A DNA stretch of 64,000 nt from Blepharisma stoltei ATCC 30299 (taxonomy: Eukaryota; Protista; Ciliophora), in NCBI GenBank assembly GCA_965603825.1, contig CBFDEM010000054.1, positions 248,001-312,000 on the forward strand. The letters run 5' to 3'. A program made the position numbers and the translations under genes. Shown one piece after another: positions 1 to 64,000 of the stretch (within the stretch, counting starts at the first letter, position 1; every line of letters starts with the position of its first letter). The notes under the pieces are model-generated. The model saw only the letters and a program-made list of their open reading frames with translations, had not been told where the DNA came from and did no database searches.

Positions 1-472
1 TCAATTTATAAGAAAAGTTATAAAGTGGGAGCATATTTCTAGGTCTCATCCATATCCATATCCTTTTTTCTTGGCTGATAGCATGAATGATTGGATTTCA
101 TAGACAAATCTTAAGGCTTGATTATCTTGCCCCTGTCAAACTATAGATACCTTACTTATGAAATGCAAAAGCCATTACACAATACAATACAATTCTTTCA
201 GATCAATTCAGTTGTAAAGTAATTTTTAGGATTGATTGGTCTGCTTTTACTGCTTTATTTAGCACACAAAATGCTTCACTGTATCGATGATGCTGCATTA
301 ATACGATTCCAAGAGATGTAGCCATGCTGATAAAATTTAGGAATTTTTGAGTTATTTCTGTACTTTCGTATCCAATTAAGAGTCTAATTTTATCTAGCTT
401 CTTGTAGCAGTTGACAACTAAATTGACAGATTCTTGGATTGATAAATATTTTTGACCCTTTTTAGTTTTCAT
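1..472 (-). CDS. hypothetical helical (TPR-like) protein, 5' part; 3' structure unresolved, probably runs off window
   Basis: ATG at 472; reads through TGA at 203-205; TPR-like segment (SLGIVLMQHHRYSEAFCVLNKAV). A coding-like frame continues to base 1, but the junction at ~140-157 does not splice cleanly. Confidence 0.45.
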
Positions 473-676
473 TACAAGAATTTAAATTTCTTATTATATT
501 AAAATCATTCTTTAGGGAAAGTTAATATTCCTTCCAAATTACTAATAATTTCACTGAGAAATCATTATAGTTTAAGTAGAATTTAGCAGTTTTTAATAAG
601 AATACCTTGCTATATAATTTGTACAAGTCTTTTAACATAAAAGGCAATTTGTTAAAATTATTTCTAATATTAACTA

Positions 677-1672
677 TTAAAAGAATAGATAAGCTTGCTC
701 CAGAGGTCTATGGAGGTAATAAACCTGGTGATTCAGAATTGAATATTTTTGGTACTCAGTGTAGTTCCCAAAAGTGTTTGTGTTTTTCCCAAATTCAGTT
801 GCATAAAAAGTGGCAAAATAATGCCCAACCTCAATAGCAGTGATATTATGGTTAATCTTAAGCGAAAACCATTCGCTGAATAATAATTACTAAGCAGGCT
901 TTTCAGGGTGAATCATAGTTGCATAAAATGGGATATCAATTCCTTCAGATATAACGACATTGAGCACTCCAAGCCTATCATAAGAAACAGCCAACGGTCT
1001 TAGCATTGACGAGACCTTAGGATTATCTAAATAATTCTTACCTGTGTACAAGCTAGGATAAAACCCATACTTATGATTCTGATAAGTGATGTTTTTATAA
1101 GCCATCTCATAAAGCATTCTTGGGTCTGCATTGCCAAAAAGTCTTGATTTAGGCACGCTGTCAGTGAACATTAGGTTTGACCTGAAATTCAAAGCATCCG
1201 TGTACTGCATGGCGCATTCGCAGTGTTCCGTCAAGGCAATGTGAAGCAGCTGAGCTCCCATGCATACACCAACATAAGGGAAGTACTCCCCATTCCTATT
1301 TTTCTCAATCACTTTGTTGACGATGTAGGCTGATTTGTTAAGGTACTCATGCCAATATTCTTGGCCGTCAATGACAGAGGTAAGCTTGGTCTTGCCGCCA
1401 ATCAGATAGACTCCATTGATCTTGCTCATGAGGAAGTCGATTTCTTCATAAGTGTAGTTGTAAAGAATTGGAACCACTCGAATACCTCCAGACTCAAGGA
1501 ATTTAACATATGAAGCTGCTATGTATGATCGCGCTCCTGTGGTATTGAAGGTGTCGTCACAAGGGGTTGAGACAATGCCAACCACTGGGAAGTTGTTCTT
1601 TCTTTTGAAGTTGTAGTTGGTAAAACTCAGCCCTGATGCGAAGGTTGAGAAAAATAGGATAAAAACTATCAT
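677..1672 (-). CDS. GGH: gamma-glutamyl hydrolase (peptidase C26)
   Basis: Signal peptide, SYIAASYVKFLESGG, GVCMG nucleophile and HPEK motif. Removing intron 876-890 gives HPEKPAYEW and a C-terminus ending EQAYLFF-TAA at 677-679. Confidence 0.92.
876..890 (-). other. 15-nt intron gtaattattattcag
   Basis: GT-AG, A at position 10; removal eliminates an in-frame TAG and restores YEW. Confidence 0.9.
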
Positions 1673-1869
1673 CTATTATATGAATTTAAAATGGTTAAAA
1701 GTCCAGTAATTCGTAGGATGAAGAATCAAAAAGAAATTTTATAAATGGCATACTTAAATAATGGAAATTTAAGAATTAATCAGCTGTAACTTAGATATTT
1801 TTGGGTTTTAGTGATACAGAATTTATTATAATTTTAGTTGAGACTTATAAATTTGTTGATTCATAATTA

Positions 1870-4080
1870 ATGTCAGAAAATCCAAACGAGCTGATAGATC
1901 CAATAACATGATTCAAAAATAATGACGAACAGCCCACTACAACCCTCCAGCCTTCAACATTTATCTATAAAGAAGCTTGATCATTTAATTCAAAAATTTG
2001 CAAAAATCCAAAACTCCACAGAATCGAGTTAGGCAGTAGTGACGATAAATCAATTAACGATTATTTGGAATCACTGATTTGCGAGCTTGGAAATACATGC
2101 GGAAATGACTGTGGCTCGCTATTTCTTTCTCATACCATGTTTTATATAAGAAAGCAAGGAACTGTGAAACTTACTTTTTCAGCAGTTGAAAGGAATGATA
2201 CTTGTGAAATTAATTTTCAAAGAAAATGCAAACAATGTGATGCCAATGATGAAAAGCTACAGGCAATTCCAAGGAACTTTATGGATTTTTCGTTCTTCAA
2301 GTGGCTGGAGAATTTTTTTATTGATGGAAAATCCAAGACGGCTGAATGTGGCCATGAGTATTATAAATCAGCACAATTGATTTTTGCATTAGGAAAAATC
2401 AATTTTTCTTTTGAATTTGTGAATGCAAATGTGGCAGAACTAACGAGTCCTACAAATACGATTAATAAAGAGTATTACAGCAGATTAAAACAATCCTGCT
2501 ATGAAAAATTAAAAGACTCAGGACAATCAGTACTGGAGAATTTATTAAACGACACAAAAGATATGATTAATAGACTGATGTTTGAAGATGAAGATGAAAA
2601 AGAAGATCTAGAAGAAGAGTCATGGGCTTCTTTGAGGGATGAAGTTAAAGAACTTCAAAAAATGATTGAAGGTGCTATGGTTGAGCTGATGGGACTTGAC
2701 ATATCAAACATTCAGAATTTTCTTCATGTAGAAAATCATAGAAGATTAACATTTTTAGCGTGCTGTCACGCAAAAGTGATAATGGAGACTCTAAAAGAAA
2801 GGATAAATTTACAATTCAATAAAAACAAAAAACAAAAGTTCCCACGTTCAAGGTCAAATTCCAGAGCTACACAAGGCGAATGTTTAGAAAATGACTCTTT
2901 TGCCCTATCACGGGCATCAGTTGCCGCCAACCGATGACTGCATGCAGAATATATCCAAAGCAGTGATCCATTATTAAGTACCCCGTACTGAAACACACTT
3001 CAAGAAGGAAATTTAGCCCTCCCAGTTAGTTCTGGATATATGCACATCCCTGTATACGATATTGATTTATTATCAGTTATCACATACTCTTTAAACTCCT
3101 CTGAATATTACCACGAAGTTGTATCGCCTGCTTTATACTCAGATGACCAGAAAAAGCATATTGAAAATGAATTGCTGAATTATAACCCATGGCATTTTAA
3201 ACTAAAATTTTCTAATTTCGAAGAATTCGATATCCCTGATCTTGCATCCCGAGACGACTTAAAAAGAGTTTATGGTGACTGCATATCTTTCAGGGTCAAA
3301 GCCTATTTTGCAAAACAATTTCACTCTATAAGGGAATATAGCTATGGCTCTGATGAAGATTTTTTGCTCTCGATTTCGAAATCTAAGCCTATACATGGGC
3401 AGCTAGGTAAAAGCAAAGCAACTTTTAGTGTATCGCATGATGGGAAATATATATTAAAAATTATTGATAGGAAAGAAATCAATATGTTTAGGGGTGTTGC
3501 ACAAAATTATTTTAGACATTTGTGCAAAAATTTTTTCCATCAGATGCCTTCGAGATTGGTGAGAACAATTGGTGCATATCAAATCACAGTGAGAAACCAT
3601 CATACAGGCAAGTCAGTTAAGGAATATGCTTTTATATTCGAAAATTTAGGCTATCAGATGCCCGAAAAACCGTTCGTATATGATCTTAAAGGGACACAGA
3701 ATAAAAGGAGATATGTTAAACCTGGCGATACCAGAACGAAAATGGATTTAAATTTTTTGGAGGATTTTAATTGTATTCCTTTTATTATTCCAAAAGAAGC
3801 AAAAAAGTTTTTTGATGTTGCAATTTGAAATGATACATTATTTTTATCTAAGCAAAATATTGTAGACTATTCCTTGCTAGTCATGATATCTTCTGATAAA
3901 TCAATAATCCGAGCTGGAATCATTGATTATTTTGAGCAATATACATTTGAAAGGTCGGTTGAAAGCAAGTATAAAAAAGTGGTCGGAATAGGCTTACCAA
4001 CAATTATTCATCCAAAGATTTATAAAGCGCGATTTAGAAAGGCACTTATTCAAGGGTATTTTATATTTTTTGATGACTAG
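1870..4080 (+). CDS. FAB1/PIKfyve-like phosphatidylinositol-phosphate kinase (~736 aa)
   Basis: Single frame from ATG 1870 with TGA=Trp; GKSKATF, YDLKGTQNKR, W(TGA)NDTLFLSKQNIVDYSLL, GIIDY, PTIIHPKIYKARF motifs. Confidence 0.88.
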
Positions 4081-4140
4081 CAATTATATAAATAATTTTT
4101 AAGCATTAAATAACTGAAGATTTATTATAATTAAAAAATA

Positions 4141-5067
4141 ATGCATGAAGAAAGGAATGAAGTAGCAATTGCAAAAGATCATGAATTGAATAAATTTGAT
4201 ATTAATGAAGCTGAACTCAATGAAGATCATATGGAAAATACTGTTAACATGCACAACCGTTTATGGGGTGCAAAACAATTAGTTAGGCAAATTTCTAAAG
4301 AAGCCTCTGAGTATGAAAATGAAATAAGAAGACTTTCTGATAATATGAATGAAATGAAAACATTTTATAAAGAAAAATTGGAGGAAAAAGAATGCGAATG
4401 CGAAATTCTGAAAAAGAAACTTCAATCATTTATAAATGGGACACATAAAGAAATATTCCAGCTCTATGAAGAGCAAATAGGAAAGTTAAAGGAAAAAACT
4501 GAAAAATACTTAGAAATTATGAAAAAGATTGATAAAACAACTTTTAATTACGAATTGAATGAAATTTTAGAGAAAATGTGTGAAGATTTAATACAAAAAA
4601 ATCAAGAAAATTTAGATTTTTACGAAATGCAGCGGAAATGGTTGATAGGGAATAAATGCATTCAAGAACTTGAAGCTAAGTGCAAAAGCTTAGAAAATAA
4701 ACAAAAAGGCAATATAAATGCGATCACAGAATATCATCATTTAGTAGGAGAAATGAACAACAGAATGGTAGCTTTTGAAGACGAAAATAAGGCCCTAAGC
4801 GCCACTATATCGAAACTATTTAAAGAGAACGAAATTCTTACTGAAAAGCTTGAAATAGCTCTAGCTAATCAATTTGAAAACGCTAAAAAAATTGATGGAC
4901 CAGCACTTAAATATTTGAGGACTCTTCAATTAAAGCTTATATCAAATAAAGACTTTTCTTCATTCCAGTTAGCAAAATTTTTAGGCAAAGAACTTTTTCA
5001 GCTAGATCCTGTCAAATTAAAAAACAAGCAGCCATTAAATAGAACTAGTTCGGTATTATTCAGATAA
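4141..5067 (+). CDS. coiled-coil hypothetical protein
   Basis: 308-aa ORF, E/K-rich heptad pattern, TAA stop. Confidence 0.75.
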   Translation: MHEERNEVAIAKDHELNKFDINEAELNEDHMENTVNMHNRLWGAKQLVRQISKEASEYENEIRRLSDNMNEMKTFYKEKLEEKECECEILKKKLQSFINGTHKEIFQLYEEQIGKLKEKTEKYLEIMKKIDKTTFNYELNEILEKMCEDLIQKNQENLDFYEMQRKWLIGNKCIQELEAKCKSLENKQKGNINAITEYHHLVGEMNNRMVAFEDENKALSATISKLFKENEILTEKLEIALANQFENAKKIDGPALKYLRTLQLKLISNKDFSSFQLAKFLGKELFQLDPVKLKNKQPLNRTSSVLFR

Positions 5068-5171
5068 ATTTTAAGCTTGCGTTTATTATTAGATAAATAT
5101 TTCTGATTTTCAATTTTCATATAATTAGCAAATAAATACTAATACGCTATTATAAAGAGATCTGCTCAGAT

Positions 5172-5257
5172 TTTTCTCTGATATTTTCTTGATTAGTTTC
5201 AATTATAAGCTTTATTTTCTCTGATATTTTCTTGATTAGTTTCATTTATAAGCTTTA
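5172..5257. repeat. 2 x 43-bp tandem repeat
   Basis: ttttctctgatattttcttgattagtttca(a/t)ttataagcttta at 5172-5214 and 5215-5257, one mismatch. Confidence 0.9.
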
Positions 5258-5771
5258 TTTGGTTGCACTACAGGGCATAAAAAAGTCTTGCCTTCTTGTC
5301 ATCATATAAGTACTTATTCATTGTGCAGTCCTTAAGGCTTTTATTGACTGTATTAGATGCCACTTTGCTGCTTAGCTGAAATATAAAAAGGATACTAGTG
5401 CCTATTTTATCTTGATCAAAAAGTATAGAAGAATACAGTTTTATTTCGATGAAAACAACAATTGCCATCAAAATAGTCCATGCTATTAATCACAGAGGCT
5501 TAAAGGGATACTGAGAAATTGAAAAAATTGATGAAATAGCAACGGTTCACATAAGATCTATATAAGATATTTTAATCCACAAATTCATTCTATTGCAATT
5601 ATAATTTTTCTTTTTAATAGAAACCAAAGAAGAATTAAAAGCAGTATTAACTTAACAATTTCCATAATATCTAATTTCGAGATACTTCCTAAATTTAGCT
5701 AATTTATATTACTAAAATTTCAATTTTATTATTTTCTCACAAGTGCCCCTTAATTAAATTTATTATTATTT

Positions 5772-7445
5772 ATGGTTAACCACCGTTGTTTTTTCTCCAA
5801 CTGTGAAAACGGTCCCGCATACATCTGCACATGCTGTTCTAGCGAAACTTATATGTGCAAGTTTCATATGGGATTTCATTGGACTAACACTGCAAGCCAT
5901 TCTTTTAAGCCAATTTTTTCTCTTCCAAACCCTGCCGCCAAAAGTTTAATCTTAAGCAAGCTGAACAAAGAAAAACTTAAAGTAGACAAACTAAAATCAA
6001 AAGTACTAAAAAAGTTTACCTTTGGATACTCATGTTTGTACAATTTAATGACTAATATTTTCAATGTCATCAATAAAGATGCCAAAGAAGTTCACGAGTC
6101 AATTAACAAAATTAATAGCACTACAGAGATTTCAAAGTATGAGACAAATAAACTACTTAAATCATTATTATTGAGTGCAGAAAACGCTGGTAAAGTTACT
6201 GATCTTCCAAAATTTAAGGCTAACCCAAACATAGAGGCTGCCTGTTCAATTATGCTGAACATTTCGAAAATCCTTGAACAATTGTCAAAAAAATTGCTAG
6301 ACCCTGATGCAGGTGACATTATACAAGAATTTCAAGACGCGCTAAATGGATTTGAAACCAATGTTTTTTCAAAGGAGGAAGAAGCTTTAATGATTCAGCA
6401 ATTGCATGCAAGACTCGAAAAGCTTTTAAGCTATGAAGAAATGATAAAAAAAGCAAAAGAAAACTATTTAGCAAATTTTGAATTGCCAGTAAATCTGCAG
6501 AATCTAAAATTTTTAATTAAACAATGTGGGCCAGACATTAATAAAGAAAACTATAAAGCATTGATCGAGGTTAACAGTGAAGCAAAGGAGCTTTATGAGC
6601 TTCTAGAAAAAAGCTATGAAACCCTAACACAAGAACTAGCAGCAATGACCGACCAGCTGGCATTCGATAGCGGCTATCTGTATAGTATTAAGAGAGACAA
6701 AACTATTCAGCAGAATATAATGCTGAAATATAGCATTGAAAACAAAGCTTTTGAACGAAAAAATCTTGATAACGAGCTTTTAGACAAAGGAACTGCCATA
6801 ATTCAACTCCCAAATAGTGAACTTTTTTGCTATGGAAATTATTCATGCACTGGATATTCATGCATCATCAATCTCAAAACACTAGAAATCAAAGAACTCC
6901 CTGAAGGATATCCATGCAGCTCAGCAGGGATCGCTTATTACAACAAATGCGTATATGCCTTTGGAGGCTGCTCTCAGAAGAAAAGCTGGTCATCTCAAGC
7001 ATGCAAGTTCGAATTGACTGGATATAAATGGAATAAGCTGCCTACCCTGGCTGTATCTTACAGCTGCAATTGCTCATGTGCTGTTTTTGAAAATAATATT
7101 TTATTATGCAGCGAAGGGAGAACTGACATCGTAAAGTATGAAATTGATAGAAATTCTTATACAATTGTTGCTAATATAAGCTCATTGAGTAAAGGAAAAA
7201 AACTGCTGTTCGCTGCGGATTCAAGGGTTTTTCTGCTGGAAAGTAAAGGGAATATTTTTGAAAGTAAAGATGGAAATAACTGAAAGCAGATTGAAAGCAG
7301 TGCCTTTGGGAACCACAACTGCTCTTTTAGTGTCTACAACCATAAATTTCAGTCGATTTTTCTGTGCTTGAATAGCAGACAAGTGCATTGCTATGAATTC
7401 AACTTGCATAAAAAACATTTAGTAAAATTAACTTCAACTTATTAA
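5772..7445 (+). CDS. B-box-like Zn finger / coiled-coil / Kelch-like propeller protein
   Basis: N-terminal C-x4-C...CxC...CxxHxxxH, helical middle, Kelch motifs (LFCYG, VYAFGG, W). Reads through TGA 7281 to TAA 7443-7445. Confidence 0.82.
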
Positions 7446-7521
7446 CTATAAAATAAATTTTTATCAATTTTAATCTAAAAAGCTTATTATTAATTTGATT
7501 TTTTATATATTATGGCATTCT

Positions 7522-9147
7522 TTATTCAGTTAAAACTCCCTCTTGGACCTTTTTCCAATCTTTATCCATAAGCTTCTCGAAGTTTATCATATGACTTAGA
7601 AGCTTTCCACTTCTCCTAATTTTCCCATCAGTTACATAAGGGTTACAATTATGTTGAAAATCAGCGTATTTAAGTCCTGATTCATACGCCCTCATTGTAT
7701 GCAGATAAGTATTATGCAGCTGCCTTGGTGTTATTTTTCTAAAACTCTGATAAACAGCTCAAAACAGCTCTTCTTCGTCAAAAAGCTGCACCTTCCTCAA
7801 ATTGTGCTTAAAAATGGAAAAAACAAACTCAATTGGCTGCAGCTGTGGCGTCATTGGTGCATTGCACATGACCGTAATATCTTGGCTCTCCAAAAAATCC
7901 TTCACAACTTTATGCTTGTGGGCTCCAGCATTATCCATCAGAACAAAAAATCTTTCTTTATAATTTGCTGGGTCCATTTCCCTTAATTTTTCAAATAAAC
8001 AATACAAAAAGTGCTTATAACTGTGCTTTTCGATTCTTACATATCTAATCATATAGCCAATTACTTTATCTTTAGAGATTGCAGCAATAATATGCAAAGG
8101 CCGCCCTTTTTTCTGGGCAACTTGCGTAGCTCTTATTCCGATTTTGCTTCAGCCATATACTTGATTGTCACCTCTTGTGACTTGAGTTTCATCAACACTG
8201 ATCAGCTCTTTTCCTGAATGCAGAAAATAAATGAGTTGCTGGGCTACCCTACATCTTGCGTTTTTGTGAGGAATATTATCAGCTTCTGGGACTACAGATC
8301 TTAGCCTTTTCATTGAGTAGCCGTTTTCTTTTAAAACTTCTCTGATGTCGTCAGTTTTTGCTTTAATTCCGAAATGGTTGCATAATATATGTTTCCTCTC
8401 TTTTAGAGATAATCCTATATTATTAGGATCTTCTGTAAGATCACATAAAAATTTGCATTGCTCCTCAGTAAGTCTATGAGACTTTTTAGGCTTGAAATCC
8501 ATTGTTATTGCTTTTTCACCATTTAAGTTATAAAATTCTATAAATTCATCTATCAGACGAACAGAAATGCGCCCGTAAAGATTTTTGCATATATCACGGC
8601 TTTTTTTGTCTTTTAAATATTGCTTGATAATTTTAATGCGGCAATTTTTACTAATTATTGAAGAGTTGCTACCTCTTTTAGTCTGACGATCATTGATATT
8701 TGTGGTTTGGTATTTTCCAAGGAATTTAATAAATTCTTCTCTAAATGAGCTTTCGTTTATGGTTTTTAACGCATGGCCAAGAGTTACTTTACTTTTCATT
8801 AATTGGGATAGCTCTTCTTTGGATAGCTCATATTCTGGGCCTGATAATGCAAATTTGTCAACAATTTCTCTCGCAAGTTTTGTGCCTTCTTCAATTTCTT
8901 GGGTAGTTAGAGGATCTTCTATGTGCTCACTGGATTTTTTGGCTGTGAAATCAATGATACTTTGGTAGTGGTGGCGAGATGGAAGGGAAAAATTTTCAGC
9001 TTCAGAGGGCTCATATTTTTTAGGTTTTGAGATAAGACAAATTTTTTCTTTGGAGTATTCAATGGTAGGGTCAATGAATTTGCTGATTTCTGTTGTGTAA
9101 TCGTTTGGGCATTGAGCTTTTTTACGCCCAGGCTTTTTCTTTACCAT
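7522..9147 (-). CDS. IS630/Tc1-mariner superfamily (DDE_3-like) transposase, intact DD34E triad, 541 aa
   Basis: ORFs 8149-9147 and 7759-8097 are one frame through TGA=Trp (YGW motif). SVDET (D at 8191), LMDNAGAH (D at 7933) and PQLQPIE (E at 7828) give 34 residues between the second D and E. HTH-like region upstream; TAA at 7522-7524. Confidence 0.9.
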
Positions 9148-9814
9148 AATAATTAAAGCCCCCAGGTCTTTGCCAAATCAAATTGATTTTAAAGTTCATA
9201 AATTCGAACCTAATCTATGCTGCTTTTATTAATAATTAGTCAAGTCTATTAATTCGAACGATTGAATTATAAAAAATTGATTGTCTAAGCCATAAGGTTT
9301 CTAATTATTTTCTTCTAATTTTTAATTTAAATTAAATAATATTTTGTTTCCTATTCACTTTCTACATAATCTAATAGTTTTCAAATAATTTTAATTGCAG
9401 GCTAAATTATTAAAAAATTTTCCTTCTTTATATGGAGTTCAATATTGATTGGAGGATGAGTGTATTAAGCTATTTTTGCTATATTTTTGAAGAAATTTAC
9501 TATTCTCTGTCCCTGGAAAAGCTATTAGTTTATTTAAAGTTTTGAGCTTTCGAAAAGAAAAAAAGATATCAGAATGAAATTCTGAGGGCATAAATAATAA
9601 GCAATCTATTGTTGACTCTAATAGCAAATTAGATTCACCTAAATAGTTTCAGATGGCTCTCTTAAATTTAATTACGGAAGAATTGGATAATCATTTTCTA
9701 GTCCCAAATAATTATAATCACTATTTAAAGTAGTGTTTTTATTTCTAAAAAGAGAATTTTAACAAGTAATCCAGCCTTGGGATAAATTAAACTCTTATAA
9801 TTAAATTTTTAAAC

Positions 9815-11104
9815 TTATTTATGAGTTATAACCTTGCTTAATGTCAAGCTATTGAAGTTAAATCTGAAAAAATTGCAAGCTTCATCTAAGAAATATGCAG
9901 AATCCTCATAAGTTGCATAATATGTTAATGGAGCTCTACTTATCTGATCTGTAAATTTTTGTATTGCAATTCAGTTACTCAAGCATTTTGGATTATTTTC
10001 ATATATATTTCCAGAAGATTCGATAAGAAAACTTCTGTTCGAAGAGTTGCATAATATTTTCCAGGTACTTGCAGCAAAGGAAGCCAACTCAAAGTATGAG
10101 TCGGATTCAATATCATATCTATAGAGTTTGGCGCTCTGGTATCCAACTAATAATATCCCTTCATTGGTGACAATATTTGAGACAAACGATAAATCCTCTT
10201 TTAAATCGCTTAGAGCTGACCAATTGTTGTTTTGCAAATTGTATTTAATAGCTTTATTAAAAGGTAAGCCAGTGGAATCTCATCCTCCAAAAAGATATAT
10301 GGAATCTTCGTATAGTGCAGGGCTCATATTTCCATATGGAGGTCCAGATTCAAGTTTTTCAATTGAATAGTCAGAGTGTAAGATAAATGCAGTTCCTTTC
10401 CCTGGGTGATTCCCATAGCAAAATAATCCTCTACCGGGGACTCGGCACATTGATATTCCTGCACTGTATACATTATCTTCCACAGGTAGTAGCTTTTCCG
10501 TCAAAGTGAAGCTTTGAAGATCAATAATGGAAAGAATTTTTGTTTGACTTTTGAAAAAGACAATTTCTTTTGAATCCCACTTACTGATCACCCTGATCCC
10601 CAAGTTTAGATCGCATTTAGCTGCTAATACATCTTCTACTGTAAAATTCAAATGTTTAGCGCTGTAAGTGAAGCTCTTCAAATTTCGCAAGGCTTTATCA
10701 ACTGGCAAACTCAGCAATTCTTCATAGGGATCTGGATTACATTTTGAAATTAATTCAATACTCTCTAACTTTTCTGAAATCATTTTTTGATTTGAGCTGA
10801 CTTCTTCTATTACTTTTAATGCTTTACTTAATAAATTTTGGAGAATTTGGATTTTATTTGTCACTTTTTCAATTAATTCGATCTTGAAGTTTGTTAATTC
10901 TGCAGATGATCTTTTAAGCTCATTGATTAGACCGATTTTAGTACTAGAAACAGGCTCTTTGTATAAAGTGCTTGGCTGATGAGTATGAGTTGAATCGAGA
11001 TCAATATGCTCAATAAAATGTTTAGCACATGAAAATGCCACTGGATTTACGCATTTGCAAAAAACTTTGACTTCATTCTGGCAGCATGGTCTCCAGCATT
11101 TCAT
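9815..11104 (-). CDS. Zn finger / coiled-coil / Kelch-like protein, copy 1 (429 aa)
   Basis: MKCWRPCC...CKC...CAKHFIEH; LFCYG, IYLFGGW(TGA); one frame through TGA 10280 and 9971 to TAA 9815-9817. Confidence 0.85.
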
Positions 11105-11538
11105 TTTACAAATATTTTTAACAAAATAATTTCATCAAACTGAATATATATAAAATTCATTCAATTTTCAATAAATGTGAATTTATATTAAGCTGTTTTT
11201 TGCTATATTTTTGAAGAAATTTACTATTCTCTGTCCCTGGAAAGATATTAGTTTATTTTCCAAGTTTCGAGCTTTCGAAAAGAAAAAATATATCAGAATG
11301 AAATATCTGAGTCCATGAATAATAAGTAATCTATTGTTGACTCTAATAGCAAATTAGATTCACCTAAATAGTTTCAGATGGCTCTCTTAAATTTAATTAC
11401 GGAAGAATTGGATAATCATTTTCTAGTCCCAAATAATTATATCACTATTTAAAGTAGTGTTTTTATTTCTAAAAAGAGAATTTTAGCAAATAATCAAGCC
11501 TTGGGATAAATTAAACTCTTATAATTAAATTTTTAAAC

Positions 11539-12828
11539 TTATTTATGAGTTATAACCTTGCTTAATGTCAAGCTATTGAAGTTAAATCTGAAAAAATTGC
11601 AAGCTTCATCTAAGAAATATGCAGAATCCTCATAAGTTGCATAATATGTTAATGGAGCTCTACTTATCTGATCTGTAAATTTTTGTATTGCAATTCAGTT
11701 ACTCAATCATCTTGGATTATTTTCATATATATTTCCAGAAGATTCAATAAGAAAACTTCTGTTCGAAGAGTTGCATAATATTTTCCAGGTACTTGCAACA
11801 AAGGAAGCCAGCTCAAAGTACGAGTCGGATTCAATATCATATCTATAGAGTTTGGCGCTCTGGTATCCAACTAATAATATCCCTTCATTGGTGACAATAT
11901 TTGAAACAAATGATAAATTCACTTTTAAATCGCTTAGAGTTGATCAATTGTTGTTTTGCAAACTGTATTTAATAGCTTTATTAAAAGGTAAGCCAGTGGA
12001 ATCTCATCCCCCAAAAAGATATATGGAATCTTCGTATAGTGCAGGGCTTATATTTCCATATGGAGGTCCAGATTCAAGTTTTTCAATTGAGTATTCAGAT
12101 TGTAAGATATATGCAGTTCCTTTCCCTGGGTGATTCCCATAGCAAAATAATCCTCTACCGGGGACTTGGCATATTGATATCGCTGCATTGCATACATTAT
12201 CTTCCACACATAGTTCCATTTCCTTCAATTTGAAGCTTTGAAGATCAATTTTTGAAAGAATTTTTGTTTTATTTTTGAAAAAGACAATTTCTTTTGAATC
12301 CCACTCACCGATCAGCTTGGTACTCTAGTTTAGATCGCATGTAACTGCTAATAAATCTTCTACTGTAAAATTCAAATTTTTAACACTGTAAGTGAAGCTT
12401 CTCAAATTTCGCAAGGCTTTATCAACTGGCAAACTCAACAATTCTTCATAGGGATCTGGATTACATTTTGAAATTAATTCAATACTCTGTAACGTTTCTG
12501 AAATCATTTTTTGATTTGAGCTGACTTCTTCTATTACTTTTAATGCTTTACTTAATAAATTTTGGAGAATTTGGATTTTATTTGTCACTTTTTCAATTAA
12601 TTCGATCTTGAAGTTTGTTAATTTTGCAGATGATCTTTTAAGCTCATTGATGAGACCGATTTTAGTACTAGAAACAGGCTCTTTGTATAAAGTGCTTGGC
12701 TGATGAGTATGAGCTGAATCGAGATCAATATGCTCAATAAAATGTTTAGCACATGAAAATGCCACTGGATTTACGCATTTGCAAAAAACTTTGACTTCAT
12801 TCTGGCAGCATGGTCTCCAGCATTTCAT
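11539..12828 (-). pseudogene. Zn finger / coiled-coil / Kelch-like protein, copy 2, with in-frame TAG
   Basis: Colinear with copy 1 with no indels; TTG(Leu) in copy 1 is TAG at 12325-12327; rest open to TAA 11539-11541. Confidence 0.7.
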
Positions 12829-13024
12829 TTTACAAATATTTTTAACAAAATATCTAAAATTATTAAATTCATTCAATCAATAATGTGAATATAAATTATC
12901 CAATTCGTCTGCCTGATTAATCTTTACTCAATTTATAAGAACTAATTATATATTGCTTTTATTATTAATTATAAAAATTTAGACTATAATAAAATATTTT
13001 TATTTTATATATAAGCTAATCTTA

Positions 13025-13765
13025 TTAGAATTTCCCTAAAAGTGCTAAAATATTGAAAAGCAAGCAAATTGTAGAGCTAGAAAACCAAAACATTGCATAA
13101 GTCATATGGGTTTCTGGCATTACAAACCAACTTATAAGCTCAGATTTCACGCTTTTAAGTGGGATTTCTGTCAATTCTTCTCCATCATAAACTTCTCGAC
13201 TTCTCTCAAAGTTAATTTCATGGATCATCATATTTGAGGGATTTTTTAAGCCAGCATACTTTGACATCTCATCAATATCAATATAATACCATTCTCCTAT
13301 TTCAGGTGAATTTTTTGGCATATAATTTGAAGGCATTTCGCTTAATCTGAGTACGCCAGCTACTTCAACTGTTCCTTCTGGCTCTTTTCTTTTAGAAAGT
13401 GGCTTAAGATCGACTGGAATCCACCCTCTATTGACTAAAATTTCTTTATTATTTTCAGTAGTCATTGGTGTGACAACTTTATAGCCATTTCGATTCTCGT
13501 ATTTTCTTAATAGGAGCATTTCTTTGCTATGATCGAATTTTCCTTTGATTTGAATTGGGCGAAAATTTCAATACTCAGGATCTTTTTCCCAAGGGTGAAA
13601 ATCATCTGAAACTATATAAGGTTTATCATTGAGATGCTGGGATCGCTCTTCAATAAGGCTTTCTTTTCATTTTTTTCTTCTTAGTTGCCAAAATCCAGCT
13701 TGGGCACATATTAAAGTTCCACTTCCAAAAATAATAGTTGCTGCGACTTTCTTACCTAGGCCCAT
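13025..13765 (-). CDS. SURF1: SURF1/Shy1 cytochrome c oxidase assembly protein
   Basis: GFWQLRRKKW(TGA)KE, GYKVVTP, ILVNRGWIP, HMTYAMFWF motifs; ATG 13765 in frame. Confidence 0.92.
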
Positions 13766-14061
13766 TTTGTCTCAATTAATTAGATTTTATTTGTTTTAAC
13801 CAAATACAGCAGCAGCTTTTAAATTAAACAAGAAGCTGCATTTATTTAAAACACACATCGCTTTTCTTTGAATAAGAGAGTTTAATTTTTATTCCACATA
13901 GATAGCTTAAGCAACGCTTGAACTCAGGCAATAATAAAATTACTGCAAATCCTCTGATTTCATAATTATTTAATTTCTTTTATTATCTAATTATCTAAAT
14001 CTATATGAAAAATTATTCATGTTTCCATTTTTCTTAAATTTAAATTCGTAAAGTTCATAAC

Positions 14062-14559
14062 ATGTCAAACCCAAATTATCCCGCCGGCCTAAAAAGACAT
14101 GTACAAGGTGACTGAAATTGTGTGAAATGTTCAAACTTGAACTTCTCATTTCGTTTCACCTGCAATCGTTGTGAGGCATCGAAACCTGGAGTTGCAGACA
14201 CACTATTCAACTCAGCATTATTTTTATTATTAGACGAGAATGAAACAGAGATATTTAAACAAAACTCAGATAAAGGATCAGAAAATAAAGACCCTACTAG
14301 TGACTTTGGGTTTTTAAAGCAACCTGTAAAAATACAGCCGTTTACTCAGATGGTAACAAACATGGAACCAAGAATTATTGAAAATAATAAAGTAGTTAGG
14401 GACAAAAAACAAGTTGAAAATATTTTATCGGAAGTAAAGAGACCAAATACGGGGAGATCTGGAGATTGGGTCTGTTTACAATGCAAAAATTTAAATTTTG
14501 CGTTTAGAAATCAGTGTAATAAGTGTAGCAAGTATAAAACAACTTATATTGAACTCTAG
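14062..14559 (+). CDS. two RanBP2-type zinc-finger protein
   Basis: GDW(TGA)NCVKCSNLNFSFRFTCNRC and GDW(TGG)VCLQCKNLNFAFRNQCNKC. Confidence 0.9.
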
Positions 14560-15928
14560 GAGTTCATACTATTTATTAAAATAGATATTTTAAAATTCCA
14601 TTTTCGTTTTGTTAATGACATTTGCTTAAAAATATTATAGAAATCATAGGAAAGTTTATAATAAGAAGATTTTTATCATAGATATCCTACTTTCTCATTA
14701 AAAAATAAGTTTAGTATAAATACTCAAGTGCCATATTACAATACTGTTGCTTAATTTCATCTTAATCTGAAGAATTTTAGTACAATTAAAAATGGTAGTA
14801 AAAACTGAGTTGTATTTTTCTTCGACTAGTCAGTAGTAAAATATTCCTTTAAATTATAGCTTATTAGTATAAATTATTTTCATCAATATTTAAGGCATAG
14901 CATGAAAATTATATAAATATTAGAATTAAAATAATATTGAGCTTTAATTATAATCCAAGATTTTATAATCTAATTCTAATTTGTTTTGATTTGAAGTTAT
15001 TAATAAATTGCTTAATCCTTTTTAAAATCATAACAGTTTATGCATTTACAGTCATTATTTTAAAATATTGTAATTCTCAAAATAAATGCGATTTAAGCAA
15101 ATAAGTTTAATCTTGATTTTAAAGCATAAATAATTATATCTTTCAAATAACTAAATTTGCTTATACTCAAAACTTTTTTAAAGCCTTCAATTCATTGCAT
15201 TAGCTTCTCGAACACATAAATCAACAATTAATATTTAAAATTTTAGAAATCTCGATTAATAGGATTATTTCAAAGATTAACTAATAAATCTACCATTATT
15301 GGTCAATAAATGCTAATTAAAAGGGTTAAAGTGCTTTAAAAAATTTACAACAAATTAAGAAAAATTTATGGAGAGAAAATTGTGCTGATTACTCAAATGA
15401 AATAAATAATTATGCATCTTATAAATCAAATTGAGTACTTAATATGATCGATAAATTTTTACTGAATTAAATATGAAGTTTTTAAAAGTTATTTTATTTA
15501 GAATAGTGAAACCAAATGATACTTATTTTCTCGCTAGTAATTTTTTTAACTATTCTCCGCACTTATATAGAGCACATCAGAACTATTTTACTTTCTATTA
15601 AAATAACTAAACCCAATATTTCTCCATATTCATAATTTTCAAATGCTCAAAGTCATCGAAAATTCTCGAACTCAAAAATTCCTCATTTTATGCGTGCTAT
15701 TTTAGCTAAAACAGAGAAATTGCAAATCAAATGTCCAAATCCCACGCACAACGACTTACGTTTTTCAAACATGTTTATTTTTTAAGATTTCTGACCATTT
15801 TAAAAGAAATCTCTCCGACCCTTTTCTAGGTTACACTACCTCCATCTGCCAACCAATAATAATTCCACCACTAATAACCCCATAAATACAAAAATCCATT
15901 AACTTATATAAATATTTTATGACTAAAA

Positions 15929-17176
15929 ATGAGATTCGAAGATTTCAGACTATTGAGCATATTCTTTTCAACGATGCTCATTAATCAAATTTACACAGTT
16001 ATTGCACCGTTCTACCCTCTGGTAGCCGAGAAAAAAGGAATCGCCCAATGGGTGGTTGGCTTGATCTTTACCGTGATGCCTTTGTCAGGCTGTCTAGTAG
16101 CATCCCAGATCGGGAAAAACTTGTCCTATTTGGGAAGAAGAAACACATATACAGGAGGAATGCTCTTAGGTGGGATATCTCTAGCAATTTTGGCCTTTAT
16201 CCCAGAGGCCACTAATGCAACATTTATCCTGATGAGCATTATCTCCAGGATATTGGGAGGCATCGGGATGGTCTCGGTGTACATAACTGGTTTAGCAATC
16301 ATTTCAAGTGACTATGGAGACAAAAGAGAAAGGAACATTTCCATTCTAGAAGTTTTTGCAGGGCTAGGACTTATGGTTGGCCCGTCATTCGGGACACTCT
16401 GCTATGCTTTGGTAGGGTTTACAGGGATTTTCCTGTTTTCTTCAACGCTGTTTTTCATGTTTACACCTTGCTTGTGGTATACATTGTCAGAATCTACAGA
16501 ATTCCAAGAGGTGAAAGTAAACACAGCTTGTTGGAAACTGCTGAAAAATAAAAATATTTTACTTGATGTGCTGGTAGGGCTTTATTCAAGCACGACGTAC
16601 AACTATTTTGACCCAAGCCTAGGGCCTTATATGATATCTTTAGGGTTTACAGAGCATGATGTGGGATACGTTTTCATCATTGCGACACTTGCGTATACAG
16701 TTGGAAGCTTTGGGCTCGTCTTTTTGCTGTCACGAGCCAATAAGTTTTACTTGATGATTTGGAGCATTGTGATGATAATGCTAGGAGAAATAGTGCTTGG
16801 GCTGATAGGAGGATTTATGGATACAGTGCCATTCTGGATTCCAGTGCTTGGAATATGCTTAGCTTCCCTTGGAGCTTCAGTTGGGTTTGTGACGCCTTTA
16901 CCTTCAATGCTTAGTGAAGCTGATATGCTGCCTCATAAGGATATCGACATGAACCCTGATGCTCTGTCTGCACTTTTTACAATGGAGGTTACGATGGGAG
17001 AAATTATTGGACCGATGATGGCTGGATTTTTAGTGCAGTTTATAGGTTTTGAGCTAAGTTCCACATCAATTGCTATAATTGGTGCTATTTTAATCGTTAT
17101 CTACGGAACTATGAGAAGAACCAAACATTTGTTAATATCAAGTGAAGAAGATCTAGAGCATCCTTTGCTAATATAA
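15929..17176 (+). CDS. MFS transporter (SLC18B1-like)
   Basis: 415 aa, about 12 hydrophobic segments, LGRR loop, RILGGIG, GLGLMVGPSFG. Confidence 0.88.
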   Translation: MRFEDFRLLSIFFSTMLINQIYTVIAPFYPLVAEKKGIAQWVVGLIFTVMPLSGCLVASQIGKNLSYLGRRNTYTGGMLLGGISLAILAFIPEATNATFILMSIISRILGGIGMVSVYITGLAIISSDYGDKRERNISILEVFAGLGLMVGPSFGTLCYALVGFTGIFLFSSTLFFMFTPCLWYTLSESTEFQEVKVNTACWKLLKNKNILLDVLVGLYSSTTYNYFDPSLGPYMISLGFTEHDVGYVFIIATLAYTVGSFGLVFLLSRANKFYLMIWSIVMIMLGEIVLGLIGGFMDTVPFWIPVLGICLASLGASVGFVTPLPSMLSEADMLPHKDIDMNPDALSALFTMEVTMGEIIGPMMAGFLVQFIGFELSSTSIAIIGAILIVIYGTMRRTKHLLISSEEDLEHPLLI

Positions 17177-17242
17177 ATTACTTAAATAATTTATCGTTTC
17201 ATTAATTATTTTTTGGCTTTAAAATTATAAAAAAATTAGTTA

Positions 17243-18442
17243 ATGCACAGTAACTTATAACCAGAGTATCGATTAATTTCCAAAAAAGGAGAAGGTGCTT
17301 TCAGCGAAGTCCTCAAAGCCCAAAGTGTTAAAACAGGAAAATACGTTGCAATAAAATGCATGAAAAATCATTTTGACAGTTTAGAAAAAGTAAATAACTT
17401 ACGAGAAATCCAAGCACTAAGGAGATTATCTCCTCATCCTCACATTGTAAGGCTACTTGAAATTCTTTAGTATTTGCTATTTAGTGATGAGCCAACTGGA
17501 AGGCTAGCACTTGTGTTTGAGCTTTTGGATCAGAATCTTTACGAATGGACAAAGGATCGAAGACAATTCCTTCCTGAGGCTAAAGTAAAAAATTTTATGT
17601 GGCAACTATTAAAAGCAATTGATCATATGCACAGGAACGGGATTTTTCATAGAGATATCAAGCCAGAAAACGTTTTATTAGCAGATGATGCTTTAAAATT
17701 AGCAGATTTCGGATCGTGTAGAGGGATTTATAGTAAACAGCCATATACAGAGTATATTAGCACAAGATGATATAGGCCTCCAGAGTGCTTATTGACTGAT
17801 GGGTACTATAACTATAAAATGGACATCTGAGGGGTAGGTTGCGTATTTTTTGAAGTAATTGCGTTATTTCCATTGTTTCCAGGTGAAAATGAGCTAGATC
17901 AAATAGCTAAAATACATAATGTTTTAGGAACCCCACCTAAAACAATTTTAGATGAATTTAGAACAAAAACCCAGACTATTGAATTGAATTTTTCAGCGAA
18001 AGATGGAACTGGGATTGATCGTCTTATTCCTCATGCATCACCAATGGCAAAAAGTTTAATAAATAAAATGCTCACATATAAATGTGATGATCGATTGTCT
18101 GCAAGGCAATGTATGAAGCATCCATATTTCAAAGAACTTAGGGAACAAGAAATGCCTTTACGAATTGCTCCATCACCTCTTAGTATTGATGTACCTGATG
18201 GTGATAGTGGAGCAGGAGATGACAGTAAAAGATCTGAGGTCGCCCTGCCACCCATAAAAGTACCTGTTATGACATTACCAAAAATAAAGAAAAAAAATGA
18301 GCTGAAAATAAAGAATAATCCTTCAGTAAAGAGTATCACTTTTGACCAGAAATCGCCGTATACTAATAAAAAGATAAATTTAGAGCCAAGAAAGCCTTAT
18401 GCAAATCCTTATAAAAAAGGTTTTTTCAAAACGAATTATTAA
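17243..18442 (+). CDS. MOK: MOK/RAGE-like MAPK-related (CMGC) kinase
   Basis: After splicing 17250-17264 and 17470-17484: [18 protein letters not shown]...[39 protein letters not shown](TGA)YRPPE, DIW(TGA)GVG. Confidence 0.92.
17250..17264 (+). other. 15-nt intron gtaacttataaccag
   Basis: GT-AG, A at position 10, contains an in-frame TAA; removal restores MHKYRL. Confidence 0.9.
17470..17484 (+). other. 15-nt intron gtatttgctatttag
   Basis: Removal removes a TAG and restores EILYDEP. Confidence 0.92.
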
Positions 18443-18794
18443 GCTTAATATCTGTTGATATTTGTCTATTAATAAGTATCTTTTAAAAATGCCATATTTA
18501 GACTCATTTCATTTTTCATTTTTGGTATTTTTTGACTAATATCGTGATCTACTGCTGATTTAAATATCATATTATGATTAAATAACTCACAAAAATATTC
18601 CTTTCCTCATCCTCTAACCATAGGTAGTATCTAAAATTAATTCACAAAAAGCATTTCTTTCAATTATATTATAAATTTGGCTTAATTTTCAATATCTAAA
18701 ACAAAAATAGGTTTTAAGGCATTGAAATTAATGCAAGCTCTTTCTTTTTTTATCATCAACATATTGAAAGGCAAATCTTTAATTAATAAAAAAA

Positions 18795-19067
18795 ATGGGC
18801 TGCATAGAGTCTTATAAAGAACGTGAAGAATTTGATATGCCAAACGAATTTCTAAAAAAAACAGTATCTATGTTGAGCATTTTCTCAAGTGAAGACCAGT
18901 TTAAAGATATAGATTTAGATTATCCAGAAGAGTTTTGTATCCCTTCAAAAGATGCAAAAGAAAATCAGTATTTGGACTGTGAGTCAGTTTTGATAACTGC
19001 TTCTTCATTTCACAGAAATGAAAATGAGCTGGCGTTTTTAATATCCTTGCCGCATTTACAGAAATAA
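18795..19067 (+). CDS. small hypothetical protein
   Basis: 90-aa ORF with A-rich start context, MGC N-terminus (possible acylation), TAA stop. Confidence 0.55.
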   Translation: MGCIESYKEREEFDMPNEFLKKTVSMLSIFSSEDQFKDIDLDYPEEFCIPSKDAKENQYLDCESVLITASSFHRNENELAFLISLPHLQK

Positions 19068-19426
19068 AAAGAAAAGCACAATTTTTTAAAAAGCATTCCC
19101 AAGCAAGCTGATTTTTAATAAAATTATATCTGTTGTTTTATATAATAAATCAACACTAAGGGTTTAATGCCAAGTTTTATATAATCAGTTATGATAAGCT
19201 TTAATAATGGAATAAAGCTACCATTTTTATGAAAGAGCAAACAGATTATTGCCTAGCATATTTGGATATTTACTTGATTTATTTAATTTTTTACTAAATA
19301 CAGCTTATGCAAGACTCTATATAATTTTATTTTTACAGATGCTGAGCTTTTAAAAAATTCAAAGATATTTTATTAAAATACAAGTTTATTGGTTCTCTAA
19401 AGGATATATAGAAAATTACAATATAA

Positions 19427-20080
19427 ATGTCAATTATTTACGCTCTTGTCGTCCGAGATCCTGATATAGTTTTATGTGAGTTCTCAAGAGCCCAAGGCAA
19501 TTTTCCTCAAATCACAAGGAATATCATTTCTAAACTGCCAAGAAGTGGCAAGTTCTCGTATACATATAACGAAAAGTTTTGCTATCATTACATTTCTGAA
19601 GATAATATTCTCTTTATTTGTCTGTCAGATGCTGAATTCCCAAGAAGAATTTGTTTTTTATTTTTAGAGGATATAAAATCAAACTTTATGAACCGCTACG
19701 GGCATGTAGTCAATACAGTAATCGCATTCGGAGTTAATTCCGAATTTTCTGATGTATTAAAAACAAGGATAAATTATTTTAATACAGATCCTAACGCAGA
19801 TAAATTGCAAAGCATAAGGTCAAGTGTCGATGAAGTAAGAAACATTATGATTGAAAATATTGACAAAGTCCTTGCTCGCGGAGAAAAAGTTGAACTTCTA
19901 GTAAAAAAGTCAGAAATAATGAGTGAGCAAGCAGTCACGATGAAAAAAAGAGCAGTCCAAGTGAGAAGAAAAATGAGGTTTCAGAATATCAAGCTATATA
20001 TAATTTGCGGTGTGGTTTTTGTATTTGTGTTACTTTTACTGGTAATGTCTGTTTGCTCTCCTGATTTTTCAGAGTGTTAG
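19427..20080 (+). CDS. VAMP7: VAMP7-like longin R-SNARE
   Basis: Longin domain, IMIENIDKVLARGEKVELL R-SNARE, C-terminal TM. Confidence 0.93.
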   Translation: MSIIYALVVRDPDIVLCEFSRAQGNFPQITRNIISKLPRSGKFSYTYNEKFCYHYISEDNILFICLSDAEFPRRICFLFLEDIKSNFMNRYGHVVNTVIAFGVNSEFSDVLKTRINYFNTDPNADKLQSIRSSVDEVRNIMIENIDKVLARGEKVELLVKKSEIMSEQAVTMKKRAVQVRRKMRFQNIKLYIICGVVFVFVLLLLVMSVCSPDFSEC

Positions 20081-20176
20081 TAAGATAAAATATAAAAATA
20101 ATTTTAACTTATTGTATAAAGTGAGATTTTTCAGTGTGTTAGTAAGCTAAAAAATAATGTTAACTTATTTTATAAA
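20063..20176. repeat. imperfect ~55-bp direct duplication spanning the VAMP7 stop codon and 3' UTR
   Basis: gatttttcagagtgttagtaagataaaa...taacttattgtataaa (20063-20120) vs gatttttcagtgtgttagtaagctaaaa...taacttattttataaa (20125-20175). Confidence 0.8.
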
Positions 20177-20260
20177 ATAGCATTGTAAGAGTAAAATATA
20201 TTTTATTAAAAAATACATATAAGAATATGATATTAATCTAATTGTTTAACATTTTTAAGT

Positions 20261-21280
20261 ATGGCATCAAAAAACTATAAAACTCCCCTAGAGGAAACCA
20301 AGTACAAGCATTACTGCGCAACAAAAATAAAAGCTTTATGAAAAGGTTATAAGCAGCGCGAAAGGTTTAGGCTGCTTAAATCAAAAAAATACGATAAAGC
20401 CGCCACACATATCCAACATTGATGAAGACATTATAAAACTGCCAAGGAAAGTAAGCCACTCACCGTTAGTGATGCAGCCATAAAAATCCAAAGACTCTGA
20501 CGAAACTATACAAATGGTAAAATCTTTAAGTACTACAAAGAACTGATTCAGTTTAAATTTAAAGGAAATCCACGAGATTTATTAAAAACTATCAACCCAA
20601 TTGAAGCATCAATGCTGGACAAAGCATCAAATGCCCATTTGAGATTTCGCCTAGGAGGTGATAAGTTTCCACCTTTAATTTACTATAAATTATATGTGCA
20701 TGCTGGAGTGTGTGATGTTAACAGTTTTGCACCTCGCGATTACACAGCAATTAAAAAAGCTACTGGGAAAGAAATCATTAATATGCATTTAGAAAATGAA
20801 GAAGTGAAAAACATCAAAACAGGATGATATGAGAGATATGATAATAATGGGTGAAGACCTATCACAGATAACTTAATCATGCCTTTCGATCGGGTTGAAC
20901 TGCATTCTTCAAATAAACCTGCTGTATTCCATCATGATAAATTGGTTAGAAGGGAACTCGTCGCGAAACAAAAAAGAAAACGGAAAATTAAATGGCTTAA
21001 AGAATTGTATGCAGAAGGTAGAAAAATTGAAGAAATGGAGAAGGAGCAAGAAATTGAGAATCAGTCAAAAATCAACGAAGAAGAAGAGGAAGAAGAAGAC
21101 CCATTTAGGGAAGAAAAATTGCTGGATTTAAATGAAGACGATTTTGATGAATATGTGAATGGCTTGATGAAGTGGTCAGAAACGCTTGATTTTGATAAGT
21201 ATATGGATCATTGGATGCAGATTGCGACCTCAGCACCTGTTGAAAACGATCCAGCAGAGACAGAAGAAATAATGCTTTAG
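20261..21280 (+). CDS. IQ-motif protein, MFI/C11orf65-like
   Basis: Three IQ motifs with TGA at the Trp positions; INPIEASMLD..LRFRLGGDKFPPLIYYK matches the C11orf65 family core; single frame. Confidence 0.85.
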
Positions 21281-21433
21281 TATTATTAATTTGAATAAAA
21301 ATTTGATATTTAATTAAAAAGAATTTAGAGTTATCTAAAAAATTAGAATTTCAAGTCATCTTTTGCAATTAATCTTATTAAGAAAACAGAAAATAAATTT
21401 GTCAATTGCCTCCAAAATGAAATTTATAATAAA

Positions 21434-23107
21434 ATGTCATCTAATGGCTTGATAGCTCCATTAAGCTCCTCAGGAGACTCTAAATCAATGGTATCAGGCT
21501 CCTCAGCTAGCTATTTAGGTCCAAGAGGATTATTCAACATCACAAGCACCCCTCTCACCATTGTTCATCAAGTAGCAAATCCAACAGACATCATAGGTGG
21601 CCCAATTCCAAGCGACGAGCCTCGCACTAAGTCTGAAAGATCGACTAAGGTGTATATAGGTAAAATTCCTTCTGGACTAAGTGACTATTTCATGGAACAG
21701 CTCTTTCTAGAATGCGGGCCTATCAACAGCTGGCGTAGAGTTCTTGATTCTTCCGGTAAACCCTTAGGTTTTGGCTTTGTGGAGTTCCAAACAGTCGAAG
21801 GAATGCTCAGATGTCTACGTCTAATGAACGGTCTTTCAATAAAAAACTCCAAACTTATATGCAGAGTTGACATGCAGACTGAATTTTTTATCAAGGAATG
21901 GAGCGATTTAAAGCGAGCTGACTGGGAGCGTAAAAGGTGGGACAATATTATGGACGTCGACCCAAATTCAGCAAAAACTTGGGAAGAAGACATAGTAAAA
22001 GATGATGAAAAAGTGTCCTATACGATACAAACAAGCATAAGAAACTTTGAGCAAAATACTGATGATGACCCCAGTGAAAGAGAAGCAGATAAGTAATTGA
22101 TATTTAGGGAGCACCCAAGAGAAAAAGAAAGGGAAAAAAGAATACAGGCGAGAAACAGAGACAGAGAGAGGCAGTTTAAAGATAAAGAAAGAGAGTGGTT
22201 AAAGAGAGAAGAAATCAAAGAAAAAGAGAGAGCAAGAGAGAGGGAAAAAGAAGAAGAGAGGCAGAGGGAAAAAATAAAGATGATGAGGAGAGATATGGAA
22301 TATGAAAGCGATTTAGAAGAAATTGTCAAGAAAAAAAAATCTTCTAAATATGCAGCAAGAAGAGAAGAGAGGGCAAAACAAAGAGAAAAAGAAAAAGCTG
22401 AAGATGAACTTAATGCAAGAAAAGAGTTTGAAATGATGTTTCCTGGTGTCGCTACTGCAGAAGAAAAGTTAAAACAAGCACAAGAGCTAGAAGAAAGGCA
22501 AAGACCTGAAAACGAGCATGAATATACACTGAGAGAGCATAAAGATTTAGAAATTCATGTTACCTCAATTGAAGAATCTAAAGCTCTGCCAGCAAGCACA
22601 GCTACAAAATACTTTAAAGTTGACCAAGAAGACGAGCAAGATCCACTTTTTAAAAGAAATAAACCTCTTTCCCTCCCTATTTCATTAGAAGATGAAACTC
22701 CAAACCCAAAACCGCCTCAAGAAATCCTAATGACTGAAACCGATTTTGACAAAAAATTCCAAAGCTACAAGCAGCTTCTTGAAAAAGTGCCAAAAAGACG
22801 CTCAGAGCTCTTTACGTTTCCTTTAGCTTGAAATAGCTTAGCACAAAACAGAATTTTAGAGAAAAGACTAGGACCATTTGTATCCAAATTATTTGTGGAA
22901 TATTTAGGACAAGATGATAGAAGCCTCGTGCAAATGGTCAGCAAGATGGTTGTCAATAGAGAAACCCCTGAGAAGATTTTAGGGAAAATTGAGAAGTTCT
23001 TAGATGTGGAAGCAGATGTAAGGGATATTTAGGCTTTTGTTAAGAGAATGTGGAGAATGTTGGTTTTTGAGCATCTCAAACTTGAGGTCTCACATGCGAT
23101 TTCTTAG
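21434..23107 (+). CDS. RBM25: RBM25/Snu71-like splicing factor (RRM, RE-rich region, PWI)
   Basis: RRM (VYIGKI, GFGFVEF), RE-rich tract, PWI (EYLGQDD...LDVEADAFVKRMWRMLVFE) after splicing 22093-22107 and 23018-23032. Confidence 0.88.
22093..22107 (+). other. 15-nt intron gtaattgatatttag
   Basis: GT-AG, A at position 10, in-frame TAA removed. Confidence 0.9.
23018..23032 (+). other. 15-nt intron gtaagggatatttag
   Basis: Removal restores the PWI helix and removes an in-frame TAG. Confidence 0.9.
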
Positions 23108-23301
23108 GTAATAATTGAGATTATTCTCTTAGGTGTCATGATGACTAATATGATTATGAAGTCTTAATGGTATATTGGTTTTTATAGATAGGTCTTTAAT
23201 TCTGGAGCTTGCCACATTTTTTGAATGCTAGGCAATATTTAGGCTCAAATGCTTTATATATTGTAGAGAATAAGGCTTGATAAAAATAATTAAATTTATA
23301 T

Positions 23302-24096
23302 ATGTTACATCAATATCTTATATCAGGACAATGCATAGCTACAGTTATTCATCGTCTCAGTATGGGCTTAGGGGATTTCGAAGGAATTATATACGGAACA
23401 GAAGACCTCCAACAGTTAAAAAATATCGGGGATTCAGGTGACGCCAAACTTAAAGCAGTCCTTACTATTCATGATGTTTGTTTATCAAACACCCACAGGC
23501 TAATCAGAGATCCACCTTCAATTATTAAAGCTATTTTAGCATGTCCAGAAAGCATGAAAATTTTAGGCTGAATTTCTGGTAAACGAGAAGTCCCTGCCAC
23601 TCCATCACTAGGAGATAGAGAAACTTCTATTTATTTAGAAACAACTAAAAGTAAATACCCTGATAAATTTTCACAGCAACCTTTAATATTTGGCTGCTTT
23701 TGTCAAAACACAAAAGGGTTAGAAAACAATGCAGATATGGATCCTGATTTGAGGGTAATTACGCATTTCGAATATAAATTTTACTCAGTCCGTGAAGGCT
23801 TTAAATCTATTGTGGTAGAAACACAAAATCTACAAAATACTGATACTCAGTATAATGAAATGCCGTTTACTTATGAAATCCCAGAGACTTCTGCGTTTGA
23901 AGAAAACAAAGAAAAAATTATTCAAGAAATAGAGTAATTTTAATATAGACAAGCGCCAATACTTTTGACTGAAGAAAGCCACAACTTTTTAAAGTGCATA
24001 GAAGAATTATTGCCTGAAGTCAGACGCCAAAATTTTAGGTTAGAAGAAGAATTGCAGAAAAACCTTGCGTTAAAAAATATGCTTTATAATAAATAA
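23302..24096 (+). CDS. Abraxas/FAM175-like MPN-minus plus coiled-coil protein
   Basis: ISG...DFEGIIYG...ILGW(TGA)ISGKR...THFEYKFY...QNL, then a coiled coil after intron 23934-23948; TAA 24094-24096. Confidence 0.65.
23934..23948 (+). other. 15-nt intron gtaattttaatatag
   Basis: GT-AG, A at position 10, in-frame TAA; downstream frame open for about 49 codons. Confidence 0.85.
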
Positions 24097-24274
24097 TAAG
24101 TAATAGGATATAGAATATCTTGATGAAAACTATTAAAATACGTTTTTAGATATTCTGAAATCTAGATACATAAATCCAGTCAATAGAAAATGCTCTATCA
24201 ATTAATTATTAAGATTTTTTCAAAAATTCAACTTCAGCGGAAATTCGCAGAAATGGATATTTTTAAATAAAAAA

Positions 24275-25543
24275 ATGAATTCATCTGGACTCACTCAAGA
24301 GCAGACAGAAGCTTTGGCTAATTTCCAAGCTATCACTGAATGCTGGGACAATTCTATTGCATTGCAGCTTATGAAAAGGCACAATTGAGACGTCACTGTA
24401 GCATCTAATGAATTTTTTTCTCTTCTCTCAGAAGAAGCACATCTCCAAGAACGACATAATTCAGATAGGCCCGCTCCCAGAAAAAAATCTCCATCTCGTC
24501 TTAATCAGCAAAACAATGCCCAGCCTGCACCTTCACAAATTCAGCCAAATTGATCTATACGCTCTATAATCTCTTCAGGTGCTAGTGCTATTTATTCTAA
24601 AGCAAGCACATTGGTGTGAAACTTTTGAAATCTTTTTGTCCCCCCTGAAGTTCGTGGCGAAGAATCAGCAAGTGCTCGAGCCTTTGTCACAACTTTACAA
24701 AATTTAAAGACTCCTCTCATCCCTCCATTTAGCACAAGACACTTGCCTGATATCTTATTAGATACAGCCAGCATAAAAAGACCTTTAATTATATATATAA
24801 ACTCAAGAAATGTGCCTACAGAGTATTTAAGAGATATAATTTGTCACGAAGTGACAACTGCGTATATAACAGAAGGGTATTTAGCTTGAGGAGTAGATGA
24901 AAACTCCCAAGATGGTAAAATGGTGATTAGGCTATTGCAGGCTACGACATTGCCGACATTAGCAGTTTTAAAGGTTAGAGACCCTGCAAAACCACAAGTT
25001 ATAGATAGGCTTGAAGGATGTGTACCATTTGATACTTTTCTTGAATTTTTAGATAAAAATTCAAGCCTTTTAAGACCTCACCAAAAAGCTCCAGAAGTGT
25101 CTCAGAGATTACTACAGGAAAGGATAATTAGAGAGCAGCAAGATAGGGAGCTAGAAGAAGCCGAAAGGATTGTTAGAGAAAGATATAAAGCTGAAGAAAT
25201 TAAAAAAGCACAAATGAAAAAAGAGGAGGAAGAAGAAATGAAAAAGCAAATGATTGAAGAAGAAAAAAGAAAGCAAAAAGAAGAGAGTATAGGAGCTGAG
25301 CCAAATCCTGGGCCTGACATAGCTGCTATAAACTTTAGGATGCCTGATGGTAAAAAAATAGAGCGAAGGTTCCAAAAAGACAAAAAAATTGAAATCCTTT
25401 ATGATTATATAGAAACCTCAGGGCTTAAGAATTTCGATATACTTACAAATTTTCCTTCAAAAGTTTTAGACGAAAAACAAGTAACATTAGAAGCTGCTGG
25501 GCTCTTTCCAAAATCTGTTGTTTATGTTAGAGATAACTCATAA
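24275..25543 (+). CDS. FAF2/UBXD8-like UBA-UAS-UBX protein
   Basis: LTQEQTEALANFQAIT...HNW(TGA)DV UBA-like, UAS-like region, coiled coil, UBX (FRMPDGKKIERRF, NFPSK, TLEAAGLFP). Confidence 0.88.
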
Positions 25544-25603
25544 GGACTTGCTATTTAATATGGAAATCACCATTAATAATCCTCTTAGAAAAAACAAAGT
25601 TAT

Positions 25604-27043
25604 TTATCTTGAATTTGCTGCGGTATAATATGAATCTTCACATACTATCATTTGATATATAAGAGGTATGAATTTAACATTTTCTTGCCCAATTATGTCG
25701 TGGAGTTGATGGTTTTCTTCATCTTCAGGAGGAGGATTCTAATTAGAAATTACTGATAAATAGTCATAAGCTTGCATAAATTTAGATATCCCAATTCGAG
25801 ACTCTAAATAACACCTCAGTGTTTCAATTCTTGCAAAAGCTGAATCACTGTCACTTATCCCTGGCAGAGGGACTCCTTCAGGAGTCAGGAAATTTGCCCT
25901 TGCAGGCTGGTTTTCTTCAAAGGATTCCTCTTCTTCGCTGTTAGCAGACTCCGGTCCTTCTCTTAAGCATTTGACGATATCTTCATACCTGGACTCATCT
26001 TTAGATACTCTTTTCTTTTCTTCTTCAGCTGGCTCATTTCTATTCCTTGGCTGCAAAACTCTTTCCTTTTTCCTTTCTTCAGCAGGTGTATGAGGTCTAG
26101 AGTTCTCGTCCCTAGTATGTGAATCTTTTGTGGCGCTAGACAAAGGGTCTTCTTTTAAGCTTGCCCTTCTTTCTTCATTGGGGCTGATTTCTTTTGATAG
26201 AAAAGATTTCCCGAATTCATGCTTGGCTATTGTTTGTGATAAAAGTTCAGGAATTCTTGCACTTAAAAAGTCTTTTTCTAGGATTCGCTTTACTGAAGGG
26301 CGCTTGTGGGGATCTTTTTGTAGCATTTCGTCAATCAAGTCTCGTAGGTTTTGAGAATAGACTGAAGGAATGGAAGGATAAGTGCCTCTTAGGATTTTAA
26401 CGACAAGTCCTTTCATTGAGCTTGCGTCAAAAGCATGCCTGAGGGTGACGATTTCATAAAGGATGCAGCCCAAACTCCATATATCTGATTTTTGATTATA
26501 TGGCTTTTCTTGACAAATTTCGGGAGATAGATAGTATGGAGTTCCTATGGCTGTTTGTGCGCAGTCATATGTATGCTGCAGGACCCTTGAAATTCCGAAA
26601 TCTCCTATTTTTACTTCTCCTTTAGACGTTAAAAAGACATTTTGAGTCTTTAGATCTCGATGAAGAATTTTTCTATCATGAATGTGCTTAATTGCTAGAC
26701 AAATTTGAACGAATCAATCAAGAATTACGTTTTCAGGGAATCCTTTTCCCATTTGTTTTTGCTTAGCAATTTTTGTATACATATCTCCGCCGTCTGCATA
26801 ATCCATAACTATGCATAAACATTTCTTATCCATAAAGCTCTCCCTATAAGTGACAATATAAGGATGTCTCATGGCTTTTAAAACATGAACTTCATTGAGC
26901 GCTTCTTCTTTTTGTTTTCTATCCATCCTCGAAACATCAATAATTTTCATGATGTAAAGCTTACGGTCAATTGTGCTTTGCACGAGCACAGCATGCCCAA
27001 AACTGCCTTTTCCAACAACTTTGACTTTTCGATACTTTTCCAT
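25604..27043 (-). CDS. NIMA-related kinase (NEK1-like)
   Basis: GKGSFG, ILDW(TGA)FVQI, HRDLKTQN, GDFG, GTPYYLSPE; NEK1-type tail (RIETLRCYLE...LIYQMIVCED) after intron 25739-25753. Confidence 0.93.
25739..25753 (-). other. 15-nt intron gtaatttctaattag
   Basis: GT-AG, A at position 10, in-frame TAG removed. Confidence 0.88.
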
Positions 27044-27130
27044 TTATCAATTTAAATTAAGAATCCTGAGCATTTATTTCCATTTTGAATTAATTCTAAC
27101 TGCCATCAATTGTAGTTCATTAAATTTAGA

Positions 27131-29968
27131 TTAAAGTTCTCCAGATTGAGCATTTGGGAATAATGCTGATTTTATCTGGGCATTTCTCTTAAACTCTGTT
27201 TCATCTGATGGCCTTTCTTTGCTTAAGCTAGAATCTGCACTATAAATGGATTCAACTTTCCTGACGTAAAAATCTGAAAAATCGTATGGCTTAAGAGTAA
27301 CATCGCCTATAGGTGAATTCTTTGTATTTTGACTAAATTGATAAGGCTTCCCGGTTCCCTGTTTTAATTTGAAATCAATTTCTTTATCATTTTTAGCTCA
27401 GGAATGAGGAACTAATACATTTGTGTTACCATTTAATATTTTTTTGTTTTTGTCGATAAAAGTAAAATTGCCAAGTGATATACCTTTATATGAGTCATGC
27501 AAATTTCATAGTCGGAAGTTTAAGATACCATTTTTAATAACAGCGCTTGATAAATATGCATCGGTGCTGTTTAATCCAAACAAATATAATGAATTATATT
27601 CTCATTTTCTTGTAAATTCGCACGCTTTTGCTTTCTCATTAGTAAGAGAAAAATCATTAATATTTTCTATTCAAAACGAATATACATCTGTTTTTGCTTC
27701 TAAATATGCCCTTTTGTAATTATAAGCAAGAAGCTCTCCAATTTCAACTTCATAATGATATTTCACAAATGTTTTATCATCCACCCCCATTACAAGTCCA
27801 AAAGTATCATCATTTGCCAAACTTCTATGCATTAAAATTTCAAATGAATTTTGATTGACAATTCCTACTCCCAAAGAAAATTTGGGATAAAATTTAATAT
27901 ATTCATTGCCAAGCTTTATAGCGAATCCTCCAGGCGTAGGATACATATTTGATCCTTTTTTACCAGGATCATCATTTTTGAAGTATTTTCTAATTCTTAA
28001 ATCCCCAGAATTTGAAGTCAATAATCATTCGTTGCTAGAAATATCTTCACTTGTAAATCTCACTAAAATTTCTTCATTCATTGTGGAATAAAAGCCATAA
28101 ACTCACATAAATCTTTTTTCTCCATATAGCATAATTTTTTGATAGTAGTTTTGGTATTCATCTTGAGATTTTTTTCTTCTCCAAATTATTTCTGCAATCT
28201 GGACTACAGGTCCGTTTAAAATCTTTATGCTTATGAGTGATGTGTCACTCATAGAAAAACCTTGATTTGTGGGGTGATATATATAAGCGCCTCCTTTTTC
28301 TCCTGAATAAGTCCATAATTCTTGTTTAAAATCATAATTTCCTTTACCTATAACTGATATTTTATTTACAAGTCCGAGGTTATTAATCTCAATTCTGAAA
28401 ACTTTATCTCTTAAAATATTATCATGGCTTATAGTTGATAATTTCGCACAAAATTTGCAATATGAAGGATGCTCAGTTACAAATAAAGTAGCAAAAGAAA
28501 GTGCAGGTAGTTTTATTTTGAAATAAATTGTTCACTTAGAATTTTTTTCGGTTTTTTCTTCAACACTTTGAGAGGCTACGTAATCACCATCCCAATTTTT
28601 TATATCAATATTTGGTGTATCAGATTTTATGTTGAGGAGGGTAGCTTTATCCCAATTTAATGGATTATATACAATTATAACTTTATAAGGGAGCATTAGC
28701 CAGTAGCTTTGCGAAGATTTTGTAAAAGCTGCTTTAATTGTTTCCTTAATAGCTTTGTTAGCATTTTTTTGCTCATTTACTAATCTCTCCATATAATCCT
28801 GAGCCACATGTGGACGGCATGTTCCTGTAATCCCGTCATGATGAAGAGCTAAACTAGCATCATAAGCATAATATGATTCTGATTTTATAACTGATTTTGC
28901 GATTTCTGCAGCTCTTGCTAGTTTTTGAGTGTAATAAATAGTTTGCTTTAGAGCTGGCCTTGTTGAGTAGTGGCCAGTTCAATAGGCTTCTTCATTTGTT
29001 GGCCTATGGCTGTGATATGGAAGAAAATCTCCTGTGTATATGGAAAACTTAGAATTGGACTGTTTTACTGCTTCAAAATATTCTCCAGCTGTAGCTATTC
29101 TGATCTTTACATCAGGGATATTATCATTAATAAAATCCCTCATTTTTTCAATTCTCTTAAAAAGTTCTCTGGCTACATCAAGCCTATCAAATAAAAAGTC
29201 TTCTCCATATAAGAGCATTATTTTGTCCGTTTTATATGATTTAGATCGATCTTTAGCCAAATTATAAAGGGCTTTAGCACTGTATATACCTTACCATTCT
29301 TCTATTGATTTTTTCTCAGCAAATCAATTCCCAGGCCTTGTAGGGTGAAGGAAAAGTGGAGGATCATAATGATCATAAAGGAGATGTGTGAAAATCGATT
29401 CCTCGTCACCTAAGTTAACTCCCTTTCAAATAAATTCTAAATCTCCTTCGTTTATTAATTGCTTTTTAAATTCCACGTTTATTCGATTGATAACAAGATA
29501 CTCAAATCCAAACTTTGAAAATAAACTTGGAGTTAGCGCAGAATGACCAAATGGGTCAATTTGCCAACCCACCTTGACTTTATCAATTCCAAACTCGTCT
29601 TTTAAGTATTGATGCCCATGCTCAATTTGCCTTATAACCATCTCAATATCAGTAGATGCTTCATCATTTTGTACATATCCTGCACCTACAAATTCGATTT
29701 GTCCTTTCTTCACAAAATCTTTAAATTGGTTTTTAACTATTTCAGATTGACTATTCATTCACATTTTAAGGAATGAAATCTCTGACCAGACAACTTTTCT
29801 TTTTTCGTCCTCTTGGAGCAATGTCATGAGAGAGCTCAAAATATTTTTGACTTTATTATCATAATACCAATTCACAGGTTCAATCCATCCAGGATCACAA
29901 TGAGAGTGTGGGACTATAAAAAGTTCTAAGCCTTTACAAAAGGTGACAATAATTAACGCAGTTCACAT
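27131..29968 (-). CDS. GH38 alpha-mannosidase, paralog A (~940 aa, no C-terminal TM)
   Basis: MW(TGA)TAL signal peptide, VPHSHCDPGW, GWQIDPFGHS, YWTGHYSTRP, HHD; all fragments in one frame; intron 29280-29294; TAA 27131-27133. Confidence 0.9.
29280..29294 (-). other. 15-nt intron gtaaggtatatacag
   Basis: GT-AG, A at position 10; same position as the intron in paralog B. Confidence 0.88.
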
Positions 29969-30181
29969 TCCGTATATTAATTATAAATGCAAATTAAAAT
30001 CATGTTGAGAGAGCTAAATATATATTTTTCTATTCAGATTTGCAATATTTTAATGTTAATATAATAGTCTAGTAAATAATTTATTTCTTATACTCGAGCA
30101 AACTTGTAATAATAGGAGTCATTTGCTCTAATTTTCAAGAATTATTTTTTTTAATTTATGTTGCTGAATTATTAAATTTCT

Positions 30182-33100
30182 TTAATAAAGTTGACTTGGC
30201 CGTTTTTTCTTTGGTTTAAAGTACCAAATGAGGCTGATAATAGTAATGGAAGAAAAGCAAAACATGATAACATACTCAAAAACTTGAAGCGTGCCTACCT
30301 GAGAATTGTCTTTCTCAACTATGTTGTTCACAACTATATTTCTTCACATTTCATTTGCATTTTTGCTACCTTGAATAGGGTTTACTTTAATATTTGTTCC
30401 TTGGGAATTATTTAATTTATTTTTTATAACCTCAACGATATCTGGATTTCAATTCAGGTCGTTTTCTTCCTTTCGAGAATTTTTACTGGTGTTTAAATTT
30501 ATTTCAATTTTTTCTTTAATCCCAATTTCTTCAGAAATTTTTTGGATAGTTCTATTTAACTCGCTTTCAGATCTTCCTTCATTTTGCTGCATAATTTCGG
30601 CACGAATTTTTTCCATGGACACAATTTCATTTTCTTCTTCATCAAAATTGTCGTCTGTTGAGTTATCATTAGTTATTATTTGGCTTTCTTCTGCTTTTCT
30701 TACTTGAAATGCTGAAAATTCTCAGGGCTTAAGTACTATGTCTCCTTTTCAAATATCTTTGCTTTTATTTTCAAATTCAAAAGTACTTCCTGATCTTGGC
30801 ATCTCTGCAAAATCTATCTCAGTCCCACTTTTATTTCAGACATTTTGAGCTAATAGATTACTATATCCGCCTAACAATTTCCTCCTTCCAAGCTTATAAT
30901 TATTAAAAGAAATTCCTTGAAAAGCATCCTTTAAATTTCAAAGCCTGAAAATTAATTCACCTTTTTTAATTACAGAACTTGACAGATAGACATCAGGATT
31001 ATTGAAGCCAAACAGATAATAAGTTAAATAAGTCCAGTTACCTGTAAATTGATGAGCATTATTTATATCATGGCCAAGTTTAAAAGTTTCATTGTTTTCT
31101 ATCCATCACGCATACGCATCAGTTTTAGCCTCAATATATAATTTTTTAAAATTACAGTGCTTAAGTTCTCCAAGCTCAATTTCGAAATGATAATCCACAA
31201 AGGTTCTGTCATCAACACCTTCCAAAAGCCCAAAATCATCGTCTTGATCTAAATTTCTGTGCATTAAAATTTCGAATGAATTTTCATTAGCTATAGCTAC
31301 ACCTAATGAAAATTTTGGAATAATTTTTAGATACTCATACCCTATATTGACTGCAAAACCGCCTGACACTGGATACATATTTAATCCTTTTTCTCCTGGG
31401 CCATTAACCGGGAAATATTTTCTTGATCTCAAATCTCCAGAGTTTGAAGTTAGCAGCCATTCATTGCCTGAAATATTTTGACTTGTGAATCTAAATAGAA
31501 TTTCTTCATTTGTATTAGAAAATAAACCGCATTTTCATATGAATTTTTTTTCTCCATATAGAATGATTTTTTGGTGATAAAATTTATGGTTTTCTTGCAT
31601 TTGAACCCTACTTCATACCACTTCGGCGATTTGAACGATTTTTCCATTCCAAATTTTTATTTTTCTCAATGACAGATCATTTAATTTTTTACCGCTATCA
31701 GCTGGTTGAAAAATATAAGCTCCGCCATCGTTTCCATTATAATTTCATATTTCTTGATTCAATTGATATTTAGGTTTTCCATATGTAGAGATATTGCTAA
31801 TCATTCCAAAATCATCAAATTCAATTCGATATACAGAATCCTGTAAAATTGAGTTATTATTTAAAGTTGATTCACTTGAGCAAAACTCACAGTGGAAGGA
31901 GTACTCTGTAATGAATAAGGTTGTAAATGATAGAGCTGGTAAAGTTACTTTGAAGTAAATTGTATATTTTTTAGAGCTCCCTGAATCATTTTCAATACTT
32001 TGTGAAGGAATATAAGTACTAATTCAACTCTGAATTTCAACGTAAGGACTGTCTGATTCTATGTTTAGCAGGCTTGGTTTGTTCCAATTTAATGGGTTAT
32101 ATGCAATGATCACTCTGTATGGAAGCATTAGTTCATAGTTATATGAGGTGTTTGTAAAAACACTGCTTATAACTTCATTAATTGCATATGTAGCTTTTGC
32201 TTGCTCATCTTCAAGTTTTTCCATAAAATCCATCGCAACGTGTGGCTTGCACGTTCCAGATATAGAATCATGATGCAATGCTAAGCTAGCCTGATGACCT
32301 AAATATTGCTCATTTTTTATTAATGATTTTGCAATTTCAGCAGCTCTAACTAGTTGATGAGTAAACGAAATTGCTTGCTTTAAAGCCGGTCTTGTAGAAT
32401 AATACCCAGTTCAATACGCAGGCTGATTAAAACGCCTATACATTTTATATGGGAAAAAATCTTTGTCATATGTCGAAAATTTTGCGTTGGATTGTTTTAC
32501 GGCGCTGAAATACTCACTAGGAGTTGCGATTTTGATAGAAAAATCAGGATAATTTTGGGAATTAATATAATCGCGAAGCATTTCAATTCGTCTATAGAAT
32601 AGTCTTCCTTCATCAATAGATTTATATCAAAAATCGCCTCCATATAAAATCATGAGATTAGAAGTTTTATAAGCTGCTGCTCTTTCTTTAGTCAGATTGT
32701 AAAGCTTTTCAGCACTAAATAGAATTTACCATCATATTATGCTTCCTTTTCCAGTAATCAAGCAATTTTCAAGAGAATTTCCTGGATCAATTATATCTGG
32801 AGGAGTATAATGATCATAAAGGAGGTGTGTGAAAATCGATTCCTCGTCACCTAAGTTAACTCCCTTTCACATAAACTCTAAATCTCCTTCGTTTATTAAT
32901 TGTGTTTTAAAATCAAGGTTTATTCGATTGATAACAAGATACTCAAATCCAAACTTTGAAAATAAACTTGGAGTTAGTGCAGAATGACCAAATGGGTCAA
33001 TTTGCCAACCTACCTTGACTTTATCAATTCCAAACTCGTCTTTTAAGTATTGATGCCCATGCTCAATTTGCCTTATAACCATCTCAATATCAGTAGATGC

Positions 33101-33409
33101 TTCATCATTTTGTACATATCCTGCACCTACAAATTCGATTTGTCCTTTCTTCACGAAATCTTTAAACCTCACTTTTGCATCTTCAGATTGATCGGAAAAC
33201 CATCTTTGTAAAAACGAAATCTCAGATCAAACGAATTTTCTCTTTTCATCTTCTTCCAGCAAAGTAATAATACCGCTCAGAATAGATTTGACTTGATTTT
33301 CATAGTACCAATCAAAAGTCTCAATCCATCCAGGATCACAATGAGAGTGCGGGACTATAAAAAGCTCATAACCTTTGCAGAAGTATAAAAGAGACAGTAA
33401 GCCCCACAT
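30182..33409 (-). CDS. GH38 alpha-mannosidase, paralog B (~1070 aa, C-terminal TM anchor)
   Basis: Same catalytic motifs; intron 32715-32729; extra acidic stalk, then YVIMFCFSSITIISLIWYF-KPKKKRPSQLY-TAA. Confidence 0.9.
32715..32729 (-). other. 15-nt intron gtaaattctatttag
   Basis: GT-AG, A at position 10, homologous to the paralog A intron. Confidence 0.88.
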
Positions 33410-33472
33410 TTAAATATAGAAAAATATTTAGATAGTCAGAAATTATTATTAAAATCATTTTAGCATAAAAAT

Positions 33473-35482
33473 CTAATATCCAGCAATGAGCTTACATCCT
33501 CTTCTCATATTTGTACACCAATCAGCAGGAGCTTTGGCTGCGAATTTATTTACTAAGTATGTTGGGATTAGACCTTTTACGTCATTTTGAGTGATGATTG
33601 TGACTTTACAAGACCTTTGAGTCATTGGTCTGATTATATATCCAGAAATCAACGTTTCTGCTCTTATAACTCCTTTTCTCGGCGGCATCATAGGATGTTC
33701 CATACTAATGAAATGCAGCATTATTGTATTCGGCTCTGGGTAGTTTCTTAGCTCTATTCTCCTTTGAAGCCAATCTCTTCTCGTAATTCCCATTGGAGTT
33801 TTGATCATATAATAAAGCACCTCATAATCAGCAGTTTTATCAATAATTTTGAACTCATGGAACAGTTTATCCCACTCAGTCCTAACAGTAGTGTCCCAAA
33901 TGGCTTTATAAACAGTTTCAGCTGGATAATCCACTTCACAAAAAGCTTTAATCATACAAATAGGGGAATCACTGACCTTCTTTTGATAGCATTGAGTTCC
34001 TGGCTTGTCTACCACATGTCTCCATATTTTATCTGAATTTACTTCTTTTTCAATTTCTAATAGAAGGTCGAAATCGCTTTGGAATTTGTGGATGGAAACA
34101 TCAATTTTGACCGTATTGATTTGTTTGTCGATTTCTGGGCTGTTTTGCAGCTTTTTAATGCTACTAGCTCTTTGAATTTCAAAGCTTTCTCTCATAGATC
34201 GGGACTGGTCAGGGGATTTTTCTTCTTCAGCTTCTTCGCTGCTGACACTTTGGTCAATGTCATTGACTAAGCCTTGAAATGGAGGCGGAGGAGACTTTGG
34301 AGGGATAATTGAGGAAGTAAACTTTTTATCATAAGTCCGAATAGGACTTTCTATTTTTATTGTAATATCTCTTTCATTAGCTACAGATTCTAGATCTGAT
34401 GCCACTGATTCTGCAGGTTCTTCTTCAGCTTTGGCAAATATAGGGGATGTAAAGGTTGTAATCGATGAAGAAATACTTGAAATCATTGCAAGCCTCTCTA
34501 TGTCTTTAAATTGAAGCTTATGATATGGACTTGACCTGGTATACCCAGGAATGCTTGCTCTTCTAAATAATAATCTTTCACTTATCACTTTATTCTCCCA
34601 ACTTTTTCTTTTGAAGCATTCTCCTTTGGTCTTAAGAAAGTAATCTAAATCATTTATTGCTTTGCAAGAAGGGAAATTATGGCTAGCTTGAGAGCAGTGA
34701 AGGGCTGAGCATGGTAAAACTTGCTCTATTAAATCTTCTTCGTGTGCTTGCGAATTTTTGAGGATTTTTTTGGTTTTTTTACGCGAAATTAAGAGCTCGA
34801 TCTGTCTGACTGCTTCTAGCTCATGGTCTTCTCTATCTGGTGTTTCTTTTAATAGCTGCATTATAGGAATATACACATGTTTTAGTCTAGCTGCAGTTAT
34901 GCTGGTATTTACATTAAAATCCACTGAATATCTAAGTTCAGCTACCGAATTGATTAAAGCTGCATGTGGAACATTCTTGCTCAAAAATTTCTTTAAATTC
35001 TGTACTTCTTTCATGATCGCGGGATTATGCAATTGCAAAATAAAAGCAGGTCTGTATTCATTTATTATATGCTCTAGTATTCCTGCAAAATCTGAAATTG
35101 GGATTTTTGATTTTTTTAATTTTTTCATGTAATACATTAGGCAAGTTAACCTGAACTCATATTCTTTTTCCTTTGTCAAGCTATTTTTAGGGATTTTGCT
35201 TCTTTTTCATGTCCTTCCTAAGGCATGTCCTATCCCTAGGCCTAATACACCTCCAACTATACCTCCCACAACAGTAGCGCCAGTGAAAATCACAAAGCCA
35301 AGCACAGCAAGTATTGAGCCTCCTATAATTGTCCCAAGGTAGCGCCTGTCCGTTTTTCCTAGAGTTTCGCATATTTTCTGTAAGTCAAGCTCATAGCAAT
35401 TCAGTTCGGGCTGAACAACTCTAGGGAAAATCTCAGAAACTACAGCACAGCTCCTTGTTTTCCTATGTTTTCTATGGCCCAT
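33473..35482 (-). CDS. START lipid-binding domain protein with N-terminal glycine-rich TM hairpin
   Basis: ORFs 35207- and 33473-35179 join via TGA=Trp; C-terminal START (RTEWD, TRRDW, PPRKGVIRA, SGYIIRP, DVKGLIP). Start at MGHRKH is inferred. Confidence 0.85.
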
Positions 35483-35532
35483 TAAATTTTCAAATAAATT
35501 ACTAAGCAGCTCATCTTTATTTAGACTAATAA

Positions 35533-36297
35533 ATGGCAAAGGATATTGAGCCTGAAAACTATATTAAAAATCCTGTCGAAGGTTTTGGTAAAAAAATATT
35601 CGAAAAATTGGGGTGGTACGAGGGAAGAGGTGTGGGGAAAAATTCGCAAGGAGAAATTCCTATTCATTTTAATGCTGTACCTAGAAGTGAAAGAAAAGGG
35701 CTGGGCGCAACTGATGAAATGGAGTCAGAACAAAAAAGAAAGTTTGAAATTGGGACAAAGGTAAAAATCATTGAAGGAAAGCATAAAGGGATTAGAGGAG
35801 TGGTAGCAGATATAGTGGATATGTTTGTATTTATTGAATTGCCAAGAACTGTTAATCAAATCAGAGTAAAAACGAGTAAGGTGGTAAAATATGAAGAAAA
35901 TGAGAACAGTGAAGCAAATGATAGGTCTACAAGACAGAAAAAGCTCAGATGGGTAATGCCAGGATTAAGAGTTAGAGTTAGAAGCCAAAAAGTATGTGAT
36001 GGAAGTTTATATAACTCAAAAGTTATCATAAATGATGTGCTTGATAAATATAGCTTCACAGCATTACTGAGAAATCAAAGAATTATTACAAATTTGACAG
36101 AAAAAGACATAGAAACTGTTATTCCTAGCTTAAATGAACCAATCATGATATTAAAAGGTACAAATAGAGGGGAAGTAGCAAATTTAATTGAAAGAGATCG
36201 TAAAAGGAACAAAGTTAAGGTTCAACTAATCAATGAAAGCCCTGAATTAATAGAATACACGCAGGATGATGTATGTGAGTTCGTCAAATTAACATAA
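35533..36297 (+). CDS. G-patch and KOW protein (GPKOW/Spp2/MOS2-like)
   Basis: PVEGFGKKIFEKLGWYEGRGVG...GLGA G-patch; KOW motifs; LETVIP-like DIETVIP; DDVCE end. Confidence 0.88.
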   Translation: MAKDIEPENYIKNPVEGFGKKIFEKLGWYEGRGVGKNSQGEIPIHFNAVPRSERKGLGATDEMESEQKRKFEIGTKVKIIEGKHKGIRGVVADIVDMFVFIELPRTVNQIRVKTSKVVKYEENENSEANDRSTRQKKLRWVMPGLRVRVRSQKVCDGSLYNSKVIINDVLDKYSFTALLRNQRIITNLTEKDIETVIPSLNEPIMILKGTNRGEVANLIERDRKRNKVKVQLINESPELIEYTQDDVCEFVKLT

Positions 36298-36343
36298 ATA
36301 ATATTCTGTTTTTTATTAGATAAAAAATATTTTGCATGCAAAT

Positions 36344-37189
36344 ATGAGAGCCAATAGAAAACTGAGCTCAAATCACCCCAATAAGTCGTTTTCCACAACT
36401 CCAAAACCACTTAAAACCATAAAACTACACCAAAAAAACCAAGAAATAAAAAATAGTCCTGTAACCCATGCTCAAAACTTGGTTAATAACTGTAAAGCTC
36501 TTCAGAAGAAACTTGCAGCAATAAAAGACAGCTTCAGTCAAAACCAAGAATTCGGGTCTTACTACGTTAGTAAGATTCTTTCACAAGATTACGAAGAGCC
36601 CAAAACTTTTTATAAATTTGACAAGGCATATTTGCTCGGAAAGGCGAAAATTGCTCACAAAAAAGAAGCCCAAGAGCAAGATAGAAAAAAGCAAGAATTA
36701 ATACCTCTCACATGAAATAAATTTGAAAAGCTTAGCAAAGGGTTTAAAAAGCGTGAATTTGGGAAAGTGAAACCAATTATTGATGAAAAGCATCGACGTC
36801 CTGATTTGTTTTTATCAAGGTTAAATATAACCATAACAAGTGAATCTCCACCGAGCTCAAAACTTACAGGGCATAAATATCAAGAAAAAAGAGAGCCAAC
36901 CCTAAGTATTTTTAAAAGAAAAATGAAGAGACCAGTAACGGCAAGTCTTAAAAATGATATTGTATCAACTGATTGTACGGCTCCAGATATGGCTGAAAAT
37001 CTTTCCACTCAGGCTACTGAAGAGAGCAAAACAGAAACCGAAAAATTATTGTTCAAAGATTGCGAAAATTTAAGGAGTTTTGATCATCAGATGAATTTGG
37101 AGCAGCTGGTCAGAGTGAAAATAAAGCAATTGATTCATAATACAAATGGAAATCTACCATTAATAAAAATAAACAATCGTTTAGTGTAA
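36344..37189 (+). CDS. hypothetical basic protein
   Basis: Two ORFs joined in frame by TGA 36713-36715; TAA stop. Confidence 0.7.
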
Positions 37190-37328
37190 AAAAATTAAAT
37201 TATTTTTTATTTATATATTTTTCATATTTATTATGTTTTGCTTAGAGATTTACATTTTGGAGTATAATTTATAATGTCTTAATTAGTTGATCTTAATAAT
37301 TCCATTTAATGCTAAATAATATTGTCTA

Positions 37329-40300
37329 ATGGAGCTCAAAGAACTCAAAAATCCATTATTAGGCTCCCAGACTGGGAATACTTCAAATCGGCTTTTTGCT
37401 TCAATTGTGAAGCATGGCTCATTAAAGCAGGACGAATTACTATCTGAGCCTTTAGAAGAGCTAAAAAGTGCAATGTTAGATGTTGCTAATAGTTTTAACA
37501 AACATTTGCCAGCTCATTATAATGTCAAATATACATTATCAGGGTTCACGCTTCTCCCACTTGAAACAAATATTATTGCTTGTTCTTCAGGTGGAAATAT
37601 TATTGACTTCGACTTAAAGACAAAAGCCTTAAAAGAAGTTAAAATCTGCAGTGAATTGCATGATATTGCCCTAATAGATGAGTCGACTGCTGTTGCTTGT
37701 GGAGAAAACTCACTTTTTATAATTCACCTGCCTGAGCTGAGAGTATTAAAAGCAGAAACTATTGATCTTGGCAGAGAAGTTTGACAAATTAAAATTTCAT
37801 ATGACAAAAGATTTATTTTTGCTAATTTATCAACAAAGATAGTAAAAGTAAAAACTCATGAGCTGAGGATTGCTGAAAACTTTGCAGTTGGGGATTTCAT
37901 AGATTTTGATGTTGCTAGAGACAATACGATTTTTGCAATTTCAAAAGGAAAAATGATAAGCTTCTCAAAAGATTCTGAAATCATTACAGAGAAAAAGAAT
38001 CCAAAAGGAGGGCAAATTATAAAATTATCGCCTTTAGAAACGATAATTTCTGTAGTATTTGATTATTCTGTGCAAATTTTTGAAAAAATTTCTTTTAAAG
38101 CTTTAAGAGAACTAAATTACAGCAATGTCTCAGCAATTAATTTTACACCGAAAGAAGATATTTTCGTGATGTCAAAAGACGGAAAATTGATATTTTGAGA
38201 TATGGTGCAAGATAAAAAATTGTCAGAAATCCGAGCTCATGATAGCGAAATTACTTGCTTAATATTGAGTAAAAATGGAAAAACTGTATATTCATCATCA
38301 AGCGATTTAAAGCTCTCAGTGCTCAAAGTTCCTGAATTTTCTCAAGAAAGATCAATTGTATGTCAAAAGTTTTGTTTTTCCTCTTCAAATAGTCTATATT
38401 GTTTTATTGAAAGTACCTTATATTTATGAAATTTTGGAAGTGATGAAAAAGTAACAATATTTAAGTGTCCTAAAAAAGTGACTCATTTAATCGCAATCGA
38501 TGACCAGAACTTTATTTATCTTGATAATCAAGCTATTCATATTATGAATCTATTTTCTGTCAATAACAGCATGCCAATTGATTTAGGAAGCAATCACCCA
38601 GAAGTATCAAGCATTGACTATTTTAATGACAAAAGTATTCTGGCGACTGGAGATATATATGGAAAAATTAATTTATGAGACGTAAAACGATATGAATTAT
38701 TCAAAAAGTTAGAGGGGCATGCATATTCAGTGAAAATCGTCAAATTTATGAAAAATTCTGGATTTTTGATGTCAGGATCAACTGATGGCGAAATAAGAAT
38801 ATGGGATACATATACAGGCAGTCTACTTTCAATTATTTTTGATGCTCATAAGAATGGTATTGAAAGAACATTCAGCTTTAACAATGATGATAAAATACTC
38901 TCTGCCTGTGCTGAAGAAATTAAAATATGGGACTGAAGAAGAGCAAAACTAATTCATAAATTTGGCTCTGAGCTGGGTATAATAAACGACGTATCATTAT
39001 TATCAGATGAAAAAACATTAATTTCAATACATGGGATGCATAAGGTGTTTTATTGGGACATGAAAACTTTTACCAGGATTTATAGCTATGAGACTTCTTA
39101 TGCTTGCATAGGAATGGGTGTCTCTCAAAATGAGGAGTATTTTATATATTTTGAGTCTGCTAATGAAGAGAGCTGCAAATTATATATTAATAAAAACCCT
39201 TTTAAAACTATTCTACCTATGGCAGTAGGTACGGGAGACAATTTTTCTTATATGCAGTATATCTCAGACATAATTATGAATCAGTGCAAAAAGCACGATG
39301 CAACTAAAGAAAATTGGCTGATTTTCCCATATCGTTTTAACCTGCTTCATTTTTATGCATATTTTAATGATTCACGAAGCTTAAAAAAATGTTTAACTAA
39401 TGGCACGCCAATTATAAATACAACTTTTGGCCTAAATCCTTTATCAATATCTATATTAAAAGGACTAATTGATTGTGAAGCTGCAATAGTAGGAAAGTTT
39501 AAAAGCCTAGTTTCTGAAAACCCTTATTCTCTTTCATTCCTCAACTCAGATATTTTAACTAAAATGAATCTAGCAGGCAACTCAAGTTTAAATAAATTTT
39601 ACAATGCTATTTTTATCATCCATCATCCTCTCTCAATTAAATTTTGCAGTAGCAATACAAAATTTCCACTATACCGCCACTCTAAAAAATTCAGAGTTAA
39701 AGAAAGCAAATTTTTCAATCATCCTAAAAAAATGAAGGAAGAAATCCCAGTAACTTATAAGCAATGCGTTATTCCTATAAATCTTACGTTAGGCTCTAAA
39801 GAAAGTATTGATTTTTTGAACAGTCTGCGACATTCTCCAAATGAAAATGTGTTTAAAAATTACTTTATAAAGCAGTTGCTAAAATATAAGTGGGATAGAT
39901 TAAGATGGGTAATGTATTCCAAAGCATTGTTTTATGCATTTTATCTATTTATTTTATCAGTTTACATTGTTTTCTTTTTAGAAAAACAAGGATTTTTAGT
40001 GTTTTTGCTGCTTATTAGTATTATACTGTCTTGCTATGAGTTTTATAAATTAATTGTGGCCCGTCGAAACTACTTTAAAGACATATGAAATTCTATTGAG
40101 TGCATAAGAACTTTTTTCAGCTTGATTTATGCAATAATTCAGTTTTCAGGCTCTTCACAAGATGTTTGCTATGGATTTTTAGTATGGCTTATAATTTTTT
40201 CATGGATTAGAGGGATTTCATACTTCAGGGTATCAAAAAGGCTCCGTTATATGAGTAACTTATTATATGAAGTATTCAAAGATGTGGCTTGGTTTCTAGT

Positions 40301-40958
40301 TTTATTATTTTACTCTACTCTGTCTTTCAGCTTTATTTTCTATGTTTTAGATACCAAAAGTTTAGGCTATGCTGAAAACTTAGCTATGGCTTATAGAATT
40401 AATATAGGAGATTACGATGTAGATGGTATGAATGAAATCCAGTGAATATTTTTCTTTATAGCAAGCCTAATTAATGCTATAATTATGCTGAATTTACTTA
40501 TTTCAATTATGTGGGACACTTTTGAGCGCGTTCAAGAGTTTTCTGAAATAGCAGACCAAAAAGAAGTCGCAGAAATCATTGTTGAGCTAGAAACGCTTAT
40601 AATTTGGAAGAGAAATAGCAGCACCAAAAGATACTTTCAGATGTGCATAAGAGAAAAGCTGAAATATTCAAAGGCTGAGATGGGTCAAAAGTTTAAAGAG
40701 ATGAAGCAAGCAGTCTTTAAAAACCAGGCTATAAATAAGCAAAATGCTAAAGCAATTGCAGAGTTGAGCAATCAAAATTGTAGGATAATTGAAATTCTCC
40801 AAGAGCTACAAAATGAGCCTGATGACAAAAACAGAAAAATAGATTTGGAGAAAGAGCTGGAAGAAAATTCAGAAATTATGTATAGGAAATCTAAAGAAAG
40901 ATTTAGTAGAGGAGATCTAGAGTCAATCATACTATCCTCTGATAGTGAAGACGCTTAA
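37329..40958 (+). CDS. WD40 + ankyrin-like + TRP-like 6TM cation channel (~1209 aa)
   Basis: Eight track ORFs share one frame through TGA. WD/GH motifs, LLHFYA/NPLSIS ankyrin-like repeats, LLKYKW, TM segments, MLNLLISIMWDTFERV S6/TRP-like motif, C-terminal coiled coil. Confidence 0.87.
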
Positions 40959-41052
40959 AAGCTAAATCTAGGATAATAATTATTTAATTATTTAGTAAGG
41001 GGCTAATATTAAAAAATTCCATATTAATAGAAAATAAAGGTTATAGTCAACA

Positions 41053-42769
41053 ATGGGTAAAAGATAAATAGATATAAACCCCTTAGAATTCTTAATAGAA
41101 GAATTGAGTACTGACGAAACCTATGTCAAAGTAAACGCTATTCACCGACTTCAAATAATAGCTACTATTCTAGGTCCTGAAAAAACTAAAACCGAGCTTC
41201 TTCCTTATTTAGCAAGTAATGTTTATCTAGCTTTAACACACTTAGAAGACGAAGTTCTTTTTGCTTTAGCCCAAGAATTAGGTGAATTTCATCCATTTTT
41301 GCCTGGAGAAGCAAGTTCTTTATTGCCTTTACTCGAAGCTTTAGCAGCACTTGATGAAACATTGATTAGAGAGCAAGCTGTGAAATCTCTTATAATAATA
41401 TCAGATATTTTATCAGATACTGAAATCATTGAAATATTTGTTCCAACTATTCTTAGATTAGCTTCTGCTGAAAATTTTTCGGCAAAGGTATCTGCATGCG
41501 CGCTATTTTCCCATGCGTATCCTAGGAGTGGGGAATTACAAGAGAATTTAAGACAGATAATTTTTGAATTAAGCCGTGAAGATGTGCCAATGGTTAGAAG
41601 AGCTGCATTGATTGAAATGGGGAGAATTGCTAAGGCAATTGAAAAAGATTATTTATTTACTGAAATTGTTCCAAAATTAAGAAAACGAGCCGAAGATGAG
41701 CAAGACCAAATAAGAGCATTATGTATTGAAAGCTTAATCGAAATAATCAAGCTCTTAAATGAAGAAGAAAATAAACTATACTCTTTGCCAATTATTCATT
41801 TGATTGGGGAAGATAAGTCATGAAAGGTTAGATTTTCCTTTGCCAAGCATTTTCCTACACTTGTAGAAGTTTTAGGAAAAGACATAACAGAAAATTCTTT
41901 ACTTCAAACTTTTGTTCGCGTCTTGCAAGATATAGAATCAGAAGTAAGAGCAATTGCATTACTGTCACTCAAAAATACACTCCACACAATTCCAACAGAA
42001 AAAATACAAAATCTAATTTTTCCAATCCTGGAATCCACTTTTAGAGATGAAAGCTCAACACCAAATGTCAAGAAAAACTGTACAGAAGTTATCTTTGTAA
42101 TAGCTAGTTATGCAGAAAAGGATTTTTCTTATGCAAAAATAGCCCCGCTGTGCTTTGATTTGGCAAATGATGAGAATTATGAAATCAAGCTAACAATGAT
42201 TGAAGGGCTTGGAAATATTGCCAAAGCTATTGGTCCAGAGTTTCTTACCCCACCATTGTGCGAATCTTTATTAAGGCTAGCTAAAGAATCCCCACAGTGA
42301 AGACTAAGAGAATCTGTATATAAGTGTTGTGTGTCTATAGCAAAGTATTTAGGTGGTGGGGTATTTATCGAGCTACTTCAGCCCATTTTTTTTAACTTTC
42401 TCAGTAAATAAGGTACGGAAAACTGGTGCCAAAAAAGTTGTGGAGCTAGTAGAAATCCTTCCGCCAAGCTGAATAATGGCTGAACTTTTACCTAGGCTTC
42501 AAGAATTTTATCATCAAGACCTAGGCTACATCTCTAGACGAACTGTCCTGTATATTTTAGGTCATCTACCACTAGACCCTGACCAGTTAATCCCAATTTT
42601 CACAGAAGCTTCCCAAGACAGAGTCCCAAATATTCGCCTCATTCTGTGCAAATCCCTCAACAGGCTGCGCTCCAAAATGGACATCTCCCCCTTCACACCA
42701 ATTCTCCAAGTGCTTTCAGATGACCCTGACAATGATGTCAAATATTTTGCTTTGCAAGCCCTTGATTAA
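41053..42769 (+). CDS. PP2A scaffold (A/PR65) subunit-like HEAT protein with a +1 frame discontinuity at ~42400-42411
   Basis: MDINPLEFLIEEL..., LGPEKTKTELLPYL, DEVLFALAQELG, DVPMVRRAA, DKSW(TGA)KVR, DRVPNIR, DPDNDVKYFA. Introns at 41057-41071 and probably 41216-41230. Frame change near 42405. Confidence 0.85.
41057..41071 (+). other. 15-nt intron gtaaaagataaatag
   Basis: Follows ATGG; removal gives MDINPL; contains an in-frame TAA. Confidence 0.88.
41216..41230 (+). other. probable stop-free 15-nt intron gtaatgtttatctag
   Basis: Matches GTA..A10..TAG consensus; removal restores PP2A-A-like spacing between LLPYL and EDEVL. Confidence 0.75.
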
Positions 42770-42822
42770 TAATATCTAATAAATTCTTAAATACATATGC
42801 CGCCACCTTCATTGGAATAATA

Positions 42823-44529
42823 ATGAAAACATCAAATGAAAAATTAGATTCTTCAGAGGTATTTTAAAATCAGCGACGATTATTATTTCTCCCTCCATCA
42901 GTAAAGCAAGGAAAAGAAAGAGAATGCAGGGTAGAAGACTTCCAAAGCATTGCAACAAAACCTCTTGGACTAGGAGCTTTTGGGGAAGTCTTCAAAGTAA
43001 AACATACAGCATCAGGGAAAGAATTCGCTATAAAAGTAATACCAAAAACCAGAGTGCTGCTGAGAGGAATGCTTCAGCAGGTAAGAAGGGAGGTGAGGAT
43101 CATGTATTGTTTAAATCATCCAAATATAGTAAAATTGTATTCACATTTTGAAGATAACACAAATTTTTATTTGATTTTGGAGCTAGCTGAAGGAGGGCAA
43201 TTATTTACGAAATTGAGGAAAATGAAAAGTTTTGACGAACAGAGTGCAGCGCAGTATTTGAGAGAAGTTGCTTTGGCTGTGCAGTATTTACATTCAAAAG
43301 ATCCTCCAATTATTCATAGAGATATAAAACCTGAAAATATTTTATTAGATGCAGAAGGAAATGCAAAATTAGGAGATTTCGGTTGGAGTAATTTTTTTAA
43401 TGAAGAACGATCAACTTATTGTGGAACTCTAGATTATTTAGCACCCGAAATGATTGAAAGAAAAGGCCATGGAATTAATTTAGATTTGTGGAATTTAGGA
43501 GTTCTCCTATTCGAAATGCTAGTCGGAAGAGCTCCTTTTCAGTCTAACACACAGGCTGAGCTATTTGACAAAATAAGAGCAGCAAAAATTGGTTTCCCTA
43601 AAAATTTTCCATTATTAGCAAAAGATCTCGTAAAAAGACTGTTAAATCCTAATCCAGATTTAAGAATTACCATCACAAAATTATTAGAACACCCTTGAAT
43701 GAAGCAACATCCACCAATTAGAAATACATGCGAAATTGAAACAGAGAGAACTCCGCTGCCTACAATTCCTGATCAAGGAGATGTAGAGTTTACTGATGAA
43801 TGTGTAGTGATTTCTGAACCACTCAGAAATGAAAAAATTAAAGCGAATGTACTGAAGACGGAAATATGGACAACTGATAGAGAATTAGCTAAAAAGCAGC
43901 AAATGTTAAGGTCACTTGAAGAAAAAGTCGAGCATCTAAGGAATAGAAATAATAGCTTGCAGAATGATTTAGATAAGCTGAGGGCAGAGCAGATTCAAAG
44001 CTTTACATTATTGAGAACTGTAGAAACTGCAAGAAAAAGCAAAGAAAATATAAGAAAACAGTGCAAGTATGGCCTTGCAATGATAAAAGAGCACGAGAAC
44101 GATCAAAAAAAAATTATCAAACTTAAAGAAAAATATCAAAAGCAATGTCAAGCAGCTGAATTGAAAATCAAAAACTCAGAGTTAAATTTGAGATACCTAA
44201 AATCAGTTAAATTTGTCCATGAAAAAAGCGAAATGTTTGAAGCAATTAAGAATGATATGACAGAGCTCAATAATGCAGTCATTTTATTCAAAAGAGGCCT
44301 GAAATCATCAATTTATCTTAGGCATTCTTCACAATTATTGCAGGAATTAAGAGGGAGAGCTGAAACTAAGAGCAAAATACAAAAGATGATCGATAAGTTG
44401 AGGGAAAGTTATGAAAAACGAGTCCATTCTTTAAGATGCTTGCATTCAGATTTGAATGATATAACAAATGTCCTTGACATAAGAAAACTTGTTCTTAATC
44501 TTGTGGCTCCGAATTCAATTTCAAATTAA
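42823..44529 (+). CDS. Aurora-like Ser/Thr kinase with C-terminal coiled coil
   Basis: [55 protein letters not shown](TGA); intron 42859-42873. Confidence 0.9.
42859..42873 (+). other. 15-nt intron gtattttaaaatcag
   Basis: GT-AG, A at position 10, in-frame TAA. Confidence 0.85.
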
Positions 44530-44752
44530 TTTATGCTTATATTAATAACTATTATTTATCTCGTACCTAATAAAATTTAAATTAAAATGATTTTAGAGCA
44601 CTTTTATAAATATTGATAAAATATCCGGTTTATGCTAATCTTACTGATAATTTCACATTTTCTTTTAGGTTGTTGTGGCCATGCATTTTGTAGGCTTTGC
44701 ATTTAATTCAATGGAATTTTATGCTAAACTACTTTTAAAATCTTATAAAATA

Positions 44753-45421
44753 ATGTTGCTACTGAAAAACAAAAAGAAACATAGCGTGCTTTTCTCTGTT
44801 GCTGAGATGCGCCTTTCAAAAGATCTAGCAGAGCTTTCCACAAAGCGATATACAGCAGGCTATACAAATATAAATATCTCTTTCCCCTACAATGAAGGTA
44901 TATATAAATGCGTCCCAGTTTCACTTCAAATAAAGCCTGATCAGAATCATTTATACGCAGGAGCTTGGTTCCATTGTATTATAAAAATAAACCCTGGCTA
45001 TCCTTTCAAGCCGCCAATTGTAGTTGTAAAAAACCAAGTTTATCATCCAAACATCGACATAGACACCGGGTATTTCGCAATTGATGCCCTTCAAGAAGAG
45101 GAATGAAAACCGGTAATGACCGTTAATTCAATAATTTTTGCTATCGAATTGGTTCTCTATGAGCCAAATCTCAATTTAATTCCTGAAAATATTTTGAATC
45201 TAGAAATAGCAGAGTTATACAAAAATAATAAAAGCGAATTTCAATGGAGAGTGAGCCAAACATTGCAAGGTGGGATTTTTTTTGGTAAATATGCTTTTGC
45301 ACCGATGTATGGAGAATCTACTTTTCAAAAACGACCACGAGAAGGACTTGACGAGCTTACCAGGAAAATGAAAAAAATTTCAATTAGTGCTGAAATGTCT
45401 ATGGAGGTCGATCCTTTGTAA
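44753..45421 (+). CDS. UBC12/UBE2M-like E2-fold protein lacking the catalytic Cys
   Basis: AEMRLSKDLAEL, YPFKPP, YHPNID, EW(TGA)KPVMTVNSII, EPN, TLQGG; GYFAI where GxVCL is expected. Confidence 0.82.
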
Positions 45422-45449
45422 AAAATTAATTTTTTAATTATTACTAATT

Positions 45450-46070
45450 AAGGTTACACACTCAAGGAGTCAATCTCTCTTATTTTTACAATTTTTCCAA
45501 TAAACTCTCGTATTTTTTGATTTATAACTCCTATTTTTTCTCTATATCTTCCGCCTCCCGATTTCCTCAAACTTTAAGCTGCATGTTATGTATAATATGT
45601 CAAACATCTGATATAATTATCTTCAGAATTTCCTCAGCGACGCATTAATCCCTTATGTATATGATGAGCCATCTCCAAAGTCCCTAAATGAGCCAATTTT
45701 ATCATCAAGCCTTTCTCTCATCTTTTATAAGCTCTTTATCACTTAAAACATCATCACCAATGTAGCCCAGTGCCTCTTTCACCATCAAACGAACTTTGTA
45801 GCAACTTGATGATTATTCAAATTTATCATTTTGTAAATGCCCTTGTCTCAGTCTTTTCAGTGTTTTTCTCTGAGATTCGTTTGGAGCCTGCGATACTTTC
45901 GGTGCCTCATTTTGAGCAAAACCATTGAGTTTTTCCTTAGCCTTCACGTGCAGAGATAAGCTTTCTATCCATCTTAAAAATTCCTTCTTCTTAAAGGTTC
46001 ATTAACTGGGATCTTGATGCTTGTTGAATTTCGGAGCTTGTGAAAGCGAATGAAAAACAGATAAAAACAT
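45450..46070 (-). pseudogene. probable decayed gene
   Basis: Coding-like composition and ATG at 46068-46070, but several in-frame TAA/TAG and apparent frameshifts; no consensus introns rescue it. Confidence 0.4.
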
Positions 46071-46149
46071 ATTTTTACAAAATCGGTTTTAATTTTAATT
46101 TAGCAAGCTAAATTTAATTTGATGACAGTAATAAATAAAATTTTAAATT

Positions 46150-46560
46150 ATGACAGAAGAGGCTCAAGGTGACCAAAGAGAGCAGGATAGATTCTTGCCG
46201 ATAGCCAATATTTCGCGTATCATGAAAAAAGCTTTACCACCTTCAGCAAAAATCAGTAAAGATGCCAAAGAATGTGTGCAAGAATGCGTCTCCGAGTTCA
46301 TCAGCTTTATTACCAGTGAAGCCTGTGAGAAATGCCTCAGTGAAAGAAGAAAGACAATAAGTGGTGACGACCTGATGTACGCTATGAACACTCTTGGATT
46401 CGAAAAGTATATTGAGCCTCTGCGCGTCTATTTACAAAGATACCGAGATCTTTCCAAAGGAGAAAAAAATGATGAAGAAGGAATCCCACCAATGCTGTTT
46501 CCAAAGACACTTAATGGAGAAGATCATGAAGAAGAGGAAGAAGAAGAAAAATCAGACTAA
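46150..46560 (+). CDS. NFYB: NF-YB/HAP3 histone-fold CCAAT-binding subunit
   Basis: [38 protein letters not shown]. Confidence 0.95.
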
Positions 46561-46598
46561 TTTTATAAGTTATATATGAAAAAATACATGTTATAATA

Positions 46599-49500
46599 AT
46601 GTACCGATTTTATGTCAAAGACCAAGGACGAAAAAGACTTGTTGAATACCCCGTGAGAGAAGTCCAATATCTTGCCCAACAACTCGGCATGGATTTTGAA
46701 AATGAAGAAAAATATAAGTGGTTTCTCCATCAAGCTTTACTATGCTTGCTGCCAATTGGATGGAAAAGAGAAAGCGACTATAAAGGCCAAATCCAATACC
46801 ACAATATGAAAACTCAAATTACTACCACTAATCACCCTTTAATTTACAAATTCAGAAAATGCTTTGCAAGACTTGTAGAAAAAGACATTGAACAGAATTT
46901 CCAAGAAAATACAAAAGAATCTTCTCAAAGTGATAGGAAAAATACAAATAATCCTCAGAATAACGAAATTTTATCATATGAAGACCAGATGGTCGCTTTT
47001 GAAAAACTTATGGCAAAGGTTGGGAAAACTGAAAATAATACAGGAGAGAAATTCATCCAAATTCAAAAGGAATCAAAAGAGTTCTATGATCTATTATTTG
47101 GAGGAAAAGATGACGGGCCACCTAAAATGATAGAAGACTCTCTTGAATACCAATTAATAAATCCTGAAGCTGTATTAAATCTAGCAAAAGAATATGGAAT
47201 TGCTGGAGATTATCGATTATTATGAATTGCAAGAGTAGCTCTTGTGCTTCCATTACCTCCTTTATGAAAACAGGAATTAGACAGTGTAGGAAATATTGTA
47301 TATGTTAATACAGAAATTGCTAGCTCTCAAATCCAACATCCAGCTCGTATATTTTTAATGGAGCTAATCCAGCGTGTCAAGTTTAACGTTGGAGGAAGAG
47401 AAGTTTCACAGTTTACGACATTCTATGACAATGAATGTAGAAAATACGAAGTAGATTTGGTGAAGCTGATCCAAAGAAAAGACTATATTGTAATGAAAGA
47501 AAATATGCCTGATCCTGAATTCAGAAGAAGGGCTGCTTATTTCAAGCCGAGACTGACAGTTGATGAAGCTATTACAGATATCATGGTTTTTGAGATCGCA
47601 AAATCTGCTGGGATTAATTTTCAAAATGAAATTCATTTGTTAGGGTCTGTATATCAACATCTTGAGACACTTAAAAAAGAAACTAGCATGAAGCACTGGG
47701 AATTTCGATTTACAATGGAAGGGAAACGCTATTGATATAACACAAAAGAAAAACGATCTGTCCAGCATTTCCCTTTTAGGGATGAAATGAAAAAATTTAT
47801 CAAAGAAATGAGGAAAGAAATTTTCATGAATAATAAAATCGCAGTGAGAAATATTGCTGACAGGCATCCAGAGTTCCAAGCGAGAGGAAAACCGTTTTAT
47901 GACAAGGTAAGAGCTGATGCTTTAGCAGCTGCAGAGCTATTTTTAAGAAAAAATATTGACAGCGCTGATCCTGAAGACCAATATCCATTGACTAGCATCA
48001 CTAGAGAGCTTAATCGAAAAGTCTCATTGTCAGAAATGATGGACATTCTCTATGCATGCCCATTTGCTTTTTCAGTCTCCTTATTAAACCACCCAGGAGA
48101 TCTCGAAGGCTATGAGTCTGTAGAAGACGCCCCCAGCTCTCACTCTGACTCAAAAGAAGAAGAGGAAGAAATTTCTGACATCAACAACTTTGCAGACTCT
48201 GATGAAGAAAAAGAACCAGAAAAGAAAGCACCTGAATGGTTTTATAGAAAAAAGCTTAAGAAGAAAGAAGGCGTTTCAGAAGAGGTGAAAGTAGAAAGGG
48301 CTAGAAAAAGAAAACTATCCAGAAAATCCAAAGATCCGACTCCATTAGTTGAGAGAAGACTTGAAAGAAGCAGAACATTGGCATCGCAGAATTATAAGTA
48401 TTTAAGAATGAAGCATGACAATAAGACATTATATAGTGATAACAGTGAAAATTATGACAGTATCGAAGAACTTAGTGCAAGCGAAGAAGACAGCTATGAT
48501 AGCCACTCAGAAAATGACATAAAGGTACAAGAAGGCAGGCAGAATGACGAAGAAATTCTGCAAGAAAAAGAAGAAGCAAAAGAAGAAGTAACAGAAGAAA
48601 TAAAGGAAAAGCCGAGAATTGAAAATAAGTCAAGGGAGAGAAAAAGTGAAGCCAAACAAAGAGAGCCAGAACGAGTGAAAGAGACTCCAACAAAACAAGA
48701 AAATTTGGTGGTGAAAAAAGAAGAAATCAAAGTTGAGAAAATTGCTATTACTGATGAATACATTAGTACACCTGAGCTGCAAAATAGCTCAGAGAGACCT
48801 TCAGAAATAGAAATTTATGAAAATACAGAAGAAATAAATGAGAGCGATGAAATGATTAAAGAAATTCTGGAATATAAAGCTGAAGAAACGAAAATTGACG
48901 ATATAATAGAAAATGCAAGAAGCCAGCAAAGAGCACAAACTTTAAACCCAACAATTCTTGAATCAGAAGCTAAGAAAGCTGAAGAAAAAGTTGAAACTCC
49001 TGCCAATGTAAGAAAATCACAAAGAGGGAAAACAATTAGCCCAACTCTTATGGAATTCAACACTCGACAATCACCAGTTCTCTATAGCAGTAACAGTGGT
49101 CAGAGTACTACAAGAAAGCTTAAAAGTAGAGCTGAAAGCAGTGTTGATGGGTCTCTTCTTCCTTCTAGCTCAATGCCTCTCACAGAATTCCCTCAAAGAG
49201 ATGGAATTAGGACACAAACAGGCTTTTACAACCACAAGCCAGAGCCTGAAAGCCAAAATCTCAAAGAAATTCAAGAGGAGATGCTAAGAACTGTCTCAAT
49301 TGAAGGTGTGAAGCTCTCTAGCAGCATGTCTTTTAATGATATGAAAGGCTTAGTTAGAAGAGGCAAAAACGCAGAGAATAAAAAAGCGCAACAAGACACA
49401 AGCCAACACAGAACCCCAGCCCAATCTCCAACAGCGGACCCTAAAAGAAAAAGTGACAAAAATAGTAGACTATGACAAAAAGTATTAAAACGAGTCAATG

Positions 49501-51434
49501 TAGAAGCAAGTCCTGAAGGATCTATGCTAAATGGAGAGCAGTCATTAAAGCTGCAGGAAGACCTTTCTGAAATTCTTGGCGCAGACTCCGAAAATCTATC
49601 GGACGAAGATTTTGCTCCAACTCCAGAAAGCGGGCAAAAGAAGACTCCTGATCTTTCTTCTATTATGGAAGGATTTAATAAAGACTTAGGAGCGCTAAAA
49701 GAAATGAATATTCTTGGATCTCTTCCTACATCAAAGGAATCTAGCAAGTTTTGGTTTGATAATGAAGGCTCTAAGCCTAATTCTAGAGAGCATAACTTAA
49801 GAAATACTCCATCTAGGTTAGCTTTACGCTCTGAAAGTTCTAATAAAGCAGCAAAATCTAATTCAAAATCCTCTTCTGAGTCAGCGAAAAGATCTGATCT
49901 TTCACAAGAGCTGTCAAGAACAAGTAAAAATGCATCTTCGAGACAACAAGCAAGCATATATTCAAAGCAACAGACTATGAGCTCCCAGATGGAATCAAGC
50001 AGAAGCGAACTTGGATTATTATTGCCAAAAGCATCAATGCCTGAGATATCTGAAAGAGACAGCCCTGATCATTCCCCGATAGAAGCATCAGGAATTCGTA
50101 CAGCTAATAGTCAAGCTCGCCACACATCTTTATTTGAAGAATATTCCTATAAAGCCAAAGAAGCTTCAAGACCAAATACATTGGATAAGTTTAAAAATAT
50201 AATTTCTCTAACAAACGAACAAGATTTAGTGAGAGTCCGGTACAACCGAGACAGGTGATTGCCTAATGAAGATGAAAGCAATGATGAAAAATGAGGCGAA
50301 AGTGATGTTTCTAATAGAGTTGTCACAGCGCATGGCGAGATTCATTTTATGCCACCAGGCGAAGAAGATGAAATGGAGAACTCCAGAAACAAATCTAATT
50401 TAAGGAGAATGAGTATTGAAAGAGAGCCGCAGGCAGAAAGCAAAAAAGTAATGAAGGTTGAAAATGATGTGAGGACTCAGAAATTATATTTCATGTACTA
50501 TCTAGATTTAATTGGCCATCCTTGCTCATCAAAACACTCCCTTGCTAAATACGAATGCTCAAAGTACATCCAGCCACTCAATATCTTATTTTTAGCTAAA
50601 CGATTAGGGATAAAAGTGACTCAATCTCCATTTTCATCTCCTGAAAGTGACTTAGTATGGATCGCATATTTGCAAGCAGCTGCTCCTATGCCAGATGGCT
50701 TCGAAAAAAACGTGCCAATTACCAAGATTTGCAGTTGGCCATATGGAGCCCATCCAGGTGATAAATATTTTTCACTTATCTTGCAATACCAAAGAAAAAT
50801 CAGAGCTGTAGAATTAATAAAATTAACCCCAAAAGAACGGGCTCACGATCTAATCTCCAACTCTTGGATTGAGTTTAAAAATCTCAAAGACGCTAAATAC
50901 TACTACAATTACCTCAGCTGCGAAACATCCCACATGATTCCTTCTTCTGTGAAATTCCACTTTGCTGAAAAATCAGAAGCGGAAGACAGAAAAGCGAAGC
51001 TGAAAGAACTCTTGATATCACAAGATAATTTGCTATTTAAAACAGTCACTAAACTTATAGGAAATACCAAAAACAACACATCGCATTCTCAGAATATTGT
51101 AAATATTGCAAACTTAATTATGCAGTCTATTGCTAGAAAAGAGCCGCTTATTAAAGACACTCTTACTGAGCTACCACCAATTGAAGAAAGAAATAGACAA
51201 GGGGCAGGGCCTATACCTTTTAAGCTTGTAACTCTTCCTGAAATCAAAACTAGCAAACTTCCAAAATTTTCAAAATTATCTGGGAAGTATACACCGACCA
51301 AATTTAGTGTTACCAATAAAGCAGTGACCACTCGGTCACATTCAGAAAAAGCGTTTAATTTTGACTTTGGGAAGTTTCATATTCAGCATTTCTCGCCCAG
51401 AATACCACTAGCACAAACATTAAGAAGCCAATAA
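46599..51434 (+). CDS. ~1611-aa protein with repeated CEP164-N-terminal-like (helical bundle + WW) modules and a long disordered middle
   Basis: Five track ORFs in one frame via TGA; modules such as YLAQQLGMD..W..ALLCLLPIGW..G.IQYHN..T..HP and LAKEYGI..LLWIARVALVLPLPPLW..G..VYVN..HP. Confidence 0.8.
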
Positions 51435-51470
51435 AATACTTATAAATAGAATTAAATTACTAATAAATAC

Positions 51471-52619
51471 TTAAATCCTTATCTTTTTAAATAATAACGT
51501 TATCGGCCAGAATAATCTTAACAGAAAACTGCCTAGTTTTAAGATTAAAGCCATCATATTTGGTATCCTGATTTTCCATGCTATACCTAGGTATATCAAA
51601 ATTCCTACCGCAATCAATGCCTTACAAAGTTTTCCCATTTTTTGATATCCAGCTGAAGCAATCTTTATCTGTGCCACATATCCATAAGCTTTGCCTTCCT
51701 TCAGCCTTTGATCTGCCCAGTCACTAATTTTTTTCAAAAACTCGTCTCTTTCTAAGTCATGATGTGGCTCATGATAGCCTCCTTCAAGGACTACCATTGT
51801 CTTATCTTTGCTTCCACAGTTTCTATACACTTGTTGAGTCATTTCGCAGAAAGTTAATGAATCTTTGTTTCCATGCAAAAATATTACTGGATGTCTCATC
51901 TTTGTTGCTTGAGAAACAATAGGTCTTAAGTGCTCAATCATGGTAAGAGCCATTGAAGAGCCTAACAAAGGAAGCATTTTTTTATCTTCAAACATCGCAC
52001 GGATGTAGAGATCATCTCTGCTTACACTTGTAGGACAAATAAAAGCGTTGAAAACACCTTGGTTTATCAGAGGTGATGCAAGTTTCATAGCGATTTCCTT
52101 GCCTTTGCTAATATCAGCATTAGAAGACCCATAAAATGGTGCAGAAATGATGACTCCAGTAATTGGAAGCGTTGGGTTATTTATCAAAACAGTTGTAACT
52201 AGCAACCCACCCATGCTATGTCCCCACAAAAAGCAAGGGACAGTTGGGTCAGGCTGCTGAAGAAGTAGATTTATATCACTTTGCAGTTCATAAAGATTAT
52301 GCCCAGCCCTTGCTCCTCCAGATAATCCTGCATGGCGGAAATCAATCATGTGCACTCCATATCCTAGCAGTGCAAAATGAATAGCAGCATTAATATATCT
52401 TCCACTATGTTCTCCAAAGCCATGGACTATACAAAGGGATGCTTTTGGTTTCTCGATGTCTTTTTTCTTTAAAAATCTGTAGAGCAGTCTGATGTTTCGT
52501 AGATTAGGTGGTAAAGCAGAAATGTATTTCCAAGTCATAATCAAAGAGTCGATGTCTGGAAACTTTTTGGATTCACCAGGGTGGACACTTTCTAATAATG
52601 AGATGATGTCTTCTTCCAT
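51471..52619 (-). CDS. alpha/beta hydrolase (monoacylglycerol lipase/lysophospholipase-like)
   Basis: VHGFGEHSGRY, GHSMGG, HGNKD, YHE; C-terminal TM. Confidence 0.92.
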   Translation of the reverse strand: MEEDIISLLESVHPGESKKFPDIDSLIMTWKYISALPPNLRNIRLLYRFLKKKDIEKPKASLCIVHGFGEHSGRYINAAIHFALLGYGVHMIDFRHAGLSGGARAGHNLYELQSDINLLLQQPDPTVPCFLWGHSMGGLLVTTVLINNPTLPITGVIISAPFYGSSNADISKGKEIAMKLASPLINQGVFNAFICPTSVSRDDLYIRAMFEDKKMLPLLGSSMALTMIEHLRPIVSQATKMRHPVIFLHGNKDSLTFCEMTQQVYRNCGSKDKTMVVLEGGYHEPHHDLERDEFLKKISDWADQRLKEGKAYGYVAQIKIASAGYQKMGKLCKALIAVGILIYLGIAWKIRIPNMMALILKLGSFLLRLFWPITLLFKKIRI

Positions 52620-52817
52620 ATTTTATAAATGCAACTAATGATAGTTGAGAAATTTAACAAGTAAGGAAATTAATAAAGTTCTGACACATTTAGAGAGCTT
52701 TTTAGCCTATGCAGGGTTTAATTGTGAATATGTTTTCTATGCGATCTTAAAATGGAAATAGATATATTTTGCTTATTTTTATCAATCAAACAGAAATTTA
52801 ATTTTGTTTGTTGTTAA

Positions 52818-53174
52818 CTATTTAAACTTTGGGGAAAAAGAGCTTCCACACCCACAGGTCATATCAGCTTGAGGATTTTCTTTGACGGTAAATACTTTTT
52901 TGATCATCTCATCTGTGAAATCAACAGTAGATCCTTTAATCAGAGCGATAGAATCCTGATCAACAACTATTTTAGCTCCTTCACTCTCTATCACATAATC
53001 ATTATCCTTCATTTCTGACTCAATATTGAACTTATACACAAATCCTCCGCATCCTTCTCCACCATCAACTAAAATCCTCATGAACTCATTAGCCTTACAA
53101 ATCTTCTTTATTCTTGCTGCGCATTGGCTAGTTACATTGAGATATGAGAAACTTCTCGAAAATAATCGAATCAT
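52818..53174 (-). CDS. A-type Fe-S assembly protein (ISCA2/HesB-like)
   Basis: Mitochondrial-like presequence, GCGGFVY, CGCGSSF. Confidence 0.92.
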   Translation of the reverse strand: MIRLFSRSFSYLNVTSQCAARIKKICKANEFMRILVDGGEGCGGFVYKFNIESEMKDNDYVIESEGAKIVVDQDSIALIKGSTVDFTDEMIKKVFTVKENPQADMTCGCGSSFSPKFK

Positions 53175-53207
53175 TCTGTGTATTTAATTTATAAAAAATG
53201 TAATTAT

Positions 53208-54323
53208 TTAAGCTGCCTTAGCAAAACCTACTCTGGAATTAGCAAAGTCAAAGAGAGTATAATAAGCCCTGATAAACATATCACCCAAAATGATAGTGTT
53301 TTTCAAGTACGGTGGGAAATCCATTGCATCGAACCCTGATATGCATTCTGTTTGGTTTTGGGAAGTCACTTGCAATACATATTGCTGAGGAGTCAAAGGA
53401 TAGCTATTTCCAGCAATATTAAAAGTGACTGGTGGCAAGGTGTTTAAATCTTTACAATCAGTCTTCACTACTCCGACCTTTTCGCTAATTAAGTCAATAA
53501 GTACTCTGTCTCCAATCAGAATTGATGTTCCGGTGTCTACAACTCCATGGATTCCTGTAAGATCAATAGTGTTGCTTCCAACTGTAATAGAAGAGATGGC
53601 TACTTCCCAGTATGTCTTATTAGATAATGGAGCATATTGGAAAGGAGTTTTAGCAAGGGCAGGGTTATACCCTCCAAGAGTAAGTCTACTTCCATAAGCT
53701 CCTGCTGCCACGCTGAGGTAAAATGCAAACTGATAGTTAGTCAAGTTTTGCTGCTGGTTTAGCATGTTAAAAACTGGTGGGATGTTGTTTACTGCAATAG
53801 CAGGCCAAGCCATACCCAAAATTCCATCAAACCTGGCTGCAATAAATGAGACTCCATCAAGCTTGGTAATTTCTCCGAAAAGCACATTTGTAATAGTGAA
53901 ATCTCCCCAGCTTACTGTATCTTGACTTATAAAGCCTTCTACTGCGCCTTTGGCATAAGTCAAATTAAGGGCTGTTCCATTTTTAACATAAGTGCTAGAG
54001 GCTGAAGATTTATAAGTCTTGTGAACAAAGCAAGCAGTCGTACGGCAATCATATGAAGGAACCCAAAGATTAGAAGATCCTGTATCAAAAACAACTTTAA
54101 AAGGCTGTGCAGGAGTGCCAATTCCTATTTGGCCATAATATTGGGCATCTAAATAATTACTAAGGAAAATTTCACTCGTAGCTTGAAAAGTCCTTTTTTG
54201 TTCTCTTCTGGCTTTTATGCTTTTGAAGTATGCAACTTTTTCTTCTGGAGTTTCAATAATTGGAAGTAGAGGAATTTCATAAATTGCAAAGGCAAGTCCC
54301 AGTAACAGAAGAAACCTCGCCAT
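53208..54323 (-). CDS. cathepsin D-like aspartic protease (A1)
   Basis: Signal peptide, NYLDAQYYG, FDTGSSNLWVP, VDTGTS, ILGD. Confidence 0.95.
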   Translation of the reverse strand: MARFLLLLGLAFAIYEIPLLPIIETPEEKVAYFKSIKARREQKRTFQATSEIFLSNYLDAQYYGQIGIGTPAQPFKVVFDTGSSNLWVPSYDCRTTACFVHKTYKSSASSTYVKNGTALNLTYAKGAVEGFISQDTVSWGDFTITNVLFGEITKLDGVSFIAARFDGILGMAWPAIAVNNIPPVFNMLNQQQNLTNYQFAFYLSVAAGAYGSRLTLGGYNPALAKTPFQYAPLSNKTYWEVAISSITVGSNTIDLTGIHGVVDTGTSILIGDRVLIDLISEKVGVVKTDCKDLNTLPPVTFNIAGNSYPLTPQQYVLQVTSQNQTECISGFDAMDFPPYLKNTIILGDMFIRAYYTLFDFANSRVGFAKAA

Positions 54324-54965
54324 TTAATTGTTGATTATTTTTTAGTCATATCATTTATTGTATCTATTAGATTTGAGTTTAGTATACTCTAATTTGTGGT
54401 TTATTCTTCTTTAGGTTTTCAATAATAATCTGATATAAATTAGATCTTTAATAAATATTTTTAAATTCATATCTATCCAATTAAGACCGTATTTAAGCAT
54501 TCAATCTATTAGTTATAATAATAATAATCATTTAACACAGACTCATTAATAAGATATCAAGTAGTATAATCCATTGCAAAAGTTATTTTATCCTAACTAT
54601 GAAATATTAAAATAGCCACTTTCAGAAAAAAGATAAAAAACAATTTTTAAAATAACTATATATTTTAAATTAAAAAGTCTTAATATAAATTAATAAAATT
54701 AATGATTATTAAAAATTCTATTTGCAAACTTCTTTTACTATTAAAATTGATAAGTTATGAAATCAATCTATTTATAATTTGATCTATTTCAATTTGCGAT
54801 ATATATAAAACATTCTAAACCATAGTTTCATCTAAAATGAAATCCAACCAATAATAGCTTATTTAATCTTAAGATAAAATCAGAAATTTTTATTTGTCTT
54901 TCGAATTCTTATTAATAAGCTGAATTGCTAGCCAAATTAATGATCAGAAATGAATACAAATAAAA

Positions 54966-57323
54966 ATGGGAACAAACTATAAATACTCAATTGATTACAT
55001 TTATAAACAATCTCCCTTTCTTTATTATGAAAATCACGAAACAGAATCCAAGTTTCAATCAGAAATTTATAAGTACTCCTGAACATCATTAAATTTTTTT
55101 TTCGCATTTGCAGGGAGCTTCATAGCTCTTCTCTACTGAGCGATTAAATCATTCTCAATTTGCTTTATTGTATTTTCTACTTTAAGTGGATGCTTATGGC
55201 TTGGGTTGAATTATAAAATGACAATTGCAAGATTAGGAGGTTTAATAATTGGATTAGCAATAGAAATTCAACTTAGGGAAAATGGTGTATTAATGCTTGG
55301 ATATTTTGTGGACTGAGTGATACGTAATTCTTATACAGACTATTACACTTATAAAACATGAATTAGTTATGTTGAATTTTACTTACTTTTTATTCTTGTT
55401 CAGATAATTCATGGGATTGCGCTTAACATTCCTCAAAGCATTGTTACAGGAATGATTTTGACTCTGGTTATGTCGCTCCTTGAAAAAGATAGAAGAGATC
55501 TGTGGCTGCTTGTTGATATTTATAGAGCTAGATCAATATTTCAAAGCTTTATCATAGACAGTAGCAGTAACTCAATTTTGATTATAGGAGAAGATGGAAG
55601 AATTATTATGACAAACGATGCAGCTATTGCATATGCAGATAAAAGAGGACTTTCAAGAGTTTTAGGAGCCCATGCTACAGAATTTTTTACTCTTACCGCA
55701 AAAGAAACTATTGATAAAATTTTAAAAAATGCTTTAGAAGGAATGACAATTGAAGAAGAGTTGACTTTGGATTCAACCCCGATATTAGTAAAAGCGAAAC
55801 CAGTGCATTTTAATCATAAACCGGTAATTCATCTTACTATATCGGATATTAGCAACCAAATTGCAAGAAGAAATTTTTTAGCCTCGATTAATAAAGCTCA
55901 AGAATTTAAGGTCTCAGAAACAGAAAAAAAACTAACTGAATGCTATGTTCACCAAACTGCCATTTCTGAAAACGAATTTACAAGACTTGCTAAGTGTATT
56001 TCATGCCAAAAAATGACAAGAACAGTTTTACAATGCTTAATTGGTGATGTGAGCTTGAAAAATGATAAATTTGATGCTGAAGTTGAGATGGCGAATATCA
56101 TTCAATGATCATGATGCGATGCAAAGCTTAAAAAATTGAATATCACTCTTAGTAAGCACCCAGATCTTAACAGTCCTATTTTTTGTGATAGACAATTACA
56201 TAATAACCTCTTGAAAGGAGTAATTCATTTTATTATTTTAAAATCTGACAAAAAATCAGATATCTCAGTTTTTCTTGGAAAAATTGTAATTTTCATGTAG
56301 ACTCATGATAATGAAACATATCTAAATTATAGTTTTACCTTTGATTCTCAAACTTTGGACATCAATGAATTTAATTATTTATTCAGCAATGACCCCAATA
56401 AAATAAAGAAAATCGAAGAAATGCATGATATTTTGAAAAAATATGACACAGTGGAGCTAGCTATGTTTGATATTATGCTGACTATTCTTGGAGGACAAAT
56501 CATAAGTCACGGCCCACAGCAGCCGCCTGTATTTCATTTAGTATATAGTCTAAAGCTTCAAGAGCATGCAGGACAAGCCGCCATCGACGCTCCACAAATA
56601 AAATTATATGAAAACTCTGCTGATATAGACTCTACAACTATTTCATGACGCTGGAGCCAAGAAAAAACAGAAATTATACAAATTAACCGGAACAGGGAAA
56701 GATATTTCTCGGAGCAAGAAACGAAGGAGTCAGCCTCGCATTTGCAAGACAATAAACTTAAACCAAAGCATCCAGAGAATGCTGAAGAAAGTGAAAATGG
56801 AGAAGACGATGTCGATGAAAATGTCACTATTTTCGGTTTATCACACTATTTGCAAAAAGAAATAGAAGTTCCAGGTCGAAATTCTCATCTGCCTGTAAAC
56901 ACCTCATCATTCATACATAATTCCAATGCCTCTATTTTATCAGATTTTCATGTAATCTACAAAGGATTTATTTTGATAGGAAATAAATTCCTCGTAAATT
57001 CGCTACAGAAAAACATGGAAGCTATTTTAGGGAAAGAGGTGGAAATATGTGCAAATCAAGAGGATTTGGTAAATAAAGTTACAAAGGCAGCTGGAGAAAA
57101 CTCTTTATGCATAATAATAATTGATGTTCCTAATGGTTTTGAGGCTGCAAAAACAATTAGACAAAATGGGTATAAGCATGCAAGGAGGCCCCATATTGTT
57201 GCGATGTATTCAAATAATGAAGAAGGAAATTTGACGAGCTATAAAGAAGCTGGCATTGATGAAACAATACCAAAAAGTGCTGGAAGAGAAGTGTTGCAGT
57301 CAATTATAAACAAAATTTTATAA
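54966..57323 (+). CDS. multi-TM PAS / degenerate histidine kinase / receiver protein
   Basis: One frame via TGA plus intron 56286-56300; N-terminal TMs, PAS (ILIIGEDGRIIMTNDAA...ISDIS), H-box-like FLASINK without His, C-terminal receiver (IIID..NGFEAAKTIR..IVAM..AGIDETIPK). Confidence 0.75.
56286..56300 (+). other. 15-nt intron gtaattttcatgtag
   Basis: GT-AG, A at position 10, in-frame TAG removed. Confidence 0.87.
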
Positions 57324-57695
57324 ACATTAAATATTGATTTATTTATAATCGTTAAAAAATGAAAACAAGTGAAGTTGCATAAATGCTCATAATATATTTC
57401 TTCTGGCTTGCCAGATATTTTACTCGTATCCTCTTATGATTTGAATCTTGTTTTTTTATTTCCTGATAAATATTAATTGAGTTATCTAAAATGCAGGAAT
57501 TAAACGTACTTTTTTATTTTGAGGTTATCTATATTCATAGATATTCAAACTCAATTTCAAATTGAATTTATAGAACTATTTAATATTTGCTGAAAGTAGC
57601 CTAAAGGTAATTAAGAATATAGAAATAAAACAGCTGAAAGTATTTTTCATAACGCCGATACAAACTTTTTCAAATAATTAAACCTAAAAACTAAC

Positions 57696-60443
57696 ATGGC
57701 AGGCTTGGAAGCAGCAGGAGTTGTAATTTCAGTATTTTTCTTTTGTTTCACAATAGGAACAGTTTATTTGATGATTCGCTTAGCAAAAATTCTGAGAAAT
57801 GTATTTTATAACAACAGATCCAATTTTGAAGTCGCGCGGGAAATCCCCATTCATCCTAATTTATCTTTTAAAAAGGTATGCAAAAGACTTATTCCAATTT
57901 ATGCTATATTTACATACAGACAAGTGCAGTACGAAATTCCACCTTCTGGTGGTTTATTTTTGCTATCTTGTTATTTGGTCAGCTTGTGAGGATTTAACAT
58001 AATTTTCACAACTTATAATTCAGATTTGTCTTATGGGAATGCTGTAATCTGTGCTCTTCTGTCTACAGGAGTCTCTTTGATCCTCTCATCTATAATTCAC
58101 TCATCATATATAGCAAGTTTTAACCAGACCTCATGAGATTTAAATACAATTCAAAATGAAAATCCTAGAGATCATTCAACTATTCTTGAAACAAGACTTA
58201 ATACAAATATTGCAGGCTATGGAGAAAATATGCTTAAAAAGATTAGGAAACTTGAAAAAAGTATTCTAATTATAATTATGCTGACTGTGCTCTTTATTTT
58301 TTGGGCGATTTATGTAACTGGAACTGGAATTGAAAGCTCACTTGAAGGAGCAATAATACAATGCTTGGTAGGCTTGGCTTTAGATATCCCTATTAGAATT
58401 ACTGCATGCCTAGTTGTGAGCTATTTAAAACTCATGCATAGTTATGAAATTTCTTATTTACCTCTGCATGCTCCTATTACTCCACAAACCTTGAAATTTT
58501 ATACAAAATCTCAGTATAATCATCCAATTGAGCCTGAGTCCTGTCAAATGGCAGGCAACTCTTTTAAAGACCAGTCCCAGAACCTCTGCATAGATAATAC
58601 TTTTGGTTTTCCAATAAACCATGAGTCTGAGCTGCATAATTCAATAGATTTTCCGAGTCTTGATAGAAAAATCAGAGACCTTGAGCTCTTGCAGAATTTT
58701 GATGCGTCTATTTCTAAAATTGGCTATGAAGATGACCCAGACCCTGAGTTTGAGCCAGACGTTTTGCCTGAGCCTGATTTTAAGGTGAAAGAATTTTGTG
58801 AAAGCCATAGAACTGAGCAAAGCGAAATTGAAACATTGGCATCTCATAACGAAGACTCAATAGATGAGCCGTTGCTTAGTCCTTATTTATATCCTTCCAC
58901 CCCAGTTTCAAAAAAGGAATCAAAAATTCAATTTTCCCCTTCTCCTCAGAAATATATGAGCCCATCTAAATCCTCAGACCAAATACTTCATAGGGTTTCT
59001 GCTTTTGATTTAAGACTTCACCAATGTGATAGCCCAATTTCTCGAGGAGAAAATTCTGCAGATATATCAAGAAATGAAGAAATTGAGTCATATGATTCAG
59101 ATTCATGCCAAGATGCCATATTTTTCAATGAAGAATTAGAGATAACGCCAACTGCTCCAATACAAATAGACGAGGATCCAGAAAAAACAGAATCAAGAAA
59201 TTCTCCTGTCTTATTTTTAGCGACTAATGACCCGACACCTTATTTGCCTGGATATAGCTCAAATTCGCCTGAAACCAAAATGAATGAAGTTTACTCAAGG
59301 CCTTATACTTCTTCTTTTGATGATAGAGAGAGCAAAGCCAAACTGCCAGTTGTGGAAGAAATTCCCAATAAATTTACATCAAATGCTGTTCATTATGAAG
59401 CTAAAGAAGAGCTTAATGAGCATATTGATACCGAAGAAAGTATCAGGACAGAGGATTCTTTTGTAGGTGGATTCATACGTTTACCTCCAAAATCAGGCCA
59501 ATCTACATCAAGAGGCGATTTTATTTCACCAGTTGTATATACATCAAGAGATATTATGGCAGAATGGGACATACAGTCATCTTCGAATAATTTCCAGTTA
59601 CAAAGCAACGAAGGGGAGTTTCCATCTTTTTCGAAAAATAATCCAGCTGTTCCTTGCAGCATTTTCCCTATTATCGATGAAGAGCCTTCACAGCATAAAA
59701 AGAGGAAGAATAAAGAAAGACCTCCTACATATAAAACTGCGCATTTCTTGAAGCAGGGTACAATTGATATTTACAGTGCTCATCACAAAGTTGCTGAAGG
59801 GTTTAGCAAGCCTCGGTCAAAATCTCACACAGGGAGAGATAAAAGGCACCATTCCAATGAGAGAACTTCCCAGCCCCCTTCCACTAGTAATAGAGAAAAT
59901 TTAGATTTCATCGTAAACTTGACTAAAAAGCAGCTGCAAGAAAGACTGAAGAGAAGAACTGGCAAAAAAATTGATGAAGAAGAGCTAGCTGAATTCCCAA
60001 TGCCTCCAGAAGAACCAATCTCAGTTGATAAAAAAGTTTTCAAAAAAAAATCTACCCGAAAACTCCTCAAAAATGTAGACATGCTCATAAATGGCAAAGA
60101 AAATGTGCAACAAGCTGAAGACCTAGAAAAATTAAAATCAATGCTGGAAGTCCGTCAAAACTTCAAAAGAAAGTATAGCATCTCCAAAAACAACCCTTAT
60201 TCACAAAAAATTCCTTTAGATTTCCTCAATGAAAGAGAGATAGAAGAAATTAGGCTCCACGATGAAGAATTTATGAGAAAACAAGAGCTGAAAATGAAAG
60301 CTATTTCTTCTATTTATGCCAATTCAAGACCATCTACTAGATCTCCAAAATATAGAAGAGGCACCAAAACTGCTGAGCCAACCCAACAGTTATCGCCTTC
60401 AAAATCCGACAATTTGATCCCCAAAATGAATAGATTATTATAG
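57696..60443 (+). CDS. multi-pass membrane protein with a long disordered cytoplasmic tail (~915 aa)
   Basis: ORFs 57696 and 58230 join in frame via two TGA; about 5 hydrophobic segments, then an S/E/P-rich tail. Confidence 0.75.
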
Positions 60444-60485
60444 AGCTATAAATTACTGATATTTTATGCTTAATTTACCTAAATT

Positions 60486-62114
60486 CTATAAATCCCAGTT
60501 TCTTCTTTCATTGTGTGCAGCTACCCTTTCTTGTTTTTCTGGAGACAACTGTGCTTTTTGTTCCCAATAAGGCCCAATTTGGTCAGGGCTTAGGTGGGGA
60601 AGTTCAGGTAACTGGAATTTGATATCAACGTATTTCTCGACAAAGAACATCATTGGAGGAACTTTGGCTTCATTTGTGTACTGGACATAAGGTGGATTTT
60701 TGTGATAGGCTGGGAATAAATAAATAATTGGCACATGATCGATTTTAACGTTTTTGTGTACGGTTTGAGTAGCGGTGTCCATTCTATAGACTTTTACATG
60801 AGGATAATTTAGTTCTTTGAAACGCTTGGCAACTTTATTGAAATATGGGGCAAGATTTAAAGAATCTTCATTTTGGTAGGAAGAATAAAGCAATAGAAGC
60901 ACATCAGTTCCTTCTGATAGCACTTTTTCTTCAAATTCGTCCATAGTGACTATTGGAGTGTCTGAATACTTGCTCTCCAACTCAGGATTTGGCCTTATGT
61001 CAGCTATGTTTTTAGATGCGAGACGATTCTCTATAAAATCTGAAACAAATAGCCTGATGCTTGATTCTGTAATAGGTTGACCTTCTTTATAAGGCAGAAT
61101 TCTATCGTCAAGAACATTAAACGCCATACTTGGTAGAATTTCAGTGACTAATCCAAGCTTCTTTTTCCTTTGCTTTATCATAGGATCAGTTCCATCCATT
61201 CAGACAAATTTTATACCTTCATCAAAATCTCTTGCGACTTTTGTAAGTATATTGATATAGTAATCCTGGTTAACGTTATGCTTATCGAGAAACATCACAA
61301 GCATAGGAAGTGCTATTTCTTTGTAAACCTGAAAATTATACCCAGTAAGCTCTTCAACAATTCCAACTCCAGCTGTGGTAATCCATTCCTTAATGTTTTG
61401 AGAAATTTCTAAATCTAGAATTTTTATATTGGCATCTTTTTTCTTCAAAGCTAAACAGTTATAGCATCGAACAACGTCACTTCCTTTGGCTTTGAGTTCT
61501 TTGATAAGTGTTTTATTTGTTAAAATTCCCATTTTAGATCCAATTCAATTAGCTAAAGAAATAGCCGTCTTTTCATATTCTTTAAGTGGCGAATCTTCAC
61601 TATCGTCATTTTCGTAAAATATCCCTAAAACACGTAAGAAATTTTTATTTTCTCTTGGAGCTTCGAAAAAAGCTTCAAGCTCATCTTCAGAGTTGATAGT
61701 AGAGACTGGCATGTAAATTTTGTCGAGAAAGGACACAATATTTTCTACTTTCATAAGATCTTCATGTCTATAAAACTTCCCTTTTTTAATCACATAAAGA
61801 AGTGGTAATTGATCCGTGCCTGGAATGTGTTTTTTAATGAAATTATGCTTTGACATATCAATCCTAACGAATTTTATCTTTGGAGTTAGTTTTTCGAGAG
61901 CCTCAAACACCTCTGCATATATAGGCTCTATCTGGCAGCAGTGTGTGCACCATTTAGCTGAAATTCCAAGCAAAAATATTTCTTCCTGTTTCATAGTGTC
62001 TTTGAAGTGCTGCTCTGATGTTATATTAAAGTCCCCAACAGAGAAATTTGGAAGTGTACAATTAGAACCAGCCAGAACAAAAGGCAAAAACGTGATAAAA
62101 TAGAGAATCACCAT
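60486..62114 (-). CDS. protein disulfide isomerase family protein (~542 aa)
   Basis: Signal peptide, AKWCTHC thioredoxin site, b/b'-like domains, last Trx domain without CxxC; three ORFs joined by TGA. Confidence 0.87.
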
Positions 62115-62136
62115 TTTATAAAACTCAATTGTAAAT

Positions 62137-63708
62137 ATGATAATTGATCAACAAGCCAAAACGTTTTCACTAGTTTTGAAATTAGCTTTCACAATTTCGA
62201 TTCTTTCTTTCTTTTTTGGACTCGCACTCTCATTAGCAAGTATTTTATCCCCTGAATTCGTCTCCTTCGTCTACAAAGGTCAATCATATGAATATAACTT
62301 TTTTGAATGCACCAGCTGCCCATCAGAATACGACGGAACAACTTATTCCTGCTTAAAGCACAACGCCTGCAAATCATCAGAAACTGATCTCTGCAGTAAA
62401 GCCAAAAACCTACAAAGCGGACATGTGGTAATATTAGCATTTGAGATAACTACCACAATTTTGATTGTTTTACTGTTAGAAAGACTGATTTTTATCTTAT
62501 TCAGAAAAGGGTTTGGAAAAACAAAGTTTCTTTATTTTTTAGCAATTTCGATTGGAATTCTGCGACTCGTTGAGTTCGTGACGTATGCTGGGCTAACTTC
62601 TGTTGGGTTCGCTTCAGATTGTGACAACACAGAAAACATATGCAGCGAAAATGGGCTAAAGCTACTGCTAGCTTCCTTTCTCGCTAGTAGCTCTGGCTCA
62701 ATTCTTGTACTTATTTTGCTGAAATTGAAAAGTCTAAAGCTAGAGGAAAATAAAGAACTTGATGGAACTGAGTATTACAGACCTTGGTTTTATGGAAAAA
62801 TTTTGCCTGTGATGCTGATTGGAGCTGGCTTCTTAGGAGCCAGCTTAGGGTGAAGCTGATTCTTTTACTATAACATTGAAAAGCAATACGGGACACTAAC
62901 TTATATGAAGGATCAAGATGGCTGGGAAAATAAAGATTTCACCTGCATAACTGGCCCAGCATGTGGAAGCAGCACTCACTATGCTTCTGAAGAGCGCCTA
63001 TGTACCGCAATCACCCGTGCAAAAAATGCAGGGTATATTTATTCGTGGCTTATCTACATCTCTTTTATGTGTTTCTGTCTTTGGATGGAAAATTTAGCAT
63101 ATATAGTTTTAAGGAAGCAGTTTGGGTTTTCTGAAACAAATTTCCTTTGGCCTCCTTTGTGTGTGCTATTTGGCTTGATAGCTATTCTTAACTGGTTCAG
63201 CATATCTGAAGCCTCTTATAATGGTTCTTGCAAAGTTGAAGCTGGTGACGAAAATATTTCGTTCTGTGTCGACCAAGGCGCAACTTTTAGTATGATAAGT
63301 ACAATGTGCTTGTTTTTGGCTGGGATTTTATATTGTGTTATCTATTGCCAAATGAAATCTGATAAAGCAGCAGCAAGACAGATATTCCCAAGAGGATCTT
63401 TATCTATGAATAAAAAAGTATTAGATGGGTCACCAAACTGTGGGAAAACATTAGACGAAAGCCATGATGATTTCAGAAATTCAACATTTTACGATGAGAG
63501 TCCTACAAAACTGGAAAGACCAAGCACAACAGATACAGTTGAAACTGAAGGGACAGCAGCAATCATTGTACAAGAACTAGATAATGTGACAAGGGAGAGT
63601 ACACCTTTGTCATCCAGAAACAACGCTGACGGAATTGTGAAGCCTCGTCATAACAGAAAAGCTTATAATTCTTATAAAGGAAGCTTTGACGGGCACGAAA
63701 AGAACTAA
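62137..63708 (+). CDS. membrane protein with two tandem claudin/amastin-like 4-TM modules
   Basis: Joined via TGA; each half has TM1, a Cys-rich loop (C..AC...LC), TM2-3, a C...C loop and TM4. Confidence 0.72.
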
Positions 63709-63752
63709 AAATAATTTTAAATATTTTCTGCTTAAATTGCTTATTTTATAAA

Positions 63753-64000
63753 TTAAATAATTGCGATGGGTCCAGGAATACAGATTTTTTGCAAGGAGCA
63801 GTCTCTTAGTCATTCTGGCGATACTTTTCTTACGTTTAGAGGATGCTTTTTCATATCTCTTGTTATAATATGGGTGACTCTTGGGAGAAATTTATTAACA
63901 TATGTCCCTCCTCCTATGATAATCAATTCTTTTAAATCCCTTTCTTCTTCGGGGTCGATCCCGTCAACCCAAAATACACATTTTCCTAAATAATATTCTT
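63753..64000 (-). CDS. 3' end of a BRCT-domain protein (partial, starts beyond window)
   Basis: LGKCVFWVDG...LIIIGGGT...VTHII...VSPEW(TGA)LRDC BRCT signature; TAA 63753-63755. Confidence 0.85.

What the first reader, a model, noticed from the sequence alone, without database searches (positions are those of the whole stretch)
7522..9147. Intact DD34E transposase without visible TIRs, embedded as an ordinary gene: candidate domesticated ciliate genome-editing enzyme
Seen: a 541-aa uninterrupted frame in the host code (two TGA=Trp), a complete D-D34-E triad, an HTH-like region and a ~150-aa N-terminal extension starting with a basic KKKPGRKK. Only 76 bp separate it from the convergent neighbour's stop, and I find no terminal inverted repeats. 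Known: ciliates purge transposons from the somatic genome, yet use transposases for programmed DNA elimination (domesticated PiggyMac/Tpb2, germline TBE transposases). Inference: a soma-retained, catalytically intact IS630/Tc1-type gene is a candidate non-PiggyBac developmental nuclease.
Basis: partly seen in the sequence, partly recalled or inferred. Interest (0 to 1): 0.78.

Follow-up and report, generated by a model that had tools for sequence, protein, structure and literature searches.

The report
Ancient domesticated transposase of heterotrich ciliates
This is an intact, transcribed transposase gene that has lost its transposon ends and is kept by natural selection as an ordinary ciliate gene; it likely cuts DNA while the new somatic nucleus is built, and it likely belongs to a six-gene Blepharisma family already published in 2023 with this same hypothesis.

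Summary
In detail: a 541-aa frame (two TGA=Trp), a D319-D405-E440 triad with 34-residue spacing, Pfam DDE_3, a Mos1-like fold, and no terminal inverted repeats above chance. The idea is already in print. Singh et al. 2023 describe six somatic, repeat-less DDE_3 genes in Blepharisma stoltei, five with a full triad, all up-regulated during new-macronucleus development and possibly excising some IESs. This gene is very likely one of them (gene id not confirmed). What I add: (1) purifying selection, with 17 synonymous to 5 non-synonymous allele differences, and dN/dS 0.056 between syntenic family members in another heterotrich lineage; (2) a single clade (SH-aLRT 97, quick tree) of 16 full-length proteins at 27-81% identity in the pairs tabulated, across three genetic codes, triad kept, sitting 6-10 bp from neighbouring host genes in four loci; (3) a family-specific N-terminal extension of about 150 aa with no fold match. 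So domestication is old and real. A DNA-cutting role in development is inferred, not shown; published evidence favours PiggyMac as the main excisase.

The parts
7522..9147 (-). Intronless ORF, 541 aa, DD34E transposase-derived protein (P0001)
   Evidence: RNA-like contigs cover 7468-9047 without gaps inside the ORF
9100..9147 (-). Basic N-terminus (residues 1-16, 6 K/R), likely nuclear localisation signal (inferred)
   Evidence: 6-8 K/R in the first 16 residues of P0001-P0005, 1-6 in the other seven members checked
8683..9099 (-). Family-specific N-terminal extension (residues about 17-155), mostly helical, no fold match
   Evidence: An HMM of residues 1-150 hits only family members at E<=1.5e-6 among 175 proteins; pLDDT 78-98 per 10-residue block over residues 21-140 in the full model; pTM 0.31 alone; best Z 4.2
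8482..8670 (-). First helix-turn-helix bundle (residues about 160-222); the least conserved folded part of the family
   Evidence: Tc3 1tc3 Z 6.7; 9-24% identity to six distant members
8299..8481 (-). Second (winged) helix-turn-helix (residues about 223-283)
   Evidence: HTH_33 in family members; 23-34% identity to six distant members
8212..8298 (-). Linker (residues 284-312) with VVPEAD at the position of the mariner WVPHEL motif
   Evidence: profile-to-Mos1 alignment; 41-52% identity to six distant members; the motif name WVPHEL is recalled
7651..8211 (-). RNase H-like DDE catalytic domain (residues about 313-499); triad codons D319 8191-8193, D405 7933-7935, E440 7828-7830
   Evidence: SETMAR 3k9j and Mos1 4mdb Z 18.0, rmsd 2.3, 191 aligned
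7446..7521 (.). 76-bp AT-rich gap to the convergent kelch-like gene; no TIR
9148..9814 (.). 667-bp upstream intergenic region; no TIR partner above chance
5772..7445 (+). Neighbouring host gene, 557 aa, weak kelch/beta-propeller match
9815..11104 (-). Neighbouring host gene, 429 aa, kelch repeats

Best explanation
This is a transposase gene without transposon ends that is transcribed and under purifying selection as a host gene, and its protein is predicted to be a Mos1-like DDE nuclease that likely acts as an accessory DNA-cutting enzyme while the new somatic nucleus develops. Shown here: intact frame and triad, no TIRs, transcription, purifying selection, and one clade with TIR-less syntenic relatives in another heterotrich lineage. 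From the literature, if the gene is one of the six published ones: up-regulation at new-macronucleus formation. Inferred: nuclear import through the basic N-terminus; a dimer with two-metal catalysis as in Tc1/mariner enzymes; loose sequence recognition, since the first HTH is the least conserved folded part while linker and catalytic core are kept; targeting helped by the family-specific N-terminal extension; and substrates that tolerate imprecise cuts (intergenic, non-TA or transposon-derived IESs, or the breaks that make alternative telomere-addition sites), with PiggyMac doing the bulk of precise excision. The confidence is for the whole statement; for domestication alone I put about 0.95.
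For: Triad and fold. No TIRs. No second copy in the window; the closest named same-species proteins are 41-43% identical. Transcription: 4 of 4 laid runs have contigs over the ORF, and the same runs skip three 15-nt GT-AG introns of other window genes, so they behave as RNA. Selection: 17 synonymous to 5 non-synonymous among 22 coding differences, pN/pS 0.07-0.12, binomial p 1e-8 to 5e-6. L003/L004 are syntenic (IFT56 upstream, same gene downstream), dN/dS 0.056 at dS 1.18; DDE part 0.03, N-terminal extension 0.062; the neighbour IFT56 has dS 1.53, so divergence is comparable, as expected for vertical descent. D-34-E spacing in 12 of 12 full-length members checked by script and D319, D405, E440 invariant in 22 of 22 aligned. 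Loci L001, L003, L004, L005 end 9, 8, 6 and 10 bp before the next host gene. Literature: six B. stoltei MAC DDE_3 genes up-regulated in MAC development; Loxodes magnus, which shows no canonical IESs, has no annotated DDE_3; the TBE transposase cleaves DNA promiscuously and localises to the developing nucleus (abstract).
Against: No experiment on this family was found. I could not see the stage of the RNA runs, so developmental timing rests on the paper and on the inferred identity with its six genes. Seah et al. read the 10-bp periodicity of short IESs as a sign of a single primary excisase; Singh et al. note that classical cut-and-paste enzymes leave footprints, a problem for intragenic IESs. 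Purifying selection also covers the HTH region (dN/dS 0.066), so 'loose recognition' is not shown. Loxodes lacks PiggyBac homologs as well, so its lack of DDE_3 does not single out this family. Keeping a triad shows constraint, not cleavage. The dN/dS of 0.056 is for another subfamily (32% identical to P0001), not for this gene's own orthologs.
Confidence: 0.5

Rival explanations
1. Domesticated DNA-binding or scaffold protein. It binds transposon ends or IES chromatin, or partners an excisase, and restrains or assists other transposases; cleavage is weak or irrelevant.
For: Catalytically incomplete PiggyMac-like proteins are functional in Paramecium. One of the six B. stoltei DDE_3 genes lacks the full triad. 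HTH and N-terminal regions are under purifying selection too.
Against: All three acidic residues are invariant in 22 of 22 aligned full-length or near full-length members, down to 28% identity, and the DDE domain is the most constrained part (dN/dS 0.03).
Confidence: 0.2
2. Active nuclease with a sexual-phase job other than DNA elimination, such as end processing in repair (as proposed for SETMAR/Metnase, recalled), meiosis, or degradation of the old macronucleus.
For: The closest fold includes the domesticated SETMAR transposase domain (Z 18.0). The time course up-regulates many repair genes at the same stage.
Against: Published peak expression is at new-MAC development. Fold likeness to SETMAR ties with Mos1 and shows no function.
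Confidence: 0.18
3. It is the main IES excisase of heterotrichs, in place of or equal to PiggyMac.
For: Five of six paralogs have full triads against one of eight PiggyBac homologs. About three-quarters of IESs are TA-bound, and TA is the Tc1/IS630 target (established knowledge). The family is old and conserved.
Against: Periodic IES lengths like Paramecium's, the need for seamless excision, and a developmentally expressed BPgm with a full triad.
Confidence: 0.07
4. It is part of an active or recently active autonomous transposon that escaped elimination.
For: DD34E spacing is shared with the germline element BstTc1. A closer paralog of about 80% nucleotide identity in the catalytic region is expressed in the same runs.
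Against: No TIRs. No near-identical copies. Relatives are 6-10 bp from host genes and syntenic at dS above 1. The closer paralog differs mostly at silent sites (12 of 18 listed differences).
Confidence: 0.03

Closest known systems
The six MAC-encoded DDE_3 (IS630-like) domesticated transposases of Blepharisma stoltei (Singh et al. 2023, PMC9942806; bioRxiv 10.1101/2021.12.14.471607)
   Same: Same code (UGA=Trp), tiny introns in neighbouring genes, DDE_3 domain, full triad, no terminal repeats, somatic gene-dense context. Three named B. stoltei DDE_3 proteins are its closest named relatives (41-43%). Very likely the same gene set.
   Different: The sections and passages I read give no dN/dS, synteny, cross-genus clade or N-terminal extension for these genes; their supplements could not be read. 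The gene id was not confirmed.
Mos1 / Sleeping Beauty / Tc3 (Tc1-mariner transposases) and SETMAR
   Same: Two HTH bundles, linker and RNase H-like core; Z 16.7-18.0; profile E 5e-16 to Mos1.
   Different: About 17% identity, DD34E rather than mariner DD34D, an extra N-terminal extension of about 150 aa, no TIRs.
Oxytricha TBE and Euplotes Tec transposases
   Same: DDE_3 domain; implicated (TBE) in developmental DNA cleavage.
   Different: Those sit in germline-limited, high-copy, TIR-bearing elements. Singh et al. place the Blepharisma genes nearer IS630 than TBE or Tec. I did not compare the sequences.
PiggyMac / Tpb2 / BPgm (domesticated PiggyBac excisases)
   Same: Soma-retained, transposon-free, triad-intact, developmental (works-like analogy).
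   Different: Different superfamily: DDD triad, DDE_Tnp_1_7 and a cysteine-rich domain, none of which is found here.
BstTc1 (B. stoltei germline Tc1-like element)
   Same: DDE_3, DD34E.
   Different: BstTc1 has a 38-bp TIR and lies in IESs; its TIR is not in this window. Protein sequences not compared.

Membership tests
IS630-Tc1-mariner transposase protein | DDE_3 catalytic domain above the Pfam cut-off | tested here: met
   57.2 bits against 28.6
IS630-Tc1-mariner transposase protein | D-D-34-E triad | tested here: met
IS630-Tc1-mariner transposase protein | Bipartite N-terminal HTH DNA-binding region | tested here: met
   model aligns to Mos1 over 164-499 (Z 17.8) and to Tc3 and SETMAR DNA-binding domains (Z 6.6-6.7); HTH_33 in relatives; no Pfam HTH hit for P0001 itself
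IS630-Tc1-mariner transposase protein | DNA cleavage or strand transfer activity | not testable with these tools
   needs biochemistry
Autonomous IS630/Tc1 transposon | Terminal inverted repeats round the gene | tested here: not met
   also none above shuffles in L001, L003, L004, L005
Autonomous IS630/Tc1 transposon | TA target-site duplication | tested here: inconclusive
   no element ends to anchor on; flanks are 75-87% AT
Autonomous IS630/Tc1 transposon | Many near-identical dispersed copies | tested here: not met
   one copy in the window; cluster of one at 90% identity; the whole genome and the germline were not available
Published B. stoltei MAC DDE_3 gene set (Singh 2023) | Host is B. 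stoltei somatic genome | tested here: inconclusive
   TGA=W genes, 15-nt introns, 26-38% GC per 2 kb, 1.1-Mb contig, closest named paralogs B. stoltei; the record's own name is withheld
Published B. stoltei MAC DDE_3 gene set (Singh 2023) | Listed among the six genes | not testable with these tools
   supplements unreadable; figures not held
Published B. stoltei MAC DDE_3 gene set (Singh 2023) | Up-regulated during new-MAC development | tested here: inconclusive
   transcribed in 4 of 4 laid runs, stage unknown, contigs cannot give levels
Domesticated transposase (host gene) | Purifying selection | tested here: met
   pN/pS 0.07-0.12 for this gene; dN/dS 0.056 for L003/L004
Domesticated transposase (host gene) | Orthologs at syntenic positions | tested here: inconclusive
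   met for relatives L003/L004; for this gene the likely ortholog P0002 (70%) has no DNA context here
PiggyMac/Tpb2 excisase | DDE_Tnp_1_7 domain, DDD triad, cysteine-rich C-terminal domain | tested here: not met
   one search lists no such family at E<=0.1; the third catalytic residue is E
TBE/Tec transposase | Germline-limited element with accessory ORFs and TIRs | tested here: not met
   neighbours are kelch-type host genes; no TIRs
IES excisase (function) | Knockdown causes IES retention; protein in the developing MAC | not testable with these tools
   needs experiment; none found

The most novel reading that the evidence does not exclude
Heterotrich ciliates domesticated an IS630-like transposase once, early in the class, added a new N-terminal domain, and have used it since as a second genome-editing nuclease beside PiggyMac: it removes the IESs that are not TA-bound or makes the scattered breaks that become alternative telomere-addition sites. 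It would be a soma-encoded IS630/Tc1-type editing enzyme, the domesticated counterpart of Oxytricha's germline TBE transposase.
Probability: 0.3. Interest if true: 0.72.

Novelty: already known. Interest (0 to 1): 0.33.

Why it matters
Which enzymes cut ciliate genomes outside Paramecium and Tetrahymena is open. The gene set and the hypothesis are published, so the finding itself is not new. The added evidence (selection, synteny of relatives, one old clade across three genetic codes, an unknown N-terminal domain) raises the family from 'apparently domesticated' to a conserved host function and makes it a well-founded knockdown target. About a quarter of Blepharisma IESs are not TA-bound, and I found no enzyme assigned to the 46,705 alternative telomere-addition sites in the passages I read.

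Tried and rejected
Whole-genome copy number: no genome is held for this window. TIR candidate I1: rejected as chance. Gene id and expression values: the supplements of both PNAS papers were too large to read and bioRxiv supplements are closed; they may hold the id, the heat map and a tree that anticipates part of my additions. RNA runs: no listed holder is on record as RNA; contig depth cannot rank genes, so I draw nothing from the deeper paralog contig; the lack of cover over 9048-9500 is not used. N-terminal extension: no usable ESM Atlas hit by features and best TM 0.43; Foldseek 0 matches at E<=0.001; VIA-align best Z 4.2. The model folded alone is poor (pTM 0.31), so this does not show a new fold. 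Complex prediction of the extension with the catalytic domain: no answer, score 0.01, alignment not used. Stentor: no member named Stentor appeared, but these are word-limited searches and the representative library has no names, so presence in Stentor is unknown. Names for the nearest outgroup proteins: none informative. The careful tree did not finish; the quick tree is quoted; it used the first 70 of 113 non-family hits of 300 aa or more plus P0008, 85 rows after trimming, and no named TBE, Tec, BstTc1 or IS630 reference. No telomeric repeats in L001-L006. dS between P0001 and L001 or L004 is saturated. Earlier scan findings: none.

Full report
Observation. The frame at window:7522-9147(-) is open for 541 codons with TGA read as Trp at W333 and W463. 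Other genes of the window use TGA the same way. Pfam gives DDE_3 at residues 315-458, E 2.2e-15. The triad is D319, D405, E440, with 34 residues between the last two. The gaps to the neighbours are 76 and 667 bp; both neighbours are kelch-type host genes, the left one by weak matches only. The longest inverted pair flanking the ORF does not beat shuffles: 58, 170 and 149 of 200 under three scorings, and 68 of 200 for exact repeats. The BstTc1 TIR is absent from the window, and tblastn finds no second copy there.

Host and prior art. TGA=Trp, 15-nt GT-AG introns, about one-third GC, a 1.1-Mb source contig and three closest named relatives labelled Blepharisma stoltei at 41-43% identity point to the B. 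stoltei somatic genome; this is inference, as the record's name is withheld. Singh et al. (PMC9942806: passages; bioRxiv 10.1101/2021.12.14.471607: passages and sections 9 and 12) report six MAC-encoded DDE_3 genes. All are up-regulated in MAC development, five have a full triad, none has terminal repeats, and they lie nearer IS630 than TBE or Tec, with 'a possibility' of acting in some IES excision. I count four such proteins in the database (P0001, P0003, P0004, P0006) plus a closer paralog seen only in RNA contigs, which would fit five, but I could not read the supplements and did not confirm the gene id.

Transcription and selection on this gene. Four runs of one study hold 70-74% of the gene's words; they are guessed, not recorded, to be RNA. 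They skip three 15-nt introns of other window genes, at 876, 1027 and 17470, so they behave as spliced RNA, and their contigs cover 7468-9047. Their stage is unknown. The main contigs differ from the window at 22 listed coding positions, which I read as alleles of another strain (no matching DNA run was laid). Seventeen are synonymous and 5 non-synonymous, none at the triad or making a stop; pN/pS is 0.07, or 0.12 with a strong transition bias; p 1e-8 to 5e-6. I left out one difference and two insertions in the 3' flank and the rows belonging to the paralog contig. By the per-contig totals at most 2 differences of the main contigs were not displayed. As a rough control, 9 of 12 displayed differences in three neighbouring host genes are synonymous (only a best-supported subset was shown). 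The closer paralog differs at 12 silent and 6 replacement sites among 18 listed in 7915-8004.

The family. A word-based search found six full-length relatives: P0002 at 70% (likely ortholog from an unnamed assembly), three B. stoltei paralogs, P0005 and P0007. A profile search of 1.84 billion representatives added five more full-length proteins at E<=1e-117, with a gap to ordinary DDE_3 proteins at E>=1e-38. One cluster includes an MMETSP transcript. The D-34-E spacing holds in 12 of 12 full-length members checked, and the three acidic residues are invariant in 22 of 22 aligned. Pairwise identities among those 12 run from 27 to 81%. In a quick maximum-likelihood tree of the HTH2-DDE region, 16 family rows form one side of a branch with SH-aLRT 97 among 85 rows; P0001 pairs with P0002, and P0003 with P0005 (midpoint root, careful search unfinished, no named references).

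Genomic context of relatives. A metagenome scan returned five full-length loci among 80 kept. L001, L003, L004 and L005 are gene-dense eukaryotic contigs readable in the standard code. In each the transposase stop lies 9, 8, 6 or 10 bp before the next gene's start, and where an upstream gene is present it ends 78-134 bp before. Neighbours include an RCC1 protein, an actin-family gene, IFT56, HMG-CoA synthase, PX and macro-domain genes. No inverted repeat beats shuffles in any of the four. L003 and L004 share both neighbours. Their transposases are 89% identical with dS 1.18 and dN/dS 0.056 (N-terminal part 0.062, HTH 0.066, DDE 0.030), against 0.013 at dS 1.53 for IFT56 and 0.198 for 157 codons of the downstream gene (Nei-Gojobori). 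The IFT56 of L004 has B. stoltei (76%) and Stentor coeruleus (74%) as best named hits, with the Tetrahymena, Ichthyophthirius and Paramecium records at 60-62%. So the host is likely a heterotrich about as far from Blepharisma as Stentor is, at 51-54% GC. L004 and L005 come from one metagenome and are paralogs (58% identical), each near a macro-domain gene and a large paralogous gene, which suggests an old segmental duplication. L002 needs TAA/TAG=Gln nine times and has one in-frame TGA, which would fit the ambiguous codes of Condylostoma or karyorelicts (the Condylostoma code is recalled; karyorelict code); its host and L001's were not determined. The family thus spans three genetic codes.

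Structure. With 73 aligned sequences AlphaFold gives mean pLDDT 86.8 and pTM 0.80. The core matches SETMAR and Mos1 catalytic domains (Z 18.0, rmsd 2.3, 191 residues) and Sleeping Beauty (Z 16.7); residues 164-499 match full Mos1; the HTH bundles match Tc3 and SETMAR DNA-binding domains at middling Z. Residues about 17-155 are family-specific: an HMM built from residues 1-150 of six members hits all other members with that region at E<=1.5e-6 and no non-member better than E 0.039 among 175 proteins. The region is confident in the full model and poor alone (pTM 0.31), which suggests that it folds against the rest of the protein; this is inference from model confidence only. Identity of six distant members to P0001 by region: extension 16-30%, HTH1 9-24%, HTH2 23-34%, linker 41-52%, DDE 42-50%. 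Alignment of HTH1 at such distances is uncertain.

Mechanism. Shown: a transposon-free, transcribed, selected gene with a conserved active site. From established knowledge of Tc1/mariner enzymes: dimer, two-metal cleavage, staggered cuts and footprints. From papers: developmental up-regulation of the family; promiscuous cleavage and developing-nucleus localisation of the DDE_3-type TBE enzyme (PMC12242761: abstract and passages); no DDE_3 and no PiggyBac homolog in the non-editing Loxodes magnus (PMC11441545: passages). Against a main role: periodic IES lengths and the need for seamless joints favour BPgm (PMC9942856: passages). About 30,212 IESs are TA-bound and 6,566 have other direct repeats, and 46,705 alternative telomere-addition sites were found. 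My best reading is an accessory nuclease for cuts that tolerate imprecision (0.5), then a non-catalytic helper (0.2), another sexual-phase nuclease role (0.18), main excisase (0.07), active transposon (0.03).

Verdict. Real and correctly described, but already published as a gene set with the same hypothesis. The selection, synteny, clade and N-terminal-extension results were not in the text I read or in my four literature searches (other papers seen as listings only; bioRxiv 10.1101/2022.05.02.489906 as passages). Unread supplements may contain part of them. Interest 0.33.

Noticed in passing
window:11539-12828 (-) and 9815-11104 (-): Tandem duplicate of the kelch gene, 95.3% identical over 1290 nt without gaps; the second copy has an in-frame TAG at codon 168, so it is a young pseudogene or a truncated copy.
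   Followed up: partly
RNA contigs laid on window:7604-8553 (records 9 and 19): An expressed paralog of about 80% nucleotide identity in the catalytic region, closer than any named B. stoltei paralog, was not returned by the protein searches. It may be one of the six published genes.
   Followed up: partly
RNA contigs laid on window:8279-8339 (records 6, 10, 16, 20): A 1.5-kb paralog transcript whose loose end, read by eye, matches P0004. Its contig depth is 264-443 against 23-35 for this gene, but contig depth cannot rank genes.
   Followed up: no
L002:3-1805 (+): A full-length family member in a host that reads TAA/TAG as Gln and probably TGA as an amino acid; the frame has no other stop up to the contig end. 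If the host were a karyorelict it would bear on the loss of editing in Loxodes.
   Followed up: partly
L004:5102-15822 and L005:7690-19084: Two paralogous blocks in one metagenome (transposase, macro-domain gene, large multi-domain gene): a likely old segmental or genome duplication with both transposase copies kept intact.
   Followed up: partly
window:27131-29968 (-) and 30182-33409 (-): Two tandem genes that look like alpha-mannosidases by their N-terminal motif (recalled, not scanned), each split into two ORFs, probably by tiny introns.
   Followed up: no
window:876, 1027, 17470 (15 nt) and 137 (19 nt): Tiny introns skipped in the RNA contigs; the three 15-nt ones have GT-AG ends.
   Followed up: yes
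window:3467-3912: A joint skipping 444 nt inside the 736-aa ORF in three runs, short side 35 nt; probably another paralog or an assembly join.
   Followed up: no
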